This document shows, one piece after another, positions 1-64,000 of a stretch of DNA of 64,000 bases; within the stretch, counting starts at the first letter, position 1, and each line of letters opens with the position of its first letter. The notes beneath the pieces are model-generated. The model searched no databases and was not told the origin of the DNA. It worked only from the letters and a program-made list of their open reading frames with translations. This DNA is from an uncultured Bacillales bacterium (lineage in GTDB: Bacteria; Bacillota_I; Bacilli_A; RFN20; CAG-826): positions 22,491 through 86,490 of the forward strand of contig CABQKC010000002.1 in the NCBI GenBank assembly GCA_902464635.1, written 5' to 3'. The position numbers were made by a program, and so were the translations under genes.

Positions 1-1
1 G

Positions 2-712
2 TCTGCAGTTGATGAACTTGGATTTGCCACTAACCCAAGAGGTGGCAGTGAGTCCGATATGAGAAGTGTAGTCTCTGGAATCGAAGGAAAGACATCTACA
101 ATATCTTTCGATCCTGACAAGACAGTAAATTATGCTTCTTGCCACGATAATTACACTCTTTATGACCGTGCTTATATGGCTGGTATCGATGATGAAGAAT
201 TATTAAAGAAGATGCCTGTTTTAGCTAATTCCATTGTCTTGACTAGCCAAGGAACCTCCTTCATTCTTTCCGGAGAAGAGTTCTTGAGAACAAAAGATAA
301 AGTCAATGGAGATGGTACCCATACAAAAGACGGCAATTCCTATTCCTCCTCTTATGAAGTCAATGCTCTTGATTATGATCTAAAATCCAAGAATATGGAT
401 GTATATGCGATTTATAAAAAGCTCATCTATCTAAAGACTCATGTCGATGGACTAGCATTAACAAAAGACGGCGTTGCCTCTAATCTAAATGTAACTGCAT
501 CCAAAGGACAAATTACCTATACCATCAAAGATAGTCTTAATAATAAAGAATATAAGATTGTCCATAATGATGGGGCTTCAATTCATGAAGCAATGGATTT
601 TGCTGGTTATGAATTATATCTAGATACAATTGATGTCAATTCTACTAGAAAATTAACCAATAACGAAAAAGCCAATCGCTTCCAGACTTTAATTGGAGTA
701 AAATCCCTTTAA
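2..712 (+). CDS. pullulanase / GH13 debranching enzyme, C-terminal part (5' end outside window)
   Basis: Frame 2 is open from nt 2 to the first Met at 59. YASCHDNYTLYD...LTSQGTSFILSGEEFLRTK parallels YVDCHDNYTLYD...LSQGAAFIHGGSEFFRQK of the pullulanase at 6858-9440. Confidence 0.8.
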   Translation, partial: SAVDELGFATNPRGGSESDMRSVVSGIEGKTSTISFDPDKTVNYASCHDNYTLYDRAYMAGIDDEELLKKMPVLANSIVLTSQGTSFILSGEEFLRTKDKVNGDGTHTKDGNSYSSSYEVNALDYDLKSKNMDVYAIYKKLIYLKTHVDGLALTKDGVASNLNVTASKGQITYTIKDSLNNKEYKIVHNDGASIHEAMDFAGYELYLDTIDVNSTRKLTNNEKANRFQTLIGVKSL

Positions 713-999
713 TGCCACGCAATCCTACTAACAAACCTAAATACGAAGAATTATCGGATTCACTCGATGAATCCGATATCTCTTTGGGGGCGTCTAGACC
801 AGTTAAGGTAAAGAAAAAGAAAAAAGAAGATAAGCTAGATGAAAAGGAAAAAAGAAAGCAAAACAGGCTTTATAACATCCTTTATATATGCTCTGCTATA
901 TTCTTCTTTATTCTAGGAATAATAGTTATCTGTCTGATTAATTACATCAAGGGGGATGGTTTCCACTTAATCAAGGCTCTCTTCGCTTGTTTCAAATGA
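712..999 (+). CDS. hypothetical small membrane protein (Lys-rich N-terminus, one C-terminal TM segment)
   Basis: TAATG stop/start overlap with the pullulanase gene. KVKKKKKEDK tract followed by hydrophobic ICSAIFFFILGIIVICLI. The 3' end overlaps the convergent gene by 33 nt. No recognisable family. Confidence 0.35.
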   Translation: MPRNPTNKPKYEELSDSLDESDISLGASRPVKVKKKKKEDKLDEKEKRKQNRLYNILYICSAIFFFILGIIVICLINYIKGDGFHLIKALFACFK

Positions 1000-2019
1000 A
1001 GATAATTTAGATATAAAGTCCTTATCCGTATAATTGGATAGGGCTCTTTTTCTATATTCATTCATTTCTTCTTCGTCTTTAAATAAGACTGATCCATCAT
1101 CTAGATAGGCTTTTCCTAGGCTACATTTATCAACTAGGGTAACTCTATCATTGCCAAATATTAGAAACATGATATTTATAAAATAGGGGAGAACAAATAG
1201 AAGGATTACGGTATAGCCATTGAAAAATATCGTTGTTAAGGCAATAAAAGGAAGGTAATAGGCTTTTTTTAATAAGGTAAAACCTATCTTTTGCCTATAT
1301 CCATTTTTGTCCCCATAACTGATTTTAAATATATATTCCCCGATTCCTTTCCTTCCTTTATTTAATAGGGGAAGGGCAACGCTTAATACAAGGAAAGAAA
1401 ACCCAATCGAACAAATTCTTCCTAATGTCAAGGTCTTGCTAATGAAGTCAGAAGAAGATTTTATAGAAGGATCAACATAATTTAATAGGGATGGTAATCC
1501 TTTGTATGTTGACTTAAATAGATCCAAGACATCATTCTGCCCTCTTTTATTTAAACCATCTTTTATAAATCCTGGTTTAGACGAATTGACAGTTCCATCT
1601 TCATTCACATAATAAGAAGCATAGTCAGTCGAATATGAATTAATTGTAGGGGAGGCTGGTAAACGTAAGACAAAGATATTATATAATTCCCCTATTGTCT
1701 TATCGTTCCTATTGCCGGTTAGATAAGTAACTAATTCATTGGGATAAGAAACAAGATAGAAGTTTTGGATTGCCTCTTCATATCCTTTATATTCATCTAG
1801 AGTTAGAGATAAATTTAGATTCAGTTCTTCTTTTTTTGCCAAAATGGTTTCGTTTTCTTTTATAAATCCTGGATTATTAATAATTATTGGATAGCAAACT
1901 GCATAGAAACAAAATAAAAAAGCTAATATAAAAGAAACGAAATTTATTAGATTAGACCAAATATATTTTACTACCGGAGCTCTTTCGGCTTCATGATTGA
2001 CTTGGATTTCTTTCTTCAT
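967..2019 (-). CDS. RDD-like integral membrane protein (paralog of the upstream gene)
   Basis: 350 aa with an N-terminal TM, a soluble loop of about 170 aa and a C-terminal TM bundle. GIGEYIFKISYGDKNGY resembles the RDD-family G(K)xxxGLxVVdxxG motif. Overlaps the upstream gene by 29 nt. Confidence 0.55.
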   Translation of the reverse strand: MKKEIQVNHEAERAPVVKYIWSNLINFVSFILAFLFCFYAVCYPIIINNPGFIKENETILAKKEELNLNLSLTLDEYKGYEEAIQNFYLVSYPNELVTYLTGNRNDKTIGELYNIFVLRLPASPTINSYSTDYASYYVNEDGTVNSSKPGFIKDGLNKRGQNDVLDLFKSTYKGLPSLLNYVDPSIKSSSDFISKTLTLGRICSIGFSFLVLSVALPLLNKGRKGIGEYIFKISYGDKNGYRQKIGFTLLKKAYYLPFIALTTIFFNGYTVILLFVLPYFINIMFLIFGNDRVTLVDKCSLGKAYLDDGSVLFKDEEEMNEYRKRALSNYTDKDFISKLSSFETSEESLD

Positions 2020-2959
2020 AACGTCTTTCTTCTTCTATTGTATCGAAATATAACGAATTTTCTTCATCTGCAACGCAGGAAGCGGATAGATAATCATGTA
2101 TGGAACGATGCTTTTTAGTAAACATTGTCATTGTATAGGATATTAATAAAGTTGCCCCGAAAGAAAACATTGAACCAAACATTTCTATAATTAAAAATGA
2201 GAAAAACCTCAATATCAGCCATCTTTTCTTATATGTATAGCCATTTTTATCTAGGACAGTTAATTTGAATATTTTCTTTCCAATTGTCGCACTTGTTTTA
2301 GAAATAAGAGGGATTATATAAAAGAATATGAATGCAGATAATATAACTGGAGGGAATGCATAACAAATAGTAAAACCGACAATACGGGTATTTTCATCGT
2401 TACAAGAAGTAATAAGGGGATCTTTATTTACTTTAGTCAAGGCTGATGAATAGATATCTTTTAAAGACAAAACCGCATCAATTTCTTTAACATTTTCTTT
2501 CTTATTAATTTTTAGATGTGAATCAACTTCAGTTAAGGATTCAAATAAAGAAGATTCCTTTCCTATCCCTAATATAGAACTTTCAAAGGTTTCATCGCTT
2601 AGTTTGGCCATATGGAAACTTACCGCAATATCGCTGCAATAGAAGGCTTTTAGATTATCTAATAGATAAACGGTTTTAGTTTCTCCATAATAGGTAAAAT
2701 CTTCTTTATGGAATTGCTCTAGCTTTTCTATAGGGCTAGTAACATCGGTAGAAATTCCCTTGAAGTCGATGAATAAGCCTGATTCTAATTGTCTAGAAAC
2801 CATCTTGGCGGCATTCTCATTATATTTTGCTTCATTAGATACATTAGGTAATATAAATGGAAAATAGATAATGCTAGCTAAGGCAAAAGTAGCGGCTAAA
2901 TCTATTAAGTGAGCAAATGCTCTTTTCCATATCGAACCTAGGACAATTAATTTTCCCAT
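1991..2959 (-). CDS. RDD family integral membrane protein
   Basis: WKRAFAHLIDLAATFALASIIYF (R..A..D start of the RDD domain) and ATIGKKIFKLTVLDKNGY near the C-terminal TM helices. Same architecture as 967-2019. Confidence 0.6.
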   Translation of the reverse strand: MGKLIVLGSIWKRAFAHLIDLAATFALASIIYFPFILPNVSNEAKYNENAAKMVSRQLESGLFIDFKGISTDVTSPIEKLEQFHKEDFTYYGETKTVYLLDNLKAFYCSDIAVSFHMAKLSDETFESSILGIGKESSLFESLTEVDSHLKINKKENVKEIDAVLSLKDIYSSALTKVNKDPLITSCNDENTRIVGFTICYAFPPVILSAFIFFYIIPLISKTSATIGKKIFKLTVLDKNGYTYKKRWLILRFFSFLIIEMFGSMFSFGATLLISYTMTMFTKKHRSIHDYLSASCVADEENSLYFDTIEEERRYEERNPSQS

Positions 2960-3160
2960 GGGTCAAGTATAATTCGGTTAGGGAATAAAATCACTTTATT
3001 TATAAATAAATAGGTTAATTAAGGGCAAAAATAAAAACTTTAAACCTATTATAAAAATAATTATCTCGTGTTTTTACGTCTATAATCTTAAAAAACATAG
3101 TAAAAATAGATGGATTTCTAGATTATAAACAGGAAATCTGTCTATAATCAAAAAATAAAC

Positions 3161-3188
3161 TTGAAAAGTATCGTTATTTAAATACAAT
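3161..3188 (+). promoter_or_regulatory. putative sigma-A type promoter for the ATPase/Toprim-like pair
   Basis: TTGAAA (3161-3166), 16 nt spacer, TACAAT (3183-3188), then SD GGAG at 3196-3199 and ATG at 3204. Two further TATAAT boxes lie upstream at 3081 and 3143. Confidence 0.3.
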
Positions 3189-3203
3189 ATTCATTGGAGA
3201 TAA

Positions 3204-4346
3204 ATGATGAAATTGTTGAAGTTTAAAGTTAATAGCGGATATAAAATGTTAGAAAAGGGTTTTGAAGTCAATTTTTTGACCAAGACTAGGATTAATAAAG
3301 ATGCTCTTAATGACGATATTATCGAATTGGAAGAAGGACTTTATTATCCTTTAGAAACGGTGTTTATCGGTAAGAACTCTTCTGGCAAGACTTCTGTTCT
3401 CATTTTGATTGAATTGATATTGAATTTCATCAAAAGTGGCAGAATCCCTGTTGACTTAATACTTGATCAAGATGCATTGGAATTGGAATTTCTCTTCTAT
3501 GATTCCGGATATATATATTTATACAAAGGTGAATTTTACAAAAATGAATTAAGCAATCTTTCTTATATGGTTATTAGGAATGAATCCTTGAAAAAGACCA
3601 TATATAAAAAGAACTACAAAAAGGACTTAAGCAACATTTCTTTCCCTAAAGATTATATCTTCCTTAATGAAGATAGTGGGAGTGACACTTCTGAAATAGC
3701 TAAACTAAAAATAGCGGATTCATCTATTCTTTTGGATTTAAATTCAATCGATAATTCTAATCTTGCCTCTATTATAGAAAAGATAAATTTATTTTATGGG
3801 AACGATGCTTTTAATTGCTTAGTTGCATTATTTGATGACAGCATCGAAAGCATAAAGCCTGTCAGACTAGATGATAATTCGGCTGCCTTTAAATTCAAAA
3901 GAGTCAACAAGCCAGAAGTTTTAGTAAATCTTTCTTATTTAAAAGATAGGCTATCTTCAGGCACATATAGAGGGATATATCTATTTGCTGCCTCGCTTCT
4001 TTCTTTTAGGCTCGGTGGGGATATTTTAGTTGATGAAATCGAAAAGAGTTTCAATAAGAATCTAATAGAAAATCTATTCATTCTTTTTAATGATAAAAGG
4101 ATTAATAGGAAAAATGCATCAATTATATATTCCACCCATTATGCTGGATTATTAGATCATAGCCCTAGATGCGATAACATCAATGTTTTGCATAGGGTTG
4201 GCGATAAAATAAGCATTAGCAACATGTCTACTTCATATGAAATGAGAACGGATATTTCAAAATCAAATCAATTTGAGCAAAATGCATTTGATAATCTAAC
4301 AAATTACGATAGATTGATGGACTTAAGGAGAGTTTTGCTTAAATGA
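3204..4346 (+). CDS. soluble ABC/SMC-like ATPase (AAA_15/AAA_21-type), candidate defence-system NTPase
   Basis: Walker A GKNSSGKTS (res 56-64, nt 3369-3395). ABC signature-like LSSGT (res 250-254). Walker B ILVDE (res 274-278). H-loop STH (res 310-312). No TM segments and no transporter partner. Confidence 0.85.
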   Translation: MMKLLKFKVNSGYKMLEKGFEVNFLTKTRINKDALNDDIIELEEGLYYPLETVFIGKNSSGKTSVLILIELILNFIKSGRIPVDLILDQDALELEFLFYDSGYIYLYKGEFYKNELSNLSYMVIRNESLKKTIYKKNYKKDLSNISFPKDYIFLNEDSGSDTSEIAKLKIADSSILLDLNSIDNSNLASIIEKINLFYGNDAFNCLVALFDDSIESIKPVRLDDNSAAFKFKRVNKPEVLVNLSYLKDRLSSGTYRGIYLFAASLLSFRLGGDILVDEIEKSFNKNLIENLFILFNDKRINRKNASIIYSTHYAGLLDHSPRCDNINVLHRVGDKISISNMSTSYEMRTDISKSNQFEQNAFDNLTNYDRLMDLRRVLLK

Positions 4347-4840
4347 AAATTCTTCTTGCTTGCGAAGGACAAAGCGAAGTTTTTTTATTAAATAGCCTCA
4401 TTGAAAAAGGCTATTTAGATTTTAAGTGCCCATTGTTACTTGATGAACCAATAAGATTAAGACAATTAGCAGAAATTGCCCCAATCATCAACGCTTTACC
4501 AATTAATGAAGAAATCATAATTTATCGTGTTGGCGATACGTTAAAAGAAGATTTTGATTTATCGAAATTCAAGATGCGTCTAAATTATATGAAAGTTTAT
4601 AAAGTTTGTACGAAACCAGAAATCGAAGTACTTATTATTATTAACGAGGGAATTTATCCGGAATATATCAAAAACAGCAAGAAGTATAGGCCTAAGTCTT
4701 TTGTTAACTCCAAATTCAAAGATTTTGATATTGAAAGTTATTTCTATTCCAATGACTTATCTAATGCGATTAGAGAGTACAAAAGATTAAAAAAGCATAA
4801 CAAAGATGAATTATATTTAGCGGATTTATTAACAAAATAG
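4343..4840 (+). CDS. small Toprim/RloB-like protein (EGxxE motif), partner of the upstream ATPase
   Basis: ATGA overlap with the ATPase stop. N-terminus MKILLACEGQSEVFLL (E8, E12) resembles the OLD/RloB/DUF4276 Toprim start. IIIYRVGD...DFD is an acidic cluster. KPEIEVLIII resembles the RloB NPxFExWLL motif (from memory). Confidence 0.7.
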   Translation: MKILLACEGQSEVFLLNSLIEKGYLDFKCPLLLDEPIRLRQLAEIAPIINALPINEEIIIYRVGDTLKEDFDLSKFKMRLNYMKVYKVCTKPEIEVLIIINEGIYPEYIKNSKKYRPKSFVNSKFKDFDIESYFYSNDLSNAIREYKRLKKHNKDELYLADLLTK

Positions 4841-5007
4841 GCTTTTTATCGATATTTTTTCTTGCCTGTTAAAAGGAAACGAAAATTTTATTTGTATTTT
4901 GCTTAAAATGGTTGATAATAAACCCGTACAAAAATTAAGCAAAACGCCTCGCGCCTGAAAGAAGTGATCTTATCGGGCAAGGGGATTATTTCGCTTGTAG
5001 GAGATTT

Positions 5008-6177
5008 ATGGCTAAAGAAAACATCGAACAGTACGAACTTAAAGAGATCAAGGAAGAAGTCGAAACAACCAAAAAGAAAGAAAAATTCGACGATTCTGCC
5101 TTCGTTGCCCTTCATCACATCGACAAAGTCTATGACAATAATGTCCAGGCCGTATTTGATTTCAATCTTGATATCAAAAAGCATGAATTCATCGTCTTTG
5201 TTGGCCCTTCTGGATGTGGTAAATCAACAACCCTCCGTATGGTTGCTGGCCTAGAAGACATCACTAGAGGCGAACTCTATATCGATGGAGAGCTTTGCAA
5301 TGATAAGCAACCAAAAGATAGAAATATCGCGATGGTCTTCCAAAGCTATGCTCTTTATCCACATATGTCTGTCTATGATAACATGGCGTTTGGGCTTGTT
5401 ATTTCTCACCTTCCAAAGGCTGAAATTGATAAAAGAGTCCATGAAGCCGCTAGAATTCTTCAAATCGAGCAATATCTAGATAGAAAGCCAAAGGCCTTGT
5501 CTGGTGGACAAAGGCAGCGTGTTGCCTTGGGTAGGGCAATCGTTAGGAACGCCAAGGTATTCCTGATGGACGAACCTCTATCTAATCTTGATGCTAAACT
5601 TCGTGTCCAGATGAGAAGCGAAATTGTTAAACTTCATCAAGCCTTAGGTGCGACTACAATCTATGTTACCCATGACCAAACCGAAGCTATGACCATGGCC
5701 ACTAGAATTGTTGTCATGAAATTAGGTAGAATCCAACAAATTGGCACTCCAAAGGAAATTTATAATAATCCTGCCAATTTATTCGTTGCTGGATTCATCG
5801 GTTCTCCTTCGATGAATTTCCTTAACGTTGACTATAAAGATGGAAATGTCATCTTCGAAGGTGGCAAGGAAATGAAATTGCCTGCTTCAGTTATCAAAGG
5901 ACATAAATTGCCTGAACAATTCATTCTTGGCATCCGCCCAGAAGATATCCGTCATGTTGAAACTTCGACTAAAGACAATGCAATAGAAGTAGAAGTCAAG
6001 GTTGCTGAACTTCTTGGCTCTGAATATTATTTGCATTGCGATTTCGGGGGAATTGATTTGGTTTCAAAATGCCCAGCTGATAAAGAAATTAAGTCCGGTG
6101 ACAAGGTATTTGTCGAATTGAATTTGTCTAAGATTAAATTCTTCAACAAAGAAAGCGAAGAACACGAAGCAATATAA
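5008..6177 (+). CDS. sugar ABC transporter ATP-binding protein, MalK/MsmK/UgpC family (orphan, no adjacent permease)
   Basis: GPSGCGKST Walker [15 protein letters not shown] signature, [11 protein letters not shown] Walker B and a C-terminal MalK-type regulatory domain. SD AGGAG lies upstream of the ATG at 5008. Confidence 0.9.
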
Positions 6178-6200
6178 TATTTTGTCTTGCTTAATAATCT

Positions 6201-6234
6201 AGGGATGGGGGTCATTCTCCATCCCTTTATTTGT
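6201..6234 (+). terminator. rho-independent terminator after the ABC ATPase gene
   Basis: AGGGATGG (6201-6208) pairs with CCATCCCT (6219-6226) and is followed by TTATTTGT. Confidence 0.6.
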
Positions 6235-6303
6235 CTAAAAGCATATTTCTAGCCTAGAAAGCTATATTGATATAAAATAAATTCATAAAGAAAGGGAAAA
6301 ATT

Positions 6304-6861
6304 ATGGAAAGGAAGAAACTTTTTAGTGCTTTGATGTTCTCTTCATTGCTATTTGCTTCTTGCGGGAATAATAGTAATGAGAGTTCGGATACTTCTAGTC
6401 AAGAATCTAGTAAGCCTGATGAAACGGTTACTACGACAGTAACTACTTCGGTAAGTTCAACTACATCAAAACCAAGCGACAGTGATGAACCTTATGCTTT
6501 CGATGGAATCGTACGTATCCATTATAGAAACCAAAATGAATCATATTCATCTAAATGCTTATGGGTTTGGTTAAGTGGGGTAAATGGCCAAATATATGAA
6601 TTTGCCAATAACAATAACCCAGATTCATATGGGCTATGGGCGGATTTTGATTTGCAAGCAGCCCCATTTAATGATTTTTCATTGACTGAACTTAGCTATA
6701 TAGTCAGGGAGAAATCCACCTGGGATGGGCAGACTAGCGATACTTTGATTGAATTCTCTAAATTCAAGCCATATGAAACTACTAGGGAAGATGGAAGGAA
6801 GCAAATAGATGTCTATTCTTTTGATTCAGGCAATAAAAACTTACCCTTTATCCAACTTTGA
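6304..6861 (+). CDS. pullulanase N-terminal fragment: lipoprotein signal, Ser/Thr linker and CBM41-like module (frameshifted from 6858-9440)
   Basis: Lipobox LLFASC. IVRIHYRNQNESYSSKCLWVWL is the pullulanase-associated (CBM41/PUD) pattern. The ORF ends at TGA 6859-6861, just after an A5 run at 6835-6839. Confidence 0.75.
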   Translation: MERKKLFSALMFSSLLFASCGNNSNESSDTSSQESSKPDETVTTTVTTSVSSTTSKPSDSDEPYAFDGIVRIHYRNQNESYSSKCLWVWLSGVNGQIYEFANNNNPDSYGLWADFDLQAAPFNDFSLTELSYIVREKSTWDGQTSDTLIEFSKFKPYETTREDGRKQIDVYSFDSGNKNLPFIQL

Positions 6862-9440
6862 CTGAAGCAATGGGAGATTATATTAAGGTTGCTAAAGTCA
6901 ATGATGATTGGAAATCTATCTATGTTGAAGGGGATGGATATGATACTGGCACAGGAGATAATAGCAATGTTGGGATAATTAATGCTATAACAGTCTATTC
7001 TTTCCCAAATAGCTATCAACTTCTTAGCGATACTATAAAAGAACAAAAGAAGAATGATTACATAATCTATCAAGACGCCCCAAGGAAAAAGGAATTAAAT
7101 ATTACCCTTAAGGAAGAATTAGTTCCTACTAACCAATATTTAGTCGAAGTCTATTTTGCTTCCGATATGGATAATGTTAAACGCGCCAATGTATCCTTCT
7201 CTTCTTTATTTGAATCCGAGATTTGGAAAAATAAATATGAATATGAAGGGGATGATTTAGGATTATCATTCAAGGATGCCTCTAAACCAAATAGGGCAAC
7301 ATTCAAATTATGGTCCCCATTAGCATTTGATGTTAAGTTATATGCCTACCAAAAAAGTGCTCCTTTGGCTTATTTTGACCATTATGTTGGGGGAACTGCC
7401 TTTAAGAATGTCTACCAAATGAAATATACTTCAAAAGGTGTCTATGAAGCGGTAGTCGACTTAAAAGAAGAAGATAAATTCTATACTTATTATGTAAGCA
7501 ATATCGAAGGTCAATTCGAGACTATCGACCCATATGCCAAAGCTAGCGGCATCAATGGAATTAGAGGGGCAATATTAAATAACAATCAATGGAAAGAAAC
7601 TGATCCAGAAGGATTTTCTTCCATCAGGGGAAATACTTCTTCTTATCCATTTACCCATATAAATACCTTAAATGATTTAGATATCTATGAAGTTCATATC
7701 CGTGATTTCACTGCTTCTAATTCCTGGGTTTCTAATAATGATAATAGAAGGGGTACCTATAATGCCTTCGTTGAAGAAGGTACGACTTATGAAGGGGTAT
7801 CGACTGGATTTGACTCACTTAAGGAACTAGGGGTTTCGGCCGTCCAGCTTTTACCTGTATTCGACCAGGATAATGATGAAAGAGTATGGCTAAATAAAGA
7901 TGGAACCTATAGAAAATATCCTACCTATAACTGGGGATATAATCCAAGTAACTATAATGTTATAGAAGGTGCATATGCTTCTAATCCAGAAGATGAACTC
8001 AATAGGATTACGGAATTCAAGAACCTAGTCAAGAAATGTGCCGATTACGACATTAGAGTCATAATGGATGTTGTCTACAACCATGTTTCTAGCGTTTCTA
8101 AGTCTAGTTTTACCAAAACCATGCCTCAATATTATTTCAAGGTTGATGAAAATGGTACCTATATCGACCAAACAGGATGTAACAATACCCTTGATTCATC
8201 TAAGGGAATGGTTGAACGCTATATAATCAATTCAGTTTGCTTCTACGCAAAAGAATACGGAATAAAAGGTTTTAGATTCGATTTGATGGGATGTTTAGAA
8301 ACTTCTACGATGAGAAAACTAAAAGATGCCTTATATGAAATCGATCCTGAAATCGTTGTCTATGGCGAAGGATGGAGAGGAAGTGGATTTGCTAGTTCAA
8401 CCCAAGCTGGAAAGGAAAATGTCTATCAATATCTAGGGGATAATGGCAAGGGGGAAGTCGGTGCTTTTAATGATGGAGGCAGAAACGGACTTAAAGGTGA
8501 TACAAAATGGGCTGATATTGTTCCTTCTTATGGCTTTATGGGACAAGGTCCTTCCGATTTAAGCGAAGATACAATGTATGATGCAACCTGCACTTATCTA
8601 GGTGAAAATAGGCATGTAACGCAATCTGGAATCGCAACTAGCCCAACCCAAACGATAAATTATGTCGATTGCCACGATAATTATACTTTATATGATTCGC
8701 TTAATTATATGTATGATGGAGGGAAGAATTGCAATAACGATACTAACCCAATTCAAGATGCTACTATTGCTACGATGAGTTATGTAATCCTCTCCCAAGG
8801 TGCTGCCTTTATCCATGGGGGAAGTGAATTCTTTAGGCAAAAGATCATGAAAAAAGATGATCCTAATATCGATTTATTAAAGGATTCCATCAAAGTGCAT
8901 GAGACCTATATCGAAGGTGATGGATTTGAAATCCCAGGTGGCGATGGGGATTATCTAGTCAGGAATTCCTATCAATATGGAGATTCGGTCAATGCTTTTG
9001 ATTGGTCTAGGAAAGTCAAATACCTTTCTTATTTCAATAAGATAAAAGAGGCCATATCTACTAGAAAAGCGTTAGTAAAAGAAGGAAGGCTCGGAGTTAA
9101 CTACAACGCTATCCAAGGTTCCTATAAGGATGGTGAAGGAAACATTAAGAAATATAGCCGTCTATGGGATGATTTGGTGCAACGCGATGCTTCAAATCTA
9201 TTACGTCCAGTTTTGGCAGCCCAGACTGAATTCTCCAAGATGCCAGCTTCTACTAAATTAGATGTCTATTCTTTCCTTGGGGGAAGGATGAATGAAGATG
9301 AATCCATTATCGGAATCGGCAACGGCAAGCTTAGGGTCTTATATGGCTCCAAGCGTAATAAAGGCGATATAATCGAAGTTTCGGATTATAAATTAGCCAT
9401 TAGCAAGCATGAAATGCTATTTGTAGAAAGGATTGCCTAA
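6858..9440 (+). CDS. pulA: type I pullulanase, catalytic portion (GH13); lacks its own signal peptide
   Basis: GH13 regions VIMDVVYNHV, GFRFDLMG, YGEGW and YVDCHDNYTLYD. Frame 3 is open from 6837. The only in-frame ATG near the 5' end is at 6870. Confidence 0.85.
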   Translation: MTEAMGDYIKVAKVNDDWKSIYVEGDGYDTGTGDNSNVGIINAITVYSFPNSYQLLSDTIKEQKKNDYIIYQDAPRKKELNITLKEELVPTNQYLVEVYFASDMDNVKRANVSFSSLFESEIWKNKYEYEGDDLGLSFKDASKPNRATFKLWSPLAFDVKLYAYQKSAPLAYFDHYVGGTAFKNVYQMKYTSKGVYEAVVDLKEEDKFYTYYVSNIEGQFETIDPYAKASGINGIRGAILNNNQWKETDPEGFSSIRGNTSSYPFTHINTLNDLDIYEVHIRDFTASNSWVSNNDNRRGTYNAFVEEGTTYEGVSTGFDSLKELGVSAVQLLPVFDQDNDERVWLNKDGTYRKYPTYNWGYNPSNYNVIEGAYASNPEDELNRITEFKNLVKKCADYDIRVIMDVVYNHVSSVSKSSFTKTMPQYYFKVDENGTYIDQTGCNNTLDSSKGMVERYIINSVCFYAKEYGIKGFRFDLMGCLETSTMRKLKDALYEIDPEIVVYGEGWRGSGFASSTQAGKENVYQYLGDNGKGEVGAFNDGGRNGLKGDTKWADIVPSYGFMGQGPSDLSEDTMYDATCTYLGENRHVTQSGIATSPTQTINYVDCHDNYTLYDSLNYMYDGGKNCNNDTNPIQDATIATMSYVILSQGAAFIHGGSEFFRQKIMKKDDPNIDLLKDSIKVHETYIEGDGFEIPGGDGDYLVRNSYQYGDSVNAFDWSRKVKYLSYFNKIKEAISTRKALVKEGRLGVNYNAIQGSYKDGEGNIKKYSRLWDDLVQRDASNLLRPVLAAQTEFSKMPASTKLDVYSFLGGRMNEDESIIGIGNGKLRVLYGSKRNKGDIIEVSDYKLAISKHEMLFVERIA

Positions 9441-9442
9441 AT

Positions 9443-10609
9443 ATGAGAAAGAATATTGTATTATTAATAACTTTGCCTCTAGTTATGCTAGCTGGGTGTG
9501 CTGGGGAGACTCCATCTAGTTCAAGTCCAATTGAGACTGGGACTGATGAAACTATCTATCACACGGTTACTTTCCATTCTAATGGGGGAAGTGAAGTTAC
9601 TCCAATAAAGGTAAAGCATAATACTTTTGCCAAAGAACCAACTATGCCAACAAAAGAAAATTATAAATTCGGTGGTTGGTATGTCGATAATGATTCATTC
9701 CAAGTCAAATACCTATTTAGGTCGACCTTTGTCACTTCTGATTGGGATTTATATGCAAAATGGGATGAAATGGAGGCTTCTTCAACCAATTCTTCTAGTA
9801 GCGAATCTACTTCGACCTCTAGTAGCGAAGAAAACCATTCGGCAACTATATATTTTGCCGATGCCTCTTGGTGGAATAAAGATGCTGCCTCTACCAATGT
9901 TAGATTTGGCGGAATCGATGATGATACTGGTAGTGGCAGGAAGATGGAACATATCCGTTTTTGCCCGACTACTTACACTAATGTTGGCTATAATTACTGG
10001 AAAATCGATATAGAAGATATTAGGGAAATTAGTTATCTTTCTTTCTTGAGGATGTCAGGAGACGGGGAGACTTATTGGGGAGCTTTCTCTACTACTGAAT
10101 TGCCTCTAGATTTGGCTACTACTAATCTATTCACCATTAAAGATAGCGAAGAAAATTATTCATCTAGTGTAGTCGGCATTTGGTCTACTTATGATCCTAG
10201 CGATATAGGTAATCCTGACGCAATAGAGCCACCTTTACCTCCGGTAGTTGAAGAAGGGTATAAGATTGTTGGTTCAGGTTCATTCCTAAATGAAGGGGAT
10301 GATTGGACTAGTACTTCTGGAGTTTTATTAGAATCTAAGCCAGATACAACTTATCCTGACCAAGTTGGCATTAGGATTAGCTTTGCTATTTCTGATACCT
10401 GGAAAATTCATGATACTAGAGAAGGAGGTACCCTTTGGGCTGGATATGATGCAATTGAAGGCGATCCTTCATTATTGAACGAGACTTATTTTAAAAAAGG
10501 TACCGGTGATAATGTCGTAGTTACTAAAGCAGGTACATTCGATATTTATTTCAAGCCATCCAACTCCAAGATTTGGATTAATCTAGTAACTGAAAGCGGG
10601 GTAGAGTAA
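9443..10609 (+). CDS. surface lipoprotein with a Listeria-Bacteroides (Flg_new) repeat and putative carbohydrate-binding modules
   Basis: Lipobox VMLAGC. YHTVTFHSNGGSEV...YKFGGWYVDND repeat. Ser-rich linker. Trp-rich beta-sandwich-like C-terminal modules. Confidence 0.7.
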   Translation: MRKNIVLLITLPLVMLAGCAGETPSSSSPIETGTDETIYHTVTFHSNGGSEVTPIKVKHNTFAKEPTMPTKENYKFGGWYVDNDSFQVKYLFRSTFVTSDWDLYAKWDEMEASSTNSSSSESTSTSSSEENHSATIYFADASWWNKDAASTNVRFGGIDDDTGSGRKMEHIRFCPTTYTNVGYNYWKIDIEDIREISYLSFLRMSGDGETYWGAFSTTELPLDLATTNLFTIKDSEENYSSSVVGIWSTYDPSDIGNPDAIEPPLPPVVEEGYKIVGSGSFLNEGDDWTSTSGVLLESKPDTTYPDQVGIRISFAISDTWKIHDTREGGTLWAGYDAIEGDPSLLNETYFKKGTGDNVVVTKAGTFDIYFKPSNSKIWINLVTESGVE

Positions 10610-13401
10610 TGAAAAAGTCATCTTGCATACTTTTATTAGCCTTCTCTAGCCTAGCTTTATCTTGCTCAGGAGGGAATTCTTCTAGCGTTTCCTCTTCTTT
10701 TACAAATACTGAAACTTCTTTTTACCAAACATATACATTGATGTTTGCTACTTGTGGGGGTGATTCAATTCAATCTAGCACCCATAAGGAAGGAGAAGAA
10801 ATCGATTTATCTAAATATGTTCCTTCTAGGGCTGGATATTCCTTTATTTCTTGGTGTAAGGAATATGATTCTGCGACTAAGATGGGAAAGATTGGTACTG
10901 AGATTACTTCCTTAAAGATGCCAAAGGGCAATTTGGTGATTTATGCTCGATATAAAAAGGAATCTACTCCAAATCATACCGAAGAAGAATTAAATAAATA
11001 TCTAGCTGCTTTAAAAACCAATTCGGAAGCAAATCATTTCTATTTTCATTATTATCGTTATGATAATTCTCCTTCTAGCTATGAAGATTATGATATCTGG
11101 GCCTGGAATATGGCTCCGAGCGCAAGCGAAGGCCATAAATTCGATTGGATTGGCAGGACTAGTAGTAGCGATGGATTCGATGCTACTGGAGATGCCTCTA
11201 TCGATAGCTTTGGGGGCGCTTATGTCGATATTGATTTAAAGGCAACTTATTCTAGTGGCTGGGACAATACAAATAAAAAGTTCTTAAATAAACCAATGAG
11301 TTTTGATGGATCTAGTAAGATTGGAATCCAGATTGTTAAATCTTCTACTAGAAAATCTGGCAGTGGATTCTGGGTTAATGATGGGTCTAATTTATCAGTC
11401 AAGCTAGATGAATTTGCCCTTGAACTAGAAAATGGAAACAAGGCTTACCATGCCTTTGCCTTGCAAGATCAAGTCCAGACTTCTCTTTCTGCTAAACCAA
11501 TTAGTTCATTATCTTCTCCATTTGATCAAGATGACGGGAGCAATGTCACTTATGGTGATTCTAAATATGATGATGTAAATTGGAACAAAGTTGCCTCTAA
11601 AATGGCAACTTCTAGCGACTTCAAGTCTTTAGGAGTAGGGTATCAAATAATGGTATCTTCTTTTGCTGATAGCGATGGGGATGGCTTTGGGGATATTTAT
11701 GGAATCAGCCAAAAGCTAGATTATCTAAGCGATTTAGGAGTAAAGGTACTTTGGCTTACCCCAATCCAATTATCGTCTTCTTATCATGGCTATGACATTT
11801 CTGATTATACAAAAGTCGATCCTAAGTTTGGGTCTAAGACTTCTCCAAATGCAGTAGATGGCTTAGTAAGTGCCGAATCAGCCTTGCTAGATTATAAAGA
11901 CTTAATCGAAAAAGCCCATGAAAAGGGCATGAAGGTCTTGATGGACTTGGTACTTAACCACACATCTACCAATAATAACTGGTTCATTTCTAGTGCAAAT
12001 CTAGATTCAGACTATAGAGGTTTTTACCAATGGGGGAACCATATTAATAATAAGGATAAGATAAACCAAGGTAATTCCTGGTATCCATATGGGGATCATC
12101 CATATAGCTATTATGCTAAATTCGGTAGCGATATGCCTGAACTTAATTATTCTTATATTTCGACTAGGGAAGCCGTCTATAAGATGACTCTTGATTGGTG
12201 CGAGTTCGGTGTCGATGGATTTAGGCTTGATGCCGTCAAGCATATATTCATGAATGATGAAGTATCTTCTAGCGAAGGTGATTCATTGATTTATGACAAA
12301 TCCGCTTCCGGAGATTATTCTAGCGACCTAACCAAAAACATTCATTTCTTCAATGAACTGAATTACAAACTGAAATCAAAATACCCGAATTCATTCATTG
12401 TAGGGGAGAATTTCGATGGGCATGCGTACCATGTCGCACCTTATTATTCTTCCTTTGATTCGATGTTTGATTTCTATTCCTATTTCAATTTGACATCAGC
12501 CGCGGCAACAGGAAGAAGTAAATCGACTAGTAAATATGGGACTGCTAGCGGATTCTTATCTAATAGTTCTACCTATAATGTTACTAGCGATTCTAATGCA
12601 AGAAACGGCAAGGATAACTTGCTCCAAGTTGCCTCTAATTCAAACTGGAATTTTGTCGATGTATATAAAACCTATAATAAATATAGGGGAGATACATCTT
12701 TGCCAGGTTTATTTACTTCTAATCACGATATAGCACGTGTTATTAATCGCATTGCCGGAAGTGGGGATGCTTCTGGGCTTTCTAACCAAGGAAATGTAAA
12801 TGCATCCAATTACAAATCACTTGAGCAAAGTGCGATGTGCGTGAAGATTGCCTCTATTTTATTCCCTGGAATTACCTGGGTTTATTATGGAGATGAAATC
12901 GGACTTACTGGAAATTTCCCTAGTGGAGTAAGCTCTACTTCTGGATATGCAGACTTATATTATAGGCAGCCAATGAAATGGACCCAGGGACAAAAAGTCA
13001 ATGATGGATCTATGGCTACTGAATATAATGTTACTGGATCTTCAAAGACTGTAAAGCTTGATGAAATCAATTCTTCTAGCCTTGTTAAGTCCGCTAGCGA
13101 ACAGATGACTGATGATAATTCTTCATATTCGAATCTAAAGAAATTCATATCCATCAAGAATTCTTATCCATCATTGATTACAGGTATTTTCGAAGCTTCT
13201 AATTTTGCTTCAGGCAATCTAGCTGCGAATGTCTTGTGTTTTACTAGGACTTTAGGTAGCCAAACCATTAAGGTAGCAGTTAATTTCAATAATACCGAGA
13301 TATCTGCCTATGGCCTAAAAGGGGACATTTTAGGGTCATATAATGGTGCAACCCAAACAAAATTGCCTGCATATTCTGCCATTGCAGTGTTGCAAAAATA
13401 A
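10609..13401 (+). CDS. GH13 alpha-amylase family lipoprotein (amylase/neopullulanase-like) with Flg_new repeat and CBM41-like module
   Basis: Lipobox LALSC. YTLMFATCGG...GYSFISW repeat. HFYFHYYRYDNSPSSYEDYDIWAWN. GH13 regions DLVLNHTS, GFRLDAVKH, VGENFD and FTSNHDIARV. TAATG overlap with the upstream gene. Confidence 0.85.
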   Translation: MKKSSCILLLAFSSLALSCSGGNSSSVSSSFTNTETSFYQTYTLMFATCGGDSIQSSTHKEGEEIDLSKYVPSRAGYSFISWCKEYDSATKMGKIGTEITSLKMPKGNLVIYARYKKESTPNHTEEELNKYLAALKTNSEANHFYFHYYRYDNSPSSYEDYDIWAWNMAPSASEGHKFDWIGRTSSSDGFDATGDASIDSFGGAYVDIDLKATYSSGWDNTNKKFLNKPMSFDGSSKIGIQIVKSSTRKSGSGFWVNDGSNLSVKLDEFALELENGNKAYHAFALQDQVQTSLSAKPISSLSSPFDQDDGSNVTYGDSKYDDVNWNKVASKMATSSDFKSLGVGYQIMVSSFADSDGDGFGDIYGISQKLDYLSDLGVKVLWLTPIQLSSSYHGYDISDYTKVDPKFGSKTSPNAVDGLVSAESALLDYKDLIEKAHEKGMKVLMDLVLNHTSTNNNWFISSANLDSDYRGFYQWGNHINNKDKINQGNSWYPYGDHPYSYYAKFGSDMPELNYSYISTREAVYKMTLDWCEFGVDGFRLDAVKHIFMNDEVSSSEGDSLIYDKSASGDYSSDLTKNIHFFNELNYKLKSKYPNSFIVGENFDGHAYHVAPYYSSFDSMFDFYSYFNLTSAAATGRSKSTSKYGTASGFLSNSSTYNVTSDSNARNGKDNLLQVASNSNWNFVDVYKTYNKYRGDTSLPGLFTSNHDIARVINRIAGSGDASGLSNQGNVNASNYKSLEQSAMCVKIASILFPGITWVYYGDEIGLTGNFPSGVSSTSGYADLYYRQPMKWTQGQKVNDGSMATEYNVTGSSKTVKLDEINSSSLVKSASEQMTDDNSSYSNLKKFISIKNSYPSLITGIFEASNFASGNLAANVLCFTRTLGSQTIKVAVNFNNTEISAYGLKGDILGSYNGATQTKLPAYSAIAVLQK

Positions 13402-13450
13402 GAAAAAGTATCGATAAAATCTAAGCAATTTAATAGGGTTTTAATTATAC

Positions 13451-13478
13451 TTGAAAAACGTCAATTTAATTGTATAAT
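13451..13478 (+). promoter_or_regulatory. sigma-A type promoter
   Basis: TTGAAA (13451-13456), 16 nt spacer, TATAAT (13473-13478). SD AAAGGGG lies just before the ATG at 13505. Confidence 0.5.
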
Positions 13479-13504
13479 GAAACCCGTTTCAAAGGGGAAA
13501 AAGA

Positions 13505-14143
13505 ATGAAAATCAAATCATTACTAAGCCTAATAACATTAGGAGTTGGAGTAGGTGCCTTAGGACTTACATCAGTAGTTTCTTCTAATGCTAAAAATGTG
13601 CCTAATTTAAAGGCAGAGAAAGAAGCTACCGCCGAAACCGGTCCAAAAGTAGGTGATACTGAAGGATGGTTCTTAAAAGGCGGAATAAACGGATGGAACG
13701 AGGATAATCCATTCACTTTTGATGAAACCGGGGTTTATTCGACGACAATCACTTTAACAGATACAAAAGATGCAAAAGCCAATGCATTTAAGTTTTACCA
13801 TAAAGATCCGGAAATTTGGAAAGACTTTTCTGCGATTCAAAATTTTAGGAATATTGACCCGAGCATAATAAAATTAAGTGTTGATGGTGATGGTAATTCA
13901 TCCATCGCTGAAAACGGCACCTATAAGTTTTCTTATGTTCATTCCAATATCTATACAGAAAACGGTGAAAAGAAAAGCAAAACTGCTTTCTGGATGGAAA
14001 AAGTCGGAGAAGAAGTTACTGGTGAAGTAATCTACTTAGGAACTGATCTTGAAATCGTCGAAGGTGAAAGTACAACTAGGGTTGCCGGAAATTATCTTTA
14101 TACATGGAATGATGATGGCACTGGCACACAGAAATATGAATAA
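13505..14143 (+). CDS. secreted starch-binding surface protein, N-terminal fragment (ends at an in-frame TAA inside a CBM)
   Basis: Signal peptide MKIKSLLSLITLGVGVGALGL. Carbohydrate-binding-like GWFLKGGINGWNED. Ends ...YLYTWNDDGTGTQKYE then TAA at 14141-14143. Confidence 0.7.
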   Translation: MKIKSLLSLITLGVGVGALGLTSVVSSNAKNVPNLKAEKEATAETGPKVGDTEGWFLKGGINGWNEDNPFTFDETGVYSTTITLTDTKDAKANAFKFYHKDPEIWKDFSAIQNFRNIDPSIIKLSVDGDGNSSIAENGTYKFSYVHSNIYTENGEKKSKTAFWMEKVGEEVTGEVIYLGTDLEIVEGESTTRVAGNYLYTWNDDGTGTQKYE

Positions 14144-14212
14144 CTTGGTAGTTGGCCTGGAACACCTATAGAAAAACTTAATAGAACTGACTATTTCGGG
14201 CCTTCTAGTTGC

Positions 14213-14842
14213 TTGAATTTTGCTGGAAACGGAGGAATCTATAAGATTGACACATCTTTGTTCCCTAAAGCCAATAGATTCATATTGAGTTATGTAGAAA
14301 ACGGTGAAAAGAAAGCTCAAACAAAGGATATGCGTCACGATGTTACTGGCTGGAAACGTTATTATTCATTCTTCCAAACTCCTGCAACTAGCGGCGGTAC
14401 CGTCGATGGTGATGAAACCGTTTATAATGCGGCAGAATTGGCATTTGATTTATCAAAAGCATTAGAAGGAACAACCCTCATTGCCCCAGGGGGAGAGAAC
14501 AATAGTTATTACTCAGTCTGCAATTTAACTGATAAGGCTCAATTAAAGGGACTAATTGATAAATATGATGCATTAGGCAAAGACAAAGTAACATTTGATA
14601 AATCCACTTACTTGACATATGAATCTGGCGAAGGGGAAACATCAACAAATGATGATATTGCCCTTGCTCAATTGATGAATCAAATTAAAATCAATTATGC
14701 TAAATCGACTAATTCCGTTATGTTCTTAGGTGGCAATTCATCTAACAATGCTACATTAGTTGTTGCAGGAATCTCAGCCGCTACAATCATTGCATCCGCT
14801 TCGATGATAATACTTCGTCGCCATAAGCATAAAAAAGCCTAA
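14213..14842 (+). CDS. C-terminal fragment of the same surface protein (same frame, open from 14144); C-terminal TM anchor
   Basis: Same frame as 13505-14143 with no further stop between them. Codons 14144-14212 read LGSWPGTPIEKLN..., completing a YxW...WPGxP...QTKDM starch-binding motif. C-terminal hydrophobic helix plus RRHKHKKA tail. Confidence 0.65.
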   Translation: MNFAGNGGIYKIDTSLFPKANRFILSYVENGEKKAQTKDMRHDVTGWKRYYSFFQTPATSGGTVDGDETVYNAAELAFDLSKALEGTTLIAPGGENNSYYSVCNLTDKAQLKGLIDKYDALGKDKVTFDKSTYLTYESGEGETSTNDDIALAQLMNQIKINYAKSTNSVMFLGGNSSNNATLVVAGISAATIIASASMIILRRHKHKKA

Positions 14843-14856
14843 TTAATAACATAAAA

Positions 14857-14899
14857 GGCACACTATATTTAGACTTATATAAGTAGTGTGTCTTTTTTT
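14857..14899 (+). terminator. rho-independent terminator
   Basis: GGCACACTA (14857-14865) pairs with TAGTGTGTC (14884-14892), including one G-U pair, and is followed by T7 (14893-14899). Confidence 0.65.
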
Positions 14900-14930
14900 A
14901 TTTATATAAATAAGTATAATTTCCCTTGCG

Positions 14931-15680
14931 ATGAAATTCTCTATTATCTTCCCAATCAAAAACCAAACTGGCATGTTCATTAAAAACCTCAAGGAAAAGG
15001 TCATCCCTTATTTTGAATCCTGTGGTCATGTTTTTGATATTATCGTTGTTCCTAATGGGTCAAGCGAAGAAGAACAATCTAAATTAGAGAAAGATTTATC
15101 GTCTATGCCTCCATATGTAAAAATGCTTCCTTTTAGCAAGATTGGGGCAAAAGGTGCTGCAATTAAAAGAGGGATAGAAGCAAGCAACTGCGATTATGAT
15201 TTATTCATGGATGTTGACCTTGCCACTGATTTAAAAGCCTTTGATATTATTAAAGAAAATATCGGTAAATACGATGCTTTTATAGGGGATAGGGATATGA
15301 AAGGGGCATATTCAGGAAAAAGACCTTTCATAAGACAACTTGGTCATGATGTATCTAAGCAATTGGTCAAATGGAGATTCCATTTCAAGGAAATCAGCGA
15401 TACCCAGTGTGGCTTTAAATGCTTCAAGGATAGTGTTGCCAAAGAGATGATTAAGCATCAGATTATCGATGGGGTTGCCTTTGATGTTGAGTATTGCTAT
15501 TTCCTTTCCTTAAATAAATTCAGGATTAAGCGAATTCCAGTATATTGGATAAATGATGATGCCCATTCATCGATATCATTTGCAAAATCAAGCAAACAGT
15601 TTTCATCCGATTTAGGTAAAATAAAGAAGAATAAAAAGAATTACATACTTCCTAAGGGAGTCAAGGAATCATTATGTTAA
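14931..15680 (+). CDS. family 2 glycosyltransferase (dolichyl-phosphate-sugar synthase-like)
   Basis: FSIIFPIKNQ...IVVPNGSSEEE...DYDLFMDVDLATD (GT2 DxD), about 250 aa, soluble. Confidence 0.7.
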   Translation: MKFSIIFPIKNQTGMFIKNLKEKVIPYFESCGHVFDIIVVPNGSSEEEQSKLEKDLSSMPPYVKMLPFSKIGAKGAAIKRGIEASNCDYDLFMDVDLATDLKAFDIIKENIGKYDAFIGDRDMKGAYSGKRPFIRQLGHDVSKQLVKWRFHFKEISDTQCGFKCFKDSVAKEMIKHQIIDGVAFDVEYCYFLSLNKFRIKRIPVYWINDDAHSSISFAKSSKQFSSDLGKIKKNKKNYILPKGVKESLC

Positions 15681-16948
15681 TAGATAGAGCAGTTGTTGAA
15701 GTTAGATCAGGCAATGGAGGGAATGGTGCGATTTCATTCCTAAGAGAGAAAAACCTTCCAAAAGGCGGTCCTGATGGAGGGAATGGAGGGAATGGTGGAT
15801 CCATTTATTTCGTTGCCAAAAAGAATATCAATACCCTTTTAGCATATAGGCATGGCAAAGCCATTATTGCTAAAGATGGCGAAAAAGGGGATAAAAAGAA
15901 TAGATATGGCTTATCTATGCCTGATATTTATTGCGAAGTTCCTGTTGGCACTATCGTATATTTAGAAGATGGCATGGTTCCTCTAGCTGATTTAAGTCAT
16001 GATGGGGATAAGGTTTTAGCAGCCAAAGGAGGAAAAGGTGGCAGGGGGAATGCCTCTTTTAAAACTAGTAGGCTTAGAGTACCTAGGGTTGCCGAAAATG
16101 GCCATCCTGGCGAAACAAAACGCGTTGTCCTAGAATTAAAATTATTAGCAGATGCTGGCTTAATTGGGTTCCCTTCCGTAGGCAAATCCACTTTCTTAAA
16201 TGTCGTTAGCAAGGCTAATGTCCCTACAGCCGATTATCCTTTTACTACCTTAACCCCAAATCTAGGCGTAGTTACTCTTCCTGATAAAGAAAACCAATTT
16301 ATCTTAGCAGATATGCCTGGATTAATCGAAGGCGCTTCTAAAGGGAAAGGATTAGGTTTTTCTTTCCTTCGTCATATCGAAAGATGCAGAGTTTTAGTTC
16401 ATATGGTCTCCATGTCTGGGGAAAGAGATCCTTATGATGATTACTGCAAGATTAATGAAGAATTAAAAGATTATGGGGCTTCTTTAGAAAGCCGTCCCCA
16501 AATTGTAGTAGCCACCAAGATGGATATGGATGGGGCAAGTGAAAGAAAGGCTATATTCGACAAGAAACTAGGCTTTGCTTCTTATCCATTGTCTTCTTTG
16601 ACTCACGATGGGGTAAATCCATTAATTCAAAAGATATATGAAACTATCCAGAACACTCCTGAATTCCCATTATTTAAGAAAGAAGATAATCCTGAGTTTA
16701 AGCTATATGTTGCTAAAGAAAAGGAAGAACCATTTATCATCAAGCGCCCAAGTGCTCATCTATTTGTCATTGAAGGTGAGAAGGTACTTAGCCAATATAA
16801 TTTAATTAATCTTTCTACTGACCAAGGTGTTGCAAAACTCCTTTCCTATCTAACTAAAATAGGAATAGATGCCGCCTTAAAAGAAAAAGGTGCAGTCGAA
16901 GGCGATACAGTTAGAATCGGTGATTTTGAATTTGAGTATTCTGAATAA
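15674..16948 (+). CDS. obg: GTPase Obg/CgtA
   Basis: Gly-rich Obg fold GNGGNGAISF...GGPDGGNGGNGGSIYF. G domain GFPSVGKST and DMPGLIEGA. C-terminal OCT-like domain DTVRIGDFEFEY. Confidence 0.95.
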   Translation: MLIDRAVVEVRSGNGGNGAISFLREKNLPKGGPDGGNGGNGGSIYFVAKKNINTLLAYRHGKAIIAKDGEKGDKKNRYGLSMPDIYCEVPVGTIVYLEDGMVPLADLSHDGDKVLAAKGGKGGRGNASFKTSRLRVPRVAENGHPGETKRVVLELKLLADAGLIGFPSVGKSTFLNVVSKANVPTADYPFTTLTPNLGVVTLPDKENQFILADMPGLIEGASKGKGLGFSFLRHIERCRVLVHMVSMSGERDPYDDYCKINEELKDYGASLESRPQIVVATKMDMDGASERKAIFDKKLGFASYPLSSLTHDGVNPLIQKIYETIQNTPEFPLFKKEDNPEFKLYVAKEKEEPFIIKRPSAHLFVIEGEKVLSQYNLINLSTDQGVAKLLSYLTKIGIDAALKEKGAVEGDTVRIGDFEFEYSE

Positions 16949-17071
16949 CACTAGTTTGCTTTAATAATGTTATAATTGCCCTATGGGAAAATTTGACTTA
17001 GGCAAAACACTGATTCCACTTGTATCTACTTTAATTTGTTTTGCCATTGTCTTACTTTATTTATTGAATCT

Positions 17072-17626
17072 ATGATTTATTCATTATCAGGAAAAATAGC
17101 CGAAATTAAGGAAAAATTCGTCGTTATCGAAGTAAACGGAATCGGATATGAAGTATTCGTATCTAGGATTTCTGATTTTACTTTGGATAAAGAATGCAAG
17201 ATATATACCCACGAGGTATTGACTCAAGATGACCATTATCTAGTTGGTTTCCTTACCAAACTAGAAAAGGAAGCCTTCTCTTCTTTGATTGAAGTGAAAG
17301 GAATTGGCCCTAAAACGGCAATTTCAGCCTTATCTAAAACTAATCCAAATGATTTGTTTTTGGCTATTTCTAGCAATGATGTCGGCTATTTAAAGAAATT
17401 GCCTGGGATTGGTCCAAAAGCCGCGAGCCAGATTATCCTTGATTTGAAGGGGAAACTAATTGATAACGCGAAAGAAAAAGCACCTAATGCCTATGCTGAA
17501 GTTAGGGGTGCGCTTACTTCATTAGGATTCAAGAGCAAGGAAATAGATTCGATTATTGCTAAACTTCCAAAAGGGCTTAGTGATGAAGAAGCACTTCGCC
17601 AGGCATTAAAAGGATTACGTAAATGA
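17072..17626 (+). CDS. ruvA: Holliday junction DNA helicase RuvA
   Basis: MIYSLSGKI... start and HhH motifs VKGIGPKTA and LPGIGPKAA. The ORF-track start at 17036 is a non-ATG upstream extension. Confidence 0.9.
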
Positions 17627-18636
17627 AAGATTCAAGTAGATTGCTAGATGCTAGAAAAGAAGAAGAAGACATCACTAGCGAGCTTTCCTTACGCCCAAAG
17701 ACCTTAAAAGAATATATAGGCCAAAGCGAGATGAAGGATAATCTAAAAGTCTTCATGGGCGCGGCTAAGAAAAGAAAAGAAAGCCTAGATCATGTTCTTC
17801 TTTATGGCCCTCCAGGACTAGGAAAAACTACGATGGCTTATGTCATTGCTAATGAAATGGGTGGCAATATTAAGCTAATCAATGGACCTAGCATTGAGCG
17901 TCCAGGAGATTTAGCTGCCATATTAAGTGAGATTGAGCCTGGTGATATCTTATTTATAGATGAAATACATAGATTATCTAGAGCAGTTGAGGAAGTTCTT
18001 TATGGTGCGATGGAAGATTTTAATCTTTCGATATTAGTTAACCAAAATGGATCTAGCCATGTATTAAATATGCCTCTTCCTCCATTTACCTTAGTAGGTG
18101 CGACCACTAGGGCTGGAGATTTATCTTCTCCATTAAGGGCGAGGTTTGGGATTTCCATGAAGATAGATTTCTATAATGAAGAAGAATTGGAGCAAATAAT
18201 AAAGAGAACATCGTTAGTATTAGCAACTCCAATCGATAATAAAGCCGCTAAATTAATAGCGACTAGAAGCAGGGGGACTCCTAGAATTGCCAATAGATTA
18301 TTCAAACGTGTTCGTGACTTTGCTAATTTCAAGGGATTAGATGAAATCGGCTTAGAATTAACTAACGAAGCCCTTGATGCCTTGAAAATAGATTCGCTTG
18401 GTCTAGATGAAGTTGATATCCGTTACCTAAATACGATTATCAAACGTTTCCATGGAGGACCTGTTGGATTAGAGGCAATAGCAACTTCAATTGGAGAGGA
18501 ACTAACCAATCTAGAAGATGTTTATGAGCCTTATTTGTTATTAAGTGGATTAATAAATAGGACTCCAAGAGGGCGTGTTGCCACCGAAAAAGCCTATGCC
18601 CACCTTAAATTAGCCCATCAGAATACTCTTTTTTAA
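17623..18636 (+). CDS. ruvB: Holliday junction DNA helicase RuvB
   Basis: [12 protein letters not shown], Walker [10 protein letters not shown], Walker [15 protein letters not shown] and [15 protein letters not shown] overlap with ruvA. Confidence 0.95.
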
Positions 18637-18759
18637 GGTTTTGGAATATATTTTATTGCTTGAAATTCCACTAAAGAGTATTCTTTAATACGGCACAGTG
18701 AATTATTGATGAATTATTTATAATTCAGTGAAGACTAGAGTAAAACAAGAGGAGAAAAT

Positions 18760-21579
18760 ATGCGTAGATATATATCTTACATTGCCATGTGTGCGACTCT
18801 ATTAATCGGAATCGGAGCTTCCGTTTCCCCATTAATGAAAACGATGAATAGCGATTTAGCATACGCAGATGGCAAAACGCTTTATTTCAAGGCTAGCCAT
18901 TATGAAGAAAATAGCGTTAATGGCAATTACCAAGATTTCTTGGCTGCCGAAGATATCAATGCTTCTGGACAACCAGTAATCAATGATTTGGCAAATACAG
19001 TCAAGGCTAGGCTTGATAATTGGGGAATGAGCGAATATGAAGTCAAGGTACAAGGTTACGACACGATTGCCGTTTCGCTTCGTACAACTTCAAATTCCGA
19101 AACCCAATATACTTATCTAGAACAATATCTTTCTTTCTCTGGTGGAGATTATGAATTAGATGCTTCCGATACAACTCATGATGGATATACCGACTCTGAC
19201 TTATTAAAGACCATCATTGATGATCAAACCGCGACTATCGAAAATATCGACATGGGATCTTATAAAGTCCCAGTAGTAGTTGTCCCGTTAAAAACTGGCG
19301 ATGATTATAAAGAAGCCTTCACCAACTTACTAAAATATTGTAACGACAATACAAAAGCTGCCGAAACCGATTCTAGTGGAAACGAGACTAGTGCAGCCCA
19401 AAATACCTTATTAGTTGTCTGGGCCAATAGAAAAGAAGACGATACCTATGACAAAGCCGATAAGGATGTTAATGTCAAAAATAGAATCCTAACAGTTGAA
19501 GCCACGACTAATGATAATGCCGTCTGGTATCAATCTAGCGATACCGATAAGGAAACCCCATATCTACAATTGATTCCTACTAGCGAAGCCATTTCTAGCG
19601 ATGGAAATTATAATCCAAGCAAGACTAAAGAAGCCTATGAAGCTGCTGTCTTCCTCCGCAATATGTTCAATGCCTCTAATTTAGGCGATTATAGGCTTAC
19701 ATTCACCTATTCTGAAAAGGCCAATGCGACTGTAGAAAACTTAATTAGCGTTGGTGATTATGCTATCTCTCCAGCCTTAAGCAAGACTCTTATTTCTACT
19801 ATAATTGTCTTCGTCTTCCTTTGCATTTTATTAGTGTTATTCGATAGAATCTTCGCTTTGGCCGAGATTACTTCCATTGCTTTATCTAGCTTTGGGGCAT
19901 TTGGATTATTCGTTGCCTTTGGTAGCCAATTCAATATTGCCGCCTTATTAGGAATTATGGCTACTGGTTTAGTTGCCTTATTTGGTGCCCTTATATACTC
20001 TTCTAGATTAAAAGATGAAATATATAAAGGAAGAACATTAAAGAAAGCGAGCCAAGAAGCTGCTAAAAAATCAGTGCTTCCTGTCATTGATGCCGGTGTT
20101 GTCTCTATTATATTAGGTACATTTGTATATCTATTTGCCGGTGATTTGGCTTCCAAGTTTGGCGTTATGCTAGTTGGTGGTGGATTAATCGCTACCTTAG
20201 TTAACCTAGTCTTCTTAAGATTAGCAGGCTGGCTATTATGCACTGATAATTCAATGCAATCTAGCTTTGTAAAACAACTTAATATCAATGGCGAGAAGAT
20301 CCCTGATTTAGTAAAAGAAGAAAAACAAACCTATTTCGGTCCATATCAAGATAAGGATTTCTCCAAAGGAAAGATTTGGGTAGGAATCGTTACTAGCTTA
20401 TTTGTCTTAGCTGGCATTGGAACTATGATAGGATTTGGCATTAAAAATGGCGATGTCTATAATGATAGCGCCTATAAGCAAAGCCAAACCGTCCTTAGAA
20501 TTGATGTAAGAAGTGAAAAGAGTGAATATATCACTGTTTCTAGTCTATCTGACGTAGCCCACTTATTCGGAAAAGACGCTACCGGAGATTCATATTTACT
20601 TGATTCCATCAAGATTGATGACAAGGCCTTGATTGAATATGTTTCCAATCCAAATGAAGATATCAAATTATCTGAAACCCCAAAAGCAATTTATGAAACT
20701 GCCGATGCTGGTACTGGTAAGACTTACTATTGGTTCTATTATGAAATCAAGCTCAATGCCTATCTCCCATTAACTGAAGAAAATGGTGGAGACAAGATGT
20801 ATAGCATCTCTACTCTAGATGCCTCAAATACCTGGTCAGCCCCAACTAGTTTAGGGTTAAACGATGCAATCACTAATTTCATCGAAAATAGATATGTTAG
20901 GGAAACTGCCGATTATATCTCTTATTTTGCAACTGTTACCCCTGAAATTGGCCAACCATATTTAGGAAGCGTTGCTCTTGGAGTTGGAATCGGAATATTG
21001 ATTAGTGTTGTCTATTTAGTTCTTAGATATGGCATTTCTAGAGCCTTATCAATGGGAATAGTAGTAACTGCTTCAAGCTATATTGCTGTTGCCTTCTTCG
21101 TAATTGCTAGAATTTCTACTTCCCCAGTAGTTGCCCTTGGTTCAGTTGGAGTTGCTCTAGTCGGCTTCTTACTTGCCTTATTCATTGCAACTTACGAAAA
21201 GGAATTAGTTGCCTCTACACATGCTAAAGAAAGAGGAACTGTTGAATTTAAGCTTGATGTTGTCAAGAAATCTACATCTAGACAAGCTGGTATCCTTATT
21301 ATCTTTGCTTTACTAGCTGCTTATGTTGGCATTGTCTATTTTGCCTTTGGACCAATTTACTTCATGTCACCATATCTAAGCTTCATATTAGGATTAGCAT
21401 TTGCTTTAGCTACTACCTTGACTTTATATCCATTCTTATATTCTTGCTTCGTCAAGATGTTCTCTCACATCAAGATCAAGCCACTTAAGAAGAAAAAGAA
21501 GAATGTCGGCGGTCAATTAATGAAAAAGAAGAAATCTGCCGAGCCTGAAGAAGCTATCTTTATCGGTATCAATGACTAA
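18760..21579 (+). CDS. secDF: fused protein-export membrane protein SecDF
   Basis: 939 aa with an N-terminal TM, a large extracytoplasmic domain, a 6-TM block, a second loop and a second 6-TM block. Sits between ruvB and recJ as secDF does in Bacillus. Strong SD GAGGAG. Confidence 0.7.
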   Translation: MRRYISYIAMCATLLIGIGASVSPLMKTMNSDLAYADGKTLYFKASHYEENSVNGNYQDFLAAEDINASGQPVINDLANTVKARLDNWGMSEYEVKVQGYDTIAVSLRTTSNSETQYTYLEQYLSFSGGDYELDASDTTHDGYTDSDLLKTIIDDQTATIENIDMGSYKVPVVVVPLKTGDDYKEAFTNLLKYCNDNTKAAETDSSGNETSAAQNTLLVVWANRKEDDTYDKADKDVNVKNRILTVEATTNDNAVWYQSSDTDKETPYLQLIPTSEAISSDGNYNPSKTKEAYEAAVFLRNMFNASNLGDYRLTFTYSEKANATVENLISVGDYAISPALSKTLISTIIVFVFLCILLVLFDRIFALAEITSIALSSFGAFGLFVAFGSQFNIAALLGIMATGLVALFGALIYSSRLKDEIYKGRTLKKASQEAAKKSVLPVIDAGVVSIILGTFVYLFAGDLASKFGVMLVGGGLIATLVNLVFLRLAGWLLCTDNSMQSSFVKQLNINGEKIPDLVKEEKQTYFGPYQDKDFSKGKIWVGIVTSLFVLAGIGTMIGFGIKNGDVYNDSAYKQSQTVLRIDVRSEKSEYITVSSLSDVAHLFGKDATGDSYLLDSIKIDDKALIEYVSNPNEDIKLSETPKAIYETADAGTGKTYYWFYYEIKLNAYLPLTEENGGDKMYSISTLDASNTWSAPTSLGLNDAITNFIENRYVRETADYISYFATVTPEIGQPYLGSVALGVGIGILISVVYLVLRYGISRALSMGIVVTASSYIAVAFFVIARISTSPVVALGSVGVALVGFLLALFIATYEKELVASTHAKERGTVEFKLDVVKKSTSRQAGILIIFALLAAYVGIVYFAFGPIYFMSPYLSFILGLAFALATTLTLYPFLYSCFVKMFSHIKIKPLKKKKKNVGGQLMKKKKSAEPEEAIFIGIND

Positions 21580-23120
21580 TGGATACTTTTCTAGAGAAAA
21601 TAAAAAAATATTATAATCTTGATGAAGAAGGCTTTAGCAAACTGATTGCTAAGCCTTCTTTTGCTAATATTCCTCTAATTAATGACCATCCTAGCGTGAT
21701 TAAGGCCAAAGAAAGGATAGAAAAAGCCATCAAAGATAATGAGAAGATAATCATCTATGGCGATTACGATTGCGACGGCATCATGTCGACCTCGATTATC
21801 TATTATTCCTTGCTTAAATTAAATAAGCATGTATCTTTCTTTATCCCTTCTAGATTCAAGGATGGATATGGCCTAAATCTAGGCAATGCCAAAAAGATAG
21901 CTAAAGCAGGTTATTCTTTATTAATATGCGTCGATAACGGAGTCAATTGTTTCGAAGCCATTTCCTATTTAAAGGAAAACGGTATCGATACATTAATAAT
22001 CGACCATCATGAAATAGGAGAATCCTTGCCTGAAGCCATATCTATTATCCATGACGATTTATTGGATTATGGGGAATATAATGTCTCGGCTGGTTATCTT
22101 TCTTTCTTGTTTTCGATTTGTTTACTAGGAAAAGTCGATCCATATCTATTAGTTTTAGGTGCTATATCGATAATTTCTGATACGATGCCAATGAAATCCT
22201 ATAATAGGGAAATAGTAGCCTTGGCTTTATCTTTGATTAACAAGAATAAATATCCAACTATATTCAATTTGACTAATGCAACCTATATCGATGAGAAGGT
22301 TTTGGGAATGGAAATAGTCCCATCTATTAATGCAGTAGGTAGGATTGATACTGAATATGACGCGAATAAATTAGTTCATTATTTTGCGACTGATTGCAAA
22401 GACTTGAAGCAATCTTCCTTATTGGCCCTTGAATATAATAAGAATAGGAAAGAGATGACAAAGGCAGCTTTAACTGAAATCGATATCGATAAAAATAAAT
22501 CTAGCGTCTGCATCTCTACTAGCCTTGGGGAAGGTTTAAATGGCTTATTGGCATCTAGAATTGTCGTAGAAGAAAATAAGCCAGTTGCCATCTTTTCTTC
22601 TTCCTATAAAGATAAAGATATTTTAGCAGGATCGCTTAGAAGCAAGCCTGGGCTAAATCTAATTGATTTCTTCTCTAGTTTAGGTGAACTTCCTATTAGA
22701 AAAGGTGGACATTCTTTTGCAGCAGGGGTAGCCATTAAAAAAGAAGATTATGAAATCTTTAAGGAAAAACTAGAAGAATACGCCTCTAGCCATCCTTTTA
22801 CAGAGCCAAAAAAAGAAGAAATCAGCATCTCTTTAAGCGATATATCCATGGAAAATTATAAAATACTTAGGAAATTTGCTCCTTTTGGACACGATTACGA
22901 AGAGCCTACTTTTGTTATTGAAAATGTCCCAACCTCGGCTTTGAAATTCAATAGATTAGGTTATCTAACCTTTAAAATAAGTCCGAATTCTGAAGTTTTC
23001 TCCTTTTCTATAAAAGATGATATCTTGAATAAACCTAGTTTAGATATGGAAGGGAAATTCCGTTTAAATGAATTTAGAGGCTCTTTCAAAATACAATTTG
23101 CCTGTAATGAAAAGAAATAA
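21579..23120 (+). CDS. recJ: single-stranded-DNA-specific exonuclease RecJ (DHH family)
   Basis: DHH motifs IIIYGDYDCDG, VDNG and IIDHH, plus a DHHA1-like GGHSFAAG. Confidence 0.85.
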   Translation: MDTFLEKIKKYYNLDEEGFSKLIAKPSFANIPLINDHPSVIKAKERIEKAIKDNEKIIIYGDYDCDGIMSTSIIYYSLLKLNKHVSFFIPSRFKDGYGLNLGNAKKIAKAGYSLLICVDNGVNCFEAISYLKENGIDTLIIDHHEIGESLPEAISIIHDDLLDYGEYNVSAGYLSFLFSICLLGKVDPYLLVLGAISIISDTMPMKSYNREIVALALSLINKNKYPTIFNLTNATYIDEKVLGMEIVPSINAVGRIDTEYDANKLVHYFATDCKDLKQSSLLALEYNKNRKEMTKAALTEIDIDKNKSSVCISTSLGEGLNGLLASRIVVEENKPVAIFSSSYKDKDILAGSLRSKPGLNLIDFFSSLGELPIRKGGHSFAAGVAIKKEDYEIFKEKLEEYASSHPFTEPKKEEISISLSDISMENYKILRKFAPFGHDYEEPTFVIENVPTSALKFNRLGYLTFKISPNSEVFSFSIKDDILNKPSLDMEGKFRLNEFRGSFKIQFACNEKK

Positions 23121-23212
23121 TATATATTATTTTTAGTTTTAGCCTATACTAGAAGGGTATGGAAAATCTAGTAGATCAAAAAACAACATTACCTCCAAAT
23201 GGAGGATACCCA

Positions 23213-25387
23213 ATGCATACCTTCGAGGACCTTAAGGCCTTGTATTATGTCTATATCAGCAATCCTAACGACAGGAAGATGATAGAAGACGCCTATTTAT
23301 TTGCCAAAGCTAAACATGAAGGGCAATTTAGGAAATCAGGCGAACCTTATATCCATCATCCAATCGAAGTTGCCTATATTTTAGCATCCCTCCAGTCCGG
23401 ACCTGCCACAATTGCATCTGGACTTCTCCATGATGTAGTGGAAGATACAGATGCGACAATCGAAGACATCGAGAAGATGTTTGGAGAAGATGTTGCCAAG
23501 ATTGTAGATTCCCTTACTAAGATCCAAAGGATGAAATTATCCAAGATGACGGCTGAAGATTTCGAAGCCGAAGACCACCGAAAGATATTTTTAGGCATGG
23601 CAAGAGATGTCAGGGTCATCATTGTCAAGCTTGCCGATAGACTTCATAACCTTAGGACCTTGGATTCTCTTTCTCCTGAAAGACAAAAAGCCCTTGCTAA
23701 GGAAACAATCGAAGTATTTACCCCAATTGCCCATAGGCTAGGTATCTATTCCGTTCAAAGCGAGATGGAAGATTTGTCCTTAAAATATCTAGAAAGGGAT
23801 AAATATAATTCCATTTTAAAGTTAGTTAACGAGAAATACGAAAATAGAAAGCACTCCCTTGAATTATTGAAGAAAAGGATTGCCGATATTTTGCTTGAAC
23901 ACAATCTTCCTTGCAAAATGGAATCTAGGGTCAAATCCATCTATTCCATCTACCGTAAGATGTATCAAAAAGGCCATAGCTTCGATGAAATTTATGATGT
24001 CTTGGCTATTAGAGTTATTACTAAGACTGTAATAAATTGTTATGAAATATTAGGTATTATCCATTCTACATATAAGCCAATTCCTGGTAGGTTTAAGGAT
24101 TATATTGCCATGCCGAAGCCGAATATGTATCAATCGTTACATACTTCGATTGTTTCTGGTGATGGTCAGATATATGAAATCCAAATAAGAACCGAAGAGA
24201 TGGATCAAGTTGCCGAAAGTGGTGTTGCGGCCCACTGGAAATATAAAGAAGGTGGCCATTATAATGCGAAGGATGAACAAAAAGAAATTGAGGAGCAACT
24301 TCATTGGTTTAGGGATTTTGTCTCTCTTTCTGGGGAACAAGATGGCACTGCTAGCGAATATATGGCTTCTCTTTCAAATGATATATTTGGGGCGAATGTC
24401 TATGTATTTACTCCTTTAGGTAAAGTTATTGATTTACCTGCTGGGGCAACTACTTTGGATTTTGCCTATAAAATCCATACAAAAGTAGGCGATAGTGCGA
24501 TTGGGGCGGTAGTTAATGGGGTCCTTGTTCCTTTAAATACTGTCTTGAAAACTGGCGATGTCTGCGAGATTAGGACATCAAAGACTTCTTCTGGTCCGAA
24601 TAATTCCTGGCTAGAAATTGCTAAGACATCTTCCGCTAAATCCCATATCAAAAAGGCGCTTCAGAAAAAAGATGCCGCCATCATGAAAGAAGAGAAAGTC
24701 AGGATTGGTAGGATTTCCTTACTCGATTCTTTTAAGTCGCAAGGATTTAATGAAGAAGAGACACTAAAATTAATAGATAATGATAAGCTCCGTAACGAAT
24801 ACCATTTCGATAATCTAGATGATTTGTTTGTCATGGTCTCGCAAAAAAATCCAGCCCCTGGGACAATTCTTTCCTTCCTCCATATAAGAAAGAAACCTGG
24901 ATTTGAATTCAAGAAGAAAAAAGACAATGTCAATGATAATTCTTCTCCAGTCAATGTACCTGGTGGAAGTAGCGGGCTAGCTATATCTTTAGGCAAATGC
25001 TGCACCCCAATTCCAGGAGATGATATTGTTGGCTATATCACTAAAGGAAAAGGAATTACTATCCACCGTAAGTCTTGCCCAAATATTGCAAACGAGCAAA
25101 AACGACTAATAGATGTATATTGGAAAGAAGACTTAGGAATATCTAGATATCCCGTAGATATCGAGGTTTATTCTAATGATAGGCCTGGATTATTAAATGA
25201 TATATTGCAGGTAATGGCCTCTAAAGGCGTTGGCGTTACCGATTTAAAGGCCCACTTGATACAAGAAACACTAAATGACGTCGTTTCAATGACTATTACT
25301 GTTAGTGATGCGAAGGTGTTGAGCGATTGCTTTGCCTTGCTTCTAGGCATCAATGGTGTCTACTCTGTAGAAAGAGTGATTCATTGA
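23213..25387 (+). CDS. relA: bifunctional (p)ppGpp synthetase/hydrolase RelA/SpoT (Rel)
   Basis: HD domain HHPIEVA...LLHDVVEDT, synthetase RVKSIYSIYRKM, TGS and ACT domains. Start chosen at the ATG preceded by GGAGGA. An upstream in-frame ATG at 23159 is also possible. Confidence 0.9.
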   Translation: MHTFEDLKALYYVYISNPNDRKMIEDAYLFAKAKHEGQFRKSGEPYIHHPIEVAYILASLQSGPATIASGLLHDVVEDTDATIEDIEKMFGEDVAKIVDSLTKIQRMKLSKMTAEDFEAEDHRKIFLGMARDVRVIIVKLADRLHNLRTLDSLSPERQKALAKETIEVFTPIAHRLGIYSVQSEMEDLSLKYLERDKYNSILKLVNEKYENRKHSLELLKKRIADILLEHNLPCKMESRVKSIYSIYRKMYQKGHSFDEIYDVLAIRVITKTVINCYEILGIIHSTYKPIPGRFKDYIAMPKPNMYQSLHTSIVSGDGQIYEIQIRTEEMDQVAESGVAAHWKYKEGGHYNAKDEQKEIEEQLHWFRDFVSLSGEQDGTASEYMASLSNDIFGANVYVFTPLGKVIDLPAGATTLDFAYKIHTKVGDSAIGAVVNGVLVPLNTVLKTGDVCEIRTSKTSSGPNNSWLEIAKTSSAKSHIKKALQKKDAAIMKEEKVRIGRISLLDSFKSQGFNEEETLKLIDNDKLRNEYHFDNLDDLFVMVSQKNPAPGTILSFLHIRKKPGFEFKKKKDNVNDNSSPVNVPGGSSGLAISLGKCCTPIPGDDIVGYITKGKGITIHRKSCPNIANEQKRLIDVYWKEDLGISRYPVDIEVYSNDRPGLLNDILQVMASKGVGVTDLKAHLIQETLNDVVSMTITVSDAKVLSDCFALLLGINGVYSVERVIH

Positions 25388-25454
25388 TTAGTTGTAATTG
25401 TTAACTAGCCTCAGGAAGTCTATAATTATTAACGACTAGAAAGGACTTTTTAGT

Positions 25455-26753
25455 ATGCAAATCAAAGGTGTTAAAGGTACTCATGATTTATATGGGGACG
25501 AAAGCTATTGCTATGACTACATAGAAAATATCTTCTCCATTGTTGCCGAACTTTATAATTACAAGAAAATCGAGACTCCATGTCTAGAATATACGGAAGT
25601 TTTCTCTAGGGGTACTGGTACTTCTAGCGATGTTGTCCGTAAGGAAATGTATACTTTCCTCGATAAGGGGGATAGAAGCGTGACACTTCGTCCTGAAGGG
25701 ACAGCAGGTGTAATGAGGTCAATTGTCGAGAATAAGCTATATGCGACAAATGACTTGCCACTTAAAACATATTATGTCGGGCCTGTTTTTAGATATGAAA
25801 GGCCTCAACTTGGTAGATATAGGCAATTTTACCAGGCCGGGATTGAAGCAGTTGGGATCGATTCAAGCGAATTAGATGCCGAAGTCGTAGTATTTGCGAT
25901 GAGAGTACTCGGCATGCTTGGATTTAATGGACTTAAGGTAAAAGTAAATACTTTGGGTGACAAAGAATCTAGATTAGCATACAAAGAAGCCCTGAAAGCC
26001 TATTTTGCCCCTAGAATCGAGTCTATGTGCGATGACTGCAAGGAAAGACTTAAATTAAATCCACTTAGAATTCTTGACTGCAAGGTTGCTTCTGACCAAG
26101 AAATTGCTAAAGGCGCCCCAAAGATGAGGGATTATTTATCCAAATCCAGCGAAGAAAGATTCTATCATACATTATCGATATTAAATGAAGTTGGAATCGA
26201 ATATGAAATCGATGATTCTCTTGTCAGGGGACTAGATTATTATGGAGAAATAGTATTCGAAGTACATATGCTTTCTCCTACAGGAAAAGATTATGGGGCC
26301 TTGCTAGGTGGAGGACATTATGATGGACTCTTGTCTAGCTTTGATGGACCTAGCGATATCGATCACGGGGTTGGGTTTGCCCTTGGAATGGAAAGAATCT
26401 ATTCTTTAATGAAGGAATTTGATTTATTAAAGGATATCAAGCAAGAACTAGATATCTATTTAATGCCACTAGGAGAGAAGGCAATGGAATATTCTTTCTC
26501 CTTAGCAGAACAACTTAGATCACTTGGATATTCTATTGATAGGCCATATAAAATGGCTAAATTAGGATCTTATTTCAAAAAAGCCGAGAGATCTAGAGCA
26601 AAACTGGCCTTGATATTTGGAGATGAGGAACTAGAAAAAGGCATAATCCAAATAAAAGATTTAGACAAGAAGGAACAAAAAGAAGTTTCCTTGGATAATC
26701 TAGATAAGGAACTAGACGAATTATTTAACGAAGAAGATCATCATCACGAATAA
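25455..26753 (+). CDS. hisS: histidine--tRNA ligase
   Basis: Class II motifs LRPEGTAGVMR, YYVGPVFRYERPQLGRYRQFYQ and GGGHYDGL. Confidence 0.95.
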   Translation: MQIKGVKGTHDLYGDESYCYDYIENIFSIVAELYNYKKIETPCLEYTEVFSRGTGTSSDVVRKEMYTFLDKGDRSVTLRPEGTAGVMRSIVENKLYATNDLPLKTYYVGPVFRYERPQLGRYRQFYQAGIEAVGIDSSELDAEVVVFAMRVLGMLGFNGLKVKVNTLGDKESRLAYKEALKAYFAPRIESMCDDCKERLKLNPLRILDCKVASDQEIAKGAPKMRDYLSKSSEERFYHTLSILNEVGIEYEIDDSLVRGLDYYGEIVFEVHMLSPTGKDYGALLGGGHYDGLLSSFDGPSDIDHGVGFALGMERIYSLMKEFDLLKDIKQELDIYLMPLGEKAMEYSFSLAEQLRSLGYSIDRPYKMAKLGSYFKKAERSRAKLALIFGDEELEKGIIQIKDLDKKEQKEVSLDNLDKELDELFNEEDHHHE

Positions 26754-26761
26754 GGATATTT

Positions 26762-28501
26762 ATGGAAAGAACTGATTTTAACGGAAACCTAAGATTAAAA
26801 GACATCGGAAGAAAAGTTACTCTTCTAGGCTGGGTTGCCTCAAAAAGGAACCTTGGCGGGCTTCTTTTCATTGATTTAAGGGATTCGACTGGAATTGTTG
26901 GATGTACTGTACTTAACCCAGATTCGGTTCCTGAAATCAAAAATGAATATGTAGTGGAAGTCAAAGGGGAAGTCAAAAAGAAAGATACCCCAAATCCAAA
27001 GCTTAAGACTGGGGAAATAGAGGTAATCGTATCTTCCTTGAAAGTCATCAACAAGGCTGAACTTACCCCATTTATAATTGCAGACAAAACCGACGCTCTA
27101 GAAGATACTAGGCTTCAATATAGATATCTAGATTTAAGACGTCCTTGCTTGCTAAACAATCTAAAAATAAGAGCAGAAATAGTTAAATGCTTCCATTCTT
27201 ATTTCGATGAACACGGGTTTTTAGAAGTAGAAACCCCAATTTTGAATCTATCTTCTCCTGAAGGAGCTAGGGATTATCTAGTTCCATCAAGGACGAGAAA
27301 AGGCAGCTTCTATGCACTCCCTCAATCTCCTCAATTATGGAAACAACTTTTAATGGTTGGGGGAATTGAAAGGTATTACCAAGTCGCTAAATGCTTTAGG
27401 GATGAGGATTTACGTGCCGATAGGCAACCTGAATTCACCCAGCTTGACCTAGAAACTTCTTTCCTTGATATGGACCAACTTCTTTCCTTAATGGAAGGAT
27501 TCCTAAAGAAGATGTTTAAAGATGTCGTTAATTACGACTTGCCTTTACCTTTAAGAAGGATGAAATATTGGGATGCCATGGATAATTATGGCTCTGATAA
27601 GCCTGATACAAGATATGGATTATTGCTTAAAGACATTAAAGGAATAATGGGCAAGACTAGCTTCCCTGGATTTGAAAACAAGGAATTTATCAAATGCTTA
27701 GTAATTCCTAACCAGGCAAAAGTTACTTCTAGAAAAGTATTGGATGAGCTAAATATCGAAGCCAAGAAATTCAATTTGCCTTCCTTAATTGCCTTAAAAT
27801 ACGAGAATAATGCCTTAATTGGCTCATTTGCTGATAAATTCATGGATGAAGAAACTAAATCTCAATTAGTTTCATTTCTAGAATTAAAAGAAGATGATTT
27901 GGTATTAGTTTCTTCTAGCGCCTATAGAAGAGATATAGATTTCGGACTAGGTGCCTTAAGAACCTTATATGGAAAGAAACTAAATCTAATTGATCCAAAT
28001 TCATTCGATGTATTGTGGGTTGTTGACTTCCCGATGTTTGATCCAATCGAAGGAGAGGAAGGCAAATACACTGCCGAACACCATCCATTCACTAGACCTA
28101 GGGATGAAGACTTGCCTTTATTAGACAGCAAGCCAGAAGAAGTCTTAGCCTATGCTTATGATATTATTATCAATGGATATGAAGCCGGTGGCGGAACTTT
28201 AAGAATCTATGACCACGATATCCAATGGAAGATATTCAAGTTATTAGGGCTTTCTGATGAAGATGTCGCCGCCAAATTTGGTTGGTTCATCGATGCCTTC
28301 AAGTATGGGGCTCCGCCACATGGTGGTTTGGCCTTTGGACTTGATAGGCTTACTATGATCTTGGCCCACACCGATAATATTAGGGATGTCGAGGCTTTCC
28401 CAAAGAACCTCTCGGCCATTGACCCGATGTCACATGCCCCATCTAAAGTTGACGAAGACCAATTAAAAGCGGTTGGAATCAAAGTCGATTTAGAAAAGTA
28501 A
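26762..28501 (+). CDS. aspS: aspartate--tRNA ligase
   Basis: OB-fold N-terminus. FYALPQSPQLWKQLLMVGG, CFRDEDLRADRQPEFTQLD and GGLAFGLDRL. Confidence 0.95.
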   Translation: MERTDFNGNLRLKDIGRKVTLLGWVASKRNLGGLLFIDLRDSTGIVGCTVLNPDSVPEIKNEYVVEVKGEVKKKDTPNPKLKTGEIEVIVSSLKVINKAELTPFIIADKTDALEDTRLQYRYLDLRRPCLLNNLKIRAEIVKCFHSYFDEHGFLEVETPILNLSSPEGARDYLVPSRTRKGSFYALPQSPQLWKQLLMVGGIERYYQVAKCFRDEDLRADRQPEFTQLDLETSFLDMDQLLSLMEGFLKKMFKDVVNYDLPLPLRRMKYWDAMDNYGSDKPDTRYGLLLKDIKGIMGKTSFPGFENKEFIKCLVIPNQAKVTSRKVLDELNIEAKKFNLPSLIALKYENNALIGSFADKFMDEETKSQLVSFLELKEDDLVLVSSSAYRRDIDFGLGALRTLYGKKLNLIDPNSFDVLWVVDFPMFDPIEGEEGKYTAEHHPFTRPRDEDLPLLDSKPEEVLAYAYDIIINGYEAGGGTLRIYDHDIQWKIFKLLGLSDEDVAAKFGWFIDAFKYGAPPHGGLAFGLDRLTMILAHTDNIRDVEAFPKNLSAIDPMSHAPSKVDEDQLKAVGIKVDLEK

Positions 28502-28559
28502 TATATAATTATATATTAATACTACTAAATAAATACTATATAACTACTTGGAGGAAATT

Positions 28560-30548
28560 ATGGAATCAGTCAGAACAATGAAAGAAAGATCTAACCTATC
28601 CGTTGCTGCGCTTCGTGCCTTGGTCATCGATGAGACCAACAAAGCCAAAAGCGGACACCCTGGAATGGCGCTAGATATTGCTCCTGCAATGTATGCCTTG
28701 TTTAGGGATCACTTAGTTGCGACCCCGAACCATCCTGACTGGGTCAATAGAGATAGATTCGTCCTCTCTAGTGGACACGTTTCCTCTTTGTATTATGCGA
28801 TGCTCCATATCGCTGGATATGATGTCACCATGGATGACTTAAAATCATTCAGGCAGCTTCATTCCCGCACTCCTGGGCACCCTGAAGTAGGTGTTACTAG
28901 CGGAGTCGATGCATCTAGCGGCCCCCTTGGACAAGGTATTGGACAAGCCGTTGGTATGGCAATAGCAGAAAAAACCATCTCTGCTAGCTATAAAGAAGGC
29001 AGCCGCATCATGAACCATTATACCTATTGTATCTGTGGTGATGGATGCCTAGAAGAAGGGATATCGCAAGAAGCAATTTCAATCGCAGGCCATAATAGGC
29101 TCAATAAATTGATTCTTATCTATGATGAAAATGGTTCGACTCTAGATGGGCCAACTTCGGATTCCCTTTCTGAAAACGTTAAATTGCGCTTCCTTTCAAG
29201 CGAATGGAACGTCCTCGAGGTAAATGATGGCAATTCCATCCAATCAATCTCACAAGCCATTAGCAAGGCTAAAAGGAGCAAATGCTTCCCAACCTTAATA
29301 ATCGTCCATACCAAGATTGGATATGGTTCCAAAAACGAAGGAAGCCATGTAACTCACGGTGAACCTTTGGGCGAAGAAGATGGAAACAATGCCAAAAAGA
29401 AATTTGGCTATGATTATCCTGAATTTAGCGTTCCTAACGAAGTTTATGAAGATTTGAAATCTACATTCGTTGCTAGAGGCGAATCCGCTTATAAAGCCTA
29501 TGCCGAGGAATTTGCCTCCTATAAGAAATTCCATGAAGAAGATGCAAAGATGTTTTTGACTTCATTCGGAAATAAGTTTGCTTCATTGGCAAATAATATC
29601 GAGCCTATTGAATATAAAGAAGCCGAAGCAAGCAGGGCAACTTCTGGAAGATGTCTAACCTCTTTCTATAAGAGTGTCCCATTCCTATTTGGTGGATCAG
29701 CCGACGTAGCTGGATCTACTAAAACCAATATCAAGGAAGTTGAGATGTTTACAAATGCCAACCCTGATGGGCATGATATGCATTGGGGAATCCGTGAATT
29801 TGGCATGGCAAGTTGCTGCAATGGCATTGCCCTGCATGGCGGACTTAAGCCATATTGTGCCTGCTTCATGGTATTTGCTGACTATCTAAAGCCTGCGATT
29901 AGGATGGCGGCTTTGCAACATCTAAATGTTGTCTATATCTTTACTCACGATTCAATTGCAGTTGGGGAAGATGGCCCAACCCATCAACCAATTGAACAAT
30001 TAGCAATGTTAAGAAGCATTCCAAATATCAAGGTAATTAGACCAGCCGACCAAAAAGAAGTCATGGGAGCCTATAAAGAAGCCTTCCTATCTGATTTTGA
30101 TGGACCGGTCTGCTTGATTTTATCTAGACAAAACCTCCCATTGCTCTCTTCTAGCGATGAAAATAAAGTCAAAGAAGGCGGATATTTCATTTCTAAAAAC
30201 AAAAATAGCGATTGCCTACTAATTGCAACTGGAAGCGAAGTTAGCCTTGCTATTGATGCTGCCTCGATTCTAAAAGAAAGAGGGATAGTTGCTGATATAA
30301 TTAGCGCACCATGCCTAGAATCCTTATATAAAAACAAGGAAATGATGGATAAAATCGAATCTTATCCATATGAAAAGCGTATTTCTATCGAAATGCTTTC
30401 TACCTTTGGCTGGGGAAAATTAGCTAAGCACAACATCGGTATCGATGATTTCGGCGCTTCTGGTAAGCCAGTTGATGTCTTATCTAATTTTGGCTTTACC
30501 AAAGAAGCAATCGCAGAGAAAGTTGCTCTTCTATTATTAAAAAAGTAA
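28560..30548 (+). CDS. tkt: transketolase
   Basis: SGHPGMALDIAP, GDGCLEEGIS and THDSIAVGEDGPTHQPIE. Start at the ATG downstream of GGAGG (28550-28554). Confidence 0.95.
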   Translation: MESVRTMKERSNLSVAALRALVIDETNKAKSGHPGMALDIAPAMYALFRDHLVATPNHPDWVNRDRFVLSSGHVSSLYYAMLHIAGYDVTMDDLKSFRQLHSRTPGHPEVGVTSGVDASSGPLGQGIGQAVGMAIAEKTISASYKEGSRIMNHYTYCICGDGCLEEGISQEAISIAGHNRLNKLILIYDENGSTLDGPTSDSLSENVKLRFLSSEWNVLEVNDGNSIQSISQAISKAKRSKCFPTLIIVHTKIGYGSKNEGSHVTHGEPLGEEDGNNAKKKFGYDYPEFSVPNEVYEDLKSTFVARGESAYKAYAEEFASYKKFHEEDAKMFLTSFGNKFASLANNIEPIEYKEAEASRATSGRCLTSFYKSVPFLFGGSADVAGSTKTNIKEVEMFTNANPDGHDMHWGIREFGMASCCNGIALHGGLKPYCACFMVFADYLKPAIRMAALQHLNVVYIFTHDSIAVGEDGPTHQPIEQLAMLRSIPNIKVIRPADQKEVMGAYKEAFLSDFDGPVCLILSRQNLPLLSSSDENKVKEGGYFISKNKNSDCLLIATGSEVSLAIDAASILKERGIVADIISAPCLESLYKNKEMMDKIESYPYEKRISIEMLSTFGWGKLAKHNIGIDDFGASGKPVDVLSNFGFTKEAIAEKVALLLLKK

Positions 30549-30557
30549 AATCTAATT

Positions 30558-30890
30558 ATGAAAAACTATGTAATGATAAATAATTATGGAAGATTGGGGA
30601 CAATGGGCATTTCTACAAATGCCATTGCTTCAATTGCCACCAAAGCGGTAAATTCCTTTAGGGGAGTATCCATTAAAAGCAAAAAAGCCTTATTTTCGGT
30701 TGATAAAGGGGTTAAGGTTACTTTAGGTAAAGATGGCAGGGCTATCGTCAGCATCGATGTCATCCTTCCTTCTGATTCTCCAGTCAAGACTACTTGTCTA
30801 AATATCCAAAAGGAAGTAGCCTCGGCCATATCTTTAATGTGTGACACCGTCCCATATGATGTAAAAATTAAAGTTGTGAAGGTCGCATGA
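30558..30890 (+). CDS. Asp23/Gls24 family envelope stress protein
   Basis: 110 aa. GISTNAIASIATKAVNSFRGV is a typical Asp23 N-terminus. Sits upstream of nusB, like Bacillus yqhY. Confidence 0.7.
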   Translation: MKNYVMINNYGRLGTMGISTNAIASIATKAVNSFRGVSIKSKKALFSVDKGVKVTLGKDGRAIVSIDVILPSDSPVKTTCLNIQKEVASAISLMCDTVPYDVKIKVVKVA

Positions 30891-31330
30891 GCCAAACTAG
30901 ATTCGATAAAGCTCTTATCCGATATCAAAAATTCTCTTTGCTACCATTAATAATCTCTTTAGCATCGTTTTTTGCTAGCCTAGTCTATCATTTAGCCTCT
31001 AAACAAGGGGCTTTTCTAATGTTTTATTTCTTAACTTACTGCTATTTTGATGTAGCTCTATTCTTTGTATTGTCTGGTTTGTTAATTTTAGTTGGGGCAA
31101 TAGCAACATTATTTGCGGCAAAAGGAAGAGTCATCTATTTAATTATATTTGCTTCCTTCTATTTTCTAGATTTCATCTCTATTTTCTTCTCTTCATTTAC
31201 CGGAAATGAATCTAATTATGTAGCATCGATTTTAATACATATAGTTGTTTTAATTCTGCTTGGATTAGGCATTTTCTTCTATTGTTTGGCTAAAAAAGAG
31301 CTAATCGAAGAAAAAAAGAAGTTAAAATAA
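30887..31330 (+). CDS. hypothetical 4-TM membrane protein coupled to the Asp23-family gene
   Basis: ATGA overlap with the upstream gene. Four hydrophobic segments. No recognisable motif. Confidence 0.5.
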   Translation: MSQTRFDKALIRYQKFSLLPLIISLASFFASLVYHLASKQGAFLMFYFLTYCYFDVALFFVLSGLLILVGAIATLFAAKGRVIYLIIFASFYFLDFISIFFSSFTGNESNYVASILIHIVVLILLGLGIFFYCLAKKELIEEKKKLK

Positions 31331-31393
31331 GAAGTTGATAATGAATTAAGAAAGCATAAATGGTAGAATTCCACCTTGTAAAAGGAAGTAATT

Positions 31394-31873
31394 ATGGACG
31401 AAGAACTTGATCTAACTGAACCTAGCAGCGAATTAGGAAGAAACAAACTCCAAAAAGTAACAATGGAAGTACTTTATGCCGTCTTGACCTATATTGATAT
31501 GGGCGAACCGGTGGATGTTGAGAATATTATCTCTTCATTATTTGAAGAAGATTACGAAGATTGCCCATTTTTTACTAAAGCCGTCACGATTATGGCCATC
31601 AAGAAATATGATGAAATAATCAAGACTTTCAATGCGAATATGCGTAAATGGACATTTGATAGACTCAATAGAGTCGAACAGGCCATATTGATGCTTGCCT
31701 ATGTTCATTTCTATTATGTCGAGCCAGATGTTGACAAAAGTGTTGTCATCGACGTTGCCATCAAATTGGCAAAATCATATCTAGACATGGGATTTGACAA
31801 GGTCAAAAACAAGGAAAAGGGCGATTACCAGTTCGTAAATGCCATCCTTGATAAGACTTTGGTTAGGAAATAA
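31394..31873 (+). CDS. nusB: transcription antitermination factor NusB
   Basis: Size and position upstream of xseA. RLNRVEQAILMLAYVHFYY is the NusB core. Confidence 0.8.
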   Translation: MDEELDLTEPSSELGRNKLQKVTMEVLYAVLTYIDMGEPVDVENIISSLFEEDYEDCPFFTKAVTIMAIKKYDEIIKTFNANMRKWTFDRLNRVEQAILMLAYVHFYYVEPDVDKSVVIDVAIKLAKSYLDMGFDKVKNKEKGDYQFVNAILDKTLVRK

Positions 31874-31874
31874 C

Positions 31875-33086
31875 ATGGAGAGTAAGGAGTTCCTCTCTAT
31901 TACTGAATTCAATTCTAGAATCAAGGACTGCCTTGAGTCGAGCTCCTTATTTAAATTCGTCTATCTACGTGGAGAAATATCAAATTACAAGGTATATCCT
32001 TCTGGACATGCCTATTTTTCTTTAAAAGACGATAAATCGCTTCTTTCTGCGATGATGTGGTCAAATAGAAGAATGGGGCTTGCTTTTGAACCGAAAACCG
32101 GTGATGAAGTAATCGTATGTGGTTCGATAAATGTCTATCCTCCAAGGGGCTCATATTCTTTTATTGTCGATAAAATGGAGCTTTATGGACAAGGAAACGA
32201 AGCCTTGAAGTTAAAGCTATTATATGAAAAGCTAGCCGAGGAAGGACTTTTTGATCCTTCTAAAAAGAAGGGTATTCCTCTTTTTCCAAATAGGATTGGA
32301 GTCATTGCGGGGGCGAATTCGGCTGGCTTAAAAGATATAGTCCATAATATTTGCCTTAGATATCCTTTGGTTCAAATATATGTTTTTCCTTCATTAGTTC
32401 AAGGAAAAGAGGCTCCTAAAGACTTGCTTAGGGCATTAGAATTGGCATCTAAAGCAAATCTAGATACTCTTATCATAGGTAGGGGCGGGGGCTCTAGCGA
32501 GGATTTAAGCGCGTTTAACGATGAAAGCCTTATAAGAGCTCTCTATAAGTGTGAAATCCCTATTATTTCGGCTGTAGGGCATGAAATAGACACAACTCTT
32601 ACTGATTTAGTTGCAGATAAAAGAGTTTCTACCCCGACAGGAGCCGCGGTTGCATCTACCCCAAATAAAGATGATTTGTTTATTAGGTTAGACCAATACC
32701 TAGAATCTATAACAAAAATAGTCTCTAATAAGATTGATTTGTATTCATCTAAACTTGCTGGGTTGTCATCTAGACCATATTTCAAGGATCCTTCTGCTTT
32801 ATATTCGCAGAAACTAGATTCCCTTTCTAAATTAGGACATAGGCTTGATTTAGCTTATAAAAATAGAATGGAAAAGGCGACTTCCAGGCTAGGCGAACTT
32901 CAAAATAGACTTAATTCACTTAACCCGGAAAACGTGATAAACAGGGGATATTCGTTAACTTTGAATAAAAATAATAAACCTATTCAGTCGATTGAAGATG
33001 TGCAGATAGGGGAAGAATTAATAACTAAGGTAAAAGGTGGTATAATCATCAATACAGTTAAAGACAAAAAGAAGGAGCAACAGTAA
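31875..33086 (+). CDS. xseA: exodeoxyribonuclease VII large subunit
   Basis: LSITEFNSRIKDCLE...VYLRGEISNYKVYPSGHAYFSLKD and RGGGSSEDLSAFNDE. First ATG lies immediately after the nusB stop. Confidence 0.92.
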   Translation: MESKEFLSITEFNSRIKDCLESSSLFKFVYLRGEISNYKVYPSGHAYFSLKDDKSLLSAMMWSNRRMGLAFEPKTGDEVIVCGSINVYPPRGSYSFIVDKMELYGQGNEALKLKLLYEKLAEEGLFDPSKKKGIPLFPNRIGVIAGANSAGLKDIVHNICLRYPLVQIYVFPSLVQGKEAPKDLLRALELASKANLDTLIIGRGGGSSEDLSAFNDESLIRALYKCEIPIISAVGHEIDTTLTDLVADKRVSTPTGAAVASTPNKDDLFIRLDQYLESITKIVSNKIDLYSSKLAGLSSRPYFKDPSALYSQKLDSLSKLGHRLDLAYKNRMEKATSRLGELQNRLNSLNPENVINRGYSLTLNKNNKPIQSIEDVQIGEELITKVKGGIIINTVKDKKKEQQ

Positions 33087-33271
33087 TGGAAAAGTTTGAG
33101 ACTAGACTAGCTAAACTAGAAGAAATCGTTAATAAACTTGAGACAACTACCTTGCCTCTAGATGAGACTTTATCTCTTTTCAAGCAAGGAAAAGAATTGA
33201 TAAAGACCTTGGAAAACGATTTGCAAACGGCAAAGAATGAAATCGTAACTGTTACAGAAGAAAGTAAATAA
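33086..33271 (+). CDS. xseB: exodeoxyribonuclease VII small subunit
   Basis: 61 aa. FETRLAKLEEIVNKLE...LDETLSLFKQG. Overlaps the xseA stop. Confidence 0.9.
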   Translation: MEKFETRLAKLEEIVNKLETTTLPLDETLSLFKQGKELIKTLENDLQTAKNEIVTVTEESK

Positions 33272-33300
33272 AGGATAGATAATTAGTAGTTTTCTAGTAT

Positions 33301-35172
33301 ATGAAAAAGTCCGATAAAAACGACATAATCAGCATAAAAACGTTAAAAGGGGAAGAAGAACTGAAATCATTGAATTATAAACAAGTTGATTCCCTTTGTT
33401 CTTCTATTAGAGACGAAATAATAGATGCTTGTTCAAAATATGGAGGCCATCTTTCTAGCAATCTTGGGATTGTCGAGACTACAGTTGCCTTGCATAGGGT
33501 TTTTTCATTCCCAAAAGATAAATTGATATTCGATGTCGGTCACCAATGCTATACGCATAAACTTTTATCTGGTAGAAGTCTAGAAAACCTCAATATGCCG
33601 GGCTTTTCTAGCGGTTTCCAAAAAATTAATGAATCTCCTTTTGATCCATATGAAGCAGGCCATTCATCTACTTCGATATCTGCTGCTGAAGGCTTTGCTA
33701 TTGCTAGGGATTATAAAAAAGAAAAGTATGAGATTGTCGCATTAATTGGGGATGGCTCTATTGTTAATGGTCTTTCTTTTGAAGGATTAAACGATTTAAC
33801 TGCGAGGGGACATAAAGTAATAATCATATTAAATGATAACGATATGGCTATTTCTCAGCCTGCCGGCTCGGTTTCTAAGCTTTTTAGGAGAGTTTCTTCT
33901 GGCAAAGCCTATAATTCGCTTAAGGCTAAATATCGTAGATTCCTTTGTTCTACTAGGGCTGGTCAAAGGCTATATAATTTCTCGACTTCGATAAAAAACT
34001 CGATAAAAAGGACACTTATTCCTATTACTTTGTTCGATAACCTTGGCTATACATATATTGGACCAATAAACGGGCATGATGTAAAAGCTATCGAAAAAGG
34101 ATTAAAAAGAGCATTAGTATGCACTAAATCGGTCATAGTCCACGTCCGTACAATCAAAGGTAAAGGTTATAAATTTGCAGAAAATGATAAGAGTGGTTAT
34201 TGGCATGGGGTTACTCCTTTTGATATTGAGACTGGAAGACCAAAAAACACTCATCCTGACCTTATTTCTTTCTCTCATTACTTTGCAGATTTGACTGATG
34301 AAATAATGAATGAAGACGAGAATACTTTCCTTATTGTCCCAGCAACTTTAAAAGGTTCAGGATTAGAAAAGCCATTCGCCCATTATAAGGATAGATGTCT
34401 AGATGTTGGCATTGCTGAAGAACATGCCTTAACTTTATCAGGAAGTCTTTCCTTAAATGGATTCCATCCAATAATAACGATATATTCGACATTTTTGCAA
34501 AGAGCATACGATGAACTTAGCCATGACTGCGCTAGGATGAATCTAGATATGACCATCCTAATTGACCGTGCTGGACTAGTAGGCAAAAATGGGGATACCC
34601 ATCAAGGTTTATATGATGAATCCTACCTTTCTTCGATTCCAAATGTGATTTTGACTCAACCTTCAACAAAGCAAATCGCTAAAGCCTTATATAAGACTTC
34701 GTTAGAAAAACATGGGGTATTTTGCATTAGGTATCCTCGCGAATTCGTATCTATTAATGAAGAAAGCGATATTGAATTACCTTTATTTGGCTTTCAATTC
34801 CTAAAAGAATCTAAATCTAAAAATATGGTGATTGGAGTCGGTGGAAAAGGAAGGGAATTACTTTCTTTAATCGAAAAAGATAAGTTAGATACGAACTTTA
34901 TTGATCCAATATACCTAAATCCAATCTCGCCCGAATTAATAAAAGAGCTTCTAAAACAAGATAAAATACTGGTTTATGATCCTTATGGAACCGATAATGG
35001 CTTTGCTGCTAATCTAGCTTTAGCATTATTGAAAGAAAACTATAAGGGACAATTCAAGGTAAAATCCGTTCCTAACCAATTCGTTAATTCAGATTCTTAC
35101 GAGAACCAATTGTCTAGGTTCTCCCTTTTGCCAAGGCAAGTCGAAGAATATTTGTTAAAGGAATTTAAATAG
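33301..35172 (+). CDS. dxs: 1-deoxy-D-xylulose-5-phosphate synthase
   Basis: GGHLSSNLGIVETTVALH, DVGHQCYTHKLL, GDGSIVNG and a transketolase-like C-terminus. Confidence 0.92.
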   Translation: MKKSDKNDIISIKTLKGEEELKSLNYKQVDSLCSSIRDEIIDACSKYGGHLSSNLGIVETTVALHRVFSFPKDKLIFDVGHQCYTHKLLSGRSLENLNMPGFSSGFQKINESPFDPYEAGHSSTSISAAEGFAIARDYKKEKYEIVALIGDGSIVNGLSFEGLNDLTARGHKVIIILNDNDMAISQPAGSVSKLFRRVSSGKAYNSLKAKYRRFLCSTRAGQRLYNFSTSIKNSIKRTLIPITLFDNLGYTYIGPINGHDVKAIEKGLKRALVCTKSVIVHVRTIKGKGYKFAENDKSGYWHGVTPFDIETGRPKNTHPDLISFSHYFADLTDEIMNEDENTFLIVPATLKGSGLEKPFAHYKDRCLDVGIAEEHALTLSGSLSLNGFHPIITIYSTFLQRAYDELSHDCARMNLDMTILIDRAGLVGKNGDTHQGLYDESYLSSIPNVILTQPSTKQIAKALYKTSLEKHGVFCIRYPREFVSINEESDIELPLFGFQFLKESKSKNMVIGVGGKGRELLSLIEKDKLDTNFIDPIYLNPISPELIKELLKQDKILVYDPYGTDNGFAANLALALLKENYKGQFKVKSVPNQFVNSDSYENQLSRFSLLPRQVEEYLLKEFK

Positions 35173-35212
35173 TCTACTTAACATAATCTATATTAATCCT
35201 TAAAATATAGAT

Positions 35213-36403
35213 ATGGCTAGCAAGATTATCATGCATATCGATCTCAACGCTTTCTTTGTTAGCTGCGAGATAATAAAGAATCCGTCTTTGGCAGGAAAGC
35301 CTGTTTTAATCGGGCATTCTGGTAGATCTGGCATTGTTTCGACTGCATCTTATGAGGCTAGAAAGAAAGGATGCCATTCAGGACAACCGATGTTCATGGC
35401 AAAAGAAATTTGTCCTGAAGCTATCGTAGTTCCTTCTGATTATAGATTTTATGAGGTAATGTCTACTTCCTTCTTTTCCTTTTTGAAGCAATATTGCAAA
35501 AAGATAGAAATAGCCTCGATAGATGAAGCATATTGCGATATGAGCGAAGCTTTATCTAAAGTTAAAGATCCTATTTCCTATTTAAAAGAAATGCAGCTTG
35601 AATTAAAAAAGGAGACTGGACTAGGCTGCTCAATTGGAATTGCCCCAACTAAATGGCTAGCCAAGATGGCTTCTGATTTAAAAAAGCCAATGGGACTTAC
35701 TTTAATTAGAAGAAAAGACATTAAGGATATAATCTATCCTCTTCCAATCGAATCTTTTTGGGGAATTGGTAAAAAAAGCGTCCCTAAATTAAAAGGATTG
35801 GGAATCAATACAATCGGAGATTTAGCAAAACTAGTAAATGGAGATGATGAATCTATTAAAAAGGAATTAGGAAAATTCTTCTTTACCATAAAAGAATGGG
35901 TAAATGGCAGAGGCAGCGATGAAATAAATACGGATCCATTTGATCCTAAATCTATCGGCAATTCTTCGACATTGAATTACGACTGCATCGGGATTAATGA
36001 AGTTGAAGAAACTTTAAAATATCTTTCAAAAGAAGTCTCCATCAGGGCTAAAGAAGCCAAAAAGGTTGCTAAATTAGTTACTTTATCAGTAAAAGATACT
36101 TCCTTTTCCCTCCATAGCAAGAACAAGACTCTAGAAGAGCCAACAACTGATGAAAATATTATCTTTAATGAAATTAGGAAGCTTTATATTGCTAATTTCA
36201 ATGAGATGAACGTAAGACTTGTAGGGGTTACTTTAGGCAAATTAAGTTCAAAACACAACGCGAATGTTCAGATGAGTTTATGGAATTATCCTACTTATGA
36301 AGAGATGGATAAGACTAAATTACTTATCGAAGATTTGAATAGAAAGATGAACAAGAAAGTATTCTTTAGACTTGGAGAGGTCAAAAAAGATGGAGATAAA
36401 TGA
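35213..36403 (+). CDS. dinB: DNA polymerase IV (Y-family)
   Basis: IMHIDLNAFFVSCE, SIDEAYCDM and FWGIGKKS. Confidence 0.92.
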   Translation: MASKIIMHIDLNAFFVSCEIIKNPSLAGKPVLIGHSGRSGIVSTASYEARKKGCHSGQPMFMAKEICPEAIVVPSDYRFYEVMSTSFFSFLKQYCKKIEIASIDEAYCDMSEALSKVKDPISYLKEMQLELKKETGLGCSIGIAPTKWLAKMASDLKKPMGLTLIRRKDIKDIIYPLPIESFWGIGKKSVPKLKGLGINTIGDLAKLVNGDDESIKKELGKFFFTIKEWVNGRGSDEINTDPFDPKSIGNSSTLNYDCIGINEVEETLKYLSKEVSIRAKEAKKVAKLVTLSVKDTSFSLHSKNKTLEEPTTDENIIFNEIRKLYIANFNEMNVRLVGVTLGKLSSKHNANVQMSLWNYPTYEEMDKTKLLIEDLNRKMNKKVFFRLGEVKKDGDK

Positions 36404-37274
36404 GGCTTTGGAGAAATATATTCTTTATCTAGTCGGAGAAAAAGGATTAAGCAAGAACACTGTTTCTAATTATAAAGAAGACCTAGATTTGTTTTTTCTC
36501 CATTTTGACGATATTAAGGATACATCTTCTTTAGATGATTCTTTATTAGAAGAATATGCAGTTTATCAAGGAGAAAGAGGCTTAACAAGTTCTTCGATTG
36601 CAAGAAGATTATCTTCATTAAAGAACTTCTTTCTTTTTCTAGATAAAGAAAAGATAGCAAATATCAATATTAGTCGACTTGATTTGCCTAAAAAGCAAAG
36701 AAAGTTACCAGAAGTATTAAGTACTGAAGAAATATCTTCCTTATTATCTAGTATCGATACATCTAAAAAAGAAGGTAGTAGGGATCTAGCAATGTTATTA
36801 ATGATGTATTCTAGCGGACTTAGGGTATCTGAATTGCTGGATTTAAAGATTGAAGATATTTCCTTTAGCAAAAGAATTATTTTAGTTAGGTCCGGTAAAG
36901 GAAATAAGCAAAGAAGCGTACCGATTAGCCAAGATTGTCTCGATGTTATCTTGAATTATATAGATACAAGCAGGAAAGAATTCCCTAATTCTAAGAAATC
37001 TCCTTACTTATTCTTAAATAAATTCGGCAATCCGATGTCCCGTAATTACTTTTTTGTATTAGTTAAAGAATATGCTGCCCTTGCCGGGATTAATAAAAAT
37101 ATCCATCCCCATACATTGCGCCATTCATTCGCGACGACTTTATTAGAAAACGGAATTAACATTGTTGCCTTAAAAGACATGCTAGGACATTCCCATCTAG
37201 AAACAACCCAGATATATACAAAAGTATCGACTAAAAAGGCATTTAAGGACTATTCTTCAACTTTTGACAAATAG
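36390..37274 (+). CDS. xerD: tyrosine site-specific recombinase XerD/XerC family
   Basis: SAM-like N domain, R...LRHSFATTLLENG...LGHSHLETTQIYTKV catalytic signature. Lies next to deoB, as ripX(xerD)-drm does in B. subtilis. ATG preceded by GGAGAGG. Confidence 0.8.
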   Translation: MEINEALEKYILYLVGEKGLSKNTVSNYKEDLDLFFLHFDDIKDTSSLDDSLLEEYAVYQGERGLTSSSIARRLSSLKNFFLFLDKEKIANINISRLDLPKKQRKLPEVLSTEEISSLLSSIDTSKKEGSRDLAMLLMMYSSGLRVSELLDLKIEDISFSKRIILVRSGKGNKQRSVPISQDCLDVILNYIDTSRKEFPNSKKSPYLFLNKFGNPMSRNYFFVLVKEYAALAGINKNIHPHTLRHSFATTLLENGINIVALKDMLGHSHLETTQIYTKVSTKKAFKDYSSTFDK

Positions 37275-37352
37275 TCAAATCATCTTTTAAGACAAATCAA
37301 GGCAAAGAATATATAATCTAGTTACAAATAATTTTGGAGGTTAACTAAGCTA

Positions 37353-38564
37353 ATGGATAATAAATACAAATTCGACAGAATATTCGTAATAGTCGCCGAT
37401 TCACTTGGGATAGGGGAAGAGCCTGATGCGGCTAAATTCGATGATGTCGGGTCAAATACATTTGCCCATGCAGCCGAATCTGTTAATGGCATTAAATGTC
37501 CTAATATGGAAGCGATGGGTCTAGGCGAACTAGATGACATCAAAGGTGTTAAAGTAGTTTCTAATCATCCAAATAGTTATAGCGCTAGACTTCGTGAGGC
37601 CAGTAATGGTAAAGATACGATGACTGGACACTGGGAAATGATGGGTATTCTTACTTTAAAACCTTTCAAGACCTTTACCGATACTGGTTTCCCAAAAGAA
37701 CTAATTGATGACTTAGAAGAAAAGACCGGTCGTAAGGTTATTGGCAATTATTCTTCTTCCGGAACCGAAATATTAAAGGTATTAGGAGAAGAACAAACTA
37801 GAAATGGTTCATTAATTGTCTATACTTCCGCCGACTCGGTATTACAAATTGCCGCGAATGAATCGGTAATTCCTGTACCTGAACTTTATAGATGCTGCGA
37901 AATTGCTAGAGAAATATGCATGAAGAGCGAATATTTAGTCGGAAGAGTCATTGCTAGGCCATTTGTTGGAACGAATAAAGACAATTTCAAGCGTGATGGT
38001 GCTTCTAGACATGACTATACAGTTTCTCCAACCGGAATTTCTGCCATGGATATATTAAAAGAAAATGGGCTTACCGTTTCTGCAATCGGAAAGATTAATG
38101 ATATCTTTAATGGTGCTGGCGTGACTAGAACAATACACACGGCCACTAACGAAGAAGGAATGGATGAAGCCATTCGCCAACTTAAAGAAGATGATTACAA
38201 GGGGCTTTGCTTTGTCAACTTAGTCGAATTCGATTCTGAATATGGACATAGAAGAAATGCCGTCGGATATGCTAGATGCATCGAAGCTTTTGATAAACGA
38301 GTAGGGGAATTCATCCCTAATATGAAGTCAACTGATTTACTTATCATTACAGCTGACCATGGCAACGATCCTACATTTAAAGGAACTGACCACACAAGAG
38401 AAAAAGTCCCATTCCTAGCCTATTCTCCTTGCTTTAAGGAAGGAAAATTCCTCGGGGAATATCCTAGCTTTGCCTGCATTGGGGCTTCTATATTAAAAAA
38501 CTTCCATCTAAATAAAAAAGAAGGAATGATAGGGGAAGAGATAAGCGAATTGCAAAAGGATTAA
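37353..38564 (+). CDS. deoB: phosphopentomutase
   Basis: VADSLGIGE, TGHWEMMG and ITADHGNDPT. Confidence 0.93.
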   Translation: MDNKYKFDRIFVIVADSLGIGEEPDAAKFDDVGSNTFAHAAESVNGIKCPNMEAMGLGELDDIKGVKVVSNHPNSYSARLREASNGKDTMTGHWEMMGILTLKPFKTFTDTGFPKELIDDLEEKTGRKVIGNYSSSGTEILKVLGEEQTRNGSLIVYTSADSVLQIAANESVIPVPELYRCCEIAREICMKSEYLVGRVIARPFVGTNKDNFKRDGASRHDYTVSPTGISAMDILKENGLTVSAIGKINDIFNGAGVTRTIHTATNEEGMDEAIRQLKEDDYKGLCFVNLVEFDSEYGHRRNAVGYARCIEAFDKRVGEFIPNMKSTDLLIITADHGNDPTFKGTDHTREKVPFLAYSPCFKEGKFLGEYPSFACIGASILKNFHLNKKEGMIGEEISELQKD

Positions 38565-38566
38565 AA

Positions 38567-39622
38567 ATGAAAAAAATAACATATTTATTGGCCTTAAGTG
38601 CCTTTACTCTTGTTTCTTGTGGCACGTCTAGCTCAGAAACAAGCTCAAATTCCCCATCTAGCGAAGATAGCTCTAAGCTAACTAGCGAAGTTATTGATAC
38701 TTCAGCATTGAATGTTCTTTCTCCAACCGGGATCCCTGCCTTGGCTTTCTATGATCAAGGTTCGAACAAGAACTTTGTAACTGCAGTAGCTTCGACTATA
38801 CCTCCAAATTTTGCTGTATCAGGTTCAAATAGTTATGATGTCATCGTATTTGATGGAATCGGCGGATTAAATAACATAACTGCTAACAAAAGGGATTATG
38901 CCCTGGCTAAATGGATTTCTGGAGGAACTTTCTACGTAGTTTCTACTAAACACGCCAAAGAAGAAGCCTTCAATAGCGAATCTACGATCAATGGATTTGT
39001 AAAAACTGGCATTGCTTCCTTATCTTTTATGAAACTAGCCAAAGATAACTGGAATTGGGGAGATTATTCTTCATCTAATAAGATTACTTTCTCTGATGCA
39101 GTAAGCGATGTTAAGAATAATTTGGTATCTAATCCAGATTCCTATGATTATTATATCGTTGCTGAGCCAGTTTTAACGGCTGCTAGAGGCGTTTTAAAGG
39201 CTAAGGGAGTAACTCTTAACGTCATCTATAATATCCAAGAGGAATGGGCTAAGTATTATGATAATGCCCTAGTTCCTGCAGCTGGATTATTTGTTAATAA
39301 GAATTCTTATCAAGAAAAGAAAGAAACTATCGATAAATTCCTTGATGAAGTAGATGAGAGAATTGCAAATGCCATCGATAATCCTCAAGTTGCCGTCGAT
39401 GCCTTAAATGCTTATGAAGCTATCGATACAACTAATGACAATGATTGCCAAACTAGATTCGGATTTACTCCAGCCTTGGTAGGAACATTACAAAAAGACG
39501 GGGCTAATAAATTCAATTTGGTTAAAAATAGCGCTGTAACATCTATTAAAGATGTAGCCAATTCATTTAGAAGCATCTTAGGACAACCTAATTTCCCAGA
39601 TACTTCATTCCTAATTAGGTAA
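38567..39622 (+). CDS. putative ABC transporter substrate-binding lipoprotein
   Basis: Lipobox TLVSCG plus a Ser-rich linker. Directly upstream of a permease gene. Substrate unknown. Confidence 0.55.
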   Translation: MKKITYLLALSAFTLVSCGTSSSETSSNSPSSEDSSKLTSEVIDTSALNVLSPTGIPALAFYDQGSNKNFVTAVASTIPPNFAVSGSNSYDVIVFDGIGGLNNITANKRDYALAKWISGGTFYVVSTKHAKEEAFNSESTINGFVKTGIASLSFMKLAKDNWNWGDYSSSNKITFSDAVSDVKNNLVSNPDSYDYYIVAEPVLTAARGVLKAKGVTLNVIYNIQEEWAKYYDNALVPAAGLFVNKNSYQEKKETIDKFLDEVDERIANAIDNPQVAVDALNAYEAIDTTNDNDCQTRFGFTPALVGTLQKDGANKFNLVKNSAVTSIKDVANSFRSILGQPNFPDTSFLIR

Positions 39623-39624
39623 TT

Positions 39625-40437
39625 ATGAAAGACAAAAGAACCCAAAAACTAGCCCTTTTATCGACTCTTTTAGGGTTCTTTTTCCTTATTGGGATACTTT
39701 ATTTGACCTCTTTTATCCTAAAATCGAATAAAAATGATGTTTTACCTTATCCTCATGAAATTTTAGCCCGTGTCATAGATCTTCTTTTTATTAAAGGTGC
39801 TAAAAATACTTGGATTGGCGTTGGTTATACCTTGTTAAGAATATTAATAGGATTTGGCGTTTCGTTTATCCTCGGGGCTTTGCTAGGCACTATTGGAAGT
39901 CTATTTAAACTATTCGGTAATTTTTTATCGATTTCAGTAGCCATTAAAAGAACGATTCCAACTGCGGCCGTAACAATTGTTTTACTAGGAATTTTCATGG
40001 GCCCTAAAACTAGAGATTATCTAGATTACATTCCGTGTATCTTGACATTCATCGTTGCCTTTCCTTTGATATATGAATCATTTAGAAATGGATTAGACAA
40101 CGAAGAAACCGATGTAATGGATGCATTAAGACTCGAGGCTAAAAGAACTAATCTAAGGGTCTTATTTCAAGTTAGATACCGTGATGCATTGCCTTTTATA
40201 TTATTAGGAATAACCCAAAGCCTTGGATTATCGTTTAAGGTATCTATTATGTCCGAAGTCTTAACTGCAAATTCGATATCAAAGCCTGGAATTGGTTCAT
40301 TGATCGTTTCAGAAAACCAATATGGAACTATTGAGAACGTAATTGCCTATGCAGTTATATCTTTGCTTCTTATGGCAGTTATCGATATTCCATTACTGAT
40401 AGTTAAGAAGAAAACAAACCAGAATAAATCGAAGTAG
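39625..40437 (+). CDS. ABC transporter permease (NitT/TauT-like, single MSD)
   Basis: Six TM segments. EAA-like loop MDALRLEAKRTNLRVLFQVRYRDALPFILLG. Confidence 0.7.
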   Translation: MKDKRTQKLALLSTLLGFFFLIGILYLTSFILKSNKNDVLPYPHEILARVIDLLFIKGAKNTWIGVGYTLLRILIGFGVSFILGALLGTIGSLFKLFGNFLSISVAIKRTIPTAAVTIVLLGIFMGPKTRDYLDYIPCILTFIVAFPLIYESFRNGLDNEETDVMDALRLEAKRTNLRVLFQVRYRDALPFILLGITQSLGLSFKVSIMSEVLTANSISKPGIGSLIVSENQYGTIENVIAYAVISLLLMAVIDIPLLIVKKKTNQNKSK

Positions 40438-40658
40438 TTCTAAATAAATAATATAGTAATTGAGATAATATTAATGCTAATTAAGTGTTCGTATTGACGA
40501 TTATCTCATTTTTATTTTATATGAGATAATTCGATATCTAATTAAATTCATTGATAACGACAAGCAATTGGTTTTCTTTGTAATTACCAAAGAATTCAGT
40601 TTAATATAATTAGATATGAACGGATAATATTCTAAAATCTCTCAAAGTAGATAATTAG

Positions 40659-40707
40659 TAGATATTTATTAGATTTAATTGATTAAAAATCCTTTAATAA
40701 ATATCTA
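40659..40707. repeat. perfect 13-bp inverted repeat in the terminus gap
   Basis: TAGATATTTATTA (40659-40671) and TAATAAATATCTA (40695-40707) are separated by 23 nt. Confidence 0.6.
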
Positions 40708-40764
40708 AATATTAATCTATGCTTTATTAAAAACATACGATTACAGGCTTTTTTTATTACTTCT

Positions 40765-40792
40765 ACTTAACATAATGGACATTATACGAAGT
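40765..40792 (-). other. dif: dif-like Xer recombination site (11-6-11)
   Basis: The - strand reads ACTTCGTATAA-TGTCCA-TTATGTTAAGT. The right arm matches the E. coli XerD arm TTATGTTAAAT at 10/11. I count 21/28 identity to both E. coli and B. subtilis dif (sequences from memory). Lies in a convergent gap where gene polarity flips. Confidence 0.7.
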
Positions 40793-40807
40793 TATTAGTA
40801 AATAATA

Positions 40808-40845
40808 AAAACCTCTTTTTAAAATTTCAAGAGGTTTCTTTTTAT
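40808..40845. terminator. bidirectional rho-independent terminator
   Basis: AAACCTCTT (40808-40816) pairs with AAGAGGTTT (40829-40837). It is flanked by A-rich sequence on the left and T-rich sequence on the right, about 60 nt downstream of rsfS. Confidence 0.6.
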
Positions 40846-40903
40846 AATTTTTGGTGTTTAATATAGTTATGAAGCAAAGCAATAAACTATCTTACAACCG
40901 CTG

Positions 40904-41242
40904 TTATTTACTAGACTTTTCATTGAGCCTATTAAGTAGATCTTCTAGTTTCAATTCTTTTCTATTGACATCTAAAAGTAAATGTACGATTACTTCCCCT
41001 GCTTCAACAATCATCCAGCCAGAGTCTGGCTGACCTTCTTTGACTCTAATATCGATATTATTCTTTTCAAACTCTTCTTCTAGTATTTCTGCCAAGGCGC
41101 CTAGAGCCCTAATATTAGAGCAAGTAGCCAAAACGATATAAGATGCAAAAGGATTATGATTCCTTACATCTATAGACTCAATTTCAGTAGCCTTGTGGTC
41201 ATCTAATGTCTTTAATGCGATTTCTAATTCTTTCATTTTCAT
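40904..41242 (-). CDS. rsfS: ribosome silencing factor RsfS (iojap)
   Basis: 112 aa. ALDDHKATEIESIDV...ASYIVLATCSNIRALGALAE...EGQPDSGWMIVEAGEVIVHLL. Confidence 0.9.
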   Translation of the reverse strand: MKMKELEIALKTLDDHKATEIESIDVRNHNPFASYIVLATCSNIRALGALAEILEEEFEKNNIDIRVKEGQPDSGWMIVEAGEVIVHLLLDVNRKELKLEDLLNRLNEKSSK

Positions 41243-42336
41243 TCTCCTAAATATTCTTTATAGCATTCTTTTGTCAATTTGTTATCGGTTTGATATCCTT
41301 TGCTTTCTAAATAGATCTTATTTTCCTTTAATACCTTAAGGAACCCTTTCTCATATGATTTCATGCATGCATCGATGAGTTTAGTTGAATCGTAGCCCCT
41401 AGAGGGTTCAATCTTATCAGAAGCGTAAATTATCTTATCGAAGCTATTCATGTCTTTCTTTCCAGTCGCATGGCATTTAATTGCCTCGATTATTTCTTCG
41501 TCCTGTATCATAAAATGTTCTTTGATTAAATATTCTGCGATGAATTGATGATAAGTCCATTCAGGATAATTAAGGTATTTCTTGTAATTCTTTTCCATTA
41601 TAAGTCTAGCCTGATTAATCGGTATATCCTTACCGATATCATGCAACAAACCAGCTATATAATATTTCTCATGATTCGGTAATTTATTTTTAAGGGCAAT
41701 CGAACAGGCTAGATTAGCCACGGAGATTGAATGAAGCAATCTATGTTCGGATTCCATTTCATCTAGTGTCTTAAAATAATATAATCGATGCCTTTCGATA
41801 TAATTCCTTACTGAATAAGGTATATCAAGGCTTTGAAGCGATTTAATCTTTGATGAAGATACTTCTCCAGATTCATCAAACGGTAATCTTCTCATATTAA
41901 ATCTAGACAATACATCATCATTAAATATGAATCCTGGGCGCGATACAAATATGATTTGGCACATGGACGCAATCTTGGATGCATCTTTCCATTTGTCGAA
42001 TCTATTTGCCTCATCGGCTCCGATTAATAGATATAGTTTCCTTTTTGGAAATTTAGATGCAAAATGAGTTACCGTGTCGATTGTATAATTGACCTCGGCT
42101 TCTGAATTCATTTCAAATAAAGAAATATCAAATGAGGGTGATCCATCGCTAGCTAAAGCTAATCGAAGCATGTTGAGCCTATCCTTGCTTGATGCACTTG
42201 GTGATTTCCATCTTGGGGATGGAGCCGGAATAAAAACAACATCAGAATTGAAATAAAGCGAGGCGGCACGTGCTATGCGTAAGTGACCATTATGTATCGG
42301 ATCGAATGATCCTCCGTATAGAATTAATGAATCCAT
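41239..42336 (-). CDS. nadD: nicotinate-nucleotide adenylyltransferase NadD fused to a YqeK-type HD phosphohydrolase
   Basis: N-terminal half has GGSFDPIHNGH (HxGH). C-terminal half has HSISVANLA...LLHDIGK (HD). Both lie in a single 365-aa ORF. Confidence 0.85.
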   Translation of the reverse strand: MDSLILYGGSFDPIHNGHLRIARAASLYFNSDVVFIPAPSPRWKSPSASSKDRLNMLRLALASDGSPSFDISLFEMNSEAEVNYTIDTVTHFASKFPKRKLYLLIGADEANRFDKWKDASKIASMCQIIFVSRPGFIFNDDVLSRFNMRRLPFDESGEVSSSKIKSLQSLDIPYSVRNYIERHRLYYFKTLDEMESEHRLLHSISVANLACSIALKNKLPNHEKYYIAGLLHDIGKDIPINQARLIMEKNYKKYLNYPEWTYHQFIAEYLIKEHFMIQDEEIIEAIKCHATGKKDMNSFDKIIYASDKIEPSRGYDSTKLIDACMKSYEKGFLKVLKENKIYLESKGYQTDNKLTKECYKEYLGE

Positions 42337-42338
42337 AT

Positions 42339-42629
42339 TTATTGAAGCGTAATACGTGGGTTCTTTTTGCTTTTCCTATAAATTAATATAACGCGACCAA
42401 TTAATTGGACGATTTCGCAATTAAGTTCTTTCGATAAAATATTACCGATTTCCTTTGTTTCAATTGAAGAGTTTTGAAGCAATCCAACCTTTATTAATTC
42501 ATGAGCTTCCAAGGCATCGTCTATTTGTTTTAAGAAGGCTCGGTCAACATCACCTTTGCCAAATAGATAACGATGATCGATTGAATTGCCTAATGCTTTT
42601 AATTGTTGCTTTTGTTTTCCTGTTAACAT
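42339..42629 (-). CDS. yhbY: RNA-binding protein YhbY/YqeI (CRM domain)
   Basis: LTGKQKQQLKALGNS...LFGKGDVD...HELIKV. 96 aa. Confidence 0.85.
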   Translation of the reverse strand: MLTGKQKQQLKALGNSIDHRYLFGKGDVDRAFLKQIDDALEAHELIKVGLLQNSSIETKEIGNILSKELNCEIVQLIGRVILIYRKSKKNPRITLQ

Positions 42630-42642
42630 AATTATCCCTTTC

Positions 42643-43161
42643 TTATTTAGATATTGGTTTCAATAAGCCTTTATTCTTTAGTTTCTTTCTAATTGGCTTA
42701 TCAAACATTCGATTGAATTTAGTCCATATCGGTTCTTTTTTATGAAGAGGCTCGGTCAATATTGATTTAATGCCAGCCTTATTCGCACAAAGTATATCAG
42801 TTATTAATTGATCACCTATGAAAATGCATTCATTTTTATTTATATTGGATTTTTTCAAGGCTTTTAGTAATCTGGATACGAAAGGTTTTCTTAAGGAATG
42901 GAAATAAGAAACTCCAAGAAGATTAGCAAAATGGGAAACTCTCTTTCCTTTGTTATTCGAACAAATAAGTAAAGAAATACCGATTTTGTCCAAATTAGAT
43001 TTGAATTCCTTGGCCTTTTCAGAAGGTTCTTTTTGGACATATGGAACAATCGTATTGTCCAAATCTATTAAGATAGTCTTCACGCCGAGTGAGACTAAAA
43101 CATCTAAATCAATTTCATAGATACTTTTAGAATAACCTGTCGGAATAAAGTTTTTATTCAT
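42643..43161 (-). CDS. yqeG: YqeG-family HAD phosphatase
   Basis: ILIDLDNTIVPY (DxDxT), SNN and GDQLITDI. Position matches the conserved yqeG-...-nadD-yqeK-rsfS operon. Confidence 0.8.
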   Translation of the reverse strand: MNKNFIPTGYSKSIYEIDLDVLVSLGVKTILIDLDNTIVPYVQKEPSEKAKEFKSNLDKIGISLLICSNNKGKRVSHFANLLGVSYFHSLRKPFVSRLLKALKKSNINKNECIFIGDQLITDILCANKAGIKSILTEPLHKKEPIWTKFNRMFDKPIRKKLKNKGLLKPISK

Positions 43162-43263
43162 AATTTTTTAATAGTTCGGACTTTTACCAATTTATTGAGA
43201 TTTCATCGAATGTTTTACTATACTTAATTAATACTATAAATCTACTAATTATCTACCTTTATA

Positions 43264-45876
43264 TTAGAAATCATTATCATCGAATATCGATATTTGTTCG
43301 AATTTTTCTTCGATGTCATCGTCACGTTTTATCTTTGGAGCAGTTTCTTCTTCGACTGGTTCGACAGTTTCGATAACTGGAGGTTCATAGGCTTTGGTAT
43401 CATTAGTAACAATATCCGATCCAAATAAAGATACATATTGTATTGTCTTATTGCCTGGAATCTTATTTTCTACCTTGGCTACTTTATCCATTGGGGTAAG
43501 GAAGAAATCTTCATACGTTATATCAAAATAGCTTCCATCATCAAGAGTAGTCTTAATCGTATACGGGGCAACTTTATCCCCTACCTTGTCGGCAAAGACT
43601 AGATTATGTGGTTCTTTCTTGAATGATTTGAATATGGTTGTAGCCTTTGAAAGCCTATTAGAGAGTTCAACATTTGAACTTGCTAATACTCTAGTGACAC
43701 CTAAATCAGTCAAAAGCATTACCTTGCCGTTTTCTTCTGGATCAAAAGGAATAAGTGCTACAACTGGCGAGGCTTTAAATGAAGCAGCTTTGATGCCACT
43801 AGAGCCATTGGAAGTTAAAGATATCTCGTTCTCGTTATAGAAAACACCTAATCCGGATTCGGAAAGTAACAATAAGTTGGAATTCCCGCTTGTAACGCAA
43901 ACTGAAGTAACTTCATCATCGCCTAATAATCTCATGCATCTAATGGGTTTAGACATCCTAGTAACAGGGAATAAAGACAATTTAGTACGCTTAATTTGCC
44001 CTTTTCTAGAAACTGTAGCGATATTTATGTCTTCCCTAAATTTCCTAACGGCAATGACTTTTACAATCCTATCATCAGGAGATAAGGAAACGGCATAATT
44101 AAGGTGAATACCTTCATCAAGCCATTTTGATATCTTTACCATGTGGATAGGAAGATAGATATAACATCCATTATTAGTAAATAAAAGCAAGTTGTCTGTA
44201 GTTAGGCAACAAGAGGCAAATACGAGGGTATCGCCACTTTTCATACCAGGATAAGCGCCATTATGCCCATTAGATCCTTTATAGGATGCCAAGGAGCATC
44301 TTTTGATGTAGCCATCTCTAGTAACAGTAACCATGACTTCTTCTTTGGCGATCAAGTCTTTGGCGTTTACTTGTCTTAAATCAGGATCTTCTTCTTCGAT
44401 TGAAGTCCTTCTTTCATCGCTATAAATTTTAGAAATACGCTTCAAATCAGTGCTTATGGCCTTGTCTAATTTATCTTGGTCAGATAAAAGTTCTTCATAA
44501 GAAGCGATATCAGCCTCTACTTTTACCTTTTCGTTCATCAAGACATCAATATCGGTATGGCTTAATTTATATAAAGGCATCATAACGATAGCTTCGCTTT
44601 GGTCTGGAAGGAACCCGAACTTGTTTTCCAAATTGATTTTGGAATCAGCCTTATCCTTACTAGCCCTAATGACAGCAATTACTTCATTTATAATCGAAGC
44701 AGCCTTGATTAATCCATTTATGATAGAGAGCCTGGCCTTGCATTTGTTTAGGTCAAACTTGGTCTTTCTAGTCCATATTTCCTTTTGGTGATCAATATAG
44801 GTATCGCAATAGGAAAGCAAATTCAAAGTCTGTGGACGACCATTAACAATGGCCATCATATTGGCACTATAAGATGAACGTAACTGCGTTTTTCCTAATA
44901 AATATGCCAAAATTGCTTCAGCCTTAAAGCCTTTTTTGATATCGATAGCGATTCTGAGTCCCTCTTTATCGGATTCGTCCCTGACTTCATCAATTCCATC
45001 TATGGCCTTATCATGCCTAATCTTATCAATGGAGAAAACAAGGTTCTTCTTAACAACTCCGTAAGGGATTTCGGTAACAATGATTTGGGTAGTCCCGTCT
45101 TTTTCTTCTTCTATAGAATATTTAGAGACTACATCAATCCTGCCTTTCCCAGTTAGATAGATATCCAATAGGCCTTGCGATTTATATATTGTTCCGCCGG
45201 TTGGGAAATCTGGTCCAGGGACAAATTTCATTAAAGTCTCAATTGGACAATTTGGATGAGCAAGTCTATAACAAACAGCATCAATAATCTCCCCAAGATT
45301 GTGTGGAGGGATTTCAGTCGCCATACCAACGGCAATGCCACTAGCGCCATTTACTAATAAGTTCGGAAAATGGGCTGGCAAGACTGTTGGCTCTAGCAGC
45401 GTATCGTCAAAATTAAGCATCATGTCGCAGGAATTCTTGTCTAAGTCTCTTATTAATTCCTGACTGACCGCTGATAATCTAGCTTCAGTATACCTATATG
45501 CAGCAGCTCCATCGCCATCCATGGAACCATTATTTCCCTGGAAGTCTATTAACGGGAGTCTAACTCTCCATGGTTGCGACATCCTGACAAGGGCATCATA
45601 AATAGAAAAGTCTCCATGAGGATGGAATTTACCCATGACTTCACCGACGATATGGGCACATTTCTTTGTAGGTTTGTCTATTGTATTGCCAGTATTGTAC
45701 ATAGCAAAAATGATGCGACGCTGAACTGGCTTTAAGCCATCTCTAGCATCAGGGATAGCTCTATCTTGGATTACATCTTTAGCATATATATCGAATCTTT
45801 CCCCCATGAGTTCATCCATGGCGGAAGCGATGATATTTTCCTCTATCGGGGCTATGACTTGTTTTTTCTTGCTCAT
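43264..45876 (-). CDS. parC: DNA topoisomerase IV subunit A
   Basis: [15 protein letters not shown] and catalytic [11 protein letters not shown]. No GyrA box. Gene order is plsY, parE, parC as in Bacillus and Streptococcus. Confidence 0.8.
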
Positions 45877-47819
45877 TTGCCTATCTCCTCGATAAAGTTA
45901 TCTTTTTCATTGAATTTAACGTTTTCTTCAATCCAGGTCCTTCTTTGGGAAGCATCGTTTCCCATCAAAACCGATATGCGTTTCTCTACTACTAGAGGAT
46001 CATCAATCCTTACTCTTAGTAATTGCCTTGTGGCTTTGTTCATTGTAGTCGCGGCTAGCTGATCGGCATTCATTTCACCTAAACCTTTATAACGCTTGAT
46101 GCCATAACCAGCACCAATCTTGTTTTTTGCCTCTTCTAAAGAGACATTATCCCAGGCGTAGATGAATTTCTTTGGATCAGATTTCTTATAAACCATATAT
46201 AAAGGAGGACAAGCAATATAGACCATCCCGTTAGTTATAAGTGGCTTCATGTAATTATAGAAGAAAGTAAGTAAAAGAATTTGGATATGGGCACCATCGG
46301 TATCAGCATCGGTCATGATGATGATTTTTCCATATCTAGAATCCTCAACATCGAAATCGGCACCGACTCCGGCTCCAATAGTTTGGATAATCGTGGAGAA
46401 TTCGGTATTTTGAAGCATTCTTTCCATTGTTACGGAATCGGTATTCAATGGCTTTCCTCTTAATGGGAGAATTGCTTGGTGAAGTCTATCCCTGCCGCTT
46501 TTAGCACTGCCACCTGCAGAATCACCTTCGACGATAAAAAGTTCGTTTTCTTTATAATCTTTAGATTGGGCAGAAGCTAATTTATCTGAAATTATGGCTT
46601 CTACAGACTTCTTTTTGCCACTTCTAGCACTTTCCTTGGCTTTTCTAGCGGCGTCTCTAGCTTGCTTAGAGGCTTGGCATTTATGGATTAAATCAATGGC
46701 AAATGTTTTATGCTCAGCTAGATAATGGATTAGATTATCATAAGCGAATTCATTTACCATCTGTGAAGCTTCTGGAGTCCCTAGTTTCCCTTTTGTCTGT
46801 CCTTCATATTCAAGTTTATTTTCAGGAATCTTGACCGAAATAATGGCAGTCAATCCTTCACGGATATCGATTCCATCGAGCTTTTGGTTTTCCTTTATGA
46901 CTTCGTTTTGGATAGCCCAGTCATTAACAGCCCTAGTAATACCAGTCTTCAAGCCTGACTCGTGGGTGCCTCCATCGTGAGTCCTGACCGAGTTAGCATA
47001 TGAATAGATATTTTCGTTATAGTCTTTGTTGCACCAAACAAGGGCCATTTCCATCTTTATGTATGATGAATTGTCTTCAAAATCGATGATTTCACCGATT
47101 CTTTCTTTGTTTTGGGTTAATACTGATACGTATTCCCTTAAGCCATTTTCATAATAGAATTCATGGGATAAGCCGCTTCTTTCATCCTTTAGGAAGAAAT
47201 GAACTTTCTTTAAAAGGAAAGCTTCTTCCTGGAGATGGTTATAAATAGTATCCCACTTAAACTCAACAGTAGAGAAAATACGCTTGTCAGGCTTAAAACG
47301 TACTAAAGTACCGTGCTTTCTTGTGGTTCCTATTATTTCTAGAGGAGTAACTAATTTACCTCCATCTTCAAAACGGAGGTGATATATATTGCCATCCCTA
47401 AATACAGTGATATCAATCCATTCGGACAAAGCATTGGTTACTGTAGCACCAACGCCATGAAGACCAGCGGAAGTTGTATAAGATTTATTGGAGAACTTAC
47501 CGCCAGAATGGAGAGTTGTATAAACTAATTGAACAGCAGGGATTCCAGTTGCTTTATGGATGTCAACAGGAATGCCCCTACCTTCATCTTCTACCGATAC
47601 AGAGCCATCTTTATGGATGGTTACGGATACTTTGTCACCGTATCCATTAACGGCTTCATCAACACCATTATCGACAATTTCCCAAATTAAATGATGCAAA
47701 CCTTGAGAGTTTGTAGATCCTATGTACATTCCAGGGCGTTTCCTAACGCCTTCCATCTCTGATAAGAGCTCTATGTTTTGGGCTGTATATTTCTTTTCGG
47801 CTTGTTCGATATCTTGCAT
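45873..47819 (-). CDS. parE: DNA topoisomerase IV subunit B
   Basis: GHKL ATPase motifs EIVDNGVDEA and GLHGVG. Toprim motifs LFIVEGDSAGGSA and IMTDADTDGAHI. ATGA overlap with parC. Confidence 0.8.
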   Translation of the reverse strand: MQDIEQAEKKYTAQNIELLSEMEGVRKRPGMYIGSTNSQGLHHLIWEIVDNGVDEAVNGYGDKVSVTIHKDGSVSVEDEGRGIPVDIHKATGIPAVQLVYTTLHSGGKFSNKSYTTSAGLHGVGATVTNALSEWIDITVFRDGNIYHLRFEDGGKLVTPLEIIGTTRKHGTLVRFKPDKRIFSTVEFKWDTIYNHLQEEAFLLKKVHFFLKDERSGLSHEFYYENGLREYVSVLTQNKERIGEIIDFEDNSSYIKMEMALVWCNKDYNENIYSYANSVRTHDGGTHESGLKTGITRAVNDWAIQNEVIKENQKLDGIDIREGLTAIISVKIPENKLEYEGQTKGKLGTPEASQMVNEFAYDNLIHYLAEHKTFAIDLIHKCQASKQARDAARKAKESARSGKKKSVEAIISDKLASAQSKDYKENELFIVEGDSAGGSAKSGRDRLHQAILPLRGKPLNTDSVTMERMLQNTEFSTIIQTIGAGVGADFDVEDSRYGKIIIMTDADTDGAHIQILLLTFFYNYMKPLITNGMVYIACPPLYMVYKKSDPKKFIYAWDNVSLEEAKNKIGAGYGIKRYKGLGEMNADQLAATTMNKATRQLLRVRIDDPLVVEKRISVLMGNDASQRRTWIEENVKFNEKDNFIEEIGK

Positions 47820-47870
47820 TGTAAAATTATGTCCGTCAAATGGGATAAACTAATTATAACGCATATTTTA

Positions 47871-47899
47871 TTCAAAAATAAGTGCGAATACGGCATAAT
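47871..47899 (+). promoter_or_regulatory. putative promoter of plsY
   Basis: TTCAAA (47871-47876), 17 nt spacer, CATAAT (47894-47899). SD AAGAGGA lies before the ATG at 47919. Confidence 0.35.
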
Positions 47900-47918
47900 T
47901 TTAAAGAGGATTTAACTT

Positions 47919-48653
47919 ATGAATATTTACCTTGTTAATACATTAACATTGCTAGCTGCAATGGCAGTCGGTTACTTGCTTGGTTCAATACCTAATGGAG
48001 TCATTATTGGAAAGCTTTTTTTCAACAAGGATCCTAGAGATTATTATTCAAAGAATTCCGGAGGGACAAACTCTGGCAGGGTATTAGGCAAAAAAATGGG
48101 AGTATTGGTAACTATTCTTGATATGTTAAAAGCCATAGCTGCCGTATTCTCCTTCTGGGCTTTTTTGCAGTTTTCTGGGTTGTTTGAGCAATATTATCTT
48201 TGGGGAAATTACTATGACGCTAGACCTTTAATATATTATTTAGCAGGATTGTTCGCAATTATCGGACATTGTTATCCAATATATATTCATTTTAAGGGAG
48301 GCAAAGCTGTTGCTTCTACTTTTGGAATCAATGGTTCTATCTCTCCGGTCTTATTTGCTCTAGATCTAACTTTCTTTCTATTCTTAAAGAAAAAGAAAAT
48401 GGTTTCTTTATCCTCGATGTGCACTAGTGTCGTTGTTACCATTGGGGTTTATATCATTTCAATTATCTCTATCTGCACTGGATTTGATTCAAATATATTA
48501 TCGTTCGCTTTTGGGTCAATCCAATTCCCAAAGATTGGATTTGAACTTGCCATACTTGATACTTTCTTAACTATAATTATCATATATAGGCATAAGGCAA
48601 ACATTGCTAGAATCAAAAGCGGAACCGAAAGCAAAGTTTCGTGGATAAAGTAG
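47919..48653 (+). CDS. plsY: glycerol-3-phosphate acyltransferase PlsY
   Basis: GYLLGSIPNGVIIGK...SGGTNSGRVLG...GHCYPIYIHFKGGKAVA. Longer C-terminus than I recall for typical PlsY. Confidence 0.9.
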   Translation: MNIYLVNTLTLLAAMAVGYLLGSIPNGVIIGKLFFNKDPRDYYSKNSGGTNSGRVLGKKMGVLVTILDMLKAIAAVFSFWAFLQFSGLFEQYYLWGNYYDARPLIYYLAGLFAIIGHCYPIYIHFKGGKAVASTFGINGSISPVLFALDLTFFLFLKKKKMVSLSSMCTSVVVTIGVYIISIISICTGFDSNILSFAFGSIQFPKIGFELAILDTFLTIIIIYRHKANIARIKSGTESKVSWIK

Positions 48654-48821
48654 AAAATTAGTAGTTTTTTAGTTTTGTTCATCTAATTGTGGAAATATAT
48701 TGTTAATAACTTTGAGTATAAAATTATTTCGATTAATACTGAGCTTTTCATTGACAATAAAAATACAGGTTTTTGACAAAATAATAAAAAGACCATTTTT
48801 CCAAAATAGAATTTAAGTATA

Positions 48822-48850
48822 GAAAAAAGCAGCTTATTTCTAAGCCGCTT
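48822..48850 (-). terminator. rho-independent terminator of the efp-yneF unit
   Basis: AAGCAGCTTA (48827-48836) pairs with TAAGCCGCTT (48841-48850) with one mismatch and a TTTC loop. A T6 run follows on the - strand. Confidence 0.6.
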
Positions 48851-48866
48851 CACTACTTCTATTCAA

Positions 48867-49100
48867 TTAGAGGTTATTGTTTTTCTTCATTGAGTTCATG
48901 ACCGCTCTAATGTTGGCTTCAGTTGGTTTCCTACCCATTTGAAGGAACATAGCGCGAATCATTTTTTCATTGATTGGAGGGTTTTTCTCTAACTCTTTTT
49001 TAATAAGAGCCTTAGCTCCGAAGAAACCTCCGACAAGTCCAATAATTAAAGCACCAATGACTAGTCCGAACCAGCCACCATCCCAGGACATTAATATCAT
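48867..49100 (-). CDS. yneF: UPF0154 (YneF) family small membrane protein
   Basis: N-terminal TM followed by INEKMIRAMFLQMGRKPTEANIRAVMNSMKK. Confidence 0.8.
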   Translation of the reverse strand: MILMSWDGGWFGLVIGALIIGLVGGFFGAKALIKKELEKNPPINEKMIRAMFLQMGRKPTEANIRAVMNSMKKNNNL

Positions 49101-49102
49101 TA

Positions 49103-49663
49103 TTAGGCCCTACCGTCGTATTTTCCGGTTGTAGTATCTACAGAGATCTTGTCGCCTTGGTTGATGAATAATGGAACACGGATTGTTATTCCGGTTTCTA
49201 GGACTGCGTCTTTAGAACCGCCATTGGAGATTGTATCGCCTCTAACGCCTGGTTCGCATTCAGTAACGGTTAAGATTGCCTTTGCAGGAAGTTGGACACC
49301 TAATACTTCGTCATCATAAGAAATGATGGTAACTTCGCTATTTGGGGCAAGATATGGAATCTCGTTTTTCAAATTGGTCTTAGGAAGCTCGATTTGTTCG
49401 TATGTTTTTCCGTCCATGAAGCATAGGGTCTCGCCGGTATCATAAAGATATTGCATAATCTTCTTGTCGATATGAACATCTTCAACACCATAACCTGAGT
49501 TTCTTGCTAATTCGATAATGGCACCAGTACGGATGTTCTTGACCTTAACCTTGGCAACCATCTTTCTCATAGCGGTTTTGTTTAAAAGAATGTCGAGGAC
49601 TTGGTAAAGGTTTCCTTCATCGATGAAGTAGTTACCAGGTCTTAATTCTGTAACGTTAATCAT
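49103..49663 (-). CDS. efp: elongation factor P
   Basis: 186 aa. MINVTELRPGNYF...VKNIRTGA...ETGITIRVPLFINQGDKISVDTTTGKY. Confidence 0.92.
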   Translation of the reverse strand: MINVTELRPGNYFIDEGNLYQVLDILLNKTAMRKMVAKVKVKNIRTGAIIELARNSGYGVEDVHIDKKIMQYLYDTGETLCFMDGKTYEQIELPKTNLKNEIPYLAPNSEVTIISYDDEVLGVQLPAKAILTVTECEPGVRGDTISNGGSKDAVLETGITIRVPLFINQGDKISVDTTTGKYDGRA

Positions 49664-49768
49664 TTAAGTATATACTCCTTCGCCTATAGTAAAAATGAGG
49701 CATAGGTATTTTATACCAAGTTTGTTTCCTTATAAACCCCATATTTATTTAAAAAGCCCAAAAATGGC

Positions 49769-50404
49769 TTATTTTCTTAGATACGGATTGAATTTTAGCT
49801 CGTTTTCTAGCTTTGTTATAGGACCATGTCCTGGGTAAACTATACATTCTTTGTCTAGTTGTCTAATTTTATTTAAAGACGAATCTAGCATCTCTTTTGC
49901 ATTTCCTGGCAAGTCCATCCTGCCAATGCTTAATTTGAACAAAGAATCCCCACTAATGAGTATTTTATCCTTTTTAAAGTAATAACAGATGCTTCCTAAA
50001 GTATGAAAAGGTGTTGCAATTACTTCAAATTCAAAATCCCCTACCTTGATTTCTCCTTCTTTTAAGCAATCTACCTTTATCCCTTGCTTTATTATTTCAA
50101 TATTATCTAGATAGGATGTAAGGCTATATTTAGGATCTTCAAGGCATCTATAGTCATCTTCATAAATGTAAATTGGAAATTTTTGGGGCAAAGAAAGCTC
50201 GTTTATACCTAAAATATGATCATAATGGCCATGAGTTAAAAATAATCCAAGGCAAGTATATTCGTGTTTTTCTAAATACTTTTCGATATAATCGTTTTTG
50301 TTATAACCTAAATCGAAAAGTATGCACTGCTTAGATTCATTTACCAAACAATAAGTTGTCGCTAGATTTTGGTCTAGCGATAGCTCTATTACCTTAATAG
50401 GCAT
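49769..50404 (-). CDS. MBL-fold metallo-hydrolase
   Basis: LTHGHYDHILG, ATPFHTLGS, SGDSLF and PGHG. Start taken at the internal ATG (MPIKVIEL). Confidence 0.8.
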   Translation of the reverse strand: MPIKVIELSLDQNLATTYCLVNESKQCILFDLGYNKNDYIEKYLEKHEYTCLGLFLTHGHYDHILGINELSLPQKFPIYIYEDDYRCLEDPKYSLTSYLDNIEIIKQGIKVDCLKEGEIKVGDFEFEVIATPFHTLGSICYYFKKDKILISGDSLFKLSIGRMDLPGNAKEMLDSSLNKIRQLDKECIVYPGHGPITKLENELKFNPYLRK

Positions 50405-50435
50405 GCAAAATAAAAAAATAAGGCACAAAATAGCC

Positions 50436-50594
50436 TTATTTCTTTTCCTTATGAAGTGTCATCTTATTGCACTTTGGACAGAATTTGTTGATTTCCATCT
50501 TGTTTGGATGGTTTCTCTTGTTTCTGGTGGTGATATAGTTTTCGTCGCCACATTCAGTGCATTTAAGTATAACTTGATCGCGTTTACTGGCCAT
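50436..50594 (-). CDS. rpmG: 50S ribosomal protein L33 (52 aa, below the ORF-track cutoff)
   Basis: My translation of the - strand is [52 protein letters not shown]. It has the CxxC...CxxC zinc ribbon and the [11 protein letters not shown]33 signature. Confidence 0.9.
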
Positions 50595-50679
50595 TTTAGT
50601 ATCTTCACTCTCCCTTGCGCGTTTAGAAGTCTACCATAAGATTAATATAAAATCTATAATAGATTTGTTGGTAAATGAT

Positions 50680-51732
50680 ATGAATCAAAGAGAATTAACA
50701 AAAAAGATTAAAATCGGGAATACTTTTATAGGTGGATCAAATAAGGTTTTGATACAGTCGATGTGTAATATCAAAACTGAGAAATATCTAGATGTAATCA
50801 AACAAATTAATGAATGTGCTGCTGCTGGAGCAGACTTAATGAGGGTATCTGTTCTAGATGAAAATGATGCCTATGCGATTTCTAAAATCAAGGAAGGAAT
50901 CTCAATTCCTTTAATAGCAGATATCCATTTCGAATATAAATTAGCCTTAATTTGCCTTGAGCAGGGAATTGATGCGATAAGAATTAATCCCGGAAATATC
51001 GGAAGCGTCGACAAAATAAAGCTAGTTGTAGACAAGGCTAAGGAAAAGCATGTCCCAATAAGAGTTGGGGTAAATTCAGGTTCAATGGATAAATCTATTT
51101 TCGATAATGATGGAATTGTTACAAGCCATTATTTATATGAATCTGCTTTAAAACACGTAAAGATTCTTGAAAATTTGGGTTTTGAAGACATTGTCATATC
51201 TTTAAAAGGTTCGAATGCTAAAGAAACGATAGAAGCCTATAGATACGCTTCTAAGATGTTCAAGTATCCGCTCCACCTTGGAGTAACTGAAGCCGGGCCA
51301 AAAGACACTGGGTTAATTCGCTCTTCTGCTGGATTAGCCCCATTGCTTCTAGAAGGGATTGGAGACACCATAAGGATTTCACTCAGCGATGATCCGGTTG
51401 AAGAAATCAAGGCAGCATCAAGACTACTTCATGATTTAGGATTAAAAGACGACTATCCTACTTTTATATCTTGCCCAACATGTGGAAGGACTGAAGTTGA
51501 TTTAATACCCACTGCCAAGATTATCCAAAAATATATTGAAGATAACCATATCAACAAGACTATTGCCATTATGGGTTGCATCGTAAATGGACCAGGAGAA
51601 GCTAGGCATGCCGATTTAGGCGCGGCTGGAGGGAATGGAGTCTGGGCCATATTTAAAAAGGGCAAAGTTCTTAAAAGAGTTAAAAACGAAGATATCGTCG
51701 AAGAGCTTATCAAAGAAATCAATAAATTATAA
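50680..51732 (+). CDS. ispG: 4-hydroxy-3-methylbut-2-enyl diphosphate synthase
   Basis: IQSMCN, RINPGNIG, CPTCGRT and GCIVNGPGEA. Confidence 0.92.
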   Translation: MNQRELTKKIKIGNTFIGGSNKVLIQSMCNIKTEKYLDVIKQINECAAAGADLMRVSVLDENDAYAISKIKEGISIPLIADIHFEYKLALICLEQGIDAIRINPGNIGSVDKIKLVVDKAKEKHVPIRVGVNSGSMDKSIFDNDGIVTSHYLYESALKHVKILENLGFEDIVISLKGSNAKETIEAYRYASKMFKYPLHLGVTEAGPKDTGLIRSSAGLAPLLLEGIGDTIRISLSDDPVEEIKAASRLLHDLGLKDDYPTFISCPTCGRTEVDLIPTAKIIQKYIEDNHINKTIAIMGCIVNGPGEARHADLGAAGGNGVWAIFKKGKVLKRVKNEDIVEELIKEINKL

Positions 51733-52614
51733 ATTGCTAATAAAATCAGGCTCGAAAACGCCGTTACGTAGCATTTCTATCTCCTTTTTATATGGAGGTA
51801 TCTTATTTACATAAGGGGTTTCTAATATTTTTGGAACGGATTTTATTCTAGGATTAGAGGCTATTTTCTTTAACTTTTCAAAGCCAATTGTCCCCATTCC
51901 GATATTCGCATGTCTATCTTTATGCGAATTTATTGGATTTAAAGAATCATTTAAATGTATGACTTTTAGCTTATCTAGCCCAATCAAAGAATCAAATTCA
52001 TCTAATATTTTATCAAAATCAGATAAATCATAACCCGCGTCATTTATATGGCAGGTATCTAAACAGACTCCAATTCTAGATTGATCAGTAATTCCTTTGA
52101 CTAATTCTGACATCTCTTTGAAATTAATGCCTATTTCATTTCCTTTTCCTGCCATGGTTTCTAGACAAATCGTTACATTGCCTTTAAAAGAATCAAATAT
52201 AGAATTAATCGCGTTGCAAAGTGCTTCTTTACCCTTTTCAAAACCTAATCCTTTACTTGACCCAGGATGGAGGACGACTTTATTGACATTAAAAGAAACC
52301 GCCCTATTTAGCTCATTTTCTAGGAAAGATGAAGCAAAGCCGTATTTTTCTATATCCTCATCATTGGCCAAATTGATTATATAAGGGGCGTGAATGACTA
52401 TATTATTTTCATCGAAGTTATTTTCTTTTAATAATTCTCTTCCTTCCTCAATCCTTAGTCTAGACAAAGGAAGTCTAAGCGAATTTTGGGGAGCGCCCGT
52501 ATAAAACATGAAAGCTGTCGAATTATAGGAAAGTGCTTCTTTTACTGTTCCTAGATAAAACAATGGGGAAGATAAAGAAACATGAGAACCAATTATTAAA
52601 TCACTGTTTTTCAT
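51727..52614 (-). CDS. nfo: deoxyribonuclease (endonuclease) IV
   Basis: IGSHVS, HAPYIINLA, VLHPGS, CLETMAGKGNEIG, CLDTCH and HLNDS. Confidence 0.92.
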   Translation of the reverse strand: MKNSDLIIGSHVSLSSPLFYLGTVKEALSYNSTAFMFYTGAPQNSLRLPLSRLRIEEGRELLKENNFDENNIVIHAPYIINLANDEDIEKYGFASSFLENELNRAVSFNVNKVVLHPGSSKGLGFEKGKEALCNAINSIFDSFKGNVTICLETMAGKGNEIGINFKEMSELVKGITDQSRIGVCLDTCHINDAGYDLSDFDKILDEFDSLIGLDKLKVIHLNDSLNPINSHKDRHANIGMGTIGFEKLKKIASNPRIKSVPKILETPYVNKIPPYKKEIEMLRNGVFEPDFISNL

Positions 52615-53947
52615 AAGTCGCCTTCTTTATGGCTTTATTAATGGCTTTTCTTCTATATTTATTCTTGACTCTTTCGACAGCCCATTGTTGCTTCTTTTTA
52701 TAACCTGGCTTGACTTTTTTAGATCCAGTCTTAGCTTTAGCAATCTTGATTTCCTTGCTTTCTTGCTCAGAAAGAGGCTTTTTCTTGCTAAATTTCTTTT
52801 TTGGCAATAATCCAACTGGATCAGGAACTAATCCATCTTCTTTTAATATAAGGAAATCAAATTTGACTCCTTTTTTGATTAGTTCACTTGGAAGAGATGT
52901 CGAATCTGAATTATAGAAAACATAGGAATCCCCTACCTTATCGAATCTTCCAGTCCTTCCAGCACGGTGATAATAATATTCAAGGTCATTTGGCAAATCC
53001 AAGGAAATGACATCGCTAACATCCTCAATATCGATACCGCGTGAAAGCAAATCGCTAGCAACGATTATTTGGAACTTATTGTCTTTAATTAGCTTAATAG
53101 TCGATCTTCTTTTTCTTGCATCTAGATCGCTAGAAAACATTGTCACGGAATATCCATCTTGCTTCAATTCTTCATATGTTTTCTTTACATCTTCCTTTTT
53201 AGAGGCAAAGACAATGCATAAATATGGGTTCTTGAATTTAAGGAACCTCTTCAATGCTTCGATTTTACCAACGTGTTTTACATTAACTAAATGATGGCTA
53301 ACGTTACTAGATGCCTTATTATCTTCGTTATCGAAAGAGAAATTGGTCCCAACATATTTTTCTAATCTATGTTTCAACCCTTCTTCTAAGGTAGCGGAAA
53401 ATACCATGGTTTGGACATTGTCCCCTAGCATCGAATATAAAGCATCGATAGAATCAAAATATCCTAGTTCCATTAGCATATCGGCTTCATCTAGGACTAA
53501 AGTCTTTACATTACGTAAATTTAATTCATACGAATCACTTAGGATGTCTTTTAATCTACCAGGAGTCCCGATGACTATATGAGGCGCAATTGATAATCCT
53601 TGGCTAGATGAAGTCCTATCTTCTTCTGAGGTAATTAACTTTATCTTTAACTTTTGGAAATAATTCTGGAATGGCTTTGCAAATTCATATACTTGCCTGG
53701 AAAGCTCCCTGCTTGGGGTAATTATTATGGCTTGAAGCCTAGGAAGAGAAGTATCAATCCTATCAATTATTGGAACTAGATAAGAATGGGTTTTCCCTGA
53801 GCCAGTCTCTGATTGGCATAAAAGTGATTTCCCTTGAAGGACTTTCGGGATTATGCGAAGCTGGACTGGTGATGGGGAGATATAATTTTGCTTTTTCAAG
53901 GCCTCTACCATGGTCTTGGATAAATTTAATGATGAAAATGTACTCAT
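52601..53947 (-). CDS. DEAD-box ATP-dependent RNA helicase (CshB-like)
   Basis: Q motif SPSPVQ, SETGSGKTH, DEAD-type LDEADMLM, SAT and HRAGRTGR. Lys-rich C-terminal tail. Start taken at MSTFSSLNL. Confidence 0.88.
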   Translation of the reverse strand: MSTFSSLNLSKTMVEALKKQNYISPSPVQLRIIPKVLQGKSLLCQSETGSGKTHSYLVPIIDRIDTSLPRLQAIIITPSRELSRQVYEFAKPFQNYFQKLKIKLITSEEDRTSSSQGLSIAPHIVIGTPGRLKDILSDSYELNLRNVKTLVLDEADMLMELGYFDSIDALYSMLGDNVQTMVFSATLEEGLKHRLEKYVGTNFSFDNEDNKASSNVSHHLVNVKHVGKIEALKRFLKFKNPYLCIVFASKKEDVKKTYEELKQDGYSVTMFSSDLDARKRRSTIKLIKDNKFQIIVASDLLSRGIDIEDVSDVISLDLPNDLEYYYHRAGRTGRFDKVGDSYVFYNSDSTSLPSELIKKGVKFDFLILKEDGLVPDPVGLLPKKKFSKKKPLSEQESKEIKIAKAKTGSKKVKPGYKKKQQWAVERVKNKYRRKAINKAIKKATYEKQ

Positions 53948-53996
53948 AACAATTAAAATTATAAAGGAAAGGAAAGAGCAATTCACTTCTAAATCA

Positions 53997-54848
53997 ATGG
54001 AAATTCATATAATTAATCCAATTGGCTTTTGTTTTGGGGTAACTAGGGCCATAGATATTGCTTCTAAATTAGATAAACGCAAGAAGATTACTTTCTTAGG
54101 TATGGTTGTCCATAATGAAGAAGTCATATCTAGTTTTTCTTCCGCTAACATCAACATTATTGATGAAAGGAAATACGATCTAAAAAAAGCTCTTCTTCAA
54201 GTTGAAGATGGGACAATCGTTGTTTTTTCCGCCCATGGGCATCCTAAAGAATATGAAGAAATTGCTAGAAAGAAAAATCTAATTCAAATAGACACGACTT
54301 GCCCTCTAGTGGCCCTAAATCTTAAGCTAGGGCTAGATTATGCTTCCGAAGGATTAATCTACATAGGAAGTAAAAATCATCTAGAAGCATCTTCTTTTAG
54401 GCTTAATTGCCCTGCTTCCTATTTCTTTGATATTTCTAGTTACTCATATTTAGCAAAGCCAGAAATCGATATTAAGCATGTAATCTCGCAAACGACCTTG
54501 TCTACAAGCGAGGTAGATAAGGCTATAAAGATAATTCAAAAGGATTATCCAAATGCCAAATTAGAAAGAAGTGTCTGCAATGCGACCAAAGCTAGGCAAG
54601 TCGCCCTTTCTAATTTAGAAAATGATTATGATGCAATTATAGTTATAGGTTCGCCTTCTTCGTCAAATACAAATAAATTGTTTAGCATTGCTAAAAGCAA
54701 GAACAAGAATTCCTATTTGATACTTAACCGCAATGAGCTTAAGCAAATAAAGGATTTACCTAAATATAAAAAAATTGCCCTCTGCAGCGGAACTTCCGCT
54801 TCGATGAAGACAATTGATGAATGTTTGGAATATTTAAGATCCCTTTAA
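53997..54848 (+). CDS. ispH: 4-hydroxy-3-methylbut-2-enyl diphosphate reductase
   Basis: GFCFGVTRA, FSAHG, DTTCPLV, CNATKARQ and VIGSPSSSNTNKL. Confidence 0.9.
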   Translation: MEIHIINPIGFCFGVTRAIDIASKLDKRKKITFLGMVVHNEEVISSFSSANINIIDERKYDLKKALLQVEDGTIVVFSAHGHPKEYEEIARKKNLIQIDTTCPLVALNLKLGLDYASEGLIYIGSKNHLEASSFRLNCPASYFFDISSYSYLAKPEIDIKHVISQTTLSTSEVDKAIKIIQKDYPNAKLERSVCNATKARQVALSNLENDYDAIIVIGSPSSSNTNKLFSIAKSKNKNSYLILNRNELKQIKDLPKYKKIALCSGTSASMKTIDECLEYLRSL

Positions 54849-55514
54849 GGTAGAAGCTAATATCCTATATAAGGAGAGGGCTTGTTCTCTTTTTTCTTTG
54901 CTTAATCCTTTATTTAATAAGGCAGATACCTTCTTCCTTTGGATTTCAACCCATTCAAGGAATATCGGGTCTCTTTCTTTTAATAGTTTCGGTCCTAATA
55001 ACAATTCTTTTTGGGTATAAGGCTTAGATGGTTTGCCACGGCTAAATTTAACGATGGAATAGAAGATTTTATCTTCATAGACCATCTTTTCTTCACTAAT
55101 TTTAAAGCCTAGCTCCACTATTTTTTCTCTAACCAACTTTAAGTCACGATGCGGATCGACAATTATAGTTTTTACGTTATCTAGCTTTTCTTTGTGGGAA
55201 CAAAGTATATCGGTAGTCAAAATACCACCTAATCCACATAGGCATAAAGTATCGACTTCACCCATTAAATCAGATATTCCATCACTTTTAGAGGCGAATA
55301 TCTTCGATGATAAACCATAGGCATCGATATTTGATTTCATCCTTATGAATGGACCGACTTTATTTTCGACAGCCTGCGCATAATCTATGATTCCTTTAGA
55401 AACTAGATAAATTGGCAAATGCGCGTGATCACTACCAATATCGGCCAAGAATGAATTAGGGGCAACAAAATTAGCAACAGCCTGCAATCTTTTTGACAAT
55501 CTAACGTTAGGCAC
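54834..55514 (-). CDS. trmK: tRNA (adenine22-N1)-methyltransferase TrmK
   Basis: [12 protein letters not shown]...[15 protein letters not shown]. Position downstream of sigA matches Bacillus yqfN. Confidence 0.85.
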
Positions 55515-56529
55515 TTTTCTTTTCTTCCTCCAATCCTTTTTTCATCCTAAGGAGGGCTTGCTCTTTTAATTGCCTTGCCCTTTCCCTAGATATATTCATT
55601 TCTTTTCCGATTTCTTCTAATGTTTTTGGTTCGTTGCCATTTAGCCCAAAGGCATTCTCGATGACAAATTTTTCCCTATCTGGAAGATACCTTAGTCCAT
55701 CTTTTACCATGATAGAGGCATCTTCTTTTTCTAAAGATTTTGAAATAGATTCATCATTAGATGGGACTAAATCACTAATAGAACCATCTTCGCCTTCTTT
55801 TATAGGAGAATCCAAATCAACTATGGTTGTCGGTATCGATAACATTTCCTTGACTTGGTCTTTATTAATATCGCCTAAATAAGAAGCGATTTCTTCATTT
55901 GTTGGCGGATTTCCGTTCTTTTCGCTTAATTCATCATAGGCTTTTTTTACTCTAGATATTTCAATTGAGCGATGAAGAGGCACTTTTATTGGCCTAGATA
56001 ATTCGATGACGGCTTTTGTTACGGCTTGAGTGATCCACCAATGGGCATAGGTAGAGAAACGGTTCCCCTTTGTATAATCAAATTTCTCAACTGCCCTATA
56101 TAATCCAATATTTCCTTCTTGTATCAAATCTAGAAGAGGCACTCCCCTCCCTTGATAATGCTTTGCAATAGAGACAACTAGGCGAAGATTAGAATTAATA
56201 AGGGTAGTCCTAGCTAATTCAGCCTCTTTCTTTTCTTCGCTAGTCGCATTTTCCTTGCTTCCATCTAGCAAGGCTTTTCCTAGTTTTTGCTCTTCTTCCT
56301 TGCTTAAAAGAGGATAGGCTCCTATAGAATGAAGATAAATCGAAAGCGGCTCGGTTCCAGTTGAAGAGATAGAGATTGGTTCATTAAGGAGTTCACTTAT
56401 TTTTTTATCGCTAACTTCCTCTTTTGTTTCATCTTCACCATCTTCTAGAACGGCATCTTCCTCTTCCTTACTTAAAGGAAGGGAATCGTTATCTAGGTCG
56501 ATTTGCTTTGATTTATCTTCTTTTTCCAT
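55507..56529 (-). CDS. second sigma-70 family (primary-like) RNA polymerase sigma factor
   Basis: Region 2 [57 protein letters not shown]. Region 4.2 [23 protein letters not shown]. Acidic N-terminus. Confidence 0.85.
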
Positions 56530-56534
56530 ATTTT

Positions 56535-57938
56535 TTATCTAGATCCGTTGAAATGAGGGTCATTCATGAAGGCTGGGTCACGGTAATCACCGAGCTTTTT
56601 TGCTCTAGTTGGGTGGCGAAGCTTTCTGATGGCCTTGGCTTCGATTTGCCTAATTCTTTCTCTAGTAACATTAAATTCACGTCCGACTTCTTCTAGAGTC
56701 CTTGGCCTATTGTCATCAAGTCCATAACGTAAGCGTAAGACTCTTTCTTCCCTGTCGGTCAAGTCTTTCATTATTTCATAGAGTTCATCTTTTAATAATG
56801 ATTTAGTCGTATATTCCTCAGGAGATTGGGCTTCTTTATCTTCGATGAAGTCCCCTAGATGGGAATCATCTTCTTCGCCAATTGGGGTTTCTAGTGAAAC
56901 TGGTTCAAGGGCAATGCGTTGGATTTCCCTAATTCTTTCTGGAGAAAGTGAACCATCCATCTTATCAGAAATTTCTTCCGCGGTTGGATCTCTTCCTAAT
57001 TCCTGGACTAATTGACGTTGGACACGGGTCATCTTGTTAATAGTTTCAACCATATGGACAGGAATTCTAATAGTCCTAGCTTGGTCAGCAATGGCCCTAG
57101 TTATAGCCTGACGAATCCACCAAGTTGCATAGGTAGAGAACTTAAATCCTTTGGTATAATCGAACTTTTCAACAGCTTTGATTAAACCCATGTTACCTTC
57201 TTGGATTAAATCAAGGAAGTGCATTCCACGTCCGACATAATGCTTTGCAATAGCGATAACTAATCTAAGGTTAGCATTTATTAAGTGGTCTTTTGCTTCT
57301 TTACCTTCTTGCTTTTCTTCTTCGGTAGCATCCGGTTTATTTCTAATAACTATCTTTTTGGCAAGTTCAGTTTCTTGATCGCCAGTAAGCAAGTCAACCT
57401 TACCGATTTCTTTTAGATACATCTTAACGGAGTCATTGACTTTGACTTCACCGATTCCGACTTTAGCAAAATCAGCAAGGGCAACTGCTTCTTTATCTTC
57501 ATCAGAAATCAAGGAATCATCACCAGCATCGACTTCGTCTTGTTCCATTTCTCTTTCGATATCTTCATCAGACATGGAACCTGGCATTTCTATATCTTCT
57601 TCCTCTTGGGCATCATCGGATTCGATTTTTATCTTGTTTTCTTTGAAATAAGTGAATAATTCATCGAAATCATCTTCGCTCATATCAAGGTGAGCAACGG
57701 CATCCATGACATCACCAGCATTGATATAGCCATCTTTTTTGCCCTTCTTTAGGAACTTTTTCTTGATGGAATCTAATGAAACGATAGCTTCGTCGTCATC
57801 ATCGATGAAGTCAACATCTTCATCTTCATCGAGGACTTCTTCTTTTTCTACTTTGACCTTGCTTGCCTTAGTGGTTTTCTTTTTCTTCTTTTCATTACAA
57901 GTTTCACATTCATCTAGTGCTATTTTCTTTTCTTTCAT
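56535..57938 (-). CDS. sigA: RNA polymerase primary sigma factor SigA/RpoD
   Basis: Long acidic region 1. [91 protein letters not shown]. Immediately downstream of dnaG. Confidence 0.93.
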
Positions 57939-57992
57939 AACAATCTCCTTTTGATAAGTATTTTCTAGGCATCTCCAAACCTAGCAATCTCT

Positions 57993-59801
57993 TCATTTGT
58001 TCTGTTTTCTTTTCCACCTCTCCCTTATGTTGTTTGCGTATTCTGCAAGGGCTTTGCCTTGCTCGGTATTAGAGGAAGAAGAGAGCCCTCTTATAGCCTT
58101 CTCCTTCTCTTGTTCTGCTTTTCTTTCTTCGTTGATTATGTTTTCGCATTGTGTCAATGAAGTCTTGCTATAATCCTCGCTAGAAAAGGCAATATCGGAA
58201 ACAATGTCGGATAATTCCTTTGATGATGGGTTTTCATCAAATCTAGCGGTAAGTAAGGATAAATCGACCTTTTCTTCTTTGTGCGTATCTTTATAATCCA
58301 ATAAATAATTTGCGATGTCTTGATATAAGTCGTTATAGAAGAAATGCACATTATGTTCGAAGAAATCGATGGCGTTTTCATCTATAAGCATCATGGCTAG
58401 GATTGTTTTCTCAGCCTCATCAAGTCTTTTGTTTCGCTTATTATTTTTCTTGAACCCTCTTTTTAGCTTTTCTTCAAAATAATAAGGAGTTTCGATTTCA
58501 TCGATTGAATTTTCCTTATACTGATTGAATATATTCCTGATCGCACTTACTTCATATCCAGTCGCATTAGACAACTTGACGAAATAATTCTCTAATTCTA
58601 TAGGCGAAGTAATTGAAGTTAGGAAGGAAATTGAGGAAGTTATCAATTTGTTTTTATCATCCGCATTAGAAAGTTTCTTCGTATGGAGATAATATCCAAG
58701 TTGGAAGTCAAATGGTTCAACAAGGTTATTCATCCTCTTTTTGACCCCTTCGGCACCCTCTTCATCAAAAATATCGTCAGGATCGCGTAAATCGCCTTCA
58801 TAATCGACTAATTTGAAATTAATTCCGCTCTTTTTCAAGGCAGGAAGCATTTTCATCATAGCCATTTGGCCAGGTTCATCACCATCAAGGCAAAGCCTTA
58901 TCTCGCATTTTAATCTCGATAATAAGGCAATTTGGTCATCGGTGAAGGCGGTCCCCATGAGTGCAACAGCATTATTTAACCCTGATTTCTCTAAGGCCAT
59001 CACATCCATGAATCCTTCCAAAACATAGCAGTAGCCATCTTTTTTAGCATTAAGAACCACGTTATGGTAGTTATAGAGAATCGAGCCTTTATGGAACAAG
59101 CGTGTTTCTGGGGAATTTATATATTTAGCGGAATCATCTTTTTCTAGTTGCCTAGCAGAAAATCCCACTACTTGGCCATATCTATCGCAAAGAGGGAAAA
59201 TCAATCTACCTGAATTATGGTCGGAGGTGCCTTCGCTTCTAACCAAAGCTATTCCAATATCTTCTATAGATTTAAGGGAATGTCCCTTGGCTTGGAGGAA
59301 TTTAATTGTCTTAACCCCATCTAAAGGAGAATAGCCAATCCCGTATTTAACGATCTGATCTTGGTTTATTCCTCTTTTTTCTAGATATTGTCTAGCTTTT
59401 TCGGCTTCAGGAGTCGAAAGACAATAGACATAATATTTTTGCAAATCGTTGATTGTAGACTTTAGTTTCTCTAAATCAGGGTCTTTGCTTTTTGTAATAG
59501 AAATAGCATTTAACCTAGGATCACGGAATCCAATGATATTCGCCACATCTCTAGCAGCTTCTTCATATGATTCGTTTTTGAATTTAGAGACAAAAGTTAT
59601 AACGTTGCCACCTTCGCCACAAGAGAAACATTTCCAAATCCGCTTTTCAGGAGAAATATGCATAGAAGGATGCTTATCGTTATGGAAAGGACACAAGGCT
59701 TTATATGACCTTCCGCTTTTTTCTATCCTTATATTAAAAGAAGAAATAACATCAATGATATTTGCTTGTTGAATTATCGCTTCATACAATTCGTTATCCA
59801 T
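57993..59801 (-). CDS. dnaG: DNA primase
   Basis: Zinc ribbon CPFHNDKHPSMHISPEKRIWKCFSCGEGGN. Toprim motifs VLEGFMDVM and LCLDGDEPG. Confidence 0.93.
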   Translation of the reverse strand: MDNELYEAIIQQANIIDVISSFNIRIEKSGRSYKALCPFHNDKHPSMHISPEKRIWKCFSCGEGGNVITFVSKFKNESYEEAARDVANIIGFRDPRLNAISITKSKDPDLEKLKSTINDLQKYYVYCLSTPEAEKARQYLEKRGINQDQIVKYGIGYSPLDGVKTIKFLQAKGHSLKSIEDIGIALVRSEGTSDHNSGRLIFPLCDRYGQVVGFSARQLEKDDSAKYINSPETRLFHKGSILYNYHNVVLNAKKDGYCYVLEGFMDVMALEKSGLNNAVALMGTAFTDDQIALLSRLKCEIRLCLDGDEPGQMAMMKMLPALKKSGINFKLVDYEGDLRDPDDIFDEEGAEGVKKRMNNLVEPFDFQLGYYLHTKKLSNADDKNKLITSSISFLTSITSPIELENYFVKLSNATGYEVSAIRNIFNQYKENSIDEIETPYYFEEKLKRGFKKNNKRNKRLDEAEKTILAMMLIDENAIDFFEHNVHFFYNDLYQDIANYLLDYKDTHKEEKVDLSLLTARFDENPSSKELSDIVSDIAFSSEDYSKTSLTQCENIINEERKAEQEKEKAIRGLSSSSNTEQGKALAEYANNIRERWKRKQNK

Positions 59802-59874
59802 GTCATTTCTCCTTTCTTATCTATTAAATAGATATAACTACTAATTTATTACTTTATTTATACTAGATTATTAC

Positions 59875-61257
59875 TTAGCAATATAAACAGTTCTTTGATA
59901 GATATTGTTCTAATTCACTAATTTTGATTCTAATTTGTTGCATGGAATCTCTATCTCTAATGGTGACGGATTCATCCTTTTCAGTATCAAAATCAATTGT
60001 TACACAATAAGGTGTACCGATTTCGTCTTGTCTTCTATATCTCTTACCAATTGATCCAGTTTCATCATATGTAACAGATAATGTCTTGTTAAGGATATTC
60101 AAGACTTCCATAGCCTTATCCCCCAATTTCTTAGACAAAGGCAAGACGGCAGCTTTATATGGGGCTAAGGTCTTATTTATATGCATGACAACACGCTTAT
60201 CCCCTCCTTCAAGAGTTTCTTCATCATAAGCATCGACTGCAACCATGAGGAATAATCTATCAAGTCCCATAGATGGTTCGATTGTAAATGGAAGATATCT
60301 TTGGTTGGTATCAGAATCAAAGTAGGTCAAATCTTGTTTTGAGAATTCTTGATGACGCTTCAAATCATAATCAGTTCTATCGGCAACACCCATGATTTCG
60401 CCCCATCCAAGGTTAGGGAAATCATATTCGATATCAGTTGTAGCTTTTGAATAGAAGGCTAATTCGGCAGGTTCATGGTCACGATATCTTAGATTAGTTT
60501 CATTAATTCCTAAAGAATCAATGAATTTTAGGCAGTAATCCTTCCAATAGGAGAACCATTCCAAGTCGGTATCAGGCTTGCAGAAAAATTCCATTTCTAG
60601 TTGTTCGAATTCTCTTGTCCTAAATGTGAAATTACCAGGAGTAATCTCGTTTCTAAAACTCTTACCGGCATTACAAATGCCGAATGGAAGCTTCTTTCTT
60701 GTTACTCTAGCGACATTTTTGAAATTAACAAAGACGCCTTGGGCAGTTTCTGGACGTAGATAAACTGTACTAGATGCATCTTCGGTGACTCCTATATGAG
60801 TCTTAAACATCATGTTGAACTTCCTAATTGGAGTAAAATCACTTTTACCACATACAGGGCAAACCATCTTATGGGTTTTCATGAATTCATCCATATCTTC
60901 GAAAGTTAAGGCATCAACATCAACATCTGGATATTGTCCTTTTATTAATTCATCAGCCCTATGTCTAGCCTTGCAAGCTTTGCAGTCGACCATAGGATCA
61001 TTGAATGTTGAGACGTGTCCAGTCGCTTCCCAAACCTTTGGATTCATCAAAATAGCAGCATCAATCCCAACATTTGTAGGAGATTCTTGGACAAATTTCT
61101 TCCACCAAGCGGCACGGATGTTATTTTTCATCAAGACGCCTAAAGGACCATAATCCCAAGTATTCGAAAGTCCACCATAGATGGAGGAACCTTGGAAAAC
61201 ATAACCGGAATTTTGTAAATGTTGAGTAACCGTATCAAAACTAAATTTGTTAGCCAT
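59875..61257 (-). CDS. glyQS: glycine--tRNA ligase (single-chain alpha2 type)
   Basis: GGLSNTWDYGPLG, YLRPETAQG, FRNEITPGNFTFRTREFEQLEMEFF and PSMGLDR. Confidence 0.93.
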   Translation of the reverse strand: MANKFSFDTVTQHLQNSGYVFQGSSIYGGLSNTWDYGPLGVLMKNNIRAAWWKKFVQESPTNVGIDAAILMNPKVWEATGHVSTFNDPMVDCKACKARHRADELIKGQYPDVDVDALTFEDMDEFMKTHKMVCPVCGKSDFTPIRKFNMMFKTHIGVTEDASSTVYLRPETAQGVFVNFKNVARVTRKKLPFGICNAGKSFRNEITPGNFTFRTREFEQLEMEFFCKPDTDLEWFSYWKDYCLKFIDSLGINETNLRYRDHEPAELAFYSKATTDIEYDFPNLGWGEIMGVADRTDYDLKRHQEFSKQDLTYFDSDTNQRYLPFTIEPSMGLDRLFLMVAVDAYDEETLEGGDKRVVMHINKTLAPYKAAVLPLSKKLGDKAMEVLNILNKTLSVTYDETGSIGKRYRRQDEIGTPYCVTIDFDTEKDESVTIRDRDSMQQIRIKISELEQYLSKNCLYC

Positions 61258-61278
61258 TTATTAATTATTCTCCTTGTT

Positions 61279-61317
61279 AAAAATACTTAAATCACGGCTT
61301 AATTTTATTGATTTAAG
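61279..61317 (-). terminator. hairpin plus T-run between recO and glyQS (terminator or attenuator)
   Basis: CTTAAATCA (61286-61294) pairs with TGATTTAAG (61309-61317) across a 14-nt loop. TATTTTT follows on the - strand, about 25 nt before the glyQS start. Confidence 0.3.
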
Positions 61318-61344
61318 CAGCTTTGTCAACCTAATATAAGGGTA

Positions 61345-62088
61345 CTAGATAACCTTTAATAATTTAAGGCTTTTTATATCTATTCCCGTTTCGTCATAAA
61401 GGAATCTAGAAAAGCCTTCTAGGACTGGAAAAATCCCATTTTTTAAAGGAGGTATTTTCTCTAGTTGATTAGATTTGGCTAAAGAGGAATAATGAAGGAA
61501 TTTTAATGTCTCTACATTTAATTTATGGTCAGTTTCATTAAGGCAATTCTTGCAGATGAATCCACCATCAATATAAGAAAGCCCTACTATTGCTTCTTTT
61601 TTGTTGCATCTTACGCAATTAGTTAGGTTTAATCCTATTCCTAATGCATCTAGATATTTTATAAAAAAGAATAAAGCGACGCTTAAAGTATGATAACCAT
61701 TCAATAAGGCATTTAGACTAGATAAAACGTAAGGATAGATATTCTTGCTCTCTTCCGCTCTATCTTCATCTAGACCCTTGCTAAGGAGTTCTAAGATGAA
61801 ATTAGAAACCCCGACAACCCCGAAATCATCTTCTTTCAAGTATGATTTTATTAAATTAGATTCCTTTAAAGACAATTTGTTTCCGATTTGATTAGACAAA
61901 ACAAATGATGAATAGGAAAGAAGAGAGCAAGAAGCAATGTTTTTCGAGCTAATCTTATTGACTCCTCTTCCATAAAAAGAAAATAAGCCATCACTAGTAA
62001 TTATAGTAAGCATGGCATCATTTTCTTTACAGGGGATTTTCCTTATAATAAGCCCTTCTAGCTTGATATCTTCCTTCTTATTCCCCAT
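61345..62088 (-). CDS. recO: DNA repair protein RecO
   Basis: OB-fold N-terminus and zinc motif CVRCNKK...FICKNC. Position between era and glyQS. Confidence 0.85.
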   Translation of the reverse strand: MGNKKEDIKLEGLIIRKIPCKENDAMLTIITSDGLFSFYGRGVNKISSKNIASCSLLSYSSFVLSNQIGNKLSLKESNLIKSYLKEDDFGVVGVSNFILELLSKGLDEDRAEESKNIYPYVLSSLNALLNGYHTLSVALFFFIKYLDALGIGLNLTNCVRCNKKEAIVGLSYIDGGFICKNCLNETDHKLNVETLKFLHYSSLAKSNQLEKIPPLKNGIFPVLEGFSRFLYDETGIDIKSLKLLKVI

Positions 62089-62956
62089 AACCGTATTCGA
62101 TTAATTTCTTTATTGAATCTCTCCAGCCAGGATCGGCTTCGACTTCGATTTTAAGCGAGGCAACATTTTTATGCCAAGACGTTTCCATTTCCTTTTTGGC
62201 AGCGGTCTTAATTGATTTGATCATATTCCCGCCTTTACCGATAATTATTCCCTTTTGGTTTTCCTTTTCGGTAACGATTTTGGCAGATATTTCGATTTTA
62301 TCGTCATTTTCTTTGAATGAAGAAATAACTACCGCGCATTGATGAGGTATTTCTTGACGTAAGAAATGAAGCAATTTTCCTCTTATTATTTCTTTTGCCT
62401 GGTAAGCCTTATCCTTATCAGTAATCATGTTGGTAGGATAAAAAGGTTCCCCTTCTTCTAAATATGAATAAAGGGCCTCTTTTATTTCCTTTAAGCCGAA
62501 ATTTTCCTTAATAGAAGCCTCGATCAATAATACTGACTTCATGTTTTCGGAGATTATTTCTTTCTTTTCTTTGGCTTCTTCTGCTTTTATTAAATCAATT
62601 TTATTTAAAACAACAATTCTAGGAGCATCGGAATTTATAGAATTATATATCTTTATGTCCTCATCTAATGTTTTAGTAGATGCATCAACCATATAAATAA
62701 TCGCATTTACATCGCGACTAGATTCAAAAGCAGTCTTCTTCATTAAGGAATAAAGTTTTTCCTTACCATAGAAAATACCTGGAGTATCAACAAATACGAT
62801 TTGGTAATCCTTTTCATTCAATATTCCTGATATTGCATCCCTAGTAGTCTGAGCTTTTGGGGATACTATCGATACTTTTTTCGATAATAAAGCATTTAAT
62901 AGGGTAGATTTGCCAACATTAGGCCTACCTAGAATCGAGACAAAACCAATTTTCAT
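62078..62956 (-). CDS. era: GTPase Era
   Basis: GRPNVGKSTLLN, DTPG, NKID and the KH domain IIIGKGGNMIK. Confidence 0.95.
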   Translation of the reverse strand: MKIGFVSILGRPNVGKSTLLNALLSKKVSIVSPKAQTTRDAISGILNEKDYQIVFVDTPGIFYGKEKLYSLMKKTAFESSRDVNAIIYMVDASTKTLDEDIKIYNSINSDAPRIVVLNKIDLIKAEEAKEKKEIISENMKSVLLIEASIKENFGLKEIKEALYSYLEEGEPFYPTNMITDKDKAYQAKEIIRGKLLHFLRQEIPHQCAVVISSFKENDDKIEISAKIVTEKENQKGIIIGKGGNMIKSIKTAAKKEMETSWHKNVASLKIEVEADPGWRDSIKKLIEYGYGE

Positions 62957-63351
62957 AAATCATCACCATCAAAGCCAAAAGGCAATAGCTCTTCTACTGT
63001 AGTTACTTTTATATCCCCTTTTAGATTGGCTAGATAAATAGGCTTAGTAGCCGGGTACAATTCGCTTAAAACCTGTCTACATGCACCACAAGGAGAGCAA
63101 AATGAATCTGTATCGGCTACAACTGCTAAAGATAAAAAGTCATCAGTAGTTTTGCCATCCATCATCGCATTATATAAAGCATTACGTTCTGCACACATAC
63201 ATAATGGGAAAGATGCATTTTCTATATTAGCACCGATATAGACCGAGCCATCTTTGCAATAAAGCGCAGCCCCTACTGCAAAATTTGAATAAGGGGAATA
63301 AGATCTATTCCTAGCCTCTATTGCAATACCGATAAGTTCCTCTTTATCCAT
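62953..63351 (-). CDS. cdd: cytidine deaminase
   Basis: CAERNA and CSPCGACRQ zinc ligand motifs. 132 aa. Confidence 0.93.
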   Translation of the reverse strand: MDKEELIGIAIEARNRSYSPYSNFAVGAALYCKDGSVYIGANIENASFPLCMCAERNALYNAMMDGKTTDDFLSLAVVADTDSFCSPCGACRQVLSELYPATKPIYLANLKGDIKVTTVEELLPFGFDGDDL

Positions 63352-63838
63352 GCTTTCTCTCCTTGACTATATTTAAAATCTCATCCTGAAGGGGGAACAT
63401 GATTTTAGCATCTTCTTCCTTCATATGATCATAGCCCAATAAATGCAACAAACCATGTACAAATAGGAAAGAAAGCTCCCTTTCATCACTATTACCTATT
63501 TCTTTTGCTTGACGTAAAGCTTGAGGGATGCAAATGAATATTTCCCCTAATAAATGTGGTATTTCTTCATCCTTAATCATTCCTAATGAAGAATCATCAT
63601 CATTAAAGGCAAAAGAAATGACATCAGTAATTCTATCGACATTCCTATAATCCCGATTAATTTGATGTATTTCTTCATCATTGACAAGATTTACATCAAC
63701 TTCATAATTGGTCTTTATTTTTAATACATCAAAAGCCACTTCCATTATGAGATTATATTCTTTTTCTAGATAATCGTAAGTTGGATCGAATCCGTTTTCA
63801 AAACTAAGTTCCATATATTTATATGGATAGTTTAGCAT
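63344..63838 (-). CDS. ybeY: rRNA maturation endoribonuclease YbeY
   Basis: TDVISFAF and HGLLHLLGYDH. Confidence 0.93.
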   Translation of the reverse strand: MLNYPYKYMELSFENGFDPTYDYLEKEYNLIMEVAFDVLKIKTNYEVDVNLVNDEEIHQINRDYRNVDRITDVISFAFNDDDSSLGMIKDEEIPHLLGEIFICIPQALRQAKEIGNSDERELSFLFVHGLLHLLGYDHMKEEDAKIMFPLQDEILNIVKERKHG

Positions 63839-64000
63839 TATCTATTGTTTCATTCTATATTCTTATAGAAAAAAATATGAAAAATAGGCTTCTTCCTTAT
63901 TCTTTTTAGATAATGAGGAAAATGAGAGCAAGCAATTTGAAGTTAATTGAATCATCAAATAATTCATTAGGAAATTTGAAAGAAATGATTCAATGTTAAT

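Follow-up and report, generated by a model that had tools for sequence, protein, structure and literature searches.

A compact, mobile two-gene cassette of gut Firmicutes that couples an AbiLi-like ABC ATPase to a probable Toprim-like partner

Systems that combine an ABC ATPase with a Toprim protein, including OLD, Gabija, PARIS and AbiL, are among the commonest immune modules of bacteria. We know of no established mechanism for the AbiL-type split systems. In the OLD proteins, the published two-metal site of BpOLD consists of E400, E404, D455, T506, E508 and K562 (PMC6755086). In PARIS, AriA sequesters AriB and then releases it (PMC11464382), and the system acts as toxin–antitoxin and as abortive infection at once (PMC13064643). 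The NetFlax study describes TOPRIM_OLD toxins that are neutralised by an AAA protein, with toxicity and neutralisation in Escherichia coli (node D60 is represented by WP_000010056.1 of S. agalactiae; PMC10440598). Furthermore, ABC ATPases pair with several unrelated nuclease types, such as the NERD and PIN effectors of HEC-02 and HEC-03; HEC-04 defence requires both the Walker A motif and the nuclease site, and the related HEC-01 was not protective when tested in E. coli (10.1101/2024.01.29.577857).

A gene pair of this general kind was analyzed in a window of 64,000 nucleotides (the whole stretch of DNA under study) from an uncultured Bacillales bacterium. The two genes, here called A and B, and the signals that surround them are as follows.

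3204–4346, + strand: gene A, soluble ATPase of the ABC type with 380 aa (AAA_21, AbiLi-like), the proposed sensor/regulator (antitoxin-like) subunit
4343–4840, + strand: gene B, acidic alpha/beta protein of 165 aa from a family without annotation, the proposed Toprim-like effector/toxin
3196–3199, + strand: Shine–Dalgarno sequence GGAG of A, read from the sequence, ending 4 nt 5' of the ATG at 3204
4325–4332, + strand: Shine–Dalgarno-like AAGGAGAG of B, within the 3' end of A, ending 10 nt 5' of the ATG at 4343
3161–3188, + strand: promoter-like TTGAAA-16-TACAAT (10/12 matches) in the 245-bp intergenic region 5' of A
3151–3122: divergent promoter-like site for the RDD operon, upstream of A

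The stop codon of A and the start codon of B overlap in the sequence ATGA (4343–4346), as the original prediction had it. That prediction also had both reading frames share one Shine–Dalgarno sequence; the GGAG upstream of A is present, but B carries an element of its own, so that the two genes are not simply served by a single site. The promoter-like site at 3161–3188 is weak evidence because such sites are no more frequent than expected from shuffled sequence. The gene caller used for public assemblies places the start of A one codon downstream (379 aa), and an Rfam search of the window returned no match.

The pairing of the two genes extends well beyond the window. A homologue of A is located directly upstream of B in all 87 loci (87/87), and the gap between the genes is −4 nt in 48, −1 nt in 20 and 0 nt in 8 out of 84 loci. 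Pairwise distances of A and B are strongly correlated (r = 0.955; Mantel test, 0/2000), and the dN/dS ratios (0.03–0.08 for A, 0.09–0.11 for B) indicate purifying selection. The low dN/dS ratios, the complete pairing and the conserved stop/start overlap argue that the arrangement is not a product of chance. Overall, A and B are strictly co-inherited, translationally coupled and co-evolving, and the anticipated co-occurrence of the pair in other genomes is borne out.

Judged from its sequence, A belongs to the soluble ABC ATPases and its motifs are intact; they are listed here with the residues that are 100% conserved in 80 orthologues.

3369–3392, + strand: Walker A/P-loop G56-K57-N58-S59-S60-G61-K62-T63 (conserved: G56, K57, N58, S60, G61, K62)
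3951–3965, + strand: ABC signature-like L250-S-S-G-T254 (conserved: S251, G253, T254)
4023–4037, + strand: Walker B ILVDE (274–278) with the catalytic E278 (conserved: D277 and E278, also E280 and F283)
4131–4139, + strand: H-loop S310-T311-H312 (conserved: T311, H312, Y313)

The complete motif set that had been read from the sequence (GKNSSGKTS at 56–64, LSSGT at 250–254, ILVDE at 274–278 and STH at 310–312) is found at exactly these residues. The protein matches Pfam AAA_21 (PF13304) over profile positions 2–304 of 304 (E = 2e-14, 54.8 bits, cut-off 27), and its best match in the PADLOC defence library is AbiLi (PDLC02335, E = 7.9e-23, 79 bits), in agreement with the proposed AAA_21-type ATPase linked to AbiL. 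Divergent orthologues encoded on plasmids match the same AbiLi model with E-values of 8.7e-33 and 1.5e-28. A match to AriA (PDLC02980, E = 1.8e-14) shares its coordinates with the generic AAA_21 model, and a search of the PDB with the profile of the A family retrieved generic ABC proteins only (ABC-F, EcfA, Rad50 and OLD 6p74; E = 3e-5 to 0.01) and no AriA structure.

The B protein of the window has no significant match in single-sequence scans against Pfam, PADLOC, NCBIfam and PHROGs, and the RefSeq label of the effector, 'N-6 DNA methylase', is a mislabel. The B family comprises 710 clusters at 50% identity (E < 1e-3) and is characterized by three motifs.

4361–4378, + strand: motif I, C7-E8-G9-Q-S-E12; EG follows beta1 and E12 lies in alpha1; likened to E400/E404 of OLD
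4526–4537, + strand: motif II, R62-V-G64-D65, where strand 58–64 ends (C-terminal side); D65 would correspond to the first Asp of a Toprim DxD
4607–4633, + strand: motif III, C89-T90-K91-P92-E93-I94-E95-V-L97, at the junction of strand 83–89 and helix 94–101; resembles S-N-(P/E)-C-F-E of RloB and T506-x-E508 of OLD

All three strings pointed out in the original prediction are present, i.e. ILLACEGQSE (with E8 and E12), IIIYRVGD (58–65) and KPEIEVLIII (91–100). The suggestion that DFD at 70–72 forms the DxD of a Toprim domain fails on conservation, the conserved element being R62-x-G64-D65 with one invariant Asp; the position two residues after D65 is L, Q or variable, and the second Asp of the DxD is absent. 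Among 107 divergent members of the family only E8, G9, D65, E93 and E95 are invariant, E12, R62 and P92 reach at least 90%, and the helical tail has a conserved K/R116-P117-K118 element. The AlphaFold2 model of B (pLDDT 91.6) predicts an alpha/beta fold in which these conserved residues lie where strands end (C-terminal side) or helices begin, with E8 directly after strand 2–7 and the second Glu at +4.

Among the described systems, the pair is similar in layout to AbiL of Lactococcus and to RloAB, which are likewise coupled two-gene operons where the ATPase gene precedes that of a small acidic effector. The order EG..E, D, (S/T)xPxΦE is common to RloB and B, at equivalent secondary-structure positions, whereas the B protein of the window matches neither AbiLii nor PF13707. 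B is shorter than the RloB control (165 aa versus ~230 aa), and lacks the second Asp of the DxD and the N-terminal extension of RloB, and A (380 aa) has no BLAST-level similarity to the RloB-paired ATPase (~425 aa) found at locus L005. OLD proteins (P2 Old and BpOLD; classes 1–4 including GajA of Gabija) share the combination of an ABC ATPase with a metal-dependent Toprim nuclease, the latter being proposed for B, but the two activities would here be split between two proteins and the helical domain of B is much smaller. Gabija differs further in that GajA is fused and the UvrD-like GajB is adjacent, whereas A and B are separate genes with no conserved helicase nearby. PARIS (AriA and AriB/DUF4435) is similarly built from a split AAA_15/21 ATPase and a small effector, which in PARIS is a Toprim protein; AriA (~55 kDa) and AriB (~35 kDa) are larger, and B does not match DUF4435. 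Overall, the view that both proteins are smaller than the AbiL and PARIS components and that the small partner is unannotated proved correct. HEC-01 of PADLOC and Mad3/Mad4 of MADS also combine an ATPase with a separate small Toprim protein, and the similarity is weak and far below family level (A to HEC-01A, E = 3e-6; HEC-01B in 3 out of 107 members of the B family; mad4 for the B consensus); HEC-01 occurs within Hma systems, and Mad3/4 belong to an eight-gene system as accessory parts, whereas the present cassette stands alone. The AAA(D29)-neutralised TOPRIM_OLD toxins of NetFlax (D44 and D60) share the bicistronic arrangement of an AAA-type ATPase with a small partner and their occurrence in Firmicutes.

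B is most likely a stripped-down OLD/RloB-type Toprim nuclease. The Toprim assignment rests solely on convergent sub-threshold evidence, since neither a formal profile match nor a fold match was obtained. All models that recur among the matches below threshold are of the Toprim type. The OLD-like_TOPRIM profile (PF20469) is matched below threshold, and always in register, by 8 of the 107 members and by three of the five sub-clade consensus sequences; the best scores, from the latter, are 13–15.6 bits, where the cut-off is 23.2, and the alignment covers the N-terminal beta1-EGxxE-alpha1 segment only (residues 3–27 of the protein to 5–30 of the 67 profile positions). RloB (PF13707) is matched by the family with E-values of 0.001 and 0.011, below the cut-off, AbiLii weakly by 5/107 members (best E = 9e-5), GajA by 3/107, again weakly, and DUF4276 gave a further sub-threshold match. 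The element order beta1-EG-alpha1(E)...beta-D...beta-(S/T)x-alpha(ΦE) is alike in the AlphaFold2 models of B and of a genuine RloB, and E8, E12, D65, T90, E93/E95 and a basic tail residue of B parallel the BpOLD site, by order alone.

The formal tests were negative. The B protein of the window had zero matches to the profiles of RloB, DUF4276, DUF4435, OLD-like_TOPRIM and AbiLii, and AriB/DUF4435 was matched neither by it nor by any of the 107 family members. A comparison of the B family with an alignment of 53 RloB sequences by hhalign gave a probability below 1% (P about 0.1–0.15) in the default, global, low-mact and secondary-structure-aware modes alike, with only the N-terminal (A/C)EG in register, and a search of RloB sequences with the HMM of B was negative. 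An intermediate-sequence search that started from the most divergent (plasmid) clade of B produced 75 matches, none of which carries a Pfam domain, and two profiles of the B family retrieved noise only from the PDB sequences (VraR, MEF2 and the VSV L protein). Foldseek with the model of B found nothing at E < 0.001 in the PDB and BFVD; the top match was PTS EIIA-Man (best E = 0.01) among unrelated Rossmann-like folds, and OLD 6nk8 (E = 0.22, TM 0.34) and GajA 8tk0 (E = 0.52, TM 0.39) were listed as well, the method being insensitive. The absence of a Toprim-like fold or profile match, which the original prediction held would refute it, is therefore formally what was found for the B protein of the window, and the likeness of EGxxE and (T/S)xPxΦE to RloB/OLD stands at the level of motifs and not of profiles.

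These results leave some room for a separate origin of B, as a family of small metal-dependent nucleases or phosphoesterases with a Rossmann-like fold (PIN-like, or a fold variant not described before) whose pairing with an AbiLi-type ATPase arose by convergence. Every formal homology test against RloB was negative, no Pfam-annotated sequence bridges the families, the best Foldseek matches are generic three-layer alpha/beta folds, B has a single Asp where Toprim domains have DxD, and ABC ATPases pair with unrelated nuclease types elsewhere (10.1101/2024.01.29.577857). However, the recurrent sub-threshold matches converge on seven Toprim-type models and include neither PIN nor NERD, and an EG-x-x-E right after beta1 together with (S/T)-x-P-x-Φ-E agrees with the OLD/RloB clade in particular. 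The negative Foldseek result carries little weight either way, since the genuine RloB control also finds no OLD or other Toprim match. We consider such a convergent origin of B rather unlikely, and an OLD/RloB-type Toprim ancestry is preferred.

The pair was found in at least 193 species and is patchily distributed (193 of about 185,000 species genomes). The hosts are chiefly Firmicutes of the human and animal gut, and also include culturable Lacticaseibacillus, Leuconostoc and Bifidobacterium. About 460 distinct clusters of flanking sequence surround the pair, and orthologues of 62–66% identity lie in unrelated neighbourhoods. Within one clade, DNA homology between species (88–95%) extends from ~165 bp 5' of A to 2–10 bp past B and is thus limited to the leader, A and B, with unrelated flanks; no terminal repeats are evident at these boundaries. 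The pair moves between gut bacteria as a self-contained cassette of ~1.8 kb (~1.84 kb including the promoter). Most copies are chromosomal and outside the context of mobile genetic elements. The pair is present on three out of 72,556 plasmids and on seven IMG/VR contigs, mostly at contig edges, and a tblastn search of 50,697 phage genomes found no match. On two megaplasmids it adjoins ArdC, Lar, a toxin–antitoxin pair and methylase genes, and some other loci adjoin AbiEi, MADS, type IV restriction endonucleases, PDC systems, further AbiLi-type ATPases, ResIII, integrases or IS66; in loci L005 and L006 a canonical AAA_21–RloB pair lies 2–3 kb from the cassette. Defence and mobile-element genes are a minority among 147 non-redundant neighbours (raw count), and many loci are purely housekeeping. 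The expectation of variable islands holds in so far as the neighbourhoods differ, are partly rich in defence or mobile-element genes and include megaplasmids, but it does not extend to the many loci with housekeeping neighbours. In the species of the window the pair is flanked by the RDD operon and msmK within a cluster of amylase and pullulanase genes, and no presence/absence polymorphism was seen at this site (the pair is present in 9/9 contigs with an identical MsmK).

A bolder view of the same data, which we regard as unlikely, is that B founds an unrecognised family of minimal nuclease effectors (~165–180 aa) with no traceable link to the families modelled so far. With A, it would make up an autonomous immune cassette that ranks among the smallest of its kind (~1.84 kb), spread with sharp boundaries among gut Bacillota and into Bifidobacterium and megaplasmids of Lactobacillales, with no recognisable recombinase or terminal repeats. 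If so, the route of transfer or integration of the cassette would be unexplained, and the cassette may act on another target, or respond to another trigger, than PARIS and OLD do.

That the pair is chiefly a toxin–antitoxin or addiction module that stabilises mobile elements, or a module for the exclusion of competitors, with no direct anti-phage role, appears improbable. The two megaplasmids, where leading-region/anti-restriction genes (ArdC, Lar) and other toxin–antitoxin genes adjoin the pair, and the movement of the pair as a tiny autonomous cassette are in line with such a role, as are the NetFlax AAA–TOPRIM_OLD pairs, which act as toxin–antitoxin systems in E. coli, no phage phenotype having been demonstrated for them (PMC10440598). 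On the other hand, the preponderance of chromosomal copies in non-mobile contexts and the counts for phage genomes (none) and plasmids (three) speak against it, and a system can combine toxin–antitoxin activity with abortive infection, as PARIS does (PMC13064643). [quoted passage not shown]

The reading preferred here, which we hold to be reasonably probable, is that the two genes make up an autonomous conflict module of the OLD-like/AbiL class in which A gates a minimal Toprim-type nuclease B. The pair is probably an abortive-infection or toxin–antitoxin-like immunity module, and for this we infer a defence phenotype, a physical complex of A and B, a nuclease activity of B and the nature of its substrate. 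By analogy with PARIS, from which the sequence of sequestration and trigger-dependent nuclease release is borrowed (PMC11464382), A would bind B and keep it inactive and would at the same time serve as the sensor of infection or stress. The trigger could be a protein of a phage or mobile genetic element, or a state of DNA or RNA, upon which binding or hydrolysis of ATP by A would release or activate B. The putative two-metal site of B would be built from E8, E12, D65, T90, E93/E95 and a basic residue of the helical tail, and the active enzyme would cut nucleic acid (DNA or tRNA) and thereby arrest the cell or the invader, with abortive infection or behaviour similar to a type II toxin–antitoxin system as the outcome.

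The cassette represents a very compact and widespread version of the known class of ABC ATPase–Toprim systems, with a probable link of B to Toprim. Pfam and PADLOC both miss the effector, and its RefSeq label is wrong, so that defence censuses of the gut microbiome probably undercount the cassette, and a dedicated HMM for B would bring an immediate gain in annotation. Furthermore, the small size of the pair makes it an attractive minimal model for how an ABC ATPase may gate a Toprim-like nuclease.

The candidate anti-phage module is encoded by two coupled genes in the window.

3204..4346, plus strand: gene A, ABC-type ATPase of 380 aa
4343..4840, plus strand: gene B, partner protein of 165 aa

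Both reading frames and their ATGA overlap were confirmed, as were the four ATPase motifs of A (Walker A at 56-64, LSSGT at 250-254, ILVDE at 274-278, and STH at 310-312), whose key residues are invariant across 80 orthologues, and the B stretches MKILLACEGQSE (the N-terminus, with E8 and E12), IIIYRVGD (58-65), and KPEIEVLIII (91-100). As proposed, A has neither a transmembrane segment nor a transporter partner. The original prediction also had the two genes share a single Shine–Dalgarno (SD) sequence: GGAG is present at 3196-3199, but B has an SD-like AAGGAGAG of its own at 4325-4332, so GGAG is not the only SD of the two genes. The acidic DFD of B (70-72), read as part of a motif, is not conserved and R62-x-G64-D65 is the conserved element instead. 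The dN/dS values against close orthologues are 0.03-0.08 (A) and 0.09-0.11 (B), and both are genuine genes. The GC content of the pair (~30%) is like that of the upstream genes and below the 35-43% found downstream.

Between gene A and the divergently oriented RDD operon, the intergenic region contains two copies of GTCTATAATC, 62 bp apart (window 3078-3087 and 3140-3149), each with a perfect TATAAT inside; they may be alternative or divergent promoters. Downstream, between B and msmK, the sole GC-rich hairpin resembling a terminator (4942-4956) is in minus-strand orientation and no clear plus-strand intrinsic terminator follows B in this interval, so read-through into msmK is possible. The msmK-like gene itself (5008..6177) encodes an unrelated sugar-transporter ATPase. 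In one strain of the window's species (L099:5348-5833) the predicted B has 161 aa and begins 10 nt past the A stop, without overlap, possibly as a result of an indel where the two genes meet.

The pair behaves as a unit. In 87 out of 87 fetched loci the gene directly preceding the B homologue encodes a homologue of A (28-97% identity), with a gap of -4 nt in 48/84, -1 in 20/84, and 0 in 8/84. Pairwise distances of A and B are correlated (r = 0.955; Mantel 0/2000) and there is no partner swapping between A and B lineages. No third conserved gene accompanies the pair: the flanking proteins fall into ~460 clusters, flanks are common to near-identical genomes only, and orthologues at 62-66% identity lie in unrelated neighbourhoods. 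Within one clade distributed over many species bins, blastn homology (88-95%) starts ~165 bp ahead of the first codon of A, includes a leader with TGTTATAAT (extended -10) and an AAGGAGG SD, and ends 2-10 bp past the B stop, all remaining sequence being unrelated. What evolves as a unit is thus a promoter-A-B cassette of ~1.84 kb (L038:6701-8536 and L048:6699-8536; further copies in loci L050, L042, L061, L063, L066, L056, and L028). Its edges are sharp, and neither terminal repeats nor a recombinase gene were found.

A passes the Pfam AAA_21 cut-off (54.8 bits, cut-off 27) and scores under that of AAA_15. Its top PADLOC match is AbiLi (E 7.9e-23), followed by a generic AriA/AAA_21 model and weak matches to HEC-01A, PDC-M07A, PtuA, and GajA; divergent plasmid-borne orthologues match AbiLi more strongly (8.7e-33 and 1.5e-28). 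No solved structure is close to A by sequence, the PDB matches being generic (ABC-F, EcfA, Rad50, and OLD 6p74; E 3e-5 to 0.01).

B has no significant match in Pfam, PADLOC, NCBIfam, PHROGs, or the PDB sequences. A word-indexed search recovered 50 clusters of relatives at 90% identity and an exhaustive profile search 710 clusters at 50% identity (393 below 1e-10), nearly all 165-200 aa long. Public entries are unnamed, labelled "hypothetical protein", or erroneously labelled "N-6 DNA methylase", the last in RefSeq proteins of L. salivarius, L. paracasei, Leuconostoc, and Lactobacillus sp. (L088:6986-7528, NZ_CP089851.1, WP_095759350.1; also the family members P0186, P0362, and P0377). None of the proteins so labelled (164-181 aa) has a recorded Pfam domain and the one scanned directly, from L088, has no methyltransferase match; the label looks like a propagated misannotation. 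Among 107 divergent members only E8, G9, D65, E93, and E95 are invariant, and conservation is 90% or more at E12, L19, R62, P92, L97, and Y146. The AlphaFold2 model is confident (pLDDT 91.6, pTM 0.86), with strand 2-7, helix 10-21, helix 42-50, and strand 58-64 in the N-terminal half and helix 74-82, strand 83-89, helix 94-101, and a helical tail in the C-terminal half. This layout puts the invariant acidic residues at C-terminal strand ends or helix starts, a predicted placement that matches metal-dependent nucleases with a Rossmann-like topology.

The proposed Toprim-like nature of B is consistent with motif order and sub-threshold matches. In a Pfam scan of the 107 members the sole recurrent family was OLD-like_TOPRIM (8 members), with further matches to RloB (E 0.001) and DUF4276, all sub-threshold; in PADLOC, AbiLii was the most frequent (5 members, best E 9e-5, sub-threshold), alongside HEC-01B (3 members) and GajA models. 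Sub-clade consensus sequences align to OLD-like_TOPRIM always in the same register (residues 3-27 on profile 5-30), and sub-threshold matches link the whole-family consensus to mad4 (residues 1-86) and the L. salivarius plasmid homologue to RloB (residues 59-132 on profile 64-147). Chance convergence is unlikely, since these Toprim-type families had been named beforehand and are a handful among ~25,000 Pfam and 5,000 PADLOC models. The motifs of B were compared in order with those of a genuine RloB protein (PF13707; the RloB control) and of the OLD nuclease BpOLD, whose active site comprises E400, E404, D455/D457, T506-x-E508, and K562 (PMC6755086); B lacks the second Asp of the Toprim DxD.

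Motif order in the RloB control, B, and BpOLD
After beta1: RloB control, strand 20-24, E25-G26; B, strand 2-7, E8-G9; BpOLD, E400
Alpha1 start: RloB control, T29-E30; B, E12; BpOLD, E404
After third strand: RloB control, strand 88-94, D94/D96; B, strand 58-64, D65; BpOLD, D455/D457
Strand-helix junction: RloB control, strand 119-125, S125-N126, helix with F129-E130; B, strand 83-89, T90-K91, helix with I94-E95; BpOLD, T506-x-E508
Helical domain: RloB control, none identified; B, conserved K/R116-P117-K118; BpOLD, K562

The formal tests gave no significant profile match. When the B family was compared by hhalign with an RloB alignment of 53 sequences, for which the genuine PF13707 gene beside a pair homologue in locus L005 was the seed, the probability was <1% in all modes, including those with DSSP-derived secondary structure; an HMM-versus-sequence search against RloB was negative, and an intermediate-sequence search that started at the most divergent branch reached no Pfam-annotated protein. 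Foldseek of the B model against the PDB placed PTS EIIA-Man on top (E 0.01), with OLD 6nk8 at E 0.22 and GajA 8tk0 at E 0.52. The RloB control, modelled likewise (pLDDT 91.7) and searched identically, gave lumazine synthase on top and no OLD/Toprim entry within the top 50, so Foldseek is unable to decide the question. Overall, B is rather likely to be a Toprim-type protein.

Relatives occur in 193 of the species-representative genomes, most of them gut Bacillota (Bacilli MAGs, Erysipelotrichaceae, Lachnospiraceae, and Ruminococcus); the window A and B are ~93-97% identical to those of a human-gut "Bacilli bacterium" MAG. The few carriers among Bacteroidota or Negativicutes bins may reflect HGT or mis-binning. 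The pairs of L038 (Muribaculaceae bin) and L022 (Bacteroidales bin), with 96% and 81% amino acid identity to Bacilli/Coprobacillaceae-bin copies, reflect a recent transfer across phyla or else contigs placed in the wrong bin. The pair adjoins ArdC on a Ligilactobacillus salivarius megaplasmid and lies near Lar, a YafQ toxin-antitoxin pair, and a DNA methyltransferase on a Bifidobacterium breve megaplasmid. None of 50,697 phage genomes carries it, and 7 IMG/VR contigs do, mostly close to contig ends.

The 147 non-redundant nearest neighbours include three further AbiLi/AriA-type ATPases, defence genes (AbiEi, MADS mad2/mad3, type IV restriction enzymes, PDC-M12A, PDC-S01, and a type I methylase), ResIII helicases, IS66 transposases, integrases, six HTH_3 regulators, and housekeeping-type genes (LicD, sulfatases, ribosomal proteins, and others). 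In two loci a canonical pair of AAA_21 (425 aa) and RloB (PF13707, 230 aa) is found in the same genome at a distance of 2-3 kb from the mini pair (L005:8929-10891; L006:775-2725), so that two ATPase-effector modules built on one logic are neighbours. At the edge of L006 (1-235) a 1013-aa RVT_1 (reverse transcriptase) gene is cut off. Downstream of the pair homologue P0048, found on 77 contigs, five conserved genes without an assigned function, among them one for a DUF2357 protein (L090-L097, ~9770-15494), may form another defence-type locus. In the window's species the pair is fixed (9/9 contigs) between the RDD membrane-protein operon and msmK, within a pullulanase/amylase cluster. After msmK comes a PUD/pullulanase gene that is split in the window (6304-9440, 185+860 aa), in L098:7297-10433 (185+856 aa), and in L099:7297-10436 (753+300 aa), and is a single 1045-aa ORF in L100:7297-10434. 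This points to strain-level frameshifts in the gene for a starch-degrading enzyme; phase variation or errors of assembly are other possibilities.

A mechanism can be proposed by analogy with PARIS, in which AriA sequesters AriB until trigger binding releases it to cleave tRNA (PMC11464382), with NetFlax, in which an AAA partner neutralises TOPRIM_OLD toxins (PMC10440598), and with HEC-04, in which Walker A and nuclease residues are both needed (10.1101/2024.01.29.577857). A would oligomerise and sequester B, translational coupling keeping the level of A at or above that of B; upon sensing of a phage or MGE cue, a nucleotide-dependent rearrangement would free or activate B, whose putative two-metal site would cleave DNA or tRNA and cause growth arrest or abortive infection.

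In architecture the pair matches the known systems that combine an ABC ATPase with a Toprim protein (OLD classes 1-4, AbiL, MADS3-4, and HEC-01; PMC11464382, PMC13064643). It falls outside AbiL as defined by PADLOC at the second gene and lacks the defining partners of PARIS and Gabija, which makes it a variant within that architecture: an ATPase resembling AbiLi together with a miniaturised effector, isolated in sequence and probably derived from Toprim, the two spreading as a minimal cassette. Its logic will not surprise specialists; its interest lies in the size of the family, its invisibility to current models, the sharp edges of the cassette, and its occurrence in lactic acid bacteria that can be cultured, through which it offers a tractable minimal model.
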